A stretch of 64,000 nucleotides of DNA from Haliotis rufescens (Eukaryota), in NCBI RefSeq assembly GCF_023055435.1, contig NW_025964334.1:12896001-12960000 (forward strand). The letters are read 5' to 3'. The translations under genes and the position numbers were made by a program. The notes under the pieces are model-generated. The model worked only from the letters and a program-made list of their open reading frames with translations. It was not told where the DNA came from and made no database searches. Positions 1 through 64,000 of the stretch are shown in pieces; positions within the stretch are counted from its first letter, which is position 1; each line of letters opens with the position of its first letter.

Positions 1-338
1 GTCAGTATACTGTGTCTGAGTGGGGTATTCATGTTAAACTGCGGCATGGTATCTCAGTGGGCTAGCACTATAAATCGGCATCAGTCCGGACCAGTACAAG
101 CAGCCACACAAACACACACACGTACATGCACGTCGCTATATAAGTGCAATAATCTTGGACGCGACGTTAAACCCAATTTCACCTCACCTCACCTTTTTAT
201 TGAAACAGTCCTTTCATTGAGGGATACTGGTTATGGTTATGCATACAAATTGGCCTATGATATCATGTATATTCAAGAACAGACTTCCATTACTGTTGAT
301 AAAATATCCTCAGTATCTGACACTATACAATCATAATG

Positions 339-1041
339 TATAGTCTGGAAGGTAATTTAAGGTACCGACGTTTACTACAATTTCTGAAAAACTATTGGAC
401 CTACTCCAGTCAAAGTTGGTATGAGATTATTAAACAGTCATACATAACTGGATATTACATTTAAAGACAATCGGTGCATGAATAAAAAATGTGTCTATTT
501 AGCTATCACTATATTTCATCAACAACCAGACCTGTCCGTCACGGGTGGAAAGAGCATTCATTGAAACAGCCATCTGCATAATGCTACCCCTGCGTCACAG
601 GGCCATATGATACAAATGAACCAATCAACTCAACTCGAAAGGTTGCACAGGAATCACGCACACACGAATACGGTGTTGGCGTTGGGCGTCTCAACATGCG
701 TGATTCCTGTGCACCCTTTCGAGTTGAGTTGATTGGTTCAACTATGTCATATGGCCCTGTGATGCAGGGATAGCATTATGCAGACCTACCTTGACCTACT
801 CCAGTCAAGGTTGGTATGACACAGTTGAACCAATCAACTCAACTCAAAAGGTTGCACGGGAATCACGCACACACGAATACGGTGTTAGCATTAGGCGTCT
901 CAACGTGCGTGATTCCCGTGCACCCTTTCGAGTTGAGTTGATTGGTTCAACTGTGTCATACCAACCTTGACTGGAGTAGGTCCGATAGTTTTTCAGATAT
1001 TGTAGTAAACGTCGGTACCTTAAATTACCTTCCAGACTATA
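339..1041. mobile_element. Foldback-type non-autonomous DNA element with nested palindromes
   Basis: Termini TATAGTCTGGAAGGTAATTTAAGGTACC...GGTACCTTAAATTACCTTCCAGACTATA with ~85-bp outer inverted repeats; internal hairpins at 573-784 and ~793-982. Confidence 0.85.
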
Positions 1042-1106
1042 GGTGTGGTGGTACAGTCCAAGGGGAGACAACTGCTGCTTGTAATTAAAGAACTGTTTCT
1101 TTGCAG

Positions 1107-1193
1107 GTAAAATTACTCCGAGACAGTACAAAGGGCATTGACAATGAAAAGTTGCTAGACCAGTGTCTTCACAACAGGGCATGGGTATTGAAA
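1107..1193 (+). CDS. Internal coding exon of an unidentified gene (VKLLRDSTKGIDNEKLLDQCLHNRAWVLK)
   Basis: tttctttgcag acceptor and gtaagt donor; 87 nt, open only in frame 0 (both other frames hit stops). Confidence 0.75.
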
Positions 1194-1235
1194 GTAAGTA
1201 GAGTCATAGTAACTAGTCTTAAGTTGGATTGTCGG

Positions 1236-1495
1236 ATTGTTTGTTGTTTAATACCGCACTCAGCATGTTACAGCTATATGACGGGGGTTCGAAAATAATC
1301 AAGTCTGGACCAGACAATCTAGTGATTAATATCATGAGCATCGATCCACGCAATAGGGATACGATGACATGCATTAGCCAAGTCAGCGAGCCTGACCACC
1401 CGATCCCGTTAGCCGCCTCTTACGACAAGCATAGTCGCCTTTTACGGCAAGCATGGGTTGCTGAAGAACTATTCTACCCCAGATCTTCACAGGTC
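1236..1495 (-). mobile_element. Retroposon family B, full-length copy
   Basis: Same consensus; an inverted fragment follows at ~1497-1635. Confidence 0.85.
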
Positions 1496-2074
1496 CATGA
1501 CTTGGTTAATTGCATGTCATCCTATCCCAATTGCATAGATCGATGCTCATGATGTCACCACTGAATTTTCGGATCCGGACTTGATTATTTACAGATCGAC
1601 ATCATATACCAGAAATATTGTTTGCTATGGCGTTAAGTGTACTTAAGTGTCAACTTCAGTGTCCAGATCAGTTTTTTCCTACAGCTTTTTGAAAATCCCA
1701 AAAGAGATGTTTCATAGAAATTATGTACCTATGCAAAACTTCACACCAGGGTCCAGATCGGTTCATTTTCTATGACATTGCTTGTCAGCCAAAATATCCT
1801 AAAGGCTTTCTTACAAATTGATAATGATACTGAAGAATATCTTATCGAAAGTTAATAAAATCATGAAAATGTCGTAGTGCCATTTTTCTCCAGCAAAGAC
1901 ACCATGGTAACCAACAGTTCAATTCGGACACGCAGTTTATGTAAAATTACTGCATTTTGAATGGAAACAACTAGTCCCTCTAAGTTTCCATAAGTCTCGG
2001 ACTAACGGACATGTCTTTGTCATCCCTGGAAATCCCTGCTTATCCATAGCAACTAATATTTCATCTTGCTCATC

Positions 2075-2240
2075 GGGGGCAGTCGGGTAGCCCAATGGTT
2101 AAAACGTTCACTTGTCACGCATAAGATCGGGTTCGATTCCAGACATGGGTACAATGTGTGAAGCCCATGTCTGGTGTCCCCAGCTGTGATATTGCTGGAA
2201 TATTGCTAAAAGCGTCGTAAAACCATACTCACTCACTCAC
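2075..2240 (+). mobile_element. SINE family A copy
   Basis: A/B boxes; TSD tcttgctcatc (2064-2074 and 2241-2251). Confidence 0.88.
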
Positions 2241-2270
2241 TCTTGCTCATCATATTATTTACCATTTCAG

Positions 2271-2309
2271 ATATTTGAGGACTTAAAAAGAATGCTTGAG
2301 AAGGGATGA
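2271..2309 (+). CDS. Terminal coding exon of the same gene (IFEDLKRMLEKG*)
   Basis: ttttaccatttcag acceptor, phase 0 compatible with 1193, continues an amphipathic helical pattern; TGA at 2307-2309. Confidence 0.65.
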   Translation: MFEDLKRMLEKG

Positions 2310-2396
2310 AGACTCTGTGTTGTCCCTGTACTACATCCTGCCTTAGACTGTATTGTCAGTGACTACTGCCAACGGTGATAATCCTCCTCTGTGTAG

Positions 2397-2555
2397 GCCA
2401 CCAAGGACACCACTCATCGTCACCTGTACAGAAGCGTGTGGTCCTCCTCCGTCGCGGAGGGCACACCTTATCATCTCTGGTGTCATTGTTGTCCTCTCGT
2501 CTTCAGACTGTGCGCATTTGTTACTTGGTTCCTGTGGTGTGTGGACAGTTCATGA
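2397..2555 (+). CDS. Candidate alternative terminal exon encoding a Cys-rich hydrophobic tail
   Basis: cctcctctgtgtag acceptor, phase 0, 52 codons (ATKDTTHRHL...HLWCHCCPLVFRLCAFVTWFLWCVDSS*). All three frames are open here, so support is limited. Confidence 0.35.
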   Translation, partial: ATKDTTHRHLYRSVWSSSVAEGTPYHLWCHCCPLVFRLCAFVTWFLWCVDSS

Positions 2556-2779
2556 AGATGTTGACTGATTAGGTTAGCATGTGTCTCACTGTTGGGGCGG
2601 AGTATTCGGGCAGGTGGAACTGAAACCTGATCTTGGAGCAGAATGATAGGGCTTGGCCTGAATAACGGACCCTTTGACTCCTTTACTTTGTATCAACCTA
2701 ACTGTGGAACTCTGATCTGACAAGTGCAGCTCTGACCTGATAGAGTGAGGTGTATTTAGCAGGTGCTGCTCATACCTGA

Positions 2780-3640
2780 TGGATGGATCCCTGTCCTGGT
2801 GGAGGGTGGATTCCTGCCCTGGTGGGGGAACCCTGCCCTGGTGGAGGGTGGATCCCTGCTCTGATGGGTGGAACCTTGTCCTGGTGTAGGGTGGATTCCT
2901 GTCCTGATGTGGATTCCTGCCCTGATGGGGGAACCCTGTCCTAGTGGAGGGTGGATTCCTGCCCTGATGGGGAACCCTGTCCTTGTGGAGGGTGGATTCC
3001 TGCCCTGATGGGGGATCCCTGTCCTGGTGGAGGGTGGATTCCTGCCCTGATGGGGGATCCCTGTCCTGGTGGAGGGTGGATTCCTGCCCTGGTGGATGGA
3101 TCCCTGTCCTGGTGTTGGGTGGATTCCTGCCCTGATGGGGAACCCTGTCCTGGTGTAGGGTGGATTCCTGCCCTGATGGGGAACCCTGTACTGGTGGAGG
3201 GTGGATTCCTGCCCTGATGGGAGAACCCTGTCCTGGTGTAGGGTGGATTCCTGCCCTGATGGGGGAACCCTGTACTGGTGGAGGGTGGCTCCCTGCCCTG
3301 ATGGGGGAACCCTGTACTGGTGGAGGGTGGCTCCCTGCCCTGATGGGGGAACCCTGTCCTGGTGGAGGGTGGCTCCCTGCCCTGATGGGAGAACCCTGTC
3401 CTGGTGTAGGGTGGATTCCTGCCCTGATGGGGGAACCCTGTACTGGTGGAGGGTGGCTCCCTGCCCTGGTGGAGGGTGGATTCCTGCCCTGATGGATGGC
3501 TCCCTGTGCAGGTGGAGGGTGGATCCCCGCCCTGGTGGATGGTTCGATGCCCTAGTGGCTAGATCGAGTCCTGATGGATGGATCCATGCCCTAATGGATA
3601 GATCCCTGTCCTATTGGGTGGATCCAGTCATCTGATGGGT
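2780..3640. repeat. G-rich minisatellite, 42-bp unit GGTGGAGGGTGGATTCCTGCCCTGATGGGGGAACCCTGTCCT
   Basis: Direct tandem periodicity; the unit is built from two related subunits and decays at both edges. Confidence 0.95.
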
Positions 3641-6189
3641 GATTCATGGCCTGAGGGGATGATCCATGACCTGATGGGTCGTTCCCAGACCTGAAGGGGG
3701 ACCTCTTGCCTACTTGATTGAGCTCAATGTTGCCCAATGAGAGATCGCTGTCGTTACAAGTGGAGTGCAAATGGGTGGATGGTTGTTCCTCAGTGTAACT
3801 GTGAAGCTCAGCATCTGTTGGGCTAACGGAGACATGTCAGACTAATAGTGAGACTTGCCCTGTTCTTCAGGCGTAAGGTCAGTTATGGTGTCTTAGTTGT
3901 GTTCTGATACATGGCCAAGTTTATGTAAGGAGACAAAGTAAGACCGGAGATCTCTCTGTCTTAGTTATGTTCTGTTACATGGCCAAGTGTAAGGAGATAG
4001 AGTAAGGCCGGAGACCTCTCTTCTTTCTTTGACTTCAGCTGGATGTGTGGACAGTGTGAGGCCGACTGAATTACTGGGGATATTTATTGTTGAGTTTGGG
4101 GGATGCAATCGTGGTTTAAGGAGTATTTCATTGTTAGTATTTCATTTTGAAGGTTTTGGAAGTAGTTTGGGTTGATAGTAGTCAGTATTTTACACAATAA
4201 TTATTTCAAGCACAAACTCTTCCTCTGTTGTTCATTGAAGTGGAAACATGAATGTGACTGGTTGTTTTCAAAATATACTACTCATCTTTTGATAGGGATA
4301 ATCAGGTATGTCATATATTTAAATATACACTTGACATGAGAATCGGTTTTGAGTATCATGGCTAGATATAAAACATATACCTGTCAAACGTGGAGTAGTA
4401 TATGTTCTTGTGAATCTAATCAAAGATGAATGCATAATTAAGATATTCATAATGACAATAATTGCCTGAATGTCCAGAATATTGAGAGATATGGATAATA
4501 GAAACTGCTAGACATGTTGCTGATTATTCATGTTGAACTATTTATGAAACACAACAGGGCTTGTGTGATACAAGATTTATACAATCGGCTATATCAAAGG
4601 CGTTCAAGTAACTTTCAATATCAAAATGTATGTATGATTATAATTGTGATTAAATTATATAGAGTGCATGGAAAATGTTATTAAAAATCTTTTTAATGTC
4701 TAAGTGCAAGGTGTAAATGTCTGGTTGCATTTAAGGCATGGTTAGAGTATTAAGAGTTGGAATAATTAAGGCTTAATTATTCTATTCCATATTCTATGAA
4801 AGTTTTAGTTTTTGAAATAAGTCTTGTTTACACCTGCGAATCTGGAGCTATTTGAACACCACTTTGAAAACATTAATTTTATAGAAAAGAAAGATCTGTT
4901 TTTGTCATGAAGTAGATGAAACTCACTTCTGAGGTCATTTGAGTGTGTGGGGGAGACACGGTGTGATAGAACTCCGAGTGGAAGTTTCAAGAGAAAGGCT
5001 CTATGTCTAGAGGGTCTAAAGATCATTGCTATCGTAACACCAACAGTATTGTGACTGATGTCAATATGTTGCACATATATAACCTAGACTTTGACTTATT
5101 TAGACTGTGTGAATATACTATACAAAAGCTTCATGTGATAAGATGTAACTGAAACAGATATCACTATAATGGCAGCAAATAAGCCTTCAAGTTTCATACT
5201 TTCCACATACTCCAGTGTCCGTACAGGAGACAGTTTCAGTTTGATTAGAGGAAGTGTAGGTGCATTTAGCTTTGTTATTTTGTTGTTTCTCCCTGTACGA
5301 GTGTATACCCTTTATGCTTGAGCTTGTGAGAGTACTTTTGAGAAAGGAAAGATTTCTGTGATCCATCTAGTCAGCAGCTAAAGCACATTGTCCTGAGCCA
5401 CTCAGTATGAATTAGCCATGAATCTAATATTAACAGTGGAGCACGTGGCCTATATATATATTTGTTGTAGTGATGCAGTAGACATGAAAACACATGCACC
5501 AATATATCAGATTGAATAGAAAGAATATCCAGAGTAACCACCATCTATTTGAAGGCTACAATCGAGGAAAGATGAGTTGTGATAAGGGGAGATAACTTGT
5601 GTTCATTATCTGTTCAGAATCTGGGATTCTGTCAAATTGATGCTTTGTATTTTTATATTATTGAAATTCCAGTGTATATTCATGAAATATCAATCATATT
5701 TATTACTTTCTGATTGAGTAATAAGTGCATAATAGATGTGTGAAGTAAACCTAGACTTTAGTTTGTTGTAATTGAAAGATTATTACTCTGAATGCATTGT
5801 GAATAACTGCTATTTAATCTGTTTCTTTTCTCAATATTCCTTGTTATTGACTGCCAGTTGAGACATTATTTGCAAAATATTGACCATGTTTGGTTCTTTA
5901 AGCCATTGGCAGGACATTGTACAGCTTACAAATGGAGCTTAAAAAATTGACTAATTTGCTGACTCAACAAACCGATATACATATATATATATATATTAGT
6001 TTCACATGTAGTCGGATATATTTATAACATGTCAGGACTTGCATACTCTTGTACATGTATATTATAAAATAATCAAATAAATAAGCTATATTTCAATTGT
6101 TTAATAACTATTTTCTATGAAAAGTTATGAAACTGCATTGGATATCTAGGTGATGAAAATGTCTAGGTGTGTTTCACTGAAGTACTCTG

Positions 6190-6296
6190 GACCCCGTTCC
6201 TCAAAGCGATCTTAGCGCGGCGATGATCGTAAGCCTATGTTAAAGTATGGGACTTACGATCACCTTAGTGCTAAGATCGCTTGGAGGAAGGGGGCC
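6190..6296. mobile_element. 107-bp palindromic MITE, PIF/Harbinger-like
   Basis: Near-palindromic and flanked by CTG/CAG; same family as 12894-13000, 30917-31023, 32170-32276 and a decayed copy at ~7563-7673. Confidence 0.75.
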
Positions 6297-8139
6297 CAGG
6301 TTTTAATATTGTCACCATGCAGCCTATCTTCCTTGAAGACGGATACAAAGCCTGTGTTTTCTTACATTGTTTTGTTTTGTGTGTATGGGGTTGTAAGCTG
6401 TACACTGTTGATTATGAAATGTTTTATTTTATAGAGATATTTTCTTGTTCTTAATGTAACATGTGGTGTATGACCTAGAAGGCGTGGTAAGTTAAGGCCG
6501 GGTTCGGTTGTTGTTGTTCGTAGCATAATCAATGTGTCTGTGTATTTAAGATAGAATAACAAATTGATTAGTGCTTGATACCACTCACATGAGAGTTCTT
6601 GACTCAGAAGAAAATGGATTCTGATATAAATCATTAATTTATTTTTGGGTGTCTTCTTTGTACGTGGGTTCAGGATTCATCTTTTCTCAATGGGTTTGCA
6701 ATGAAGAGTTACTGACATTTTCATATGAGAACATCCTCTATATCTCTAGGGCTTGCAATTCAGCAGACCTACACTAAACCCTGGATCCTTCATGTGTTTC
6801 CAATGATCTCAAATTACCTCCCCTTGATTTCCTTTAGCAAATTTGATTTGCTGTGCTACTCATTGTAATGGACCAATCAGAATATGAGTTTCCAACCGGC
6901 CTCAATGTTGGTAGGCAAGATCAACAAGGTGGCCAGTTCCATTGATTACGATCGAGTTTATGAGAAATTTAACATTGAAATACTGACTCAAATATCTTTT
7001 TGATGGCAAGTCCTCGCTTACCCTTTTCCATTTTCCATATCTCAGATTGGTTGGTCAGTGAAATGGTTATGAAAACGAAGTGCGAGTAATTTGAGATTGC
7101 GAGAACCACGGGAATGAATCCAGGGGATAGTGTAGCCCTTGAGATGTTGAGGACGATCTGTTAAAGGTGTTGTACTTCGTATAAGCCATATTTGCAATGA
7201 AGTGACATGTCATTTGCTCATCACCACAGTTTGATAAACCTGGAAAGAAGCTGATTAATGTTTCTAAAGCTTGAATGACATTGAAACTTCTCCCATGTTG
7301 TAAGCTTGTTTCTTGATACCACATTTGACATTAGACAATCAAGTCAGCTGATTGTTTGAATACATTATGTAGCCTGTGAATCGGATGTGTTGGCTGCCAT
7401 GTTATGTGGAATGATTAAAACCTGCAGTTCACAAATGTGTATCCCAACTCCTTTGAATGATAATTACTGACTTTAAACATACCCTATGCCCTCTAATAAG
7501 ACCCTGGGTCATGGGTCTTGGTCAGTTTACATTTACAACCCAGCCCATATTAAGGGGGTGGGGGGCGCTTGTTCCACAAAGCCATCTTAGTGCTTAGAGA
7601 CGATCATGAGTCCCATATGTTAACGTTGACTTACAAAAGTCTTAGCTGTAATATCACTTTGCGGGATGGGGCCTAGCACCTTATACTTTCCCATCTCTGT
7701 GATGATGAGGGGCAGTCGGGTAGCCTAGTGGTTCAAGTGTTCACTCATTTCTCCGAAGTGCTGGGTTCAATTCCCGCCATGGGTACAATGTGTGAAGCCA
7801 ATTTCTGGTGTCCCCCTGCCGTGATATTGCTGGAATATTGCTAAAAGCGGCGTAAAATCAAACTCACTCACTCACAGTGATAAAGGATATTAATATTTAG
7901 ATGTAATGGGGAGACATCATTAGCTGTACCTGACTAAGTCTTTAACACGCTGGATCTTAATAGTCAGGCTCTAAATAGATGATATACGGTATTTACTTTT
8001 TACATGTAAGTCTATTATTTTCCAAATTATAAATTTATCAATGTTAGTATTCTCAGTAACCTTTTTCTTATCTGAATACTATTTCTAACGTATATTTGAA
8101 ACTTTTCTGTTTGCATGCATCTCCTGCTTCCGTTTCCAG

Positions 8140-8340
8140 GTTATTCAAGTGTCGACCGCTGCTGTCACTTCATGGACTTCTGTGTACATACGTTCCACCA
8201 TGTCTGCCTCTGTGTATATGTATATTACGCCTGTACAATCTGCATCCAGTCATCACTGTAAATATCTCGTATATCCCAGCTGGTGCTCAACCAAACTGTC
8301 AAAGCATAAACATAACGGTTGTTCCTACAGGGTCGTGTAG
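8140..8340 (+). CDS. Candidate distal terminal exon
   Basis: Strong polypyrimidine tract (ctcctgcttccgtttccag) with a ctaac branch-like site upstream; phase 0 frame gives 66 aa (VIQVSTAAV...CSYRVV*). Confidence 0.3.
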   Translation, partial: VIQVSTAAVTSWTSVYIRSTMSASVYMYITPVQSASSHHCKYLVYPSWCSTKLSKHKHNGCSYRVV

Positions 8341-8379
8341 ACGACCAAGTGATACATAGGGTTCTGTAGAGCTCCAAGT

Positions 8380-9365
8380 GTGGGTGGTTCCTGGTCGAGC
8401 CGATTGGAGACAGACCTGGAGGGTGGGTGGTTCCTAGACAAGACTTAGCTCCCATGGAGATTGACCAGGAGGGAGGGTGGTTCCTAGACAAGACTTAGCC
8501 CCCATGGAGATTGACCAGGAGGGTGGGTGGTTCCTAGACAAGACCTAGCCCCCATGGAGATTGACCTGGAGGGTGGGTGGTTCCTGGACAAGACTGAGCC
8601 CCCATGGAGATTGACCTGGAAGGTGGGTGGTTCCTGGACAAGACTCAGCCCCCATGGAGATTGACCTGGAGGGCGGGTGGTTCCTAGACAAGACTTAGCC
8701 CCCATGGAGATTGACCAGGAGGGTGGGTGGTTCCTGGACAAGACTGAGCCCCCATGGAGATTGACCTGGAGGGCGGGTGGTTCCTAGACAAGACTTAGCC
8801 CCCATGGAGATTGACAAAGAGGGTGGGTGGTTCCCAGACAAAAGTTAGCCCCCATGGAGATTGACAAGAGGTGAATGGGTGGTTCCTGGATGAGACTTAG
8901 CCCCCATGGAGATGGACCAGGAGGGTTGGTGGTTCCTAGACAAGACCTTGCCCCCATGGTGATTGACAAGAAGGATGGATGGTTCCTAGACAAGATTTCA
9001 ACCCCATGGTGATTGACAAGAAGGGTGGATGGTTCCTAGACAAGACTTCGACCCCATGAATATTCACCTGGAGGGTGGGTGGTTCCTAAACAAGACTAAG
9101 CCCCCATGGAGATTGACCAGGAGGGTGGGTGGTTCCTAGACAAGATTTCAACCCCATGGAGATGGACCAGCAGGGTGGGTGGTTCCTGGACAAGATTTCG
9201 ACCCCATGGAGATTGACCAGGAGGGTTGGTGGTTCCTGGACAAGATTTCGACCCCATGGAGATTGACCAGGAGGGTGGGTGGTTCCTGGACAAGACTGAG
9301 CCCCCATGGAGATTGACCGTGAGGGGGGGGTGGTTCCTAGACAAGACTTAGACCCCATAGAGATT
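8380..9365. repeat. Minisatellite, 50-bp unit, ~19-20 copies
   Basis: GAGGGTGGGTGGTTCCTAGACAAGACTTAGCCCCCATGGAGATTGACCAG recurs every 50 nt (8419, 8469, 8519...). Confidence 0.95.
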
Positions 9366-10204
9366 GAGTGGGTGGATGGGTTGACCTATGGGTGGTTTCT
9401 GGACGAGAGTGAACACTCCAGGGGGACAGACCGGACAGTGGGTGGGTCCTGGTCTGGAGTGGACATCCTACTTCAAGGTTGATGGTCAGACAACTTCTGA
9501 ATGACAAGATCCTGGTTAAATCTAGAAACATATTTGCAGTTAATGTTATAAAATAGCAAACATGGAACTGACTTGTTTCCTTTTGAAAAAAACCAAACAT
9601 TTGAAGGTTGTTTTAAGTTATAACATGTGCAGGCCAGGGTCTGTTTAGGCCCAGGAGTAATGCTTTGTCAAGGAATTACAGTAAGTTATACAAATTCATC
9701 AATAGGGATGTTATGAAATAGTGTTGTATGTGATAACAGAGGGATATAATGTAGTGTTGTTGGATAACAGTTTGGTGTAATATAGTGTTGTATTTGAAGA
9801 ACAGAAGTAAATTACATTATACCATGATGGTAATGAACATGGGCTGTGCTGTGCATGCACCTTCAATGTCTACTGAAAAAGGAACCAAAGTTTATGCGAA
9901 TTATCTGAAAACCCCAACAATCTCTAATACTACATGGACCACAACCTTGATACTACTCAACTTTTTCTAAGGACCAAAATAGTCATCTTTAGTCAAAGGT
10001 GTGGTTCTTAGCAAATGTTGAGTGGTATAATTAGAAAGGAAACAACAAAAATATCAAAATGGTTACACCTGCAGTAGGAATGGGTAGATTCAAAAGCCTT
10101 TTGTTGGTATGTTAGTGCTTGTAAAGTTAATTGTACAGTCTGACGCCCGAGTCTAGTTTAATTGTGTTTGGTCTACTAAACTCTGCTGGTTAAAGTCCAT
10201 ACAG

Positions 10205-10480
10205 GGGCAAAGGTAGTCAAGTCGTCTAAGGCGCCGCGATTCGCTGTGCAGAGTTGCGTCCCTTGGGCACGCCAGAAACCTATGATTGTGGGTTCGAATC
10301 CCAGTTTGCCCCGAATATGTTTCTAGGTTTGTCAGCACCATACCGTGCTCGTAGGTTTCACCGAAGTGGTAAACGTCTGAGACCTGCATCACTTCGGGCT
10401 TTCCTCCCACATTAAGCTGACATGCCGTGATATAACTGGAATACTGTTAAAAGCGGCGTTAAACCCAACTCACTCACCAT
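10205..10480 (+). mobile_element. SINE family D copy
   Basis: TSD agtccataca. Confidence 0.85.
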
Positions 10481-12893
10481 AGTCCATACAATGACACTGA
10501 AAATGATGCAAAGAGTCATGTTTAGGCAAATAGCATAAAGGTCTTGGTACAAACTGATGGCATCGTCCAGTGTTCAGACACTAGATTTATGGCCAGTAAG
10601 GCTAAAAATAAATGTGTTTCCTAATTCAACCCATCCAAAAATAAGATTGGTAGGTCGTTATTTATTTAAAAATACTTAAATGGTTTCTCTGTGATGAAGA
10701 GCAATTTAACTCTTGAGGCATTCATTTCGGACAATACCGATTATGGCTGTGATGCAAGTCTAGAAAAGTGAACAAGAGGTGTGGAGGGACAGGAGGGAAA
10801 ATGGAAGCCTTGTGTTTGTGGGGGTTGGGTGCTGAGTACTTATGTCTGCATGCCTTGTTCAGAGGGACATGTTCAGGACATCCATGATGACAATATCTTG
10901 TATAGTATGAGGGAGACGAATTTCGTCGCAACCGGAATGGTTATATCGATGGGCAGAAACTTTTCAATCCAGACATTGATTGTCTCTAAGTATTTGTTGT
11001 ATGTTGGGGTAAATTGCTACCCCTTTGTTACGGAGTTTGTGAGAGTGGAGCTAAGGTTCATGTTGTACAAAACTCACTCACATGTTGTAGAAAGACGTAC
11101 CCTTTGTTATGTAATTATTACCATTTTACATCAGTTTTAGTTCTAATCAAAACCTGTACAGTGAAATGTACTTCTGTCATGTAGAAGTCGTCTACAACCA
11201 TTGTGGATGGTGGCATATGTTGGCCGACCAGAGCAGCGAATGAGTGATTAGCCTGTCTTTTACTCCTGAATAAATGCATTTATGCTGTACCCTGCTCGTG
11301 TTTGTTTGTTTGTTGTTGATCACTACACTCAGCAATATTCCAGCTATGTGATCACAGTCTGTAAATAATTGAGTCTGAACCAGACAGTCCAGTGATTGAC
11401 ATCATGAGCGTAGATCTACGTAATTTGGATACGAAGACGTATCAACCAAGTCCACTAGCCTGACCACCCGATCCTGTTAATCGCCTTTTCTGGCAAGCAT
11501 GGGTTGCTGAAGTCCTATTCTACACCGGATCTCCTCGGGTCTCGGACTCGGCGACTGACTCATATCCAGATAACATCAGTCACTGCATTGTCTGGTCCAG
11601 AGCATTGCTGAGTGTCCTGTTTAACAAAAAGCTAGGTTATTTGTACTCAAAGGGAGACTGGCACTGTCATTCACTAAGGAGAATTGCATTCCATTGTCTC
11701 ACCAGGATCCGAATCTTGGTTTGAATCCATGATGAGCCCAGCATATGGCCCTTGGTGTGTCAACACCATGATTTGTGTTTCACCCAAAAGGTAAACATCC
11801 GCATCACATGAAATTGAAATTCGGTGTAAAACTGGAACTGTCCCGCCAAACACTGCTGTGATCACTCAATGCATAAGTGAGATACCACTCACAGCAAGGA
11901 TAACAAACTCACTCAACACTGCCGAATCAAATTGGTTTTCTGAACTAGAGCATACTTGGGTAAGCAAATCGTTGGGAACACCCGTTCTTCATCATGTGTT
12001 GCCTTTAGTATTTTGGGGAAGATCAGATTGCTTTTGTGGCTTTTCCCTACAGTTCAGAAACTGATTCAAATTATTTAGGCCCATGAAGATCCGGGGATAG
12101 AATAGGTCTTCAGCAACCCATGACTGCCGTAAAGGGCGACTAACGGGATCGGGTGGTCAGGCTCTCGGACTTGGTTGATGCATGTCAATCCCCATAGCCT
12201 AGTCGTTAAAGCGTTCGCTCAGTACTCCAAAGGCTCGAGTTCTATTGCCCACATGGGTAAAATGTGTGAAGTCGATTTCTGGTGTCCCACTCAGTGATAT
12301 TGCTGCAATATAGCTAAACACAGTGTAAAACCATACTCACTCATTCACTCATCAAGGTCTATAGAAGCTTTGTGAGTGAGTTGGGTTTAACTCCGCTTTT
12401 AACAGTATTCAAGTTATATCGCGGCGTGTCAGTTTAATATGGGAGGAAAGCCCAAAGTGATGCAGGTCTCAGACGTTTACCACTTTGGTGAAACCCAGGA
12501 ACGCGGGTTTGGTGCTGACAAACTGAAAAACATAATCGGGGCGACCTGGGATTCGAACCCACAATCATAGGTTTGAGTGCCCAAGGGACGCAACTCTGCA
12601 CAGCGAACGGCAACGCCTCAGACGACTGGGCCACCCGTGCCAAGAAGCTTGCTTTATTGAATTGTCTTTGAATGACGATCTACAAAGACTAGGCAAGGTT
12701 GGGTATACTTGCCTCGTGGTTAAAAAGGTCAATAGGCCCATGTAAGATTCCCTTCGTGGCTACACTATATATGAAGACCTTTCTTGGTGCCACCCAGTGA
12801 TATTAATGACATACATATCTTTATACCCTTCATGCCAAATGACAAAGGCTGACTTTGATTTAACGAACCTGTCTGTTCTGGGACAATTGCCAG

Positions 12894-13000
12894 GGCCCCG
12901 TTCCACAAAGCTATCTTAGCGCTAAGTCGGTTGTAACTCCCATTCTTTAACACTGACTTACGACAGTCGTAGAACTAAGATCGCTTTGTGGAACGGGTCC
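12894..13000. mobile_element. 107-bp palindromic MITE, PIF/Harbinger-like
   Basis: TIR ggccccgttccacaaag ... ctttgtggaacgggtcc. Confidence 0.75.
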
Positions 13001-13712
13001 CTTGTTGAGGTGGGTGCCAGTTTGACGTGGGTGCCAACGCATCCTATTGTTGGTTAACATGAAAGATCTGCAAAAAGATCTGTCTCCCACATTAAGTTAA
13101 CACGCCATGGTATGTTCAGAATTCACCCACTCCCAAAAACATATTGTCTATAACCGACATTCCATTTTGATTCAGACGTGTATTTTGCCATTTATAACAA
13201 CTAATTCGACCGCAGAAAATCTTTGATCATATTTGCGTTAGTCCTTAATTTGGCTTTGCTTGCCGGTTTGTTTTTGGGTCAGAGGACGATGCTCCCCGCA
13301 ACATCTAACCACGTGCACGTGGTGCATGTGATTTTCGGAAGTATGCAGCATATGTCAACAAGGGTATGAAACTCCCAAAAATTTCAGCCAGACCACAGGA
13401 CTGGCTAGCTGAAATACTTGCCAGCCCTGACCAAAACCTGCCTGCCCACTATAATCATGTTTCTCAGGATAAGCTAACGGGGTTTCTTTTTGGTTACATT
13501 TTATCATTCATCTTTACATGTGAATTATTGATTATCATCGGGAAATATTTAGAATATTGTCACATATGAAATATAACCCGACCGTCGGGCAGGGGGATTT
13601 GAAAATCTGGCAGCCCGAATTGAAATCAACCCGTCTCGGACGGTCGGGCAGGCAGGTATTTCGAACACTGTGTCAACACATTTCACCAATAACCGACATG
13701 GAATTATCTTAC

Positions 13713-13860
13713 CTTCCCGATGCAAGGCCGGCTTCTTGCTTCTGACAGTTGAAGAACGCGCCTTTGTTGCGGCATTTGCATACTCTATTTTCATTGGTCA
13801 CATTGGTTTAATGTATGGGTGAGCAAAGGGGACAACGCCAGACGCAGCGAGGTAATGTCT
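13713..13860. promoter_or_regulatory. Candidate bidirectional promoter
   Basis: Two ATTGG/CCAAT boxes at ~13793-13807, octamer ATTTGCAT, CpG-rich, with splice donors facing outward on both strands (gaag|gtaaga at 13712 on -, cgag|gtaatg at 13852 on +). Confidence 0.35.
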
Positions 13861-15132
13861 TCATGGCGCGCGCGCGTGCGTGCGTGCGGGCGTGTGTTTG
13901 TTTCTTTTTGTTGTAAACTGTAAATTCATTATTTGGATTATTCATTCAATCAAGACTCTTCGTTTCGCAAAGCACCATTTTCGTTAACTTGACCAGCGTG
14001 TATTCTTTCCCTTGCAAGAGGTCCGTAGACTTCAAGAATATTTTTTGTTGACGTTGATTTTGTATATAATCATATCCAAATGTATTATCAAGAACTTTTT
14101 AAAACTCAAAAATGTTTTGTTACCTTCGTCGTTACTTTTTTTCTGTCCTATGCTGAGTTCAGCAATATTCCAGCCTACAACGAAAATTGGACCCAATCGT
14201 AGTACCTAATTCAGGGCAAGACTCAAGTGATACACATTGTTGTAAGAATTATACTTGGAGAAAGGTTTTTCTATATTTTCAGAAAGCCTTTACTTCGTAC
14301 GATGATTTCTTGACAAAATGAACGCCCCAGATGCCGTTCTTCTGTTTTCTCGATTATTTTTGTATAGTGCATCCTGTATTATGCACTGTATTCTATCTTC
14401 ATTCCATCTTGATCTATTGCTTCGTTTCAAGCCCGATTCAAATGTATGAAGTATGAATTGTAAGTTTCGAATGAAATTGTTCTAAGTTAGTTAAAAGAAT
14501 GGATGTTTATATGTTAAAATATACGCTGTACACTCGAGGATATGTTGAGGGTAGATTTGAAACAGACACCGCTTGGAATTACAAAGCGTCCGTAAAATAT
14601 ACCAAATGTGCCAGTTCCTTACATAATTATATTGCTTGCCTTCAGCTGACCCCCTTAATATTGATAAGCACGAAAGGACATTTCTACTAAATGTAAAGGT
14701 TTGAATATCTTCTCTAGTTAAAAACAAAACAAAAACGAAATAAAAACACCCAAAAAGTTCACAAAGATGGACCGACTGAGCTTCGTTGCACTGATTTACT
14801 CTATGGCACTGTCCTGTCTGGAGGAACTATCTCCTTGTGGGGAACCCCGTGAAGATCGGCGTTAGCATTGATCTTCAACAAACCATGCTTGTCTCCCCCC
14901 GTGAAGATCCGGGGTAAAATTGATGTTCTTCAACCCATGCTTGTCGTAAGAGGCGACTAACAGGATCAGGTGGTCAGGCTCGCTGACTTGGTTGATAGTT
15001 GTCATTGTTTCCCAATAGCGTAGGTCGATGCTCATGATGTTTTTCACTGGATCGTCTGGTCCAGACTCGATTATTTACAGAACGCCGATGAGTGCGGCAT
15101 TAAACAACAAATAAACAAACTGTGGATAATGA

Positions 15133-15304
15133 GTGAGTGAGTTTGGTTTTACGCCGCTTTTAGAAATTCCAGCAATATCACAGCAATATCACGTCGGGGG
15201 ACACCAGAAATGGGATTCACACATTGTACCCATGTCGGGATTCGAACCCGGGTCTTCGGCGTGACGAGCGAACGCTTTAACCACTAGGCTACCCGACCGC
15301 CCCT
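15133..15304 (-). mobile_element. SINE family A copy
   Basis: TSD tgtggataatga (15121-15132 and 15305-15316). Confidence 0.88.
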
Positions 15305-15924
15305 TGTGGATAATGAAGGACAACACTGGCATCACTGTTCCGGAACCTATAATAAACGATGCTTTAAACGGCGTAAAACCATACTCACTCACTCACTCAT
15401 GGATATTGATTGGGCACAAGGTGACGTGGTGAGGTGAAATGGGTAAATATATGACTAAATTTGCGTTGTCTGGGATGCATGTAGTTTCATCTTTTTTTTC
15501 TGACAAAAAACAGGGCACGGCTTGTCGCCTCACTGCATCACATATCCGCATTGATGGCGGAATTCCTCCCCAAAGCACGAGATACGGTTGTCATGTTTTA
15601 ATGTTAAACCCTAATCAACAGTCAGACCAACCAATCCATAAAACTGACTTGCCCGCTGACAGATTTTAGTTCAGATTTATAATATTTATGTGGACCCAAA
15701 CGAGGCCAAGACATTTAAATTGTTTTATCACCTGCCGATCCAAATCTAACATTAAGATGGTTAAAAAAACCATCATCTACAGTGCAATTCATTTTATTAT
15801 TTCGTTCGACCTTTTGACCACATTTTTCACTTTCAATATCCTTAGGATCGTGTGGTAGGACTCGGTGACTTGGTTGATTGTGTGTCATCGTACCCCCACG
15901 ACGTGGCTCGTGACTCGATTGAAA

Positions 15925-16195
15925 GTTTGTTTGTTTGTTTGTTGTTTACGCCGCACTGAGCAATATTCCAGCTATATGACGGCGGTCTGTAAATAATCCG
16001 AGTCTGGACCAGACAATCCAGCGATTGATATCATGAGCATCGATCCCCGCAATTGGGATACAATGACATGCATCAACCAAGTCAGCGATCCTGACCACCC
16101 AATCCCGTTAGTCGCCTCTTGCGACAAGCATAGTCTCCTTCTATGGCAAGCATTGGTTGCTGAAGACCTATTCAACACCGGATCTTCACGGGTCC
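15925..16195 (-). mobile_element. Retroposon family B, full-length copy
   Basis: Same head and tail as 30305-30546 in the opposite orientation. Confidence 0.85.
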
Positions 16196-17129
16196 CGACG
16201 TCATGTTACTGGAATATTGCTGAGTGCGACGTTAAACAACAAACTAACAAACAATATCACCCCTTCCACCTTCATTGGTACTGCCCAAGTCGCCTGTTGT
16301 TGTGTTCCATGTCAAATCACTAAATTACCAAACGACAGAAAGAAAAATTGATTTCTGATTCCATTTTTTACACCAGGTCTTAAAAGAAAAGACCGGAAAT
16401 CCAACAACTGATAAAAAAGGAAAGGCCTGACGATGATTGGGGTGTAATCTCATCACTGTGAAGCACTGACTCACCGAAGCTCCTCAGTTTGCATCCCCGG
16501 TCTCAGAAAGCATGACTCTTAGATAGAACTTCTGAAAAAAGACAGGCAATGTTTTTGTTGTCTGAAGACCACCTATTTATTCTCAAATACATTGGCGTTG
16601 GTGCGCTGTATCATGTTTATTGCGTGGGTGAAATATTGTGTATTTTAAGGAAATGACCGTCTTTTCTTTGTATGGCTATTTCACAGCGCAGAGGTTGGAA
16701 GGCGTTTTGGTACATTCGTCACCATTCGCTTTTTTCCGTAACCTACAAAAAGGCCATAAAACTGGAATAATATTTCTTTACACATCCTTGATTTATTAGG
16801 GTCGGTGGATTTGTAAACAAAGTAATAGGCCATAGAACGCCTTAAAATTATTTCTTTCACCTGATTATCTAGTTGATTTCTTGTTATTTCGCAGATCCAG
16901 CACGACATACCCATGTGGCCACCCTCCAACTCGATCCACGGCCCAGTTCCGCTCAAAGTAACTCGATAACTAGTCAACATGGTTCTAACTTAAGATTGAT
17001 AAATGTAGGCGTCGTTTGGGAGATTCAATAATCGCGACTGGTACCTCTCCCACAATCAATCAAGGCGATTTCCTCCACAAGGTTTGGTCCCCGCGAAGGA
17101 GAATGGTTTCCCCCGGAGACTTAATTATA

Positions 17130-17156
17130 CCGGAAATTGTCTAGTGCGCAAGCGCA
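17130..17156. promoter_or_regulatory. Promoter-like ETS plus NRF1-like site pair
   Basis: CCGGAAA at 17130 and TGCGCAAGCGCA at 17145-17156 (one mismatch from TGCGCATGCGCA) in CpG-rich unique sequence. Confidence 0.4.
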
Positions 17157-18752
17157 GCTTTATTTCGCTCTGTTTGGAAAGAATGATTTGAGATTGTTAA
17201 CATTGGCCAGTTTTAGAGTAATTAGTGTTGAATGTTTACAATAGTAATTCCCTTCTTGTTGATTATCACTGCTAAAGTGTATTGTCCAATGAGAGAACGC
17301 ATTTTGATCACGTGGCAGCACATTTCATATTGCCATGTGTTGCACGTGCAATCCCTGCAAAATGTTATATACGCCTGTCCTTTAGGTGTGGTAGAGAATA
17401 GATTGTGTGTAAAGGGGTTCTGCCGCAAGAACAAAATCTCGCTTCAACGGGCAGTGTTTTGGGCTGAAGAACCTTCCCCGAAAATGTCTATTACACAGAC
17501 GATTAATGGGATGGTCCATGATTTATCAAAGTTTACACCAACATTGAATATTTTTTTCCAAAATTAGTTTTATCCGCCAGTAAGGAAAATATTCGCAAGC
17601 CTTTCTTTGAAAAGGACGTTTAACTTTCGAAGACACGTGATAAAGGTCATGTCTCAAGTGGAACTCAAAATAGTTTACAGCTTAAATAGATTATTCTTTC
17701 CGCCAAGACGAGGAAGCCCACACAACATCGTGCTGACTTGGTTTGTGCATGTCATCGATCCCAATTGCGTGGATCGATGCTCATGATGTAAATCACTGGA
17801 TTGTCTGGTCCAGACTCGATTATTTACAGACCGCCGTCATATAGCAGGAACATTGCTGAGTGCGGCGTTAAACAACAAACAGATCTGGGGTAGAATAGGT
17901 CTTCAGCAACCCATGATTGCCGTAAAAGGCGACTATGCTTGTCGTAAAAGGCGACTAACGGGATCAAGTGGTCAGGCTCGCTGACTTGGTTGATGCATGT
18001 CATCGATCCCAATTGCTGGGATCGATGCTCATGTTATTAATCACTGGATTGTCTGGTCAAGACTCGATTATTTACAGACCGCCGTCATATAGCTGGAATA
18101 CTGCTGAGTGCGGCGTTAAACAACAAACAATCAATCAAAACAACAAACAAACAAACCGCTGCTGCTGTGATTATTGTTCAGAGTATCCGTATAAATAAAT
18201 AACTAAATACATAAATAAATATCTCGGTTAAAGTGATGACACGCCCAGCCACCGAGTTCCGTCTTCCGACAACACCAAAACAATGCTATATATATGTAAC
18301 TCTTGAACACAGCGTGCTGCTTTATGACACGACTCTCCCTGGGCCGCCATTACACTCCATGACGTGTGGAGCGAGCGAGGGAGTTCGTGACCATGCTCAG
18401 GCAGTGAGACCGGAGCATAAACCCTTCACGCGGACAGCACCCCGGGGCCCAGTCGACTAGAGGTTGTAATTCGGCGTCAGTGTCGGCGCGGCGATGTCAC
18501 CGTTGCTGTGGCGATTCTCGGTCACATGCTGTTTAGAGGGCAAGGATGGCCCAGTAGTCCAAGGTGCAACTTATCATGTCCATTTCCAGGGAGGATCTGT
18601 TGATTTTGGGTTCGAATCCAATACTCACTCCGATTATTGCTCTTGGTTATCTTGCACCAGACCGTGTTCGTAGGTTCACCATAGATACACATGTACGACT
18701 TTGTATTTGGGCTTTTCACTTGGTCAACTAGAATGGTTTTTTACTCATTAAA

Positions 18753-18917
18753 GTGAGTGAGTGAGTATGGTTTTACGCCGCTTTTAGCAATATTCCAGCA
18801 ATATCACGGCGGGGGACACCAGAAATGGGCTTCACACATTGTACCCATGTCGGGAATCGAACCCGGGGCTTCGGCGTGACGAGCGAACGCTTTAACCACG
18901 GGGCTACCCGACCGCCC
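18753..18917 (-). mobile_element. SINE family A copy
   Basis: TSD tttactcattaaa (18740-18752 and 18918-18930). Confidence 0.88.
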
Positions 18918-18973
18918 TTTACTCATTAAAACACATGTTTCCTCTTCCTATTGTAGCCGCCATAAAATATCCG

Positions 18974-19047
18974 AGTCCCGTGATGGGATTCGAACCACGG
19001 ACCTCCTGATCAGAAGTCGGACGCCTTGTCCACATGGCCAAAGAGGT
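18974..19047 (-). pseudogene. tRNA-Arg-like pseudogene or SINE head
   Basis: tggccatgtggacaaggcgtccgacttctgatcagg...ggttcgaatccc: TCT anticodon loop and A/B boxes, but the acceptor and T stems are mismatched. Confidence 0.55.
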
Positions 19048-19169
19048 TAACCCCCCGTCAGCAAGCTGACAAGGTAAGGATGTCATCTGTTGGATGACTC
19101 CACGTCCTGCTACACTATATGTTGTGAGCATTAGTTCAAGTTGTTTCTATAAATGTGTTTGCAAATCCG

Positions 19170-19790
19170 TATAACAATAATAGTTAGTGCAGATTCTGAT
19201 TAATGCATCAGTTGATGCCATCAATACTATTTAGGGCAGAGATGACTATTGAACTTGTGAGATTGTTTTGTGCAAGTAATGAATAATCAGTAGCTTTATG
19301 CTTTGTAGAAACACTCTTAAAATTTCCAAATTGTTTCCATGGAAATACAAGAAAATGAAAATGAAATATGAAAAGGCAACAGTCCAGCATGTGGTCACTG
19401 CACGTGTATAATTTAGTGTAAAAATATTCATTGGTTCGTAAAACGAAGCTTAGAGTTATTTGAGACGATGTTGTTTCCATGGAAACGTTACAAATAGAAA
19501 CCAGAACAAATTTAAAATAGAAAACGCTACCAGTGAAACCTATAAGCAATGCCAAGTATCGTTGAAAAATGTTAAACGGTTTGCAAGTTATGACCCGGAA
19601 GCAAACCGTTAGATATTGTTTCCATGGAAACCTAAGAAAATAAAACTTTAAAAAATTTCAAAATAGCAACAGGCACTAGTTAAGTGATGATCAATGCATA
19701 TGCCAAGTTTCGTTGAAATAAGTTGAACGGTTTTCAATTTAAGGCTCGGAATAGGTGAAAACGCCGACGCCGACGGAAGGGGGTGGATTG
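19170..19790. mobile_element. Helentron-associated (HINE-like) non-autonomous element with internal ~140-bp repeats
   Basis: Three diverged repeats each carrying gtttccatggaaa(c/t), two with ccaagt.tcgttgaaa, ending in (gacgcc)n. A similar remnant at ~56160-56720 ends in the hairpin ctcacttgactttcaggtgag. Class assignment is by resemblance only. Confidence 0.5.
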
Positions 19791-20244
19791 GTGGCTGTGA
19801 AGACAGAATTCCCCACACAGGGGTGCAACGTCGAAGCAAGAAGTCGGTAAAGATATGTACAAGTAAGCGGCGAGTCACCCCAAGAATACGACTTTACGAC
19901 TGACACTTTAATATGCCAGTGGCTACACACACGTCCGGTGAACAACTTATACCAAACTCGGGGTGTGAGAGGACAGAGACCCATAAAAAAACAGACAGTT
20001 ATTTCCTGTCTCTCTCACAGACCCCACAGAGCACATACATGTGCTTTATTACACAACCATCCGCATTCCATTCCCATCCACTTTTCAGTTCCAGCAATAC
20101 TTCTCAACCACTTTTCAGCTCTAGGATTTAAGAGACTTAAGGTTTTTCTAATCTCGAGGATTGCTATTTAGAAATGGTTTGTTTACACCTGGTACACAAC
20201 AATATTTCGGGGACAAAGTGTGAGTCTATTTCCAGAAAGCCCAG

Positions 20245-20530
20245 GTGGCCTGTCGGGTCGTTCACGTTACTAAAAGTGGCCTGTTGTGTCGTTCACGTAA
20301 CTAAAAGTGTCCCGTTCGATCGTTCACGATCTGAAGGTGGCCCGTTGTGTCGTTCACGTAACTGAAAGTGGTCTGTTGGGTCGTTCACGTAACTGAAAGT
20401 GTCCGGTTAGATCGTTCACGTAACTGAAAGTGGTCTGTCTGGTCGTTCACGTATCTGAAAGTGGTCTGTCGGGTCGTTCACGTAACTAAAAGTGGTCTGT
20501 CGGGTCGTTCACGTAACTGAAAGTGGTCTG
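20245..20530. repeat. Minisatellite, 31-bp unit, 9 copies
   Basis: TCGTTCACG recurs at ~31-nt spacing from 20258 to 20505. Confidence 0.95.
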
Positions 20531-20666
20531 AAACATTACCAGGGCGAAGCAGGATTCGAAATCACGATCTTGGCTTGCTGACACGTCACACGCCAAAGGG
20601 AGGCAACTCTACACAGCGGACTGAGACGACGTAGGAAATTGGGCCATCCGTGTCTATATCTAAATA

Positions 20667-20947
20667 GAGTGAGTGAGTGAGTTGGGTTTAACGCCGCTTT
20701 TAACAGTATTACAGTTATATCACGGCGTGTCAGCTTAATGTGGGAGGAAAGCCCGAAGTGATGCAGGTCTCAGACGTTAACCACTTCGGTGAAACCCACG
20801 AGCACGGGTATGGTGCTGACAAACCTAGAAACATAATCGGGGCGAACCGGGATTCGAACCCACAATCATAGGTTTCTGGCGTGTCCAAGGGACGCAACTC
20901 TGCACAGCGAATCGCGGCGCCTTAGACGACTGGGCCACCCGTGCCCC
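20667..20947 (-). mobile_element. SINE family D copy
   Basis: Near-identical to 25017-25296; TSD atatctaaa(t/c)aga. Confidence 0.88.
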
Positions 20948-21422
20948 ATATCTAAACAGAATGGAGACATAATACACTAGATAATCTAGGATCCAATCGG
21001 AACCAGATGGCTAGATATCTATCTTTCAGCTGTGCGTCTTCTTGGACATCTTTTTATTAATGGGACATACACTAAAACATTTCGGTTCGGGTTCAGATTC
21101 TTATCTCACATCAAAGGAACGACTTCAACCACGCTAAATCAACCTACACCCACGCAATATCGATCCGCAATAGTTGATATCGACTCCGAGACGCCCAACA
21201 GCTGCTGATAACAGTCAGATTGTGTGTGTTTTGTCCGGGCAGTGATGTCATAAAGCATGTGGTCCAAAACTTGTGATCACGTGATTGATGCCATGTAAAT
21301 ATTTGGATATGTTGGTCCGGATGCTGATAAGGCGTTATATTTTAATAACGTTGTGCAATATGTAGACAGATGTCGTATTTTACCGTAAATGTTCAATAGC
21401 AAGAGTACATGTTGGATCAAGG

Positions 21423-21772
21423 TGAGGTGAAATGTGGTATAACGTCGCGTCCAAGATTATTGCACTTATATAGCGACGTGCATGTACGTGTGTGTGTTTG
21501 TGTGGCTGCTTGTACTAGTCCTTACTGATGCCGATTTATAGTGCTAGCTCACTGAGATACCATGCCGCAGTTTAACATAAATATCCCACTAAGACACGGT
21601 GTACGGACTCCGAGCCGACCAGTCCTTGTTTTAGCCCCTTAATGCCGAGCGCCAGACAGGGTAACAACAAGTACCATCTTTTAACGTCTTTTGGTATGAC
21701 GCGGCCGTGTATCGAACCCCGGACCTTCCGGTCTCCGGGCGGACGCTCTACCACTAGACCACGGAGGCGGTC
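21423..21772 (-). mobile_element. SINE family C, full-length copy
   Basis: TSD tgtt(g/a)gatcaagg. Partial copies at 1-195, ~26815-27130, ~34541-34630 and 52910-53102. Confidence 0.85.
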
Positions 21773-22227
21773 TGTTAGATCAAGGAACAGATACCTGTGG
21801 AGAAAGAGGTGGTGTAGACATTTCAGCCTAGGTTAAGTCAGGGGCCATTTTCCGGTATATCTTATTAAAGAAACGTATGTTTCTGGTAAAACAAGTGACA
21901 TTGGTAACCAAATACCTTTTCCTTATCACACAAAAATTATTCCAATGGAAAAAAAATAAATTTAATGAGGCCTTTTTGAAATTGTGTGCGGCTCAGTCGT
22001 CGACACATCAATATCGGCAATAGCTATTCTTTCATAATTTTGTTTGTTTGTTGTTAAACGCCACACTCGGTAACATTTCAACAATATGACGGCGTCTGTA
22101 AATAATCGAGTCTTGGCCAGATAACCAGGTGAGTGACATCATGAGCATTGCTCAACGCAAATGGGATACGATGACATGCATCAACCAAGTCAGCGAGCCT
22201 GACTAACCGATCCCGTTAGCTGCCGCT

Positions 22228-22750
22228 TAAGACAAGCATTGGTTGGTGAAAACCAATTCTTACCAAGATCTTCACGGGGGTAGACAAGAAATGGGTGGGT
22301 GTAGATCGATTATAACCCGGATCTTCACGGGGGTCGACAAGCATGGGTCGGAAAAGATCAATAATAACCCGGATCTTCACGGGGGTAGACAAACATGGGC
22401 TGGTGAAGACCAATTCTAAACAAGATCTTCACGAGGGTAGACAAGCATGGGTTGGTGAAGATCAATAATAACCTGGATCTTCATGGGTGTAAGACAAGCA
22501 TTGGTTGGTGAAGACCAATTCTAACCGGGATCTTCACAAGGGTAGACAAGCATTGGTTGGTGAAGACCTATTCTAACCCGGATATTCATGGGGCTAAGAC
22601 AAGCATTGGTTGGTGAAGACCAATTATAACCCGGATCTTCACAGGCGTAGACAAGCATGGGTTGGTGAAGACCAATACTAACCCGGATCTTCACGGGGGT
22701 AAAACAAGCATGGCTTGGCGAAGACCAATACTAACCCGGATGTTCATGAG
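22228..22750 (-). repeat. Tandem array of ~10 copies of the 52-bp 5' head of retroposon family B
   Basis: Unit agacaagcatgggttggtgaagaccaattctaacccggatcttcacgggggt is contiguous with a family B copy. Confidence 0.92.
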
Positions 22751-25016
22751 TATCTTTCAGAAATATAATAGTAAGTCATAATCATTCACAAGAGGTCGGC
22801 TATTTGGTACTCCTTTGACCTGATTTTGCTGTTCACCAGAAGTCTGACCGTCCACTTCGTCGCCTCGGACTACAAGCACAGCTGACCGAGAGGAGCAGAC
22901 ATTTGTGCCCCACAGACTTTTTTTCTATCTTCCCGGGGCAAAGTGTCCACTAGCCTATATCAAAGTCCAGAAGCTAGGCTTGGTTTTGGGCAAATGGACA
23001 CGCTTGCCTCTGGGAGATGAGGCCTAACTTTGTACGCTGTATCTAAAAAATGTATATTTAGCCAAGCCTCATAATGAAATCCAAACCCAAAAGGATTATT
23101 TAAATTAAAAAAATAGAAAACGGGTACCGAAGTTCTCCGATGAACAAAAGTAATAATCAATATATTGGAGTTTTTTATATTTACTGTCCTAAAAAATAGG
23201 TTAAATAAAATTAGCTTCCTAAAAGAGTAAAAAAGTGTCATAGATAGAGATATCGTATCAGAGAAAAAGATCTGACTTTATTGAGATTAACACCTTTAAT
23301 GCATGTGCCCCAGACGACATTGCTTCATAAAAGAACACACGAAGACAGAAAACTCCAGTGCTCTCATGGCAGAGAGATCGTTCTCAATTTTGGACAGTTC
23401 AACTTTCACACTTCCTGAATGAGTTTCCGGAAGCTCTTCGCCATCAAAGCGTCTCTGGGATGCTTTTTAGTTTCTGTCATGGGGATATGCCTTCACTTGT
23501 CTCCTGGTCGTGAAAACACTTCACTCCCGAAACGTCACATTTACACAGATGAAGATGCATCACGTGGACCACTTCACGTCTGCTCCGACGTTTCTTACGT
23601 CAAAACAGTCATGCGCACAAGCAACTTGTCTTTGTTCAGCGTGACCTTGAATACTAAAACCACCGGAACAAGCTGGTATTTGAATAACTAGTCTCACAGT
23701 TCCTGAACCATATTATTTTCCCTTCCGCCCAGCCCTTACTGTAATGTTATAGCCCTAAATGACGCAAGTCTAGATTTTCTAAAGTAGAGGTCGGAAAAAC
23801 CCATCCCGCTGGGGCTCCTTTTTCAGTTTAAATGGATTTGTTTGTTTCTATCAATAGTACTTATTTTCAGAGACTAAGCGTTAGTTTTCTGAATACGTCA
23901 CGGTAATGTTACCCGGGTTCGATTCCCGACGTGGGTACAATGTACTAAAAGCGGCGGAAAACCATAACTACTCACTCACTTCTGAATACCATACACCACT
24001 CGGCCCACTCGGCTCCTCTCGGGTCATCTCGGCATATTCCGCCCCCAACATATTTGACCGAGATGAGCCGCGTATGCAACATACGTGGCTAAAATCCACT
24101 TAATTTATTTCCCGAATTAAACTTGCAAGCACTTTTTTCCGTTTGCAATTTGTACTTCATTCATACCGGAAAAATTGGAATATATTTTCTCAGAGAAACG
24201 AAAAAGGCATTGGATTAAGTGAAAACATTTTATGATTATTCACACAATTGATCATGTTACAGTGGGATATCATTTTAGTGTAAAATTAATTGATTAATAT
24301 AGATCGTCCCGGTTGACTGATTCCAATTTGTAGCATCCACTATAACTTAAACACCTGACTGAATTTAACCTTCCTTGTTTCTATCCATGCCAGGTAATGA
24401 ACATGGATTACATAGCCTGTATTGATCACTGTCCAGACGTTTCTGACGGTTTTTAATGAAAGTGAGCCAGTTTACGCCGCTTTTAGAAATGTTCCCGCAA
24501 TATCACGGCAGGGGACACCAGAAATGAGCTTCCCTAGTGTACCCATGTGGGAATCGAACCCGGGACTTCGGCGTAATGAGCAAACGTTTGAACCACAAGG
24601 CTACGCCACTGCCCTTGATGTGTGATTGAAGGGCAAACTTTGACCGTCCAATCTGAATGAAGGATGGTGTCTTCATTAGCCAATCAGATGTCAGCTTTCT
24701 AAACCGATGTGTCTCTATTTGTAAATGTCTATCAAATGTCAAACACATTGACAATTTTACATGCAAGCTGTATTTATTTATTTGTTACAGATTGAAAAAA
24801 CGCATTCACCACATTACCTTATTTTCCTAATTAGCACTAATTAAGTCCTAGATAAACACAAAGTTTACACGCACGCTAATGTTATTATTACAGTAATCCT
24901 TTCGTGCCAGGAATCGTCAGAAAACAAAGGAAATTGGAGATTGGGACCAATATTCTGTGTCGGGATCCGGAATAGACAGATGCTAGAGTACTCAGAGTTT
25001 AAGTAATAATGTTTTA

Positions 25017-25296
25017 GTGAGTGAGTGAGTTGTGTTTAACGCCGCTTTTAACAGTATTCCAGTTATATCGCGGCTTGTCAGCTTAATGTGGGAGGAAAGC
25101 CCGGAGTGATGCAGGTCTCAGACGTTTACCACTTCGGTGAAACCCACGAGCACGGGTATGGTGCTGACAAACCTAGAAACATAATCGGGGCGAACCGGGA
25201 TTCGAACCCACAACCATAGGTTTCTAGCTCGCCCAAGGGACGCAACTCGGCACAGCGAATCGCGGCGCCTTAGACGACTGGGCCACCCGTGCCCCC
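25017..25296 (-). mobile_element. SINE family D (~275 bp, tRNA-Leu-like head, (ACTC)n tail)
   Basis: tggcccagtcgtctaaggcg D-arm-like A box, gtgggttcgaatccc B box, TSD taataatgtttta. Copies at 10205-10480, 12372-12641 and 20667-20947; decayed copies at ~18537, 20548, 25410, 34916-35300, 51930 and 54190. Confidence 0.88.
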
Positions 25297-27368
25297 TAAT
25301 AATGTTTTAACTTGGGGCCGAAAATAAATGTCGGTTTATAGAGAGTGTCGGAGTACTCTCAGATTCCGGTTGAGACTGTCCACTGTATATAGAGGAATAA
25401 TAAAGACGAATATGCGATTCGAACCCACAATCATAGATTCCTGGTACGCCTAAGGGACGCAACTCTGAACAGAATATTGCGGCATCTGAGACGACAGGTC
25501 CACCTGTTCCATGCATATGAGAGACCGAATGGTCAGGGGGTGACTTTTTTGGTGAGCCGGCTTAACTTTCAAGTGTTGACATTTTGCGTGTATCCCGAGA
25601 ACTCAGAAACCGTGTTTACACGGACCGACAACCCATTACATATACCTACCCAGACAAAGAAAAACCAAGTTCATACCATGACTTCGCCGTTACAAGATGC
25701 CTGTCTGGTTTAGTGTAACAAGTTTTCGACCCGTTCGCTTAGTTTCATCTGCTTTTGCATCAAAAGCATTCAATTCTTATAATGTGTCCTTAATATAATT
25801 AAATAGCCATTGCTCTTGCATATGGCACGGAATGAAGGTTTGCAGATTTGAGTTACACCAATCACTGCTGATTTATTCTGAAATACGACCTTCAGGTTGT
25901 AACAGAACGTCGAACGGCGTTCCGCCATGATCAAGCATTAATTGTAAGCCAAGACACGCTATTCGTCAACCCCGGACATTATGGAGCGCCTCACCTGAGA
26001 GTTATGTCCCCTGACGGCCGCGTTTACACGTGACAGCCTGACAGGCGTCGGGAAGCTAATGCACTTTAACACAGAACTGTAAATAATGAACATGCGGCTC
26101 AGGGCAAATCCCCTACAGGTATCATTAAGCGAGCAACGACAGATATCATCCCGTCTCAGCCTATCCCCGCGGGCCGAACAAACTATAAAACCATTCTTGG
26201 AAGTCACACAGTTAGACTGGTTCTCCCTAGGGTGTGCGTTGGAGTTTCGGTGCTGGATTCACTGCAGACAAGAACCAAGTCTGTTTACCTTTGTCACGCA
26301 CCTTCTCGTATAGTCTCGTTGAACATCGATCCGGGATAGTTTACGTAAAATTCCAATCGATTCCCATCTATCGAAAAGCTCCCGATCCAAGATTTGTCTC
26401 TAATTCATCGCAGAGCAGCTGGCGCAACGAGTTCAGCTTTTATCTTTTCCAGCCATTATTTCAGGAAATGGGCTTCAAACACTGATAGCATTAAAATGAA
26501 AATATTGGTAATGAAGCCACAATGGTGGTTGCAGATTTATGGATGCATCCAGGGTACAATGTTTAATGTCAAACCATCGTACATCGTCATCACAGAATAG
26601 CAGTAGGCTTTGTACCGTCAATGAGACAAGGAAAGTAATTAGTGGCTCACATAAATTGTGTCCGTCGGACCGTGAGCGAGAAAATCAGAAATATGTGTGA
26701 TCTGCTCAGCGAAATACAAATTTAAGTAGGAGAGCGGAGGTGAGCGCTGCTGGAGAACTCAAGAGGAAAGATAAAAGCTAGTAACGGTTTTCCCCAAATG
26801 AAGCAGATGGTAGGTGTTTCGATCTCTGGTTACGTCATGCCAAAAAAATGTTTTAAGATTGTACTTGTTGTTACCCTGCCTGGCGCTAGGCATTATTAAG
26901 GGGCTTTAACAAGGACTGGACGGCTTGGAGTCAGTGTACTGAGTCTGAGTGGGGTATTAATGTTAAACTGCGGCATATGGTACCTCGGTGCATTTGCTAG
27001 CTCTATGAAACTGAAATTAGTTATGACTAGCGCACGCACGAACGCAAGCACGCGCGTGCGACCTTCACGTCGCTATAAAGGTGCAATAATATTTAACGCG
27101 ACGTAAACCCCATTTCACCAAACCTCAACTCATGACATTTACATTCTGTAATATATTACTAAAAATGAAAGGCCATTTATTGGTTCCTGTTCTTCTGAGG
27201 TTCCTAATTTTCGTATATATCCTCTTATGCTGATCACGGGGTTCAAAATGAGGTTAAAGTTTTACTGACTTCATCATAACGTTATAACCAATATCTTCCC
27301 TGGTGGAGGTTTTGCAGACAACTTACCATCTCTGACTTGTAATTCAAAGGGTGTTAGTTGATGGAGAG

Positions 27369-27533
27369 TGAGTGAGTGAGTATGGTTTTACGCCGCTTTT
27401 AGCAATATTCCAGCAATATCACGGCGGGGGACACCAGAAATGGGTTTCACACATTGTACCCATGTCGGGAATCGAACCCGGGTCTTCGGCGTGACGAGCG
27501 AACGCTTTAACCACTAGGCTACCCGACCGCCCC
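27369..27533 (-). mobile_element. SINE family A (~165 bp, tRNA-Asp/Glu-like head, (ACTC)n tail); young copy
   Basis: A box tagcctagtgg, B box gggttcgattccc, 16-bp TSD gttagttgatggagag. Other copies at ~2075, 7709, 12193, 15133, 18753, 23911, 24460, 30029, 31365, 32500, 33254, 42112, 44273 and 62378. Confidence 0.9.
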
Positions 27534-27596
27534 GTTAGTTGATGGAGAGAAATCACTGGAATGTCACGGATGACTTCAATTTTGATCTGACACATT

Positions 27597-29144
27597 GGTT
27601 ATATCCCATTAGTTAGACGTCCCATTAGTTAGTCGTCCCAATTGTTAGACATGTTTATTTAGGCAAAGAGGGAATATACCTACAGGTGTAATGGATCAGT
27701 CCTAATTAGATTAAAGTACTTGGTAGGGATAGGGGACTCACAGTTTATGGAGTATATATGTTATAATTTCGTTTAATCAACCTAAATTACCTTACACTCA
27801 GCACAGGTTCAATAGGCATGAGATTAACTATGTAAACTATGGAGTAGCTTAATTGTCTTACTGTATGATCAGTTGAAGGAGTTGAGTTTAGATTATCTAC
27901 TCATCAAACAAATAAAAATGATCTTGGGGTACGTATCATTATCAGTATCGATATGGCTGGTTTAAGGAAAGTAGAGTACCTCACCTCTCGGCGTGGAAGT
28001 GAGCAGTTGATATTAGATGGAGAATTATATTTACAACAGAAATCGCGAGAGGCAAACCTTCACACATTGGAGGTGTGTCGTCAAGACGTGCAATGGGAAA
28101 TGTACAACTGTCGGTGACTTTCTTTGCAATCAGTCGGAACATAACCATCCGCCTGAAGATGAAACCAGAGTGAACTTTGTCAGCAATCTTCGTAAAAGAG
28201 CGCGAGAAGAAACCACACAGATGCAGGCATTGTACGAGGAGCAAGTCACTCAAGTAGATGAAGCCAACATGCCAGCGATGCCATCATTTCAGAGCGTGAA
28301 AAGTGCACTGTACAGGTAAATATCATCTCGTATTTTTGACTTGGTTAGAATTTACTTCTTTTTTTTTCGTTCCCACATAACTTGTTTCGCTCTTAAACAT
28401 TTCAAGTTAATGAAATCATTATCAATATTTCATGTAACATATGTGTAACTGTTCCTTGGCTCTTGTTCAGGCGTTACATTCCAGCGTTACCCAGGTCGCG
28501 GTCAGCAGTAGGCATTGAAGACAAATGGTCAGAGACAACATATGGACGTCCCTTTCTACTGTTCAGCGACGGCGACGATGACAAGATCCTGGCGTTCTCC
28601 ACTGCAGAACAGATACAAGCCCTCCAGGAAGCTGACACTCTTTACATGGATGGTACCTTCACAGCATGTCCAGGTTTATGGGATCAAGTATACATCATTC
28701 ATGCCAGAGTTGGTCCCATCATCTTCCCTCTAGTGTTTGCCCTTTTGCCAGATCGCCAAGCAACAACCTATGGCCGCCTTTTTCGACAACTGAAGACAGA
28801 AGTTCAAGAGCGACTCAACAGACCTCTGTCACCTAGCACACTTGCTTCGTCTGGGATAAATAAACTGTAAAAGTTATTAAATGTAAAGTGTACATTACCA
28901 AAAACTGTCACAAAGTGTTGTTACAAACTGTATAAAATTTATCAAATGTAAAGTGTCATTAAATGTTAAGTATAATATTAAAGTATCTATTTAAAGCTGC
29001 TTTGCTTTGTTTGTCAGATCTTATCTGGACTATTCCATTTTAAAGTCTGAGGTAACAAGCATAAGGATTAGTGTGCACTCAACCGTTTAAAGTGTTGTTT
29101 TAAGCTGTCTAACTATTGGGACGTCTAACCAATGGGAGGACACC
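27597..29144 (+). mobile_element. Defective Mutator-like (MULE) DNA transposon with FLYWCH-type zinc finger
   Basis: 8-bp TSD GACACATT (27589-27596 and 29145-29152) and imperfect TIRs containing cccattagttagacgtccca. Transposase gene from ATG 27953 with a frameshift near 28020, a WRC..C..HNH finger, a GT-AG intron at 28316-28470 and the MULE motif YMDGTF...FPLVFALLP; truncated near 28840. Confidence 0.9.
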
Positions 29145-29339
29145 GACACATTTACCACTGTGAAACTGACATCAAAATGTAACCCTCGAAGAATCCAATA
29201 ATAAATCAAATGCAACAGCGATGGCACCAGGTGCTTGCGAAAAGGTGAACATATCCTGCCTCACTGGTAGCTCCCGTCACAAACACATGCAAAAGCAAGG
29301 CAAAGCTCACCCGAAAACAAACAAAACACGGGAACTTAC

Positions 29340-30020
29340 GGCATGAGCCGAAATAGAGAACCCTCATCCAAGATCACTACATCCGATTGCGCCACCTACG
29401 TGAAAGGAAGACCACAGCCACCTCAACCGCATCGTAAATACCCGGACTGCGCAGAATCTCCGACCAGACCGTACGAAACCGTTTAAGAGCAGCAGGTCTA
29501 CGAGCGAAACGTCCTGTACGACGCGCCATATTGAGTCGACAACATCGTCAACAACGGCTGCATTGGTCTCGTCAACACAGGGTATCGCCTCAACTGCGAT
29601 GGAGAGATGTCTGGTTCAGAGACGAACCAAGGTTTCTCCTCCGTCGAGGGGATTGAAGAGCACGGGTCTACAGATGTCGGGGAGAACTTTCCGCCGGAAA
29701 CTGCGTACAGGAAGTGGACAGGTTTGATGGGGGTAGTGTTATGATGTGGGCGGCTATCTCTCATCATGGCAGGACAGGTTTGGTCCATATCCAGGGCAAT
29801 CTTGCGGCTCAACGATACATCAACGAAATTCTTCTACCACACGTCCTCCCAAATGCAGCTAACGGCAACTGTGTATTCCAGCAGGACAACGCTCAACCGC
29901 ATACATACAGCACGGATCACTAGAGCCTGTCTACACAACAACAACGTTGATGTTCTCCCCTGGCCCTCTAGATCCCAGGATTTGAACCCGACAGAGCACC
30001 TGTGGGATAAATTGGATAGA
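29340..30020 (+). pseudogene. Decayed Tc1-family transposase fragment
   Basis: Motifs ISDQTVRNRLRAAGL, VWFRDEPRF, GGSVMMWAAI, FQQDNA.PH and WPSRSQDLNPTEHLWD; contains in-frame stops and a frameshift, and is cut by a SINE at ~30029. Confidence 0.9.
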
Positions 30021-30304
30021 CCCAACCCTATTCCAGCAATATCACGGCGGGGGACACTGGAAAATGGGCTTCACACATTGTACCCATGTGGGGAATCGAA
30101 CCCGGGCCTTCGACGTGACGAGCCAACATTTAACCATTAAGCTACCCCACCGCCCCGTAAATGTGTTAACCCCAGTGGGGTATTATATGCATATAAACGC
30201 ATTTCGACATTTGCCCTACCAGATCGTCTTGCAACACTCCTGTTTACTTCACTTACTTCACTGGTTACGATAGTTGTTGTCAAAGCACACATCATTTCAG
30301 ATTA

Positions 30305-30546
30305 GACCCGTGAAGATCCGGGGTAGAATAGGTCTTCAGCAACCCATGCTAGCCGTAAAAGGCATGCTTGTCGTAAAAGGCGACTAACGGAATCGGGTGG
30401 TCAGGCTCGCTGACTTGGTTGATGCATGTCATCGATCACAATTGCGCGGATCGATGCTCATGATATTAATCACTGGATTGTCTGATCCAGACTCAATTAT
30501 TTACAGACCGCTGGAATATTGCTGAGTGCGGCGTTAAACAACAAAC
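30305..30546 (+). mobile_element. Retroposon family B (~250-270 bp, non-tRNA structured head, (AAAC)n tail)
   Basis: Starts gacccgtgaagatccggggtagaataggtcttcagcaacccatgc and ends gctgagtgcggcgttaaacaacaaac. Copies at ~1236-1495, 11301-11541, 12078-12190, 14845-15120, 15925-16195, 17733-18156, 22041-22280, 31641-31882, 34410-34852, 43048-43255, 45815-46082, 51678-51921, 54661-54840 and 63920-64000. Confidence 0.88.
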
Positions 30547-30667
30547 ACACATTTTAGATCAAATTTCAATCTAATTGTCCACGTGTTGTCTGTATTCTTT
30601 CAATTGCGGCCCTTGCCAAACTGAAGGGTCAGTGCATCTCTGATGTCCATGAAGGACGCCTCCGTTG

Positions 30668-30908
30668 NNNNNNNNNNNNNNNNNNNNNNNNNNNNNNNNN
30701 NNNNNNNNNNNNNNNNNNNNNNNNNNNNNNNNNNNNNNNNNNNNNNNNNNNNNNNNNNNNNNNNNNNNNNNNNNNNNNNNNNNNNNNNNNNNNNNNNNNN
30801 NNNNNNNNNNNNNNNNNNNNNNNNNNNNNNNNNNNNNNNNNNNNNNNNNNNNNNNNNNNNNNNNNNNNNNNNNNNNNNNNNNNNNNNNNNNNNNNNNNNN
30901 NNNNNNNN
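30668..30908. other. Assembly gap (others at 31973-32161, 52759-52909, 63642-63806)
   Basis: Runs of N. Confidence 1.
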
Positions 30909-30916
30909 CCAGTCTG

Positions 30917-31023
30917 GGCACCGTTCCACAAAGCGATCTTAGCGTTACGACTATCGTAAGCCAGTGTTAAAGTATGGGACTTACGATCACCTTAGCGCTA
31001 AGATGGCTTTGTGGAACGGGGCC
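30917..31023. mobile_element. 107-bp palindromic MITE with CTG TSD (duplicated at 32170-32276)
   Basis: ctg|ggcaccgttccacaaag...ctttgtggaacggggcc|ctg. Confidence 0.8.
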
Positions 31024-31094
31024 CTGGTAGGTAGGGCCGATCTTTGTTTATACACAGGCTGTGTAGTGCGACAGCTGCAGCCACAAGGGTTGAC

Positions 31095-31357
31095 TCTCAT
31101 CATGGCAGGACAGGTTTGGTCCATATCCAGGGCAATCTTGCGGCTCAACGATACATCAACGAAATTCTTCTACCACACGTCCTCCCAAATGCAGCTAACG
31201 GCAACTGTGTATTCCAGCAGGACAACGCTCAACCGCATACATACAGCACGGATCACTAGAGCCTGTCTACACAACAACAACGTTGATGTTCTCCCCTGGC
31301 CCTCTAGATCCCAGGATTTGAACCCGACAGAGCACCTGTGGGATAAATTGGATAGAC
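31095..31357 (+). pseudogene. Second, essentially identical copy of the Tc1 C-terminal fragment (probable assembly duplication)
   Basis: Sequence repeats 29759-30020 together with its downstream SINE context. Confidence 0.75.
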
Positions 31358-34300
31358 CCAACCCTATTCCAGCAATATCACGGCGGGGGACACTGGAAAA
31401 TGGGCTTCACACATTGTACCCATGTGGGGAATCGAACCCGGGCCTTCGACGTGACGAGCCAACATTTAACCATTAAGCTACCCCACCGCCCCGTAAATGT
31501 GTTAACCCCAGTGGGGTATTATATGCATATAAACGCATTTCGACATTTGCCCTACCAGATCGTCTTGCAACACTCCTGTTTACTTCACTTACTTCACTGG
31601 TTACGATAGTTGTTGTCAAAGCACACATCATTTCAGATTAGACCCGTGAAGATCCGGGGTAGAATAGGTCTTCAGCAACCCATGCTTGCCGTAAAAGGCA
31701 TGCTTGTCGTAAAAGGCGACTAACGGAATCGGGTGGTCAGGCTCGCTGACTTGGTTGATGCATGTCATCGATCACAATTGCGCGGATCGATGCTCATGAT
31801 ATTAATCACTGGATTGTCTGATCCAGACTCAATTATTTACAGACCGCTGGAATATTGCTGAGTGCGGCGTTAAACAACAAACACACATTTTAGATCAAAT
31901 TTCAATCTAATTGTCCACGTGTTGTCTGTATTCTTTCAATTGCTCTGATGTCCATGAAGGACGCCTCCGTTGNNNNNNNNNNNNNNNNNNNNNNNNNNNN
32001 NNNNNNNNNNNNNNNNNNNNNNNNNNNNNNNNNNNNNNNNNNNNNNNNNNNNNNNNNNNNNNNNNNNNNNNNNNNNNNNNNNNNNNNNNNNNNNNNNNNN
32101 NNNNNNNNNNNNNNNNNNNNNNNNNNNNNNNNNNNNNNNNNNNNNNNNNNNNNNNNNNNNNCCAGTCTGGGCACCGTTCCACAAAGCGATCTTAGCGTTA
32201 CGACTATCGTAAGCCAGTGTTAAAGTATGGGACTTACGATCACCTTAGCGCTAAGATGGCTTTGTGGAACGGGGCCCTGGTAGGTAGGGCCGATCTTTGT
32301 TTATACACAGGCTGTGTAGTGCGACAGCTGCAGCCACAAGGGTTGACACGAAATTAACATCAATGTCAACCCTCTTGAGGAAACGCCTCCATCTCCCTTC
32401 AAACCATCACAGCCTGCATAACAATGGAGTTCCACCCGTTAATATCTGTTTCCCAAAATCAGGGGGGGGGGGGGGGGGGGTGTGTGGCTGGGGGGGGGGG
32501 GGCCTAGTGGTTAAAGTGTTCGCTCGACACGGGTTCGATTCCCCACATAGGTACAATGTTCGAAGCCCATTTCTGGTGGCTCCCGCCGTGATATTGCTGG
32601 TATTTTCTTTAAAAAGGCGTAAAACAATACTCAGCATGGCAATACTTTGGGGCAAGGACACGTGAAGCATCTATTGTTCCTTCACAGTTCGGAGAGTTCT
32701 ATTTGTCTTTTAAACTAAGCCCATTTATAGAATCCCCGCCGTGATATTGCTGGAATATTGCTTTAAGCGGCGTAAAAACATATTCACTCGCTCACTTTAG
32801 AACCATTAATGACAGTTCATTGAAAATCCTCTGATGTATGGCGTCGCAGACGTCATGGACGCAGATACACAGTTGACCTGGCTATTCCCAACAAGTTACC
32901 CGCAGTTCAGTGCTCCACGGTTGTGGCCAATACACAGCGACTGCTACCCCATATTCAGGCTCTGGTTGTAGGCAGATGAGTGAGTGAGTTAAAGCTTTAC
33001 GTCACATCGGCAATATTTCAGCCATATCGTGACGAGAACACTTATAATACTGACATTAATGTAGGCAGATGACTTGAAACAGGGCGAGACACTTTGAAAT
33101 GTTTTTAAAACAATATGGTTTCACCGACTTCTGCATCTTTCCTACATCCAGATTAATCTTTCTCATAGAAAAGACGAGCTTATTGGTAAATCACACTCTT
33201 GTTTCAAACGTTGCCTTCTCCTTCTCCGAGCACTACGTCCAAACCTCTCCGATGCGGTCGGGTGGACTAGTGGTTAAAGCTTTCGCCCGTCACGCCGAAG
33301 ACCCGGGTTCGATTCCCGACGTGGGTACAATGGGTGAAGCCAATGGGTGAATATTGCTAAAAGCGGCGTAAAACCATACTCGCTCACTCCAAACCTCTCC
33401 ACTGTCTTGACTCAGATTAGTTAAATTGATTGACATATTATGAACTACTCATAGTATACCCGTGCATATTAACACCACTTTTTATCCTTTCCCCGATGGA
33501 CTGGGCTGGGGGTGGGAGTTGGGTATTGTACCCCTGGGAGCAAAAAGGATGCATATAAAACGGCTAAAATAAAGAAAGGCTTTTTTCACCCTTTCAGACA
33601 CAAAGTTAGACTTTTTCGCCAGCAGGCAATTTTGTATTCAGCACTTGCAATATGTGTGCTTCATTACAATATAAATATAATCATATATACAGTTTGGAAA
33701 TATTTCCTCAAATACTTTGTCTTTGTAAGTCAGACAGGAAAAGTGTTGATATAAATATTCAGGCATTTTCTTTTCAATGATATTGTTACCAGTTTCCATC
33801 GTTTCAAAACATGTCCTTGTGGAAATTAGGTATTATCTTGTCGTTCGATGGCGGAGGTCTATTGCCGACATTGGCCGATAGACATCATTCATGAAATAAA
33901 ATACCACGTATGTTTCGCCGGTCTTATGTTCTCAATGGTGAGGATGTCGAAACCGCAACTGAAATGAATGCCGAGGTATCCCAGTGCAGCTCAAATTGAC
34001 GTAATGTTGTGCAAAATCAATGCTTTCACCCAGAACATAAGTCGGTTGCAGCCAAGCTATTCGAGTTGGAAGAAGTTTGTGTTCTCAGAACACTACACCG
34101 GGAAATGGAAATAAACATTTATCATCAATCTCTTCGTTCGCAGATTTTATTGTTTTGCATGTATACTTTATTTTAAATCTACAATAGGCGCACGAGCGTG
34201 GACACAGCGGACCGGGGTGCATATTGGATAGATTTGCTAGAAACAAATGCACATTTATGTTTTTGTTTTTGTTGTTTAACGCCGCAGCTATATGACGGCG

Positions 34301-35459
34301 GAAATGGACGAAATGGAAAAAAAAGGAAATTTGTTGAGGCTTGACTGCAGTTGCGTGCGGCTCAATCGAGGATACAATATCGGTATTAGCTATTCTTTCA
34401 TAATTTTATTTGTTGACACATTCAGTAATATTCCTGCTGTATGACACCGGTCTGTAAATAATCGAGTCTGGACCAGACAATCCAGTGATTGACATCATGA
34501 GTATCGATCTACGCAATTGGGATACGATGACATGCATCCAAGTACCATCTTTTAGTATGACCCTGCTGGAGGATCGAACCACCGACCTTCCGCTATTGGG
34601 CAGATTCTCTATCCACTGGACTATGGAGGTTGGTTTGTTGTTTAATACGGCACTAAGCAATATTCCATCTGTCTGGACCAGACAATCCAGTGCTTGATAT
34701 CTTGAGCATCAATCCACGCAGTTGAGATACGATGACATGCATCAGTGAGCCTGACCACCGATCCCGTTAGTCGCCTCCTACAACAAGCATAGTCGCCTTT
34801 TACGGCAAGCATGGGTTGCTGAAAACCTATTCTACCCCGGATCTTTAGGGGTATGATCAGGTATGACTTAGGCTTGTATACCCATTCTGTTCAAATAAAT
34901 AATATTCATATCATGTGAGTGCCTGAGTGAGTTTGGTTTAATGCTGCTTTGAACAGTATTTTAGTTACATTACAGCTTGTCAGGTTGAAGCTGGATGAAA
35001 AGATGCAGGCCTCACAGGTTTACCAGCTTGGTGAAACCTACCAGCTCATGTGATATGCTGGCAAATGCGGAGTGAGTTGGGTTTAAGGCAGCTTTGAACA
35101 GTATTCCAGTCATATCACCTCCACTTATTGTGGGAGGAAAGCCCATGATGCAGGTCTTAGACGTTTACAACTTTGGTGACACCTATGGGCAGGGTAGGGT
35201 GCTGCCAAACCTAGAAACATAAGGAGGTTTCGGATGAACCCAAGGGGTGCCAACTCTGCACAATGAATGTGCCTTTGATGACTGGGCCACCCGTGTCCTA
35301 ACAAACCTAGAAACACAATCAGGGCAAAACTGGGAGTGGAACCAATGATTTCTGTCATGCCTATGGGATGGAACTATCCACAGACATTTACCAAGCCTTA
35401 GACCATTGGGACAGCCCCAATCCTCTGTTGAAGGGACAACAACATACAACAGACTAAAG

Positions 35460-38400
35460 CACTTCATAATATAACTTTTATTTTGACATAGGAGTAAAAT
35501 GTATTGTGTTGAGCTGATGCCAGCCATGAAATATATGATACACAGCTACACTCACTGTACTGTCTGTATAGCATCTGATTAGTGCCAAGAGGCCACACTG
35601 AGTCCACAACACAACTCACACATATATAGGCCTACTCAGGGGAATGCCACACACATCAAATATAAAAAATTCTCACATGACTGTTATTTATCAATTCCTA
35701 GCACATAAAGGTCAAAATAGACATTTTTTCTCAAACAAAATAGGAGGCATATTAGTTACAGATAATATTTTCAAAATGCCTCATAATACGATTTTGCAAA
35801 ACTTGATTTTCTATTGGATCTTTGTTTTGTCATGTTTCTGTGAATACATTCCATAAAACTTTGCTCACTATGATTTGTTTGATATGTGTGACATTGAAGC
35901 TTGTAACACACACATGCTATAAAAGCGTTGGATGCTTATTTAAATACTGATTACACCATGCCAAACCAAAAGGTCAGGACACAGCTGAGAGTATTCTGTA
36001 CGAATGCATCCATTAACTGATGCTCTTTCAGTATATGGTGTTCTAAACAATAGCTGAATATTACACATAATGCTATTGAGTAAGTTTAATATAGCCCGGA
36101 CAAACGAAGATCATGCAAAGTCACATAGCAAGATCCATATTATCCCTTATTACATTACTATAAAAGCAAACTCATTTTGGCAAATTACAAGGCTCTAAGG
36201 ATCCCATTTATAATGTTTGGCACTAACCACATGGAATACAGATATTATGGAGTTAGGTCTTGTCTAGATGTACACAAGTACAGAGAAAACATTTCTATAG
36301 TTTAGACAGCCAGGTTAAGATTCCACCTCACCATGACAACAGCCAGGCTAGGATTCCACCTCACCATGACAACAGCCAGGCTAGGATTCCACCTTACCAT
36401 GACTACAGCCAGGCTAGGCTTCCACCTCACCATTACAACAGCCAGGCTAGAATCCCACCTCACCATGACAACAGCCAGGCTAGGATTCCAACTCACCATG
36501 ACAACAGCCAGGCTAGAATCCCACCTCACCATGACAACAGCCAGGCTAGGATTCCATCTCACCATGACAACAGCCAGGCTAGGATTCCACCTCACCATGA
36601 CAACAGCCAGGCTTGGATTCCACTCACCATGACAACAGCCAGGCTTGGATTCCACCTCACCATGACAACAGCCAGGCTAGGATTCCACCTCACCATGACA
36701 ACAGCCAGGCTTGGATTCCACCTCACCATGACAACAGCCAGGCTTGGATTCCACCTCACCATGACAAAGCCAGGCTTGGATTCCACCTCACCATGACAAC
36801 AGCCAGGCTAGGATTCCACCTCACCATGACAACAGCCAGGCTGGGATTCCACCTCACCATGACAACAGCCAGGGTTGGATTCCACCTCACCATGACAACG
36901 GCCAGGCTAGGATTCCACCTCACCATGACAACAGCCAGGCTGGGATTCCACCTCACTGTGACAAGATGCAGTGTATAGCATATGGAACATTGGTGCAGTG
37001 TTTCACATTTTGTAACAAATTTGCTCATAAAAAATAACGAAATGATATTTTGACTTCAGTGAAATCCAAAAACATAATTAACTTAACATAGTCTTATCTA
37101 ATGTGACTGTCAAACACTGACAATAGTTGATTTAGCATTTTCTACCTCGGTCATTACGACACTATCAGTTTATTCATATTTGACAAATGACCCATGTCTG
37201 TCTGTGCACAACAGTAAGAATTCTTACAAGAAAATAGTAAACACAAATTTCAAACAACCAATATGGCTTGCAATATTTTGTCTTGTTTGTTTGATAGGTA
37301 CAATATGGCCCAAAATATTTTAAGGCAAACACATTTGCACACATCAGGTAAACTGTTACAGACAAAAACCACAAAGAAGTGACAGATCATTGTGTTTGTT
37401 AATGAAATGAAAGCTATATATGACATTAATGATAGAACAACAATGGCATGTGTATTTTGGTTCTAACTCCTGAACACATATGGAATATTTCAACCCAGGA
37501 ATATCAAATTAATTTCAAAGGCAAAAGAAAACAAAATGCATGTTTGTAAGTATTACACAGAATCCAGAGTATTTTAATCAAAACTGCTGGCAAAATAAAG
37601 GAAATGACATTCAATCAAAGAGACACAATGTCAGAAATGCAGAGCTTTAAGCACTCAGTGAATGGTCAGTAACAAGTGTTAGCATCGTTAGCTTGATTGC
37701 GTTTATCTGGGGACGTCCTGAAAACAAACCCTGACAACAACTGAAAAAAAACTACAATCTACAACAAAATAAATAATCTATAAAATAAATACATTCTTAT
37801 GCTTTGCTGCTGCTAGGGGTGGCCATGTTGGATAATGCTGCCAAGCTGGATTATCTCCCCTTGGAGCTCAAAATTGGAGGTTGATACAAACATTCTATCA
37901 TGACAGATATACCATAATCGTCCTTATTCTGCATCGTGCCATGCTCACAATTTGTGTAGGGACAACATTTTGTGAAAAATTCAAAGATAAATGTAGAACA
38001 AGATATTACTGTAAATACTAGACGAGAGATCAGACGAAAAATGCAAGTCAGTTTCTTGGCTATGAATAATTTAGAATATTATTAATATCTTTGTATTTCT
38101 TGCTGTTTGGGATCCTCCCTACATGGCTTAGAATAAAAGGACTTGATCTTAAACAGATAACTGTTCATAGGTAGTGATGATGAAACAGACTTGGACCTTC
38201 ATTACAAGAAATTCTGTATTTTCAAAAGTACTTGTGGAATTCAATAAACCTGTGTGCACAAGATTTTAACAAAATGGTTGAGGATATGAACACACCAATG
38301 GCATTCAATTCAAGTATAAAATTCAACATCAACTTATTCAACAGTTGGCAAAATCTTTTAAGATGGTAATATGCTGTAAATGCCTCCAACCTTATGACTC

Positions 38401-41263
38401 TACTCAATTTTCTGCTTAAGCTGAAACACAATACTGCTTAACTTAAGCATGCTGAGAAAATATATATTAATATGATACCTGCACAATGAATGACCAAAAG
38501 CTGTTAACACAGTTATTATCGGAGTATGTACATTTTTCCAAGATATCACAGCTCCACTTAATGTTCTAGTATTGCAGAAGACAAAGCCACTGGATCATGA
38601 AGTATGCATGTCTAAACAAACTGGGGGCAATGTTCACAAGCAACAAGTGGTCATCAGTTAGCAGCGGCCTGAGTAACAATACTGCCCACACAGTCCTGGG
38701 AGCATCACCTACATGACTTCAGTACCAGCCATGGATGGTTTCAGGGTATTATGACAGTATTACTGTAGAGAAAGCAGCTAGTCTGATACTAGGAAGTGTC
38801 CCTTCTTTCAAAAGTCAGAGTATTTTACATGACCTCAATGTAAATCATTAAAATGTCATTGATGATAAAAATATCTTTTTAAATAATTTTTCAATTTGCC
38901 TTTTACATATAAACTATCATTTGCAATGTAAAATAGCAAAGCCTGAAACTTCTTTTCATCCTAAAACAGTATTTTACTTTACCTTAACGATAAAGAACTG
39001 TATCAAATACTGTAATTCAATCTTCCATCTCATCACTGTTATCAGTTTTGGAGGATTGTAATGATTTCCAGACCTTGTGAAACCTTTCTAAAAGTCAATG
39101 GATGGCTGTGCGAAAATCGAAAAATGTCATCCACTGACTAAAGAAGAGCCTCTTTGCAATGAACTTTCATCAATTAACCTTTTCAGAGTTTCGGGCTGCT
39201 AAAAAGTATGTCAACGATCAAATTCTGACAAAATCTTTTCTGAGACAAATAATCCAAGATATTGCTGAAGTCCAAGTTCACACTTAAGTTAATGAACATG
39301 TCATCCTTCCTTGTATCAGACAGAACTGTGTCCCTCGTGGTGCTATCACTAACATCAGCACAATACTAATTAACACAACCATACACAACTGTATAGTCAA
39401 GGGTATAGCTATTTGCAACATCTGCAACTTCTTTCATCAAACTGGTCCAAACTGAGTCCACTTGTTTTCTTACAGTTTTCTAAAGACTTTTTCTGTCATA
39501 GTTTTACCCAAACTGATGAAGTTACCTACTTTTCATTCAATAAAGAATACTCGGTCTGGCAGTGTAAACTGCATCAGAATCTCCATCACTGTAGGAATAG
39601 CTGTCCTACACAAGTGTGGTACTTGTACAAGGTCACTTGTCATTGTCCTCCAGCAGATGTGAAAGAGAACATTTAGGCACACAGAAGTGTCAGATTAGCT
39701 CTACACCACAATTCTTTGGCAAGCAGCAGAACCAAGGCTTGGCACCAGTGAACAATCAACTCTATGTTATACACCTCCAACCTTGCAACCAGAGAGCCTT
39801 TAGGCTTTATGACGTGAAATTTCAATCCTGCCAAGGACATACATAACTGCATAACAGCCTTGACATGGGTAATATTTGGCACCTGTATGCGATTACCTGC
39901 TTGACATCCATCATTTCCTTGGCACCCTCTGCAAGACTTGTAACAATGGTAGCCCAATATAACAATACAATTGGCACCAATGGGAACCCTTCACTGCATT
40001 TAGCAATTAAAACCCATGACATCTTTCAAGAATTCTTGACCATGAGACCCTTCTCCAAGAGTATTACCTTGGCACATATCAGTCCTTATCTGCTGTGATG
40101 ACCTGGTTATTAACTCAAGTCCTATTTGGCACTAATTGTCCAGCATCATCCAGAGTATATAACTTGGCATTAAAGGCATCATCGGGCCGTTCATCTGAAG
40201 ATAATGTATCTGGAAGAACTGCCAGGCTTTCCATCTTTCTTGAATCCTGCACATCAGATTCCATGCCAGTTTTCTGACCTTGCCCACAATGTCACATAAC
40301 AAATTACAACACATATCTGCTGTACAGCGTACAACGCCAGCTAGTGCTGATAAATACATTTTTGTCTGGTAAAATCCCTAGTGTGCCCACTATATCCAAC
40401 ACAGAGTATTGTTCGTTCTAACCTCATCTAGAATCCACAGCAACATATTAGTGAAGCCTACAGCTCTACAGCGAGGGTGAGGGTAGTAGGCTATTGCAGA
40501 ACTGTGTGGGGTGCCAATGTGTGGAAGAATTGAAACGAGAAGATGCAGTCCTCACACAGTCATCGAAACCCTGGACTGGGTTCCTCATACATAAACCACC
40601 AAGTCAAAAGAATCACATCGATCAAGCTCTACACCAGGTGAACATCACAGTCTCTCTGTATCATGTATCTATCTCAATTGCAATCTACATCAACTCATCT
40701 GCAGCTGTCAACACGGACGTTCTGTCACTAGTCATCACCGAGGTATTGCCTTCCATCAGATATTGTAAACAATTACAATATATAGATTAATAAACAGGAT
40801 CAATGTTTCATTTTATCAGAGCATGTCGATGGCTTTGAACAAAGAATTCACAGGAACTAACATTTCTACCCCAAATAAGCAAATAACACCTCATTACTTC
40901 ATAATTATCATACATGTACTGTATATACCATTTATATCATAAAACAATAACAAGCACAGGCCCTGCTGAAAATGAAATTATCACCCAAAATGACATTATG
41001 AACACTGATCCATTCAAACTACAGAAAGCTGAAACTATGAGGCACGAGATCCTTCTTCAGCTGCATGAGGAGGACCATCTCCACATCCAAACATCCCGAT
41101 CCTCATCTAGGATCTTCTCTCTCCCTAGAGTCACACAGTTGATACACTCCAACCAAGCACAGTATCACATTCTTGATCCTTCCACACTATATCCTGAGTC
41201 CCCGATGCAAATGCACGACCATTAAACATCCTGTTGATATGAAAGACAAAGGTTTGGAATCCA
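35460..41263 (-). other. MOB2: Probable long MOB2 3' UTR ending at a poly(A) site near 35460
   Basis: AATAAA on the - strand at 35477-35482, followed by GU-rich tctgttgtatgttgttg. I saw no SINE insertions in this interval, unlike the introns. An alternative AATAAA lies at 37169-37174. Confidence 0.5.
36304..36960. repeat. Minisatellite, 33-bp unit CCATGACAACAGCCAGGCTAGGATTCCACCTCA, ~20 copies
   Basis: Direct periodicity; explains the repetitive ORFs on both strands. Confidence 0.95.
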
Positions 41264-41607
41264 CTATGTTTGCAGCAGCTGTTTCTCTGGCTGTGGGGGA
41301 CTAGTGTCTTCCGGTGTTTCCTCACTATCTTCATTAGCTGCATTATCCTGTATACTCTGGTTATAGTCTTCTAGACATTTGAGGAGGGCCTCCACAAGGT
41401 CGTGGAGAACCTCAGTGTCCTTGTCCTCCAGTAAGTTAAACTCCAAATTGAAGACCATGAAGTGAGTGAACAGACTGTTTAAGTGGCCATGCAGACCTAG
41501 TGTCAGAAGTTCCCTATAATGTGCGTGGTATATGTGTGCTAATACTTGGAGGAGATACCGGTGCACCTTCTTCACAACTGTTTCGAATGAGTTTGGGAAG
41601 ACATGAC
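41264..41607 (-). CDS. MOB2: MOB2 last coding exon (HVFPNSFETVVKKVHRYLLQVLAHIYHAH...EKQLLQT*)
   Basis: ctttcag acceptor at 41608-41609. Contains FP.SF, AHIY.AH (zinc-binding His), LHGHLN and EFNLL..K.T motifs; TAG stop at 41264-41266. Confidence 0.96.
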
Positions 41608-42111
41608 CTGAAAGACAACATCAAATGTTAGAGTGAGTACAAATGAGTAAATATTTAACATCAATTCAGCAATATTCCAGCCATATCATGACGAGACGTT
41701 ATACATTAATGATACATATATTTAGACTAAATAAAAACCTGTCATCGATGGCAAATGTTAGAAAATCACTTCTGAGGAAACGTACTGAAGAATAAACCAC
41801 AAATAGCAGTTCAATTGCAGATGCAGTGGAAAGCAATCTTGCCTCACTTATGCACATTCAAGCACAAGTTACAAGACTTTCATTCATTTCATGCCCCTTA
41901 AACATCATACTTCTGTGAGTCACTGTTGGTTTAGGTCTAGGTCAGCAATATTCCAGCTATATCATGGTGCCCTGTAAATGATGCACCAGGCAAACCAGTT
42001 GTTTATAGCATGACCAATGATCCATGTAGCCAGGGCACACTGACATACAATTGGCCAGTTCACACAATGTACCAACCCAATCTTCATTGGTTTCTTCTTA
42101 TGATGGTGATG

Positions 42112-42269
42112 GTGAGTATGGTTTTACGCCGCTTTTAGCAATATTACAGCAATATCACGGCAGGGGACACCAGAAATTGGCTTCACACATTGTACCCATG
42201 TCGGGAATCGAACCCGGGTCTTCGGCGTGACGAGCGAACGCTTTAACCACTAGGCTACCCGACCGCCCC
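42112..42269 (-). mobile_element. SINE family A copy nested in an older family B copy
   Basis: TSD ttcttcttatga; interrupts a decayed family B element at ~41925-42300. Confidence 0.85.
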
Positions 42270-42388
42270 TTCTTCTTATGACAAGCATGAGACCTATATG
42301 ACCTAGAATTGCAACAATAAGCATACTTCAACTTCCAAGGTACTGCATGATCTGAGACAGTTTCCAAATTCTGATATTGTCATATTCA

Positions 42389-42723
42389 CCGTATTTGACA
42401 TAATAAGCGCCCAGGGTGCTCTCAAAATTAGAAATAGGGAGCTCTTATTAGAATATTATTTTGGTGAAAAAAAAGCAGAGTTGAAAGATAAATTTCGTGG
42501 TTTATGCTGACAGCCTGAAATGTTTACGTATGACAGATATATTTTTCCAGAATTTAATGGCCCATAATTAAGGGTGCATATAACACACGAGTGTGTATTA
42601 TACATGAATGAATAAGTCTTGTGTACATTGATCAATCGGAAGGGTTGCTTATTGGGATTGTTCACTAGCCAATATATTAGCAAATATTGCCGTGGAGTGG
42701 GGCGCTTATTACATTGAATACGG
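42389..42723. mobile_element. Older pogo-like MITE in a MOB2 intron
   Basis: Imperfect TIRs ccgtattt..taataagcgccc / gggcgcttatta..aatacgg followed by TA. Confidence 0.6.
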
Positions 42724-42757
42724 TATGCCCCAAACATTGCCCATTATCTGTACTCAC

Positions 42758-42882
42758 CAAACTTTGTTGGGAAGACAGATTCGTCAGTGATGGACGTCTG
42801 TATATATGTCATGACATAGTCAATGTACTGAGGAGCTGAATATTTAAACTTCTTCCCCTTGTCATCATACCAGTAATATTGC
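42758..42882 (-). CDS. MOB2: MOB2 internal exon (QYYWYDDKGKKFKYSAPQYIDYVMTYIQTSITDESVFPTKFG)
   Basis: tttttcag acceptor and gtgagt donor; 125 nt, phase 2 in and phase 1 out. Y.W.D.KGKK, APQYIDYVM and DE.VFPTK are hallmark MOB2 motifs. Confidence 0.96.
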
Positions 42883-43891
42883 CTGAAAAATAGATGTTGT
42901 AAAGACTACTACAAACATTCAACACTTTATGATTGTTCTTACAAAATAATATGAAAGTGAGGGAATGAACACTGAAAATTACTAAAAGCTATATATGAAT
43001 GACAACTTCTGTGTTGTCAAGCTAAATCATTCTTGTATGTTTCTATGTTTTGTTTGTTGTTTAATGCCACTCAGAAACATTCCACCTATATGACTGTGGC
43101 CTGTAAATAATCAAGTCTAGACCAGATAAACCAGTGACTGATATGAGCAACGTCCTACGCCTGGGTACAATGACACGTGATAAGTTGCCAAGACTATTCA
43201 GTACAACACACATAAGTTTCTGAGGGCCTATTCTAACAAGGAATCTCATCAGGGAGCGAATCATGTTGTGTTTTCATCAGAAAACAGCTTTTTAAGATAA
43301 ACAGTGATTAACTGTTAGAACAATAATTTTCCATGACATTTCTACAGAAAATATGCCAAACATTTATGAATATAAAACTTTACTTAAACTATGGTAAACA
43401 ATTAGCAGCAAAGGAGTTGATTGGAACCACATGGCTTTAACATCAAATTTACTCGTTAGTATTACTTTTCATGGCACAAAAGAAAATCCCATTTTCAGAT
43501 ATGCAGATCACTATATTACGTCTACAACAAGAAATCTGTGATTTCTAATGTTACGATACTGTATATAGATTTCATCAAATGATGCATCAATAGAGTCCTC
43601 AAACATAGTTGCTACTCCTTAACCAGTATGACCCAACTGTAATGTATACATTACAAACAGGCCGATCTATCTCACCAATATGGTGGGTAGGACCTTAAAA
43701 AATAACCAACCTTCAACAGATAACCAGCTCGACACAAGTATGCATCATCAGATTGCAGATGATTTCATACAGCCCTTTGGGCAAGGCTAATATTAGTTAA
43801 TATTAATAAAAATTCATTTGTAATATTAGCTAACACATTTGAGGCATATTCATCTTGCACAACTACAGTCAAAAACTAATTGTAGACTTAC

Positions 43892-43994
43892 ACACTGCCC
43901 GGGGCTGCCATCGAGGAGCATGCTTGTCCCTCGGAGGTACAGTACTCAGAGATCACCCCATACATTAAGTTCACATGGTTGAAGAAAGCTATGG
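43892..43994 (-). CDS. MOB2: MOB2 internal exon (TIAFFNHVNLMYGVISEYCTSEGQACSSMAAPGSV)
   Basis: ctttcag acceptor and gtaagt donor; 103 nt, phase 1 in and phase 2 out, joining the neighbouring exons in frame. Carries the two zinc-binding Cys of the MOB fold. Too short to appear in the ORF track. Confidence 0.95.
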
Positions 43995-46556
43995 CTGAAA
44001 GGTAAATAAACATAGGTTAGAATCTTATAATCATGTAGTATGTCAAAACCAATGGAAAAAGCTCAAAGATAGCTACATTCATGAGATATGAATAGCAAGA
44101 TGTGACATAGAAAATAATGTAGTCCTAGTCAGTATATCAAGGTCACTCAGGTCAATATGTGTCATGTGAGGCATACTGGTCTCAGTGTGTTAGTGAGTTG
44201 GGCTTTTGCGAGTTTGAAGAGTATTTTGGTTATATCACTGCATGTCTTAGTGAAAACTCACAAGCATTGGTATGAGTGAGTGAGTGAGTTTGGTTTTACG
44301 CCACTTTTAGCAATATTCCAGCAGTATCACAGCAGGGGACACCAGAAATGGGCTTCACACATTGTATCCATGTCGGAGCACTGGTATGGGGCTGACAAAT
44401 CAAGAATCACATTTGAACCCTCACAGGATTCAGACACACCTAAGGGAAGCAACTTTGCCCCACAAATAGCAACACCAACATCTGAGCCCCTTGTTAGTTA
44501 CAAAGTGACCAACGAGGGCGAGAACGAAAGTCAACCATCATGAACACCTGGCATAATCCAAGGCAGATTTGTCCTTGTTAGTAACACAAGGATCATGATG
44601 CAAAACTGATTCTTCTAAAAGTTCAGGACGTTTTAACTTTCCTGGTCATCATCTCATTTTTGACAACTTCAAAACTACCCGTGCGATTGATTTATCTCCT
44701 TTTTCTCTCATTATTGAAACAATATTTCTAATAACAATTCAGTAGAGACAAACATGTGACAACTCTACTTAACATTTGTTTGTTTGCCTGTGTTTAACAT
44801 CAAAGTTGTGTTTGAAGTTTGTTGTTTCATGCCATGCTAAGCAATATTCCAGCCACATGACGGCAGCCTGTAAGACAATCCCTATCTTCTTTACAAACTG
44901 TCAACTACCACAAACAGTCGTAGCTTCAAACACTGATATGGAAACTTGATTGAGGAAATTCAATTCTCATGTTGCAACCAATGTGAATAGAATGCTTTCA
45001 ACTAATACTCTGCACACTCTTTTGAAATCTATTCAGGTTCTGGTCCCCTTCATATCAGGTATCGGACACGTACAGGATCAGTACTACAAATCACGAAATC
45101 CAGTTCTCCTTGGTCAATTCTTTTGATAGAGACCAGAGACTAATTAACCATGATTTTGTTGCTATGGTGAAGTACTGTATTATTTTAAGTACCTTATTAT
45201 CTCAATTATTGGTCTATCATCAGTCTGTACAGCTCTACTACTTGCCTGAAGACAGATTCTATCACAGCAACTAGTTGGTGTTAGTTCAGGAATGCAATGC
45301 AGGCTAATGGTTCCAGGTAGACACGGGCTCATTATAGATCTTATAATGTGTGAGTCTAAAGGCTTTTCTTCTTCATTAAGATAAAATGACAAGTATTTCT
45401 TCAAACATTTTTCAATTTTAATTATTTATTTCTTTAATTTTAAATTGTGTTGACACGACCATGTTAGTCACTATTACCGGTATGTGGTCTCTGCCAGTAT
45501 TTAGGGAAACCTTCAGAGTTTGGTTAATTTCTACTAGTACTAGTCATACATTAACCAAGGAGAATATTGGTGTGGCCTATGGACTAGTGCAAGTTAATTA
45601 CTGCCATAAAATAACTTCAAGTGATAGTAAAGGGGTGCTACAATCCTTAAAGTTTGCTGCTGTAGTTCTTGAATCTTTGGACCCTCTAAATCATTAACTT
45701 TTAACACTGGGTCAATGTCTGTTGTTTAACGCCACACTCACACAAATATTCCAGCTGTATGACACCATTCTGGAAACAATTAAGTATGGGCAAGACAATC
45801 CTGTGACATCTTGATTGGTTGGTTGGTTTGTTGTTTTACACCGCACTCAGCAATATTCCAGCTATATGACGGCGGTCTGTAAATAATTGAGTCTGTACCA
45901 GACAATCCAGTGATTGATATCATGAGCATCGATCCACGTAATTGGTGACATCTTGAGCAAGATGTACGCAATACGATGACATTCCTCAACATGAAGTCAA
46001 TGAACACAACCCCCCGATGACATTAGTCGCCTCTTACGTCAAGCATGGTTTGCTCAAGACCATTTCCCACTCGAATCTTCACAGCACATTCGGGAAATGA
46101 CAATGACGCCCTGACTTTCATGCTTAATTGTGAGAACTGAAGAAGTCATAATATCGCCTTCACAAAAGGCAGAAAACATATTGATTACAGCAGTCAAAAG
46201 ATGGAGAACTCCCCTGCAAAAACCCAGCTTATAATACCAGAAATGTTGAATGACAACACCTAATCTTGGTGATATGACATTAAATGCTATCAGCAACTTG
46301 ATAGTTGTCAATAACCAGAGACAGGCTGCCTGTCAATTTGACATTATTATCCCCAACATCAAAAGATAACATGGACATCATAAAAATCAAGCCATTGTTA
46401 TTCAGTCGACTGACGGTCTAGCTCAATTCATGGTGACTAGCTGATTTAATTTCCCATGACACCCAGTTCACCCGCTTACAAGTTTAGTCACTGTAGCATA
46501 TGCTATGTAATGTGCCATGAAAATTGAAACAACATCAACACTAAATCAAATCAATC

Positions 46557-46594
46557 TGAGTGAGTGAGTGAGTGAGTGAGTGAGTGAGTGAGTA
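46557..46594. repeat. (GAGT)n microsatellite, expanded SINE tail
   Basis: About nine tgag units followed by decayed SINE sequence. Confidence 0.9.
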
Positions 46595-47292
46595 AGTGCC
46601 ACTGTAGGCAATATTTCAGCTATTCCTAAGTTTATCTGTAGGGGGATTACAGCATGAGCTGCACAAATTGTACTTGAGTTTATTTTGAAGTTTCACATGA
46701 TCCCATGATAAAAGTAACAACCGTAATGGCAGATACATTTAAAAAAGAGTGCAAATAATAAATAAATACACAAACAATAAATACTATATTTCATGTAGGA
46801 CTTATTTGCTGAGGTAAGCAATTTCTGAAGGTGAGCTTCTCTCCCTGTCCTCTTTAAAAATCCATCAACTAATTGGCTTCCATGTGTTGGAGAGATCGGA
46901 TAACCCCAAGGATGAGCCCAACAGCAGACAAACTGGATGATATATTCATTGAGTGGAAAGGCATCAAGCTAACCTGAGCTCACATCTATTCAGCCCAGAC
47001 CCTTCAGTGTATTGTTGAGATGGAGGTGTCAGTCTTTGTATTATGCATCAAACTCCCTGCAGAGCGCTGTCTAGCTCCAATTGAGCTGCTCAAGCAAATC
47101 AATAAGTGATGGCTTCTAACATCCACCAATCTGGAGGCTCATAGGTGGGCAAACCGTTAACATCTTGGTGGGTTACTGTACCAACATGCCATCAATCTAA
47201 AGTCAATGTCAAGTCCTTGTGAAATCATTTGTGTGACAGAAGATGCAGCCTCAGAAATTCAATTTTCTTTCAGAACAGGTGTAAACCTATTA

Positions 47293-48129
47293 CCGTATAT
47301 CGCTGTGTATAAGGCGACCCCACATATAAGACGACCCTCCTGTACACGCCTTCAAAATCAACCCGTGTATAAGGCGACCTGGAATGAAGCACATCACAAG
47401 TGCGCACACAAACCTTATATATGCAATAAAAATATGTTTATCTTGCATTGTTTTTTCTACGTTGATTGGTCGCGTGTGTAACTCCAGCACATGTTGCCAT
47501 TTTGTGGTACACGGTACGACACCAAATTGGTGCCCGTAAAATAAAATTCATTTATGAAGTAATAACATATAAGAGACAATGGTGAGTAATTTAATCACCA
47601 ATTAACTATGTTGTAACTAACTAGGCTTATATTTGCTTCACATTCAGCGTGTTTATTCCACAATCACTTATTCACACTGTCTCCAACAGTTGTTAATACA
47701 ACTGTAAAAACAGCGGGAATTGATTTCAGCTTCACCGGTTATCACATGTTAGGTCACATGTGCAATATGCAAATGCTTACCAGTACTTCTGGCTCTCTAC
47801 TCACGGATGTTGATTGTTTTACCGTGTCAGCTGGTTTGACAATCTGCATAGAGGCGAGGTTCATTTCAACTTTATTTGCAGATATTATTAAACTTTATTC
47901 AAGGAAAAGAGATACAAATCATGTTTATGTATGGAAATAGGTTTTGGAACAGTTATTTAGGACGAAATGCGAAGTTTTATTGTCAAATGCTGGGCTGGCT
48001 ATCGGACGCTGGTTGACATCGCCAGTGGAAAAAAATGTGAGATCTTCGACTCCGTGTATAAGACGACCCCCCTTCATAATCCCCTCATTTTAGGTACGAA
48101 AAACTCGCCTTATACACAGCGATATACGG
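47293..48129. mobile_element. pogo/Tc1-mariner-like MITE
   Basis: Perfect 25-bp TIR CCGTATATCGCTGTGTATAAGGCGA flanked by TA on both sides; subterminal gtataag(g/a)cgacc repeats. Confidence 0.85.
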
Positions 48130-48365
48130 TACACAAGTCCTCAGAGTTTGTAGCTGGTCCTGCTTGAACAAGACAAAAATGTTTACTGGGTTGAAAACAT
48201 TTTCTGTTAGTTTTATTCAGTTCCAGTTTGTAGAAGAAATGAAGAATTTGGAACTGATTCAGTGTTTTAGCCCTCAAATGCCACATGTCAATGAAGACTA
48301 CCATCACTGGATGTTTACTTGTCCTCAGCACAATTTAGTAGTCACGTGCTAGTTGACTAGTGGCG

Positions 48366-48784
48366 AGGGCCATGTGACACAGTTGAACCAATCAACTCAA
48401 CTCGAAAGGGTGCACGGGAATCACGCACGTTGAGACGCCCAACGCTAACACCGTATTTGTGCGTGCGTGATTCCCGTGCAACCTTTCCAGTTGAGTTGAT
48501 TGGTTCAACTGTGTCATATGGCCCTATGATGCAGGGGTAGCATTATGCAGATGGCTGTTACAATGAATGCTCGTTCCACCGTGATGAACAGGTCTGGTTG
48601 TTGATGAAATATAGTGATAGCTAAATAGACCGATTTTTTATTCATGCACCGATTGTCTTTAAATGTAATATCCAGTTATGTATGACTGTTTAATAATCTC
48701 ATACCAACTTTGACTGGAGTGGGTCCAATAGTTTTTCAGATATTGTAGTAAACGTCGGTACCTTAAATTACCTTCCAGACTATA
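48366..48784. mobile_element. Partial second copy of the foldback element
   Basis: Reverse complement of ~339-760 (central hairpin plus one full arm ending ccagactata). Confidence 0.85.
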
Positions 48785-49747
48785 ACTTGATAGAGAAAAT
48801 AACTTGCACAGCACCAATATAAACTATGGCTGTGTGCTTAGCTATAGTAAACGTGGCATACAATTCTCTTCTCCAGCCTATCAACCTTCCATCCTGTTAA
48901 TTCACAAACCAATTTCTATTTCAGGAGAGTCATGGCTCAAGAAATGACATGTTTTCAACACCAATCAATTTCATCTATGCCATATCAAAAGATGCCTGTC
49001 TCAGCTAATAATAACTTGTATGGTAACTAAGAAACTTCATATGAAAGCCCACAAAAGCATAAGAGTTTCCTAATCTGGGAGAATAAAGCCAGCTTCTAGA
49101 CCAGCAGTAACAGCCATGCTGAGCGGGCAGTGCTCAGTGCCCCAACTGCCCCGAACCCCTATTGATCAGCACTTTGATGGCCCCTTGTCAATAGCAATAT
49201 GAATCTAAGTTGTCTGTCACTTCTTTCCAAGAAAGAGTTAATCAAGGGGAGAAACTGTGTGGTCAATAACTGCCAAAATGTCAGTGTGGATGCTGAAAAT
49301 GCAACAAAGGAAGTGAACTTGTCCGCACTATCTGGCACGTCATTTTTGTCTGGATGACTGGTGTGGGGTTTTCCGCTAGTGAAACAGTGTTTGAAACTAA
49401 GCATAAAAGTCAAGCCGAAGGGGTCCTTGTTATTGACCCACTGTGATAAGTAAAAGATTGAGGGGGTCCCCAGATTCAGAAGTGCGAACACGGGTAAACT
49501 TCAAAGAAACTTGGTTCACTTCACTTAACAGACTTCTATGTTCATACAACATTGAGGCAAAATTATAATGTATCTTTTGTCATTCATTTCAATCTGCTCT
49601 TCAGATTGATGTCTTGTGCTTTTGGGTTTCACCAAAGAGGTAAATTCTAAACCCTGCATTATTTCCCTCATCCTCCCTCATTAAACAGACACACCGTCAT
49701 ATAACTAGAATACTGTTCAAAGAGGTGTTAAACCCAACTCACTCACT

Positions 49748-50902
49748 CACAGCATGTGAATTATGACAACAGCAGCATCTCCGAATGTACCACAGACCAA
49801 GCCTCGTCATGGTCAATGTGATTGTACTGCAAGGTGTTGCCACATGCCTCCACAGCAATAAAGGTGAATCATGACAACAGCAGCATCTCCAAATGTACCA
49901 CAGGCCCAGCCTCGTCATGGTCAATGTGTCCTGCAATGAAGGTGTTGCCACATGCCTCCACAGCATGTGTATCATGACAACAGCAGCATCTCCAAATATA
50001 CCACAGACCAAGCCTTGTCATGGTCAATGTGTCCTGTACTGCAAGGTGTTGCCACATGTTTCCACAGCATGTGAATCATGACAACAGCAGCATTTCCAAA
50101 TGTACCACAGACCAAGCCTCGTCATGGTCAATGTGTCCTGTGCTGCAAGGTGTTGCCACATGTTTCCACAGCATGTGAATCATGACAACAGCAGCATCTC
50201 CAAATGTACCACAGGCCCAGCCTCGTCATGGTCAATGTGTCCTGTGCTGCAAGGTGTTGCCACATGCCTCCACAGCAATAAAGGTGAATCATGACAACAG
50301 CAGCATCTCCAAATGTACCACAGACCAAGCCTCATCATGGTCAATTAGTCCTGCAATGAAGGTGTTGCCACATGCCTCCACAGCATGTGAATCATGACAA
50401 CAGCAGCATCTCCGAATGTACCACAGACCAAGCCTCGTCATGGTCAATGTGTCCTGCAATGAAGGTGTTGCCACATGCCTCCACAGCACGTGAATCGTGA
50501 CAACAGCAGCATCTCCAAATGTACCACAGACCAAGCCTCGTCATGGTCAATGTGTCCTGCAATGAAGGTGTTGCTACATGCCTCCACAGCATGTGAATCA
50601 TGACAACAGCAGCATCTCCGAATGTACCACAGACCAAGCCTCATCATGGTCAATGTGTCCTGTACTGCAAGGTGTTGCCACATGCCTCCACAGCATGTGA
50701 ATCATGACAACAGCAGTATTTCCAAATGTACCACAGACCAAGCCTCGTCATGGTCAATGTGTCCTGCAATGAAGGTGTTGCCACATGCCTCCACAGCATG
50801 TGAATCATGACAACAGCAGCATCTCCAAATGTACCACAGACCCAGCCTCGTCATGGTCAAAGTGTCCTGTACTGCAAGGTGTTGCCACATGCCTCCACAG
50901 CA
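49748..50902. repeat. Tandem repeat, ~103-109 bp unit, 11 copies, in a MOB2 intron
   Basis: tgacaacagcag recurs 11 times; two or three unit variants are interleaved. Confidence 0.95.
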
Positions 50903-53197
50903 ATCACAACCTCGATGGAATGACAGCTTGCTCTATTATTGTCAGGATTGATTTTCCACATAAATTGAGTGATGATAAAGTAAGGTTTTGCAACACATTT
51001 TATTGACAATGAGTGGGAAAAATATTTCTGATTTCTGTTTTGGATTTCTACTTTTCTTTCCCACACAATTATCTTCACACCTTTATTAATTTGGTCAGAA
51101 CGTTTTGAAATATATGCCTTTTGAAAATGCATTTTACTTATTTAATCATTTCATAATATAATGTTTAACTGAATCATTAATGGTAAACTACCAAAACCCA
51201 AAATGTTTTTGGACTATTTTGTATTTAGGAAAAATATCAATACAAAATATCTATTATCTATTGTTTCAAATCAATGATAAAGTGTCATATCAAAACCAAC
51301 TACTCAATCATTCCGAATTTGCAAATAAAATTATCTGTTATGACCACCATACATCAAACGTAACTGTTTATCACTTCACCCTGACATATTCTTCCTATTA
51401 AAAACCTTAGTGACAGGTTATGAAGACACACCCAAATTGTAATCCAAATATAATCCAAGTTGTCATTCATTTCTCAAATTTGGCGTCACTGTTATCAGTT
51501 ATTTCCTGAAGCATGACCAAGTAAACATCCGTAAGGTGTGGCACATGTGCATCATCATGACTTAACATTCTCTAGGGGACTTTTCTCTTGTTCTTTAAAA
51601 ATTGTGTGCAATACACATACACCTAGTTTGTAGGTGGAAGCTCTAGCTCATGTTTCATAACAAGTTTCACATTACTGTTTGTTTGTTTGTTGTTTAACGC
51701 AGCACTCAGCAATATTCCAGCTATATGACGGCAGTCTGTAAATAATCGAGTCTGGACCAGACAATCCAGTGATTGACATCATGGGAATCGATCCACGCAA
51801 ATGGGACTAATCACATGCCTGACCACCTAATCCTGTTAGTCGCCTTTTACGACAAGCATAGTTGCCTTTTACGGCAAGCATGGGTTGCTGAAGACCTTTT
51901 CTACCCCGGTCTTCACGGGTCTTACATTACTATCTCAGTCATATCATGGCATGTGAACTAAATGTGGGAGGAAAGCACCAAGCGACACATGTCATTTTTA
52001 GGGTGAAGCTGGAATTTTAACCTAAGATGGGCAGGTCCTGGCATGGCTCAAACACCTAACTCTGCAAAGGGATGAGAAGTTTATTTCACCACAAGACCAC
52101 CAGTACCCTCAATTATAAGTGATGGATATTGACCCGACGTTCGCATTGCAGTTAATTGAAATAATGATTCATGTATTGGGCTACGTACCACTATATAATG
52201 CATGTGTTCTTTTATCTGTAATTTGTTGTGAACCTGAACTAAAAGAACTTTCTCCGGAAATCTTTTACAACTTTGTAATCGTCCGTCATTTTGTTAGATG
52301 TTGCTTTGGTCACAAAGCATGTGTAATAGACACATTATATACAGGAAACTGATCACGGATAGTTTTGCTTTCCCAGATCACAGGAAACAGTAAAGTTGTT
52401 AATTTCTGAATATCATAATTTCACTTTGACTTGTCACTCATATAAACTCTGCCAACAAGATGAAAATATGCATGATTTTGAAAAACCCCGCAGTATACCA
52501 GTATTTTCCAAATGAATTGTGATATGTATTCATAAGTAATTCACATCGTGGTATACTGGTATTGGTAATACCACCCACCTCTTCAATATAAACTCCAATT
52601 AATACACAGACACTTGCAGTGCATTCTGCCATTGGACCCCAGTGCATTGAACTCAAAATTGCATATAACTTGATCGTCCGTTCTTCATCTGTATAACTAT
52701 GCAAGATTTGTTGTGTGATTACCGGTAGCTAAAACACATATCAACAGTCTGCATTTTTNNNNNNNNNNNNNNNNNNNNNNNNNNNNNNNNNNNNNNNNNN
52801 NNNNNNNNNNNNNNNNNNNNNNNNNNNNNNNNNNNNNNNNNNNNNNNNNNNNNNNNNNNNNNNNNNNNNNNNNNNNNNNNNNNNNNNNNNNNNNNNNNNN
52901 NNNNNNNNNACCATGCCGCAGTTTAACATGAATACCCCACTCCGAGCCGACCAGTCCTAGTTATAGTTCCTTGTGCCGAACACCAGACCAGGGAACAACA
53001 AGTACCATCTTTTAACATCTTTGATATGACACGACCGGTGATTGAACCCCGGACCTTCCGCTCTCCGGGCGGACGCTCAAGCACTAGACCACTGGGGCGG
53101 TCTTCGTCAGTCGTAAAGTACATTTTGATTGCAGGTAATTCTTCTCAGCAATTGATAAATTCCAAATTTGGAAGCACAAGAAAGTGTTTAAACTTAC

Positions 53198-53364
53198 TGT
53201 GAGTAGCCAACCACTCATTATAGTCTAGGTGTGGAGGTAGTGAGACTAGCTTGAAGAAATCCGCTTCTGTAACACGTTCCTTGATAAACGTTTCCCCCAG
53301 GTACTGACGCTGTTCCTCGCTGGCAGGTGGGGTAGGGGAGTCCTTATCTTTCCGTCTCCCCTTC
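53198..53364 (-). CDS. MOB2: MOB kinase activator 2, first common coding exon (KGRRKDKD...LPPHLDYNEWLATH)
   Basis: tttcag acceptor at 53365-53366 and gtaagt donor at 53197; 167 nt, phase 2 in and phase 1 out. LVSLPPHLDYNEWLA matches the MOB-family LP..D.NEWLA motif, and the KxRRK start resembles the MOB2 subfamily. Confidence 0.95.
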
Positions 53365-53517
53365 CTGAAACACAGAGAACATTCGATTACTCTCATAAGT
53401 AATGTACAGGTTTCATATATATCCACTACGTTGCCAATAAGGGAAAGAAAGAAATCAATATGCCTATTCTATACAGGGTTGAGAATGGATATTCGCGGAT
53501 CCGCTGAAGATTCTCAC

Positions 53518-53696
53518 CTGTCTACAGTACATGACATGATAAAACATTGCCAGGCTGCCATCAGTACCCACAGACTTAAGAATCGGCATGTCCTTAAAAA
53601 CTCTTGAAACTTCCTTTTTGTGACAAATAAATCGACACATCTACTGCAGGCCATAAGGACCCATACAGATTTGAAACTAGGGGCCCAAAATGACAT
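53518..53696 (-). CDS. MOB2: Candidate alternative first coding exon of MOB2 (MSFWAPS...MAAWQCFIMSCTVDR)
   Basis: ATG-initiated ORF ending GACAG|gtgaga in phase 2, with a 153-nt intron to the common exon. May be TE-derived. Confidence 0.4.
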
Positions 53697-53708
53697 GTTC
53701 CTGCCACG

Positions 53709-54110
53709 GGCCTACAGGCAGGCGCTTATTTTGAACACTGCTGTATTTGTGGTTGAGGTCTGATTTTGTTCTATGTGAGTGGGTGAGTCTGGTTTAACAC
53801 CACTTTGAACAGTATTTCATTTAAATCATGTCAGGCCTACAGGCAGGCGCTTACTTCGAACAATGCTGTATTTGTGGTTGAGGTCTGATTTTCTTCTATG
53901 TGAGTGGGTGAGTTTGGTTTAACACCACGTTGAACAGTATTTCATTTAAATCATGTCAGGCCTACAGGCAGGCGCTTACTTCGAACAATGCTGTATTTGT
54001 GGTTGAGGTCTGATTTTCTTCTATGTGAGTGGTGAGTCCGGTTTAACACCACTTTGAACAGTATTTCATTTAAATCATGTCAGGCCTACAGGCAGGCACT
54101 TACTTCATGC
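53709..54110. repeat. Tandem repeat, ~123-bp unit, ~3.3 copies
   Basis: Unit fuses ggcctacaggcaggcgctta.tt.gaaca.tg (DNA-transposon-like end) with a SINE D tail fragment. Confidence 0.85.
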
Positions 54111-55115
54111 ACTGCTGCTGCATGTATTTGTGGTCTGTTAACATGGTTAAGATCTGATTTTGTTCTATGTGATTATTTCAGTTAAATCAGTGTCGAGTAA
54201 GCTTAATGTTGGTAGAAAGCCCATAATTAATGCATAGACGTTTACCACTTTGGTGAACTGATGAGAATGGCAATAGTGCTGAAAACCAAGAGAAATAATT
54301 GGGGCGAACCGGGATTCGAACCTACAATCCTAGGTTTCTGGCATGCCTAAGAAACGTAACTCTGCGACACCTTTGTCAACTGGGCTTGTGCTCCCTAGTT
54401 AATGTATTTGACAAAACAAGTACAGCATGGTCACAAACAATCAAACTTCAAGCAAATGCACAAAACATTCAAATGACAACTCTTCTGTCTCAAACCTTGC
54501 TGAAGAAATAACATTCTTGGGCAATTTATGCTATGGTTATGAGATAGATGGCTTCAGACTCAATAGCAACAATTTTCAAGGACATAACTTAAAAGTCATG
54601 GCCTTTGGGGTAGAATATCAGAGAATCTCACATTCACTTACATTCTACTTGACAGGGGCATTGGTTGGTTGTTGGTTGGTTTGTTGTTTAATGCCGCACT
54701 AAGCAATATTCCAGCTATATGACGGCGGTCTGTAAATAATCGTGTCTGGACCAGACAATCCAGTGATTAATATCATGAGCATCGATCCACGCAATTGGCA
54801 TCAACCACATCAGCGAGTCTGACCACCCGATGACGTTAGTCTTTTAATGTCGGTATAGGAATATCTTGCTTCATCTTACAATTCTAAAACAACAACCGTA
54901 TGATTCAGAGTAATATAAGATATAAAGGTCAAGGACAGGATGATGGAACTATGCAGAATGCACCAGACAGTTTAACAATTGAGTATTTTTTCAACAAAAG
55001 ACTACAAAAGACTGCAAAAGACATGCATTTGTGACTTATTCATGGTCGGCGCACCCTCACAAAAACACATTCAAAAGAGGTTTGTTGACATATTTAACAA
55101 TGAGGACAACCTTAC

Positions 55116-55165
55116 CTCAATGTCTGCCAGAGGTACCTCTTAGATGCTTCCTTCATTGCAAACAT
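55116..55165 (-). CDS. MOB2: Candidate alternative first coding exon of MOB2 (MFAMKEASKRYLWQTLR)
   Basis: ATG-initiated, 50 nt, ends GAG|gtaagg in phase 2, which matches the phase-2 acceptor at 53364. Confidence 0.6.
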
Positions 55166-56277
55166 CTTACAAAATACAAAATGGTAAGATCCCTTTTCTG
55201 TTGTAAATACAACCTTCCTACCAGTAAGTGGTACGTTGTTGTGACAGTGTTGTACACAGCAGGATCTGGTCTTGCAAGATATAAACACCCAGGGTTCAAT
55301 CTACCGTATTTTACTCAAGAAAGTCATCCCTAGGCAAAACTTTCAAAAAAGTGGTTTACAGATTCCATAATGCTAAACATATGAAAAGTGGAAAATAGAT
55401 AAATATGGAACGGAATAATTTTGTATTTTGTGTCATGTGATATAAATCTGGCTCAAAACGAAACTATGGTAGTAAACGTGTCCGGGGTATATATCAGTTT
55501 AGAAGGGAAGCATAATACACTGGATAATCGAGGATGGAAACAGTCCTTCCACCACAGAAATTCTTAGATTTCTCCTCATCATAATCAAATTCACTCAAAT
55601 GCACATCTAAGTGTGAGGATGTTTACTGAATCATTTAAGGTACTTGAATACTTTTCTATCTGTAGAACATGACACAAACAACTTCGTGAACCCTGTTAAG
55701 GTGAATCTTGCTTGAATGAGCACTGCTTTGTTGGCGAGACATTACTACAGGTCGTCACTTTAGGAAGAGGGATCTGTACTACATTCCATACAAATCCCAT
55801 GGTGTTCTGGAACAGGTTTGACTGTATGTAAATAAAAAGGTCCAGATAAATGTCCTATTGAGCTACATATATGGCAGTTAGATGATCCAGGCTAATTACA
55901 GGTCGTTCAGGTCTAATTACTACTTTGAAAGATGGAGCAGCTTCAATAACATCCCTAGATGGTGAGCTTTGAAGGCAGAATGTTTGTAAGAAGGATGGAG
56001 GACTAGTTGTATTAAGCCATATCTCTTGGGGAGTCCTGCGCAGCAGGCTAACACTATTACAGAAAACATATCATCAATTTATTTTGATTAAAACCATGAG
56101 CAAACAGTAGGAACAAGCAATAGGCAAGAGTCTAGTACAGGCTGAGTAATGCCATAAATAGCTTTTTCAATATGGCTGCCCATGTCGGCCATCTTGAAAA
56201 TCAGATTTGAATCTCCTGAACAAATGTGATGATTGGTGGGAACAAGAATGTGAAGCTTCAGAATCATCAGTACAGTG

Positions 56278-56628
56278 GTGAGGTGAAATTAGGTTTAACG
56301 TCGCGTCCAAGATTATTGCACTTATATAGCGACGTGCATGCACGTGTATGTGTGTGTGTGGCTGCTTGTACTAGTCCGAACTGATGCCGATTTATAGTGC
56401 TAGCTCACTGAGATACCATGCCGCAGTTTAACATGAATACCCCACTCAGACACAGTATACTGACTCCGAGCCGACCAGTCCTTGTTTTAGCCCCTTAATG
56501 CTGAGCGCCAGACAGGGTAACAACAAGTACAATCTTTTAACGTCTTTTTGTATGACGCGGCCCGGGATGGAACCCTGGACCTTCCGCTCTCCGGGCGGAC
56601 GCTCTACCACAAGACTACGGAGGCGGTC
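56278..56628 (-). mobile_element. SINE family C (~350 bp, tRNA head plus Meta/MESC-like central domain)
   Basis: A/B boxes; core gtcatac.aaaagacgttaaaagat.gtacttgttg...ggcgctcagcattaaggg...cagtgagctagcactataaa resembles the metazoan Meta SINE domain (recalled, not searched); 13-bp TSD catcagtacagtg. Confidence 0.85.
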
Positions 56629-59600
56629 CATCAGTACAGTGATTTCATCAAAGATTTTTACATCAGATGCTGGACAAACAGGCCATGATTTAAACTCACT
56701 TGACTTTCAGGTGAGCTAATTAAAGTCAGGCCTCAACTTTTCTGCACATATATCTATATACCAATATTAATACAAATAAATTTGCTCAACAATTTTTTCG
56801 GCACCAATTTTACGACAACATAGATAGATGTTGATTGACGAGTAAACATTGCTGTTCAGGAATTTATGCCTGAGTTATGTGTGATGTGACTGAATTCCAC
56901 AATGCATCAGTTTTCCTGACTTTCATATCAGATCAACATGATCAATGGAAAATGAACAATACATTTTTTTAAATTACAGTATTGGCATGAAAATACCACC
57001 CAATCACTAATAAGAGCCCTTTCAAAAAGTTCATCAAGACAAAATGAATGTTGTATAGTCATTGTTATGTCAAGTGAAATAACAATCCTCATAGGTGTTT
57101 CACAGTAAATTGTTTTACTTTTTAAAACCCAAAACAGTAATTTGAGAGTCTAAATATTAATAACATGATTTTAAATATTAAGCATGTAAAGGTCACTGTA
57201 ACAGTAGCATATCAATTTCAAAATGCAAGGACCAGCTGTCTGCTCAATTACAAAATAGCAACAGTTAATTATCGTATCTCATCAATAATTCATAGTTTGA
57301 TGCAACCTTTGGCAAAGATCGGCAACTCAGTTCAAAATGACTCTCACTTGAAGTAATAATAAGCGAATTAAACTCAGACTGAAAACTGACACCTATCTCA
57401 ATCTACACCAAATGCTTTTGAGTCTACTGTCCCCAAAATTGTATTTTGGGACTATTTTCAGTATATATTTGTCTTAGTATATGGACTTATATTGTGTGAA
57501 GTTACTGGAACAGGAGAAATTTTATTAGACTTGGGCACTGGACTAGTGACTAAAGACACATATAGCTATTTTCCAACTTTTACAATTCAAGGGCTTGATA
57601 GGGATTGAACATTTGATATACTTGGGGCCCTGGGATAAATGCGAAAAAAATCATTTTCCAGAACTTGTTCGCTAGACATTGTTATGAGGCAGGACATGTT
57701 GTAAGTTTACTAAGCGGTGGAAACTAACATTTTTGGTCCACTAATCCTTATAACGATAATAATCAGCAAACCCCTTAAAAATGGCAAATTTCCTACTAGT
57801 CCTTAAGATACCTTAACCATTGGGCAGTTTGGCAAGGACTACATGACTAGTGCCATTTTCTAACCCTGTTTACTTCTGATGAATGTTTGTTGCAGCTGAT
57901 AGAAGAGCTTATGGAATAGAGTGACCTCCCTTAGTTGTTTATAGTAACCCTTTATCGAAACATTTAAGAAACATTGAAAGTTTTTTTCCCACTTGCTCCA
58001 GCAAAGGCTGACTCCCTCAAGCAAGTTTGACAAAAGTTGTTTTCCTTTAGTCTCCTAAACAAAATCATGCACAAAACAAATCAAGCACTGACCATGTTTC
58101 TGGGTCAATAGCTGGATATAGTGATTGTCAACCATATCGACGTCAATGAAATGACATGGCCAGCCCTCGACGTGGACAAAGTTGTTATTAGTCAGCTGTA
58201 TCAATGGCTCTATTGAAACAGCTTGCTGGACCTGCTTTTTGCCTATATACATGCCGAGCACCTGGACCTACACACTGAGTGATAGGAGCACTTAATACAG
58301 CTCAACAGCTGATAATAAAGCCACGACAATGCCTATCTGGAGTGACTGCAACAGTCGAGGTTTTAACTGTTGGTGTTTATTAACTCAAAACTTTAAAGCT
58401 AAGATGGAGTTACAACAGAATCATACACATTCTGCTGTACAAGTCAAGGACATAAACATGATAAAGAAGTCTTTACACAGTTCGAATATTAAGAGGTCCG
58501 GGGGTCTTTAATGTTGGATTCTTTTTGTATTTGTATCTATGGACTCTGAATCTTTTATGTTTACATTAGAGTCAGGACAATGTCCCCTTGACTTGCATGC
58601 TTGATGTTGGACACAGCTAACTGGGTCTTATGTTAAAATGATGAGCCTTTGAAGAGGGCATTTTTACCCTGTGAATCATGAAGTGTGACAATATATTATT
58701 AAATGATGACTGTTAACAGTACCATTGATGCAATAAAGATGCAACCTGAATGAGAGGGATGCAAGTCAAATTACAAATACATTGGTGAGATGCCCTATTA
58801 ATGAACTGTAACTTAAAAGTTAATAATCCACATGCAACATTTACAAGAATCACTTTCCTTGTCGATCATTGATTGAATGATTAAGCCAGTTACTATCATG
58901 TTTACAACAAAAGTAAAACATTTCAAGTCATGTCGTTGTCATAGCAAATGTGTATCAAAATCAAACACTTAGTAAATCTGTCACGCAACAGCACACTGTG
59001 GTTTTGCCCAAAGGCAACACTAACATATTATTATACGGATAAGGCAATAAATATTCATGTGACCCCAACATCAGGTGTTGCCAAAGGACAAGAGGTCACA
59101 TGGCTTCCGTCTGACGATTACTACACAAGCCACGTCCTGAAAGTATCTGCAATTATCCTTACACGAGCCCTGATACGAACATTGTAGGCCCCACCCTTAT
59201 TTGCTATGGCGATCAAACGCACCTTTCACTTGGATTATCCCCACAGTAACCTTGGTAATGAAACGTAAACTACCTTGGCTCCCGACCAAACAGGGAAGTT
59301 GGTACTCGACAAATATTAGCTAAATCATTGAAAATGGACACAGTGTACATGGCAAGTGTTTTAATTTCACCTGGCCTCTCCAAGGTGTGTTTTGGAGGTT
59401 GAGTTTGTTGAGCATGTCTCAGGTGGAGTTTCGAATGTCCTACACTTAGAAACACTCACTGGGCTTGGTTTCTTGGTAGCGGGTTAGGCCAAACAAAAAA
59501 AGACTTGTTTCAGGTATTATGAATCCAACAGGTATGAGTCCGGAGATAGTTAAAATTTAGTTAAAATTCATTTAAAAATCTTCAACACAGATGGCTCGTT

Positions 59601-62600
59601 TAACAATGGTGTTGTTAGCTGCTGTCTTTAAAAAATTGTAGGTCACATTATAGTTACACAACAATAATATGAGGAAACACCAGATTTCTTGAAAATGTAA
59701 AATATGGTTTCATATTGGCTATGACAAAAACATTTGGGTCGCAAATAAAACAATGGGTTGGTCAGTTACCTGAAACATATGTATCACTTTCCCCCCCTCA
59801 GTAATAGACTTGCTGTCATGTTCAATGAGTGTGATTGATAGAGTGAGTGAGTTGGGTTTAATTCTGCTCTGGATATTTTTTTCAGTTATTTATCAATAGG
59901 TTAATGCTGGAGGAGAGGCCAAAGTGATACAGGTAGTAAACTACAACATTGAGCTCATCAGCCGCTGTTTATGTTACTGACGATAAAAATCAGGATTTTA
60001 AACCTCAGGTATGATGACACACAATCAACCATGTCACCAAGAGGCTGATCACCTGATCCATTAGTCAAGTCTTACAACCAGCATTCTATCTAACAGAAAT
60101 CCCTACATTGGCACTTGAACATGATGATAGGAACATGGTACATGGTTACAACTTAACTCAAAAGTTTTACTGGCCTGGGTAAAGATAAAATGCAGGGTTA
60201 GAAATTGGCACTAGTCCTGTAGTCCTGGCCAAACTGCCCAATAGTTAAGGTATCATAAGGACTAGTAGAAATTTGCCAATTTTAGGGGTTTTGCTATATG
60301 TTATCATTATAAGGACTAGTGGTCTAAAACTGTTAGTTTCTACCACTGTAAAATGCCCTTGTAATGTTAAAACAATAGGAAAATTTGGAAATTTGTAATA
60401 TTGTACAAGCTCCAGTGGCAATATAAAAGATGAGATTTTGTTTGAAATGGGACATAGACATCACCTTCTTACCAATCTGGAATTAACACAAGTCATCCTG
60501 AAATATTTACCTTCTAAAACAGAATAACTTAAAGTAATACTGGTGAACAGCTTTCACCAATCCCAGGGGTAGTTTCTCTTCATGAGGCATTCTGACTCGG
60601 ACTCACGGCATCTACACCTGAATCAAACAATCATCCAAATGAAGGAGGCCGGCATGTGACCACCTTACATACTACTACAACAATTACATAATTACTCAAT
60701 AACACCTGGCGCAGGAGGAACAATATAAACTCATCAAACAGCACTTCCTAAAGTAATCAAGACCTCTCTAAAATGTTGACCACCAAAGAACTGTAGCACT
60801 TAAAACTGGAGATGTGTTGTAATTACCTAACAACTGACAATGACTATTAATTAGTCATCAATAGAACAGTGAATAACAGTGGCAAGCAGCCAGTATAATT
60901 GGTAGCAGTAGATGAATGAAGAGTTAAGCAAATACTGCCAGGCACAACAAATCTTGTCTAGCACCTTGTTTTTCTGGCTGAGATTACACAACACACTTGC
61001 CCTCCAGCATAGACAAGTAGATGGTAATCTTCTCTGAAAACATGCTTGTTACTGAGGCGACTCACTGGCCACACACAAGCCTGCTCCCTCCCGCCCAGGG
61101 GGCAAGCTGACCTAAGCCTGATTTACAGACACCAGGAACCATGAAGGGAAGAGGAAACTTCTCCCAGTAGCAAATCTGAAAGCCAGATCCTCATGAAGGC
61201 TCCATTATGCTTGCTCTGACGTAATGTGACAAAACCTATTTTCCATTATAAAGCACGTAAGGTAAGTCCTTATGATGATGAGGCTCCCTCCTGGCCAAAG
61301 GGCAGACTGACCCAGGCAGAATAGCTGAATCAGCAGGAATAGTGAAAGAGCACCATATGGAGGGTAATGAAATCAATGTTACATGTCTATTGTCATGGAG
61401 AAATACAGAGGAACAACATGTGACCTAAGTTGGAGGAAATTACTTCGAACAATTCCTTCATTTCCTCGAAATTGTTGGTTCAGCTGAGAGAGTATTGTGT
61501 GGTGTAGCATATCTACTCAAATCATTGTCAGACCGCTGTCCACAGCAAATGTCCGTAATGAATGCATATTTTTGTATATCATATGAATAAATGAACTGCT
61601 AAACAAATTGTCAATATTGTGACAAATGAGGAACCTGAATGCTATCCTTGAGCTCACATTTCCAAGTTCCATCTCATACATTAATGTATTATTTAAATAA
61701 AACATTGAGCAAGTAAAGGTTACCATCTGCTGTTGCCTGCAATATTACAACTTTATTAGCACAGTCAGCTTTTTTAACCAATCTTCCCAACCAGAAGGAG
61801 CAAAAAATTAATTCGGTCTAATCAGTGTAGCTAATAATAGCCTAGTGAAAACCCCTAGTGAAAGACAAGTTCAGACAAATAGACAGATGTTTTGGGCAAA
61901 GATTGTTAAGGTGGCACGTTAAGTAATTGGACCAATGACTGACAAAACTAAACATTACTAAACATCATGGCATAGGAAGACACACATCAGATATATCACA
62001 TGTGACCGCTCTATCCTCTGTCCTCATACAGACAATGAACATGATGAAGCAATTATATCCCATACAGCCCATGCAAGTCCAGGTTGCTGCAGTTTTTTTG
62101 TTGTAAAATATTTTCATTTCAGAGACTAGATGTTAGCCTCAACCCTCTGTTAAGACAATAAAAAAAAGATGAGTGACATGACGCCTATTCTGCCTGGGAA
62201 TCACCAAAGAGAGGCTCTTACAAGTGATGAATACTCTGGACTTTACTGACAGAATTTAACAAACATAAACACAAACCCCAAAAAATATTTCCAGTAGAAT
62301 GAAGTTGACAGCAATATGATCATCTGCTGCACATGCTGAGCAATACTCCTACTCCAACAATGCCTATCCCCAGAAGAGTGAGTGAGTATGGTTTTAGCAA
62401 TATTCCAGCAATATCATGGCGGGGGTCACCAGAAATGGGCTTCACACATTGTACCCATGTCGGGAATCGAACCCGGGTCTTCAGCATGACGAGTGAACGC
62501 TTTAACCACTAGGCTACCCGACCACCCCTTCAATGCATCAGTTTTCCTGACTTTTATATCACATCAATGCAACATGAACACTACATATTTGAAATTATAT

Positions 62601-64000
62601 GAACCAAGGTTTTGGCATGACGAGCGCATGCTTACACACTAGGCTACCTGACTGCACCTATCCCCAGAAGAACTTCATTCCACTATTACAGAATAACCGA
62701 AAATTTAACTTTGCTCTGATTTATTTTTTTACAGAGCATCAAGTCTGAATTACATTGTATTCTAAGAGTAACTGCATGAGTGCCACCTCCCTCTTAAGGA
62801 TAGACTAACATCTAGTCTCTGAAATGAACATATTTTACAGTTGTTAAGTTATAGTTATAAAAATAATAAAAAGGAGCCCAGAGACTTTATTCATTTCCTG
62901 ATACTGCAGTAGTCTAGACTTGCCAAATATTATAGACTTCCATGGGCTGTTATTTGGATATATTTGTTTCTGGGTCTGTATAACAAACTCTCTCAGGTAG
63001 TGATAATGCCACAAACATTAGAGTCAATCCAGAATGCTTTTCAAGTTTTTAACAGGATTTTAGTCTTACCATATGGCCTAGTTTCAGATCTTAAAAGACT
63101 GGAATACATTTTACTAGCCTAAGCGGTCAGAACCAAAATCTTAGGGGGGAACATAATCCTGTGCCGGGCTGTACTCGACCTGTTCCCTATCCTGGGTAGA
63201 GTAACCCTGTGTTGATTCTCCCACCTATATCAATAGCACATCTTGTAAACATAGCAGAGACTGAATGATGGACACATGTATGTTGTGTGCAACACTAGCA
63301 GTATCATCACACCCTACACATGATCCAAACAATCTACAGATTGCGTATGATAATCCTATTTGTCTAGCTTGTGTGCACACTGCCTCCAGGGGGAGAATTA
63401 AACGTTCGGCCTATCCCAACATTGATATCATTCAGTCTAACAAGTTTGTAAAGATATAAAGCTGGTCAAAGGTTCAAGGATTAGTAATTTACATAAGAGG
63501 TTTAGGGGAAACTTACTAAAAAGCATACAGTATAGATTTACAAATTAAGCCATGAGCAAACATCGAAGAAGGCCCAACTGTTTCGAAAGGGTTGGAAAAT
63601 CAGTTTTTAATTGTGTGTTTGTTTATACATCATAGACAACANNNNNNNNNNNNNNNNNNNNNNNNNNNNNNNNNNNNNNNNNNNNNNNNNNNNNNNNNNN
63701 NNNNNNNNNNNNNNNNNNNNNNNNNNNNNNNNNNNNNNNNNNNNNNNNNNNNNNNNNNNNNNNNNNNNNNNNNNNNNNNNNNNNNNNNNNNNNNNNNNNN
63801 NNNNNNTGCATAATATATGAATCTACTAGGAACCAATCAATCTCAAATATTCAACATTAGGGTTCTGTTTCTTTTGTTTATTTGTTTGTTGCATGCTTGC
63901 GTATGTGTGTGCGTGTGGTGTGTAATGCCATACTCAGTAATATTCCAGCAGTCTGTAAATAATCAAGTCTAGACCAGACAATCCAGTTGTTGACATGACA

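Follow-up and report, generated by a model that had tools for sequence, protein, structure and literature searches.

A covarying pseudoknot module common to LP-type SINEs, Nimb-type LINEs and RNA viruses is a candidate exoribonuclease block

The window analysed here, 64,000 nucleotides of Haliotis rufescens DNA (contig NW_025964334.1, positions 12,896,001 to 12,960,000, forward strand), contains a whole LP-type SINE at 30305..30545 on the plus strand, composed of a head, a decayed tRNA-like region, a body, a Nimb-like tail and an AAAC-type tandem repeat of the kind that ends copies of the family at the 3′ side. The preceding bases (30286..30304) resemble 30546–30561 by eye and represent the 5′ copy of a degenerate target-site duplication. 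By sequence inspection, the head begins at 30305. It opens with the two nucleotides GA (30305..30306), the family 5′ end and the inferred exonuclease stop, followed by a pseudoknot in which stem S1 (30307–30310 with 30319–30322) encloses the 5′ strand of stem S2 (30312–30318 with 30331–30337). The conserved loop AGAAT (30325..30329) would cross S1 and is predicted to make A-minor contacts. Hairpin S3 follows (30338–30341 with 30347–30350), then the partly deleted first copy of a hairpin duplicated in a young subfamily (30352..30363) and the near-invariant hairpin P4 with its TAA (30370..30387), all on the plus strand; the S3 loop can also pair with bases after the last hairpin to form a second, weaker pseudoknot, P3. 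The sequence described in the first-pass annotation is that of the family consensus, from which this copy departs in its hairpin remnant, in an AAAAG loop and in the ACGGA that follows it; its fold z-score is only −1.25.

Other copies in the window include one at 31641..31881 (plus strand), which arose by tandem duplication of 1,336 bp at this locus (854/901 identical) and is no independent insertion, one at 22041..22746 (minus strand) whose 5′ part is an array of head monomers of ~52 bp that contain the pseudoknot and S3 and lack P4, and one at 14844..15117 (plus strand) with two head monomers. Upstream of the SINE, at 29300–30010, the translation reveals by eye a decayed Tc1/mariner-like transposase fragment. 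A head 15-mer matched 19 times in the window against 0.98 expected, and across the 1.33-Gb genome a 25-mer found 9,669 perfect matches, its reversed control 0. The abundance that had been proposed is borne out, as is the start at 30305. In 35 coordinate-picked regions (346 kb) there were 64 head matches of at least 50 nt; 21 started at nucleotides 1–4 and 0 at 5–20, and a peak of starts at nucleotides 61–67 stems for the most part from copies with one hairpin, where the query had two. Extrapolated from this 346-kb sample, the genome would hold roughly 80,000 head-intact copies. A target-site duplication was detectable in 27 of 53 full-length copies, a partly head-selected set, and joined the element at GA in 24 of the 27, so that the shared 5′ end claimed for intact copies holds. 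An older copy of the head sits inside a ~640-bp satellite unit (G000:C57:2176621-2191343).

Judged by its sequence, the SINE is of a known kind: it is an LP-SINE, whose ~70-bp head is homologous to the 5′ region of Nimb-17-type LINEs. The available text of Matetovici et al. 2016 (PMC4758252) describes LP-SINEs (Hdi_LP, Hmi_LP, Lsa_2, Sgl_LP) with this ~70-bp head, with target-site duplications and with the head common to the 5′ ends of Nimb-17_LMi, I-3_DR and RTE-9_CPB, and the same motif is present in its scallop alignment (Suppl. Fig. S2) and in the Haliotis LINE L201. Hmi_LP is listed there at 255 bp, near the length of the Haliotis SINE, a likeness of length that stops short of same-family identity. 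The AATATA hexamer cited there was absent from the Haliotis copies inspected. In the portions available, that description proposes a promoter role for the head, cites the Pr77 ribozyme as a parallel and includes no fold for the head, no viral copies, no abalone tRNA remnant and no ribozyme ahead of the head. A search of full-text literature, with Repbase, Dfam, motif catalogues, figures and most supplements outside its scope, returned no paper that connects this head with a fold, with viruses or with resistance to exonucleases, and the core 15-mer occurred in no main text searched. An RNA motif bridging retrotransposons and RNA viruses is well supported and apparently undescribed, the SINE kind itself having been known since PMC4758252.

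The decayed tRNA-like region spans about 30399–30466 (plus strand), with an A-box-like sequence at 30407 and a B-box-like 11-mer at 30448, and scored 43 against 26.7 ± 4.1 for shuffled sequence (matched by 1/1000 shuffles). Rfam gave no tRNA match over it, and ARAGORN at a relaxed score did not call it in family copies by an overlap test. The earlier statement that the family has no A/B boxes therefore holds for the head alone. A tRNA-derived Pol III SINE opens with a tRNA head bearing A/B boxes; here there is only the decayed region, ~95 nt inside the element, and the family does not fit that class. The Nimb-like 3′ tail and terminal repeat (30505..30545, plus strand) were assigned by alignment to the 3′ end of L201; the likeness is modest (score 52 against 36.1 ± 4.4, 3/1000 shuffles). 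A second, tRNA-headed SINE family with the same Nimb-like tail occurs in the window at 15227–15298, 27457–27528, 42193–42264 and 30030–30156. Among metagenome loci, L086 and L117 exemplify another family in which, by eye, the head is fused ahead of a tRNA-like region, and L121 and L094 a ~20-copy family with only the 3′ part of the head (AGAAT onward), adjoining a GTAA-type repeat. Comparison by eye of scallop MESC SINEs, the L086/L117 family and the Haliotis family suggests that the head was captured repeatedly before a Pol III promoter.

Covariation across 25–27 families shows the ~75-nt head to be a conserved RNA module, with an H-type pseudoknot followed by two hairpins. A metagenome scan for the head gave at least 120 loci, which were clustered with genome, viral and MAG loci into many families; 25 natural representatives, picked among complete copies with truncated and chance-like clusters left out, were aligned on sequence only (alignment A1). 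RNAalifold recovered S2, S3 and P4 from A1. When 2,861 column pairs were ranked, the first three places went to pairs within S3 and S2, S3 taking the first. In the full model (S1, S2, S3, P3 and P4), 82% of cells are paired against 67.3 ± 1.3 in shuffled controls, and 95 cells show double changes against 41 ± 5 (0/500). Since this model was derived from the alignment on which it was scored, an alignment-free partner swap was also run on 27 representatives and gave z-scores of −7.5 for S2, −6.8 for S3 and −3.9 for P3; the viral rows alone gave −4.4, −2.4 and −1.5, respectively. Double changes occur at 7/7 pairs of S2. S1 is mostly conserved and weakly covarying (84% of cells paired over three counted pairs, double changes at one), and P3 is 57% paired. 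AGAAT is at least 90% conserved in A1, having been partly selected by the search patterns. Four of the five P4 pairs never vary, an invariance partly built in because P4 was a search pattern, and the loop and TAA vary in LINE copies.

These results support the earlier view of the head as a conserved structured RNA, and its 8-bp stem (7 bp counted here), its short gca/tgc stem and its hairpin proved real. The four-way junction into which they had been drawn is replaced by the pseudoknot and two hairpins. Its closing stem cccgt/acggg (swap z −0.5) and kissing pair gggt/accc (swap z +0.4, no excess pairing over shuffled) showed no covariation; together they were 37% paired against 38.5% in shuffled controls, a figure for a stem placed one column off that becomes 42% at a +1 slide. 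The C of ACTAA, proposed as catalytic, is engaged in pairing, A and C being the last paired bases of the hairpin in 24/25 and 25/25 rows, respectively. Rfam yielded no family at the head, either at the gathering threshold or at E values up to 10, its ribozyme models included, and none at the viral or MAG copies. An HDV-like assignment, which calls for the order P1-P2-P3/L3-P1-P1.1 with a pyrimidine-rich L3 and for an unpaired catalytic C in J4/2, was rejected for the head, as the covarying fold has no P3/L3 inside its first stem and no Rfam match, and by eye none of the consensus structures of HDV, twister, pistol, hammerhead, hairpin or hatchet ribozymes fits.

The motif is also present in viruses. 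A first search pattern returned 0 matches; the head pattern matched 7 viral contigs against 0 for its reversed version, and a looser pattern added one. Other looser scans gave only partial matches in coding regions or without the pseudoknot, and phage records held no motif match. In six small viral records the motif lies on the sense strand, 3′ of the last long-ORF stop (by 6, 10, 23, 74, 100 and 123 nt) and 89–184 nt from the contig end, with tandem copies in two of the six (L305 and L310). RdRp or capsid families of different kinds were found in five of the six lineages, in a small sample in which the remaining record, L305, has no Pfam match. A further copy, in a 212-kb DNA-virus record (L307, IMGVR_UViG_638276288_000001), is intergenic, on the sense strand near a gene for NAD-dependent DNA ligase. 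Seven matches in bacterial genome records look eukaryotic, apparently lying in symbiont bins or at contig ends, and were not counted as bacterial. The bacterial MAG contigs L259, L262 and L264 carry eukaryotic-looking SINE sequence near their ends, probably as contamination.

Since the motif occurs in RNA viruses, any shared function must act on RNA. These SINEs are very abundant in invertebrate hosts, and the viral copies could be neutral captures of this RNA that retain structure without a shared function. We regard this as very improbable: viral S2 is maintained by compensatory change, and the copies in the small records carry no SINE body, lie without exception on the sense strand and in 3′ UTRs, and are duplicated in two cases.

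In LINEs, the motif is preceded by a second RNA element. L201, found by pattern search (G000:C2:22557001-22567000, minus strand), is a full-length 6.2-kb Nimb/I-type LINE with an open ORF1 (444 amino acids), an ORF2 encoding endonuclease, RT and RNase H, and a 13-bp duplication. The LINE begins 58 nt before the head motif, and the target-site duplication abuts its first base, G1. The 58-nt leader begins with G in 66/67 copies, the base before it being random, and has a 7-bp P1 with G1·U as its first pair (53/58 copies), a P2 (56/58), its own P3 (57/58), a P1.1 (56/58) and a catalytic-type C in GCTAA (57/58). It aligns to three Rfam HDV-type models, all below the gathering score (best E 0.0016). 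On these sequence features the leader is a separate, canonical-looking minimal HDV-like ribozyme without an HDV-type P4 and a putative self-cleaver. It shares every HDV-like feature of the known 5′ ribozymes of LINEs and likewise marks the LINE 5′ end; it differs in lacking P4, in being a separate module missing from the SINE and in belonging to Nimb, which is absent from the six clades with 5′ ribozymes listed in the available text of Kojima 2018 (PMC5786205). Whatever the motif does, the cassette of ribozyme and motif would extend HDV-like ribozymes to Nimb-type LINEs, and it may serve as an RNA-stabilizing 5′ module.

Genome-wide, at least 1010 of 1079 LINE-type heads directly follow the exact end of this leader, and the ten exceptions among the first 100 matches listed keep leader sequence, nine whole and one in part. 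Among 70 ORF1-anchored LINE loci, the UTR is missing from nine; of the other 61, one begins at the motif and one within it. In these LINEs, the head probably neither cuts nor starts transcripts at its own 5′ edge. The cassette is 85–100% identical (median 96%) across L221–L250 and L265–L304, with ORF1 identity of 52–100%, which suggests exchange of 5′ modules among LINE families. That the motif is so strongly conserved although a ribozyme precedes it hints at another job. Many LINE copies cluster in a few regions, such as C445:31.1–32.0 Mb.

One such job could be that of a cap-independent translation element or a ribosome- or protein-docking element, acting on uncapped post-ribozyme LINE RNA and in viral 3′ UTRs; the SINE would retain the motif to reach fresh LINE protein and have its 5′ end set otherwise. 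The 96% median identity behind the ribozyme, with ORF1 down to 52%, favours this idea, and the near-invariant hairpin resembles a binding site. A position in the viral 3′ UTR also suits translation enhancers. As the main role of the motif we consider it unlikely, since it leaves two features of the SINE 5′ end unaccounted for. First, conservation in four SINE families starts abruptly 5–6 nt before the conserved TG, that is, 0–2 nt before S1. Second, monomers with the pseudoknot and S3 and no P4 can set the end. Head monomers of 50–52 bp are repeated as minisatellites, with as many as about 40 units per array (window 22266–22746; junction matches number 190 genome-wide). A duplication was seen at 3 of 13 array loci, and these three copies begin at such monomers, with the complete head further in remaining intact. 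Docking or translation and an exonuclease block are compatible, not mutually exclusive.

All four SINE families have a purine as their first base, as expected of an internal Pol II promoter that initiates transcription at its first nucleotide, which is the published LP hypothesis; the 5′ GA shows G in 35/46 and A in 40/46 copies, and the position before it is random. A promoter would also agree with the arrays of monomers at 5′ ends and with the single intergenic copy in the DNA-virus record. Some L1 promoters form 5′ monomer arrays. We nevertheless judge a promoter quite unlikely: the compensatory pairs are evidence for RNA, a DNA stage is lacking in RNA viruses, and transcription starting at the motif edge is disfavoured because it would strip the leaders that LINE heads, the ten inspected exceptions included, retain. 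Pr77 of L1Tc/ingi, which according to the available text of PMC4758252 is promoter and ribozyme at once, resembles the head in being a short 5′ signature common to different LINEs and their non-autonomous partners; Pr77 is itself HDV-like, and the SINE head is not.

The other proposal for the SINE 5′ end, made in the first-pass annotation and restated here for the corrected fold, is a new class of self-cleaving ribozyme cutting at the foot of S1. An end flush with a helix is seen in HDV-like ribozymes, and the size, pseudoknots and invariant bases agree with ribozyme criteria quoted in the available text of PMC10085705. Cleavage at the motif edge is disfavoured because LINE leaders, arrays and viral ends would be stripped: LINEs retain the 58 nt upstream, internal complete heads are uncut while hairpin-less monomers define the end, and a cut 90–185 nt from the viral 3′ end, inside the 3′ UTR, would remove the genome end. 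With the proposed catalytic C paired and no Rfam ribozyme match, we consider this class improbable and self-cleavage by the head probably wrong.

We propose instead that the head is an xrRNA-like block to 5′–3′ exoribonucleases that occurs in LP-SINEs, in Nimb-type LINEs and, in several unrelated RNA viruses, in the 3′ UTR, a reading to which we give about even credence. It builds on the fold given by covariation, the distribution and position of the motif and the sharp SINE ends; from these we infer the remainder. A SINE copy inside a host Pol II transcript would be reached by Xrn1 or Xrn2 after decapping or cleavage, and the exonuclease would halt 0–2 nt before S1, creating the SINE 5′ end. 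The trimmed RNA, ending in the Nimb-like tail, would be reverse-transcribed by the Nimb LINE protein, and the old tRNA promoter inside the SINE would then have decayed. In the LINE, the HDV-like ribozyme would give a 5′-OH end 58 nt upstream, little trimming would follow, and the motif would act as a second barrier or in a second role; in viruses, the block would leave 3′ fragments of 90–185 nt. In this way the head could plausibly free or stabilize the element from host read-through RNA, as had been suggested. A bolder version, held a little more tentatively, is that RNA viruses and non-LTR retrotransposons exchange a new xrRNA class, which is what allows a SINE to do without a promoter, with a host decay enzyme sizing the SINE RNA.

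An exonuclease stop would spare the LINE leaders because a 5′-OH HDV end resists decay, as argued in the available text of PMC11331408, so the LINE heads that remain behind the ribozyme are as expected. Also in favour of a block, the pseudoknot lies at the 5′ edge of the RNA that would be protected, as in xrRNAs, and pseudoknot-S3 monomers alone mark the 5′ end in three copies; this monomer evidence is weakened by the possibility that the arrays grew at the DNA level and by the duplication being found in only 3/13 loci. Several points count against a block. The trimmed LINE class is nearly absent (1/61), the near-invariant P4 is unneeded for marking a 5′ end, and the purine first bases are those of a transcription start. 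In addition, common H-type frameshift pseudoknots fail to stall Xrn1, even with an added hairpin, according to the text available of PMC10321173.

Viral xrRNAs, as described in the available parts of PMC11702639 and PMC8374639, lie at the start of 3′ UTRs, are often tandem and need their pseudoknot, and the head resembles flavivirus class 1/2 and plant-virus class 3 xrRNAs in its pseudoknot, its place at the 3′ UTR start and its tandem copies. Compared by description, it has neither the three-way junction of classes 1/2 nor the stacked P1/P2 with L2B loop of class 3. The coremin xrRNA (xrRNA-C), for which the accessible text of PMC10321173 and PMC10520033 gives an H-type-like pseudoknot with a required hairpin and a halt of Xrn1 one nucleotide before the first stem, is similar in its small pseudoknot, downstream hairpin and viral 3′ UTR location, and the stop proposed for the head would likewise fall just ahead of the first stem; the head differs in having no likeness to the coremin 20-mer, a much longer S2 (7 bp) and an extra invariant hairpin, and in occurring in retrotransposons. 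Assignment to xrRNA class 1, 2, 3 or coremin was rejected, the defining features in those descriptions being absent from the fold and Rfam giving no match at the motif.

If Xrn1 is blocked, the head would be a new xrRNA fold, would place such folds in cellular mobile elements and would add to promoters and ribozymes a third way of making the 5′ end of a retrotransposon; an xrRNA would then exist in animal genomes, in tens of thousands of copies in Haliotis rufescens. Since 2016 it has been a question how LP-SINEs, in the absence of a Pol III promoter, come by a defined 5′ end, and a 75-nt covarying module common to SINEs, LINEs and unrelated RNA viruses makes it a one-week experiment. Last, small-RNA reads on the LINE locus L299 numbered 7, 231 and 9 in three runs; they are few, consist mostly of one antisense 31-mer and show no pile-up at either 5′ end. 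This 31-nt antisense RNA (L299:512-542; 127 reads with one start in run X22) lies over the LINE pseudoknot and is piRNA-like.
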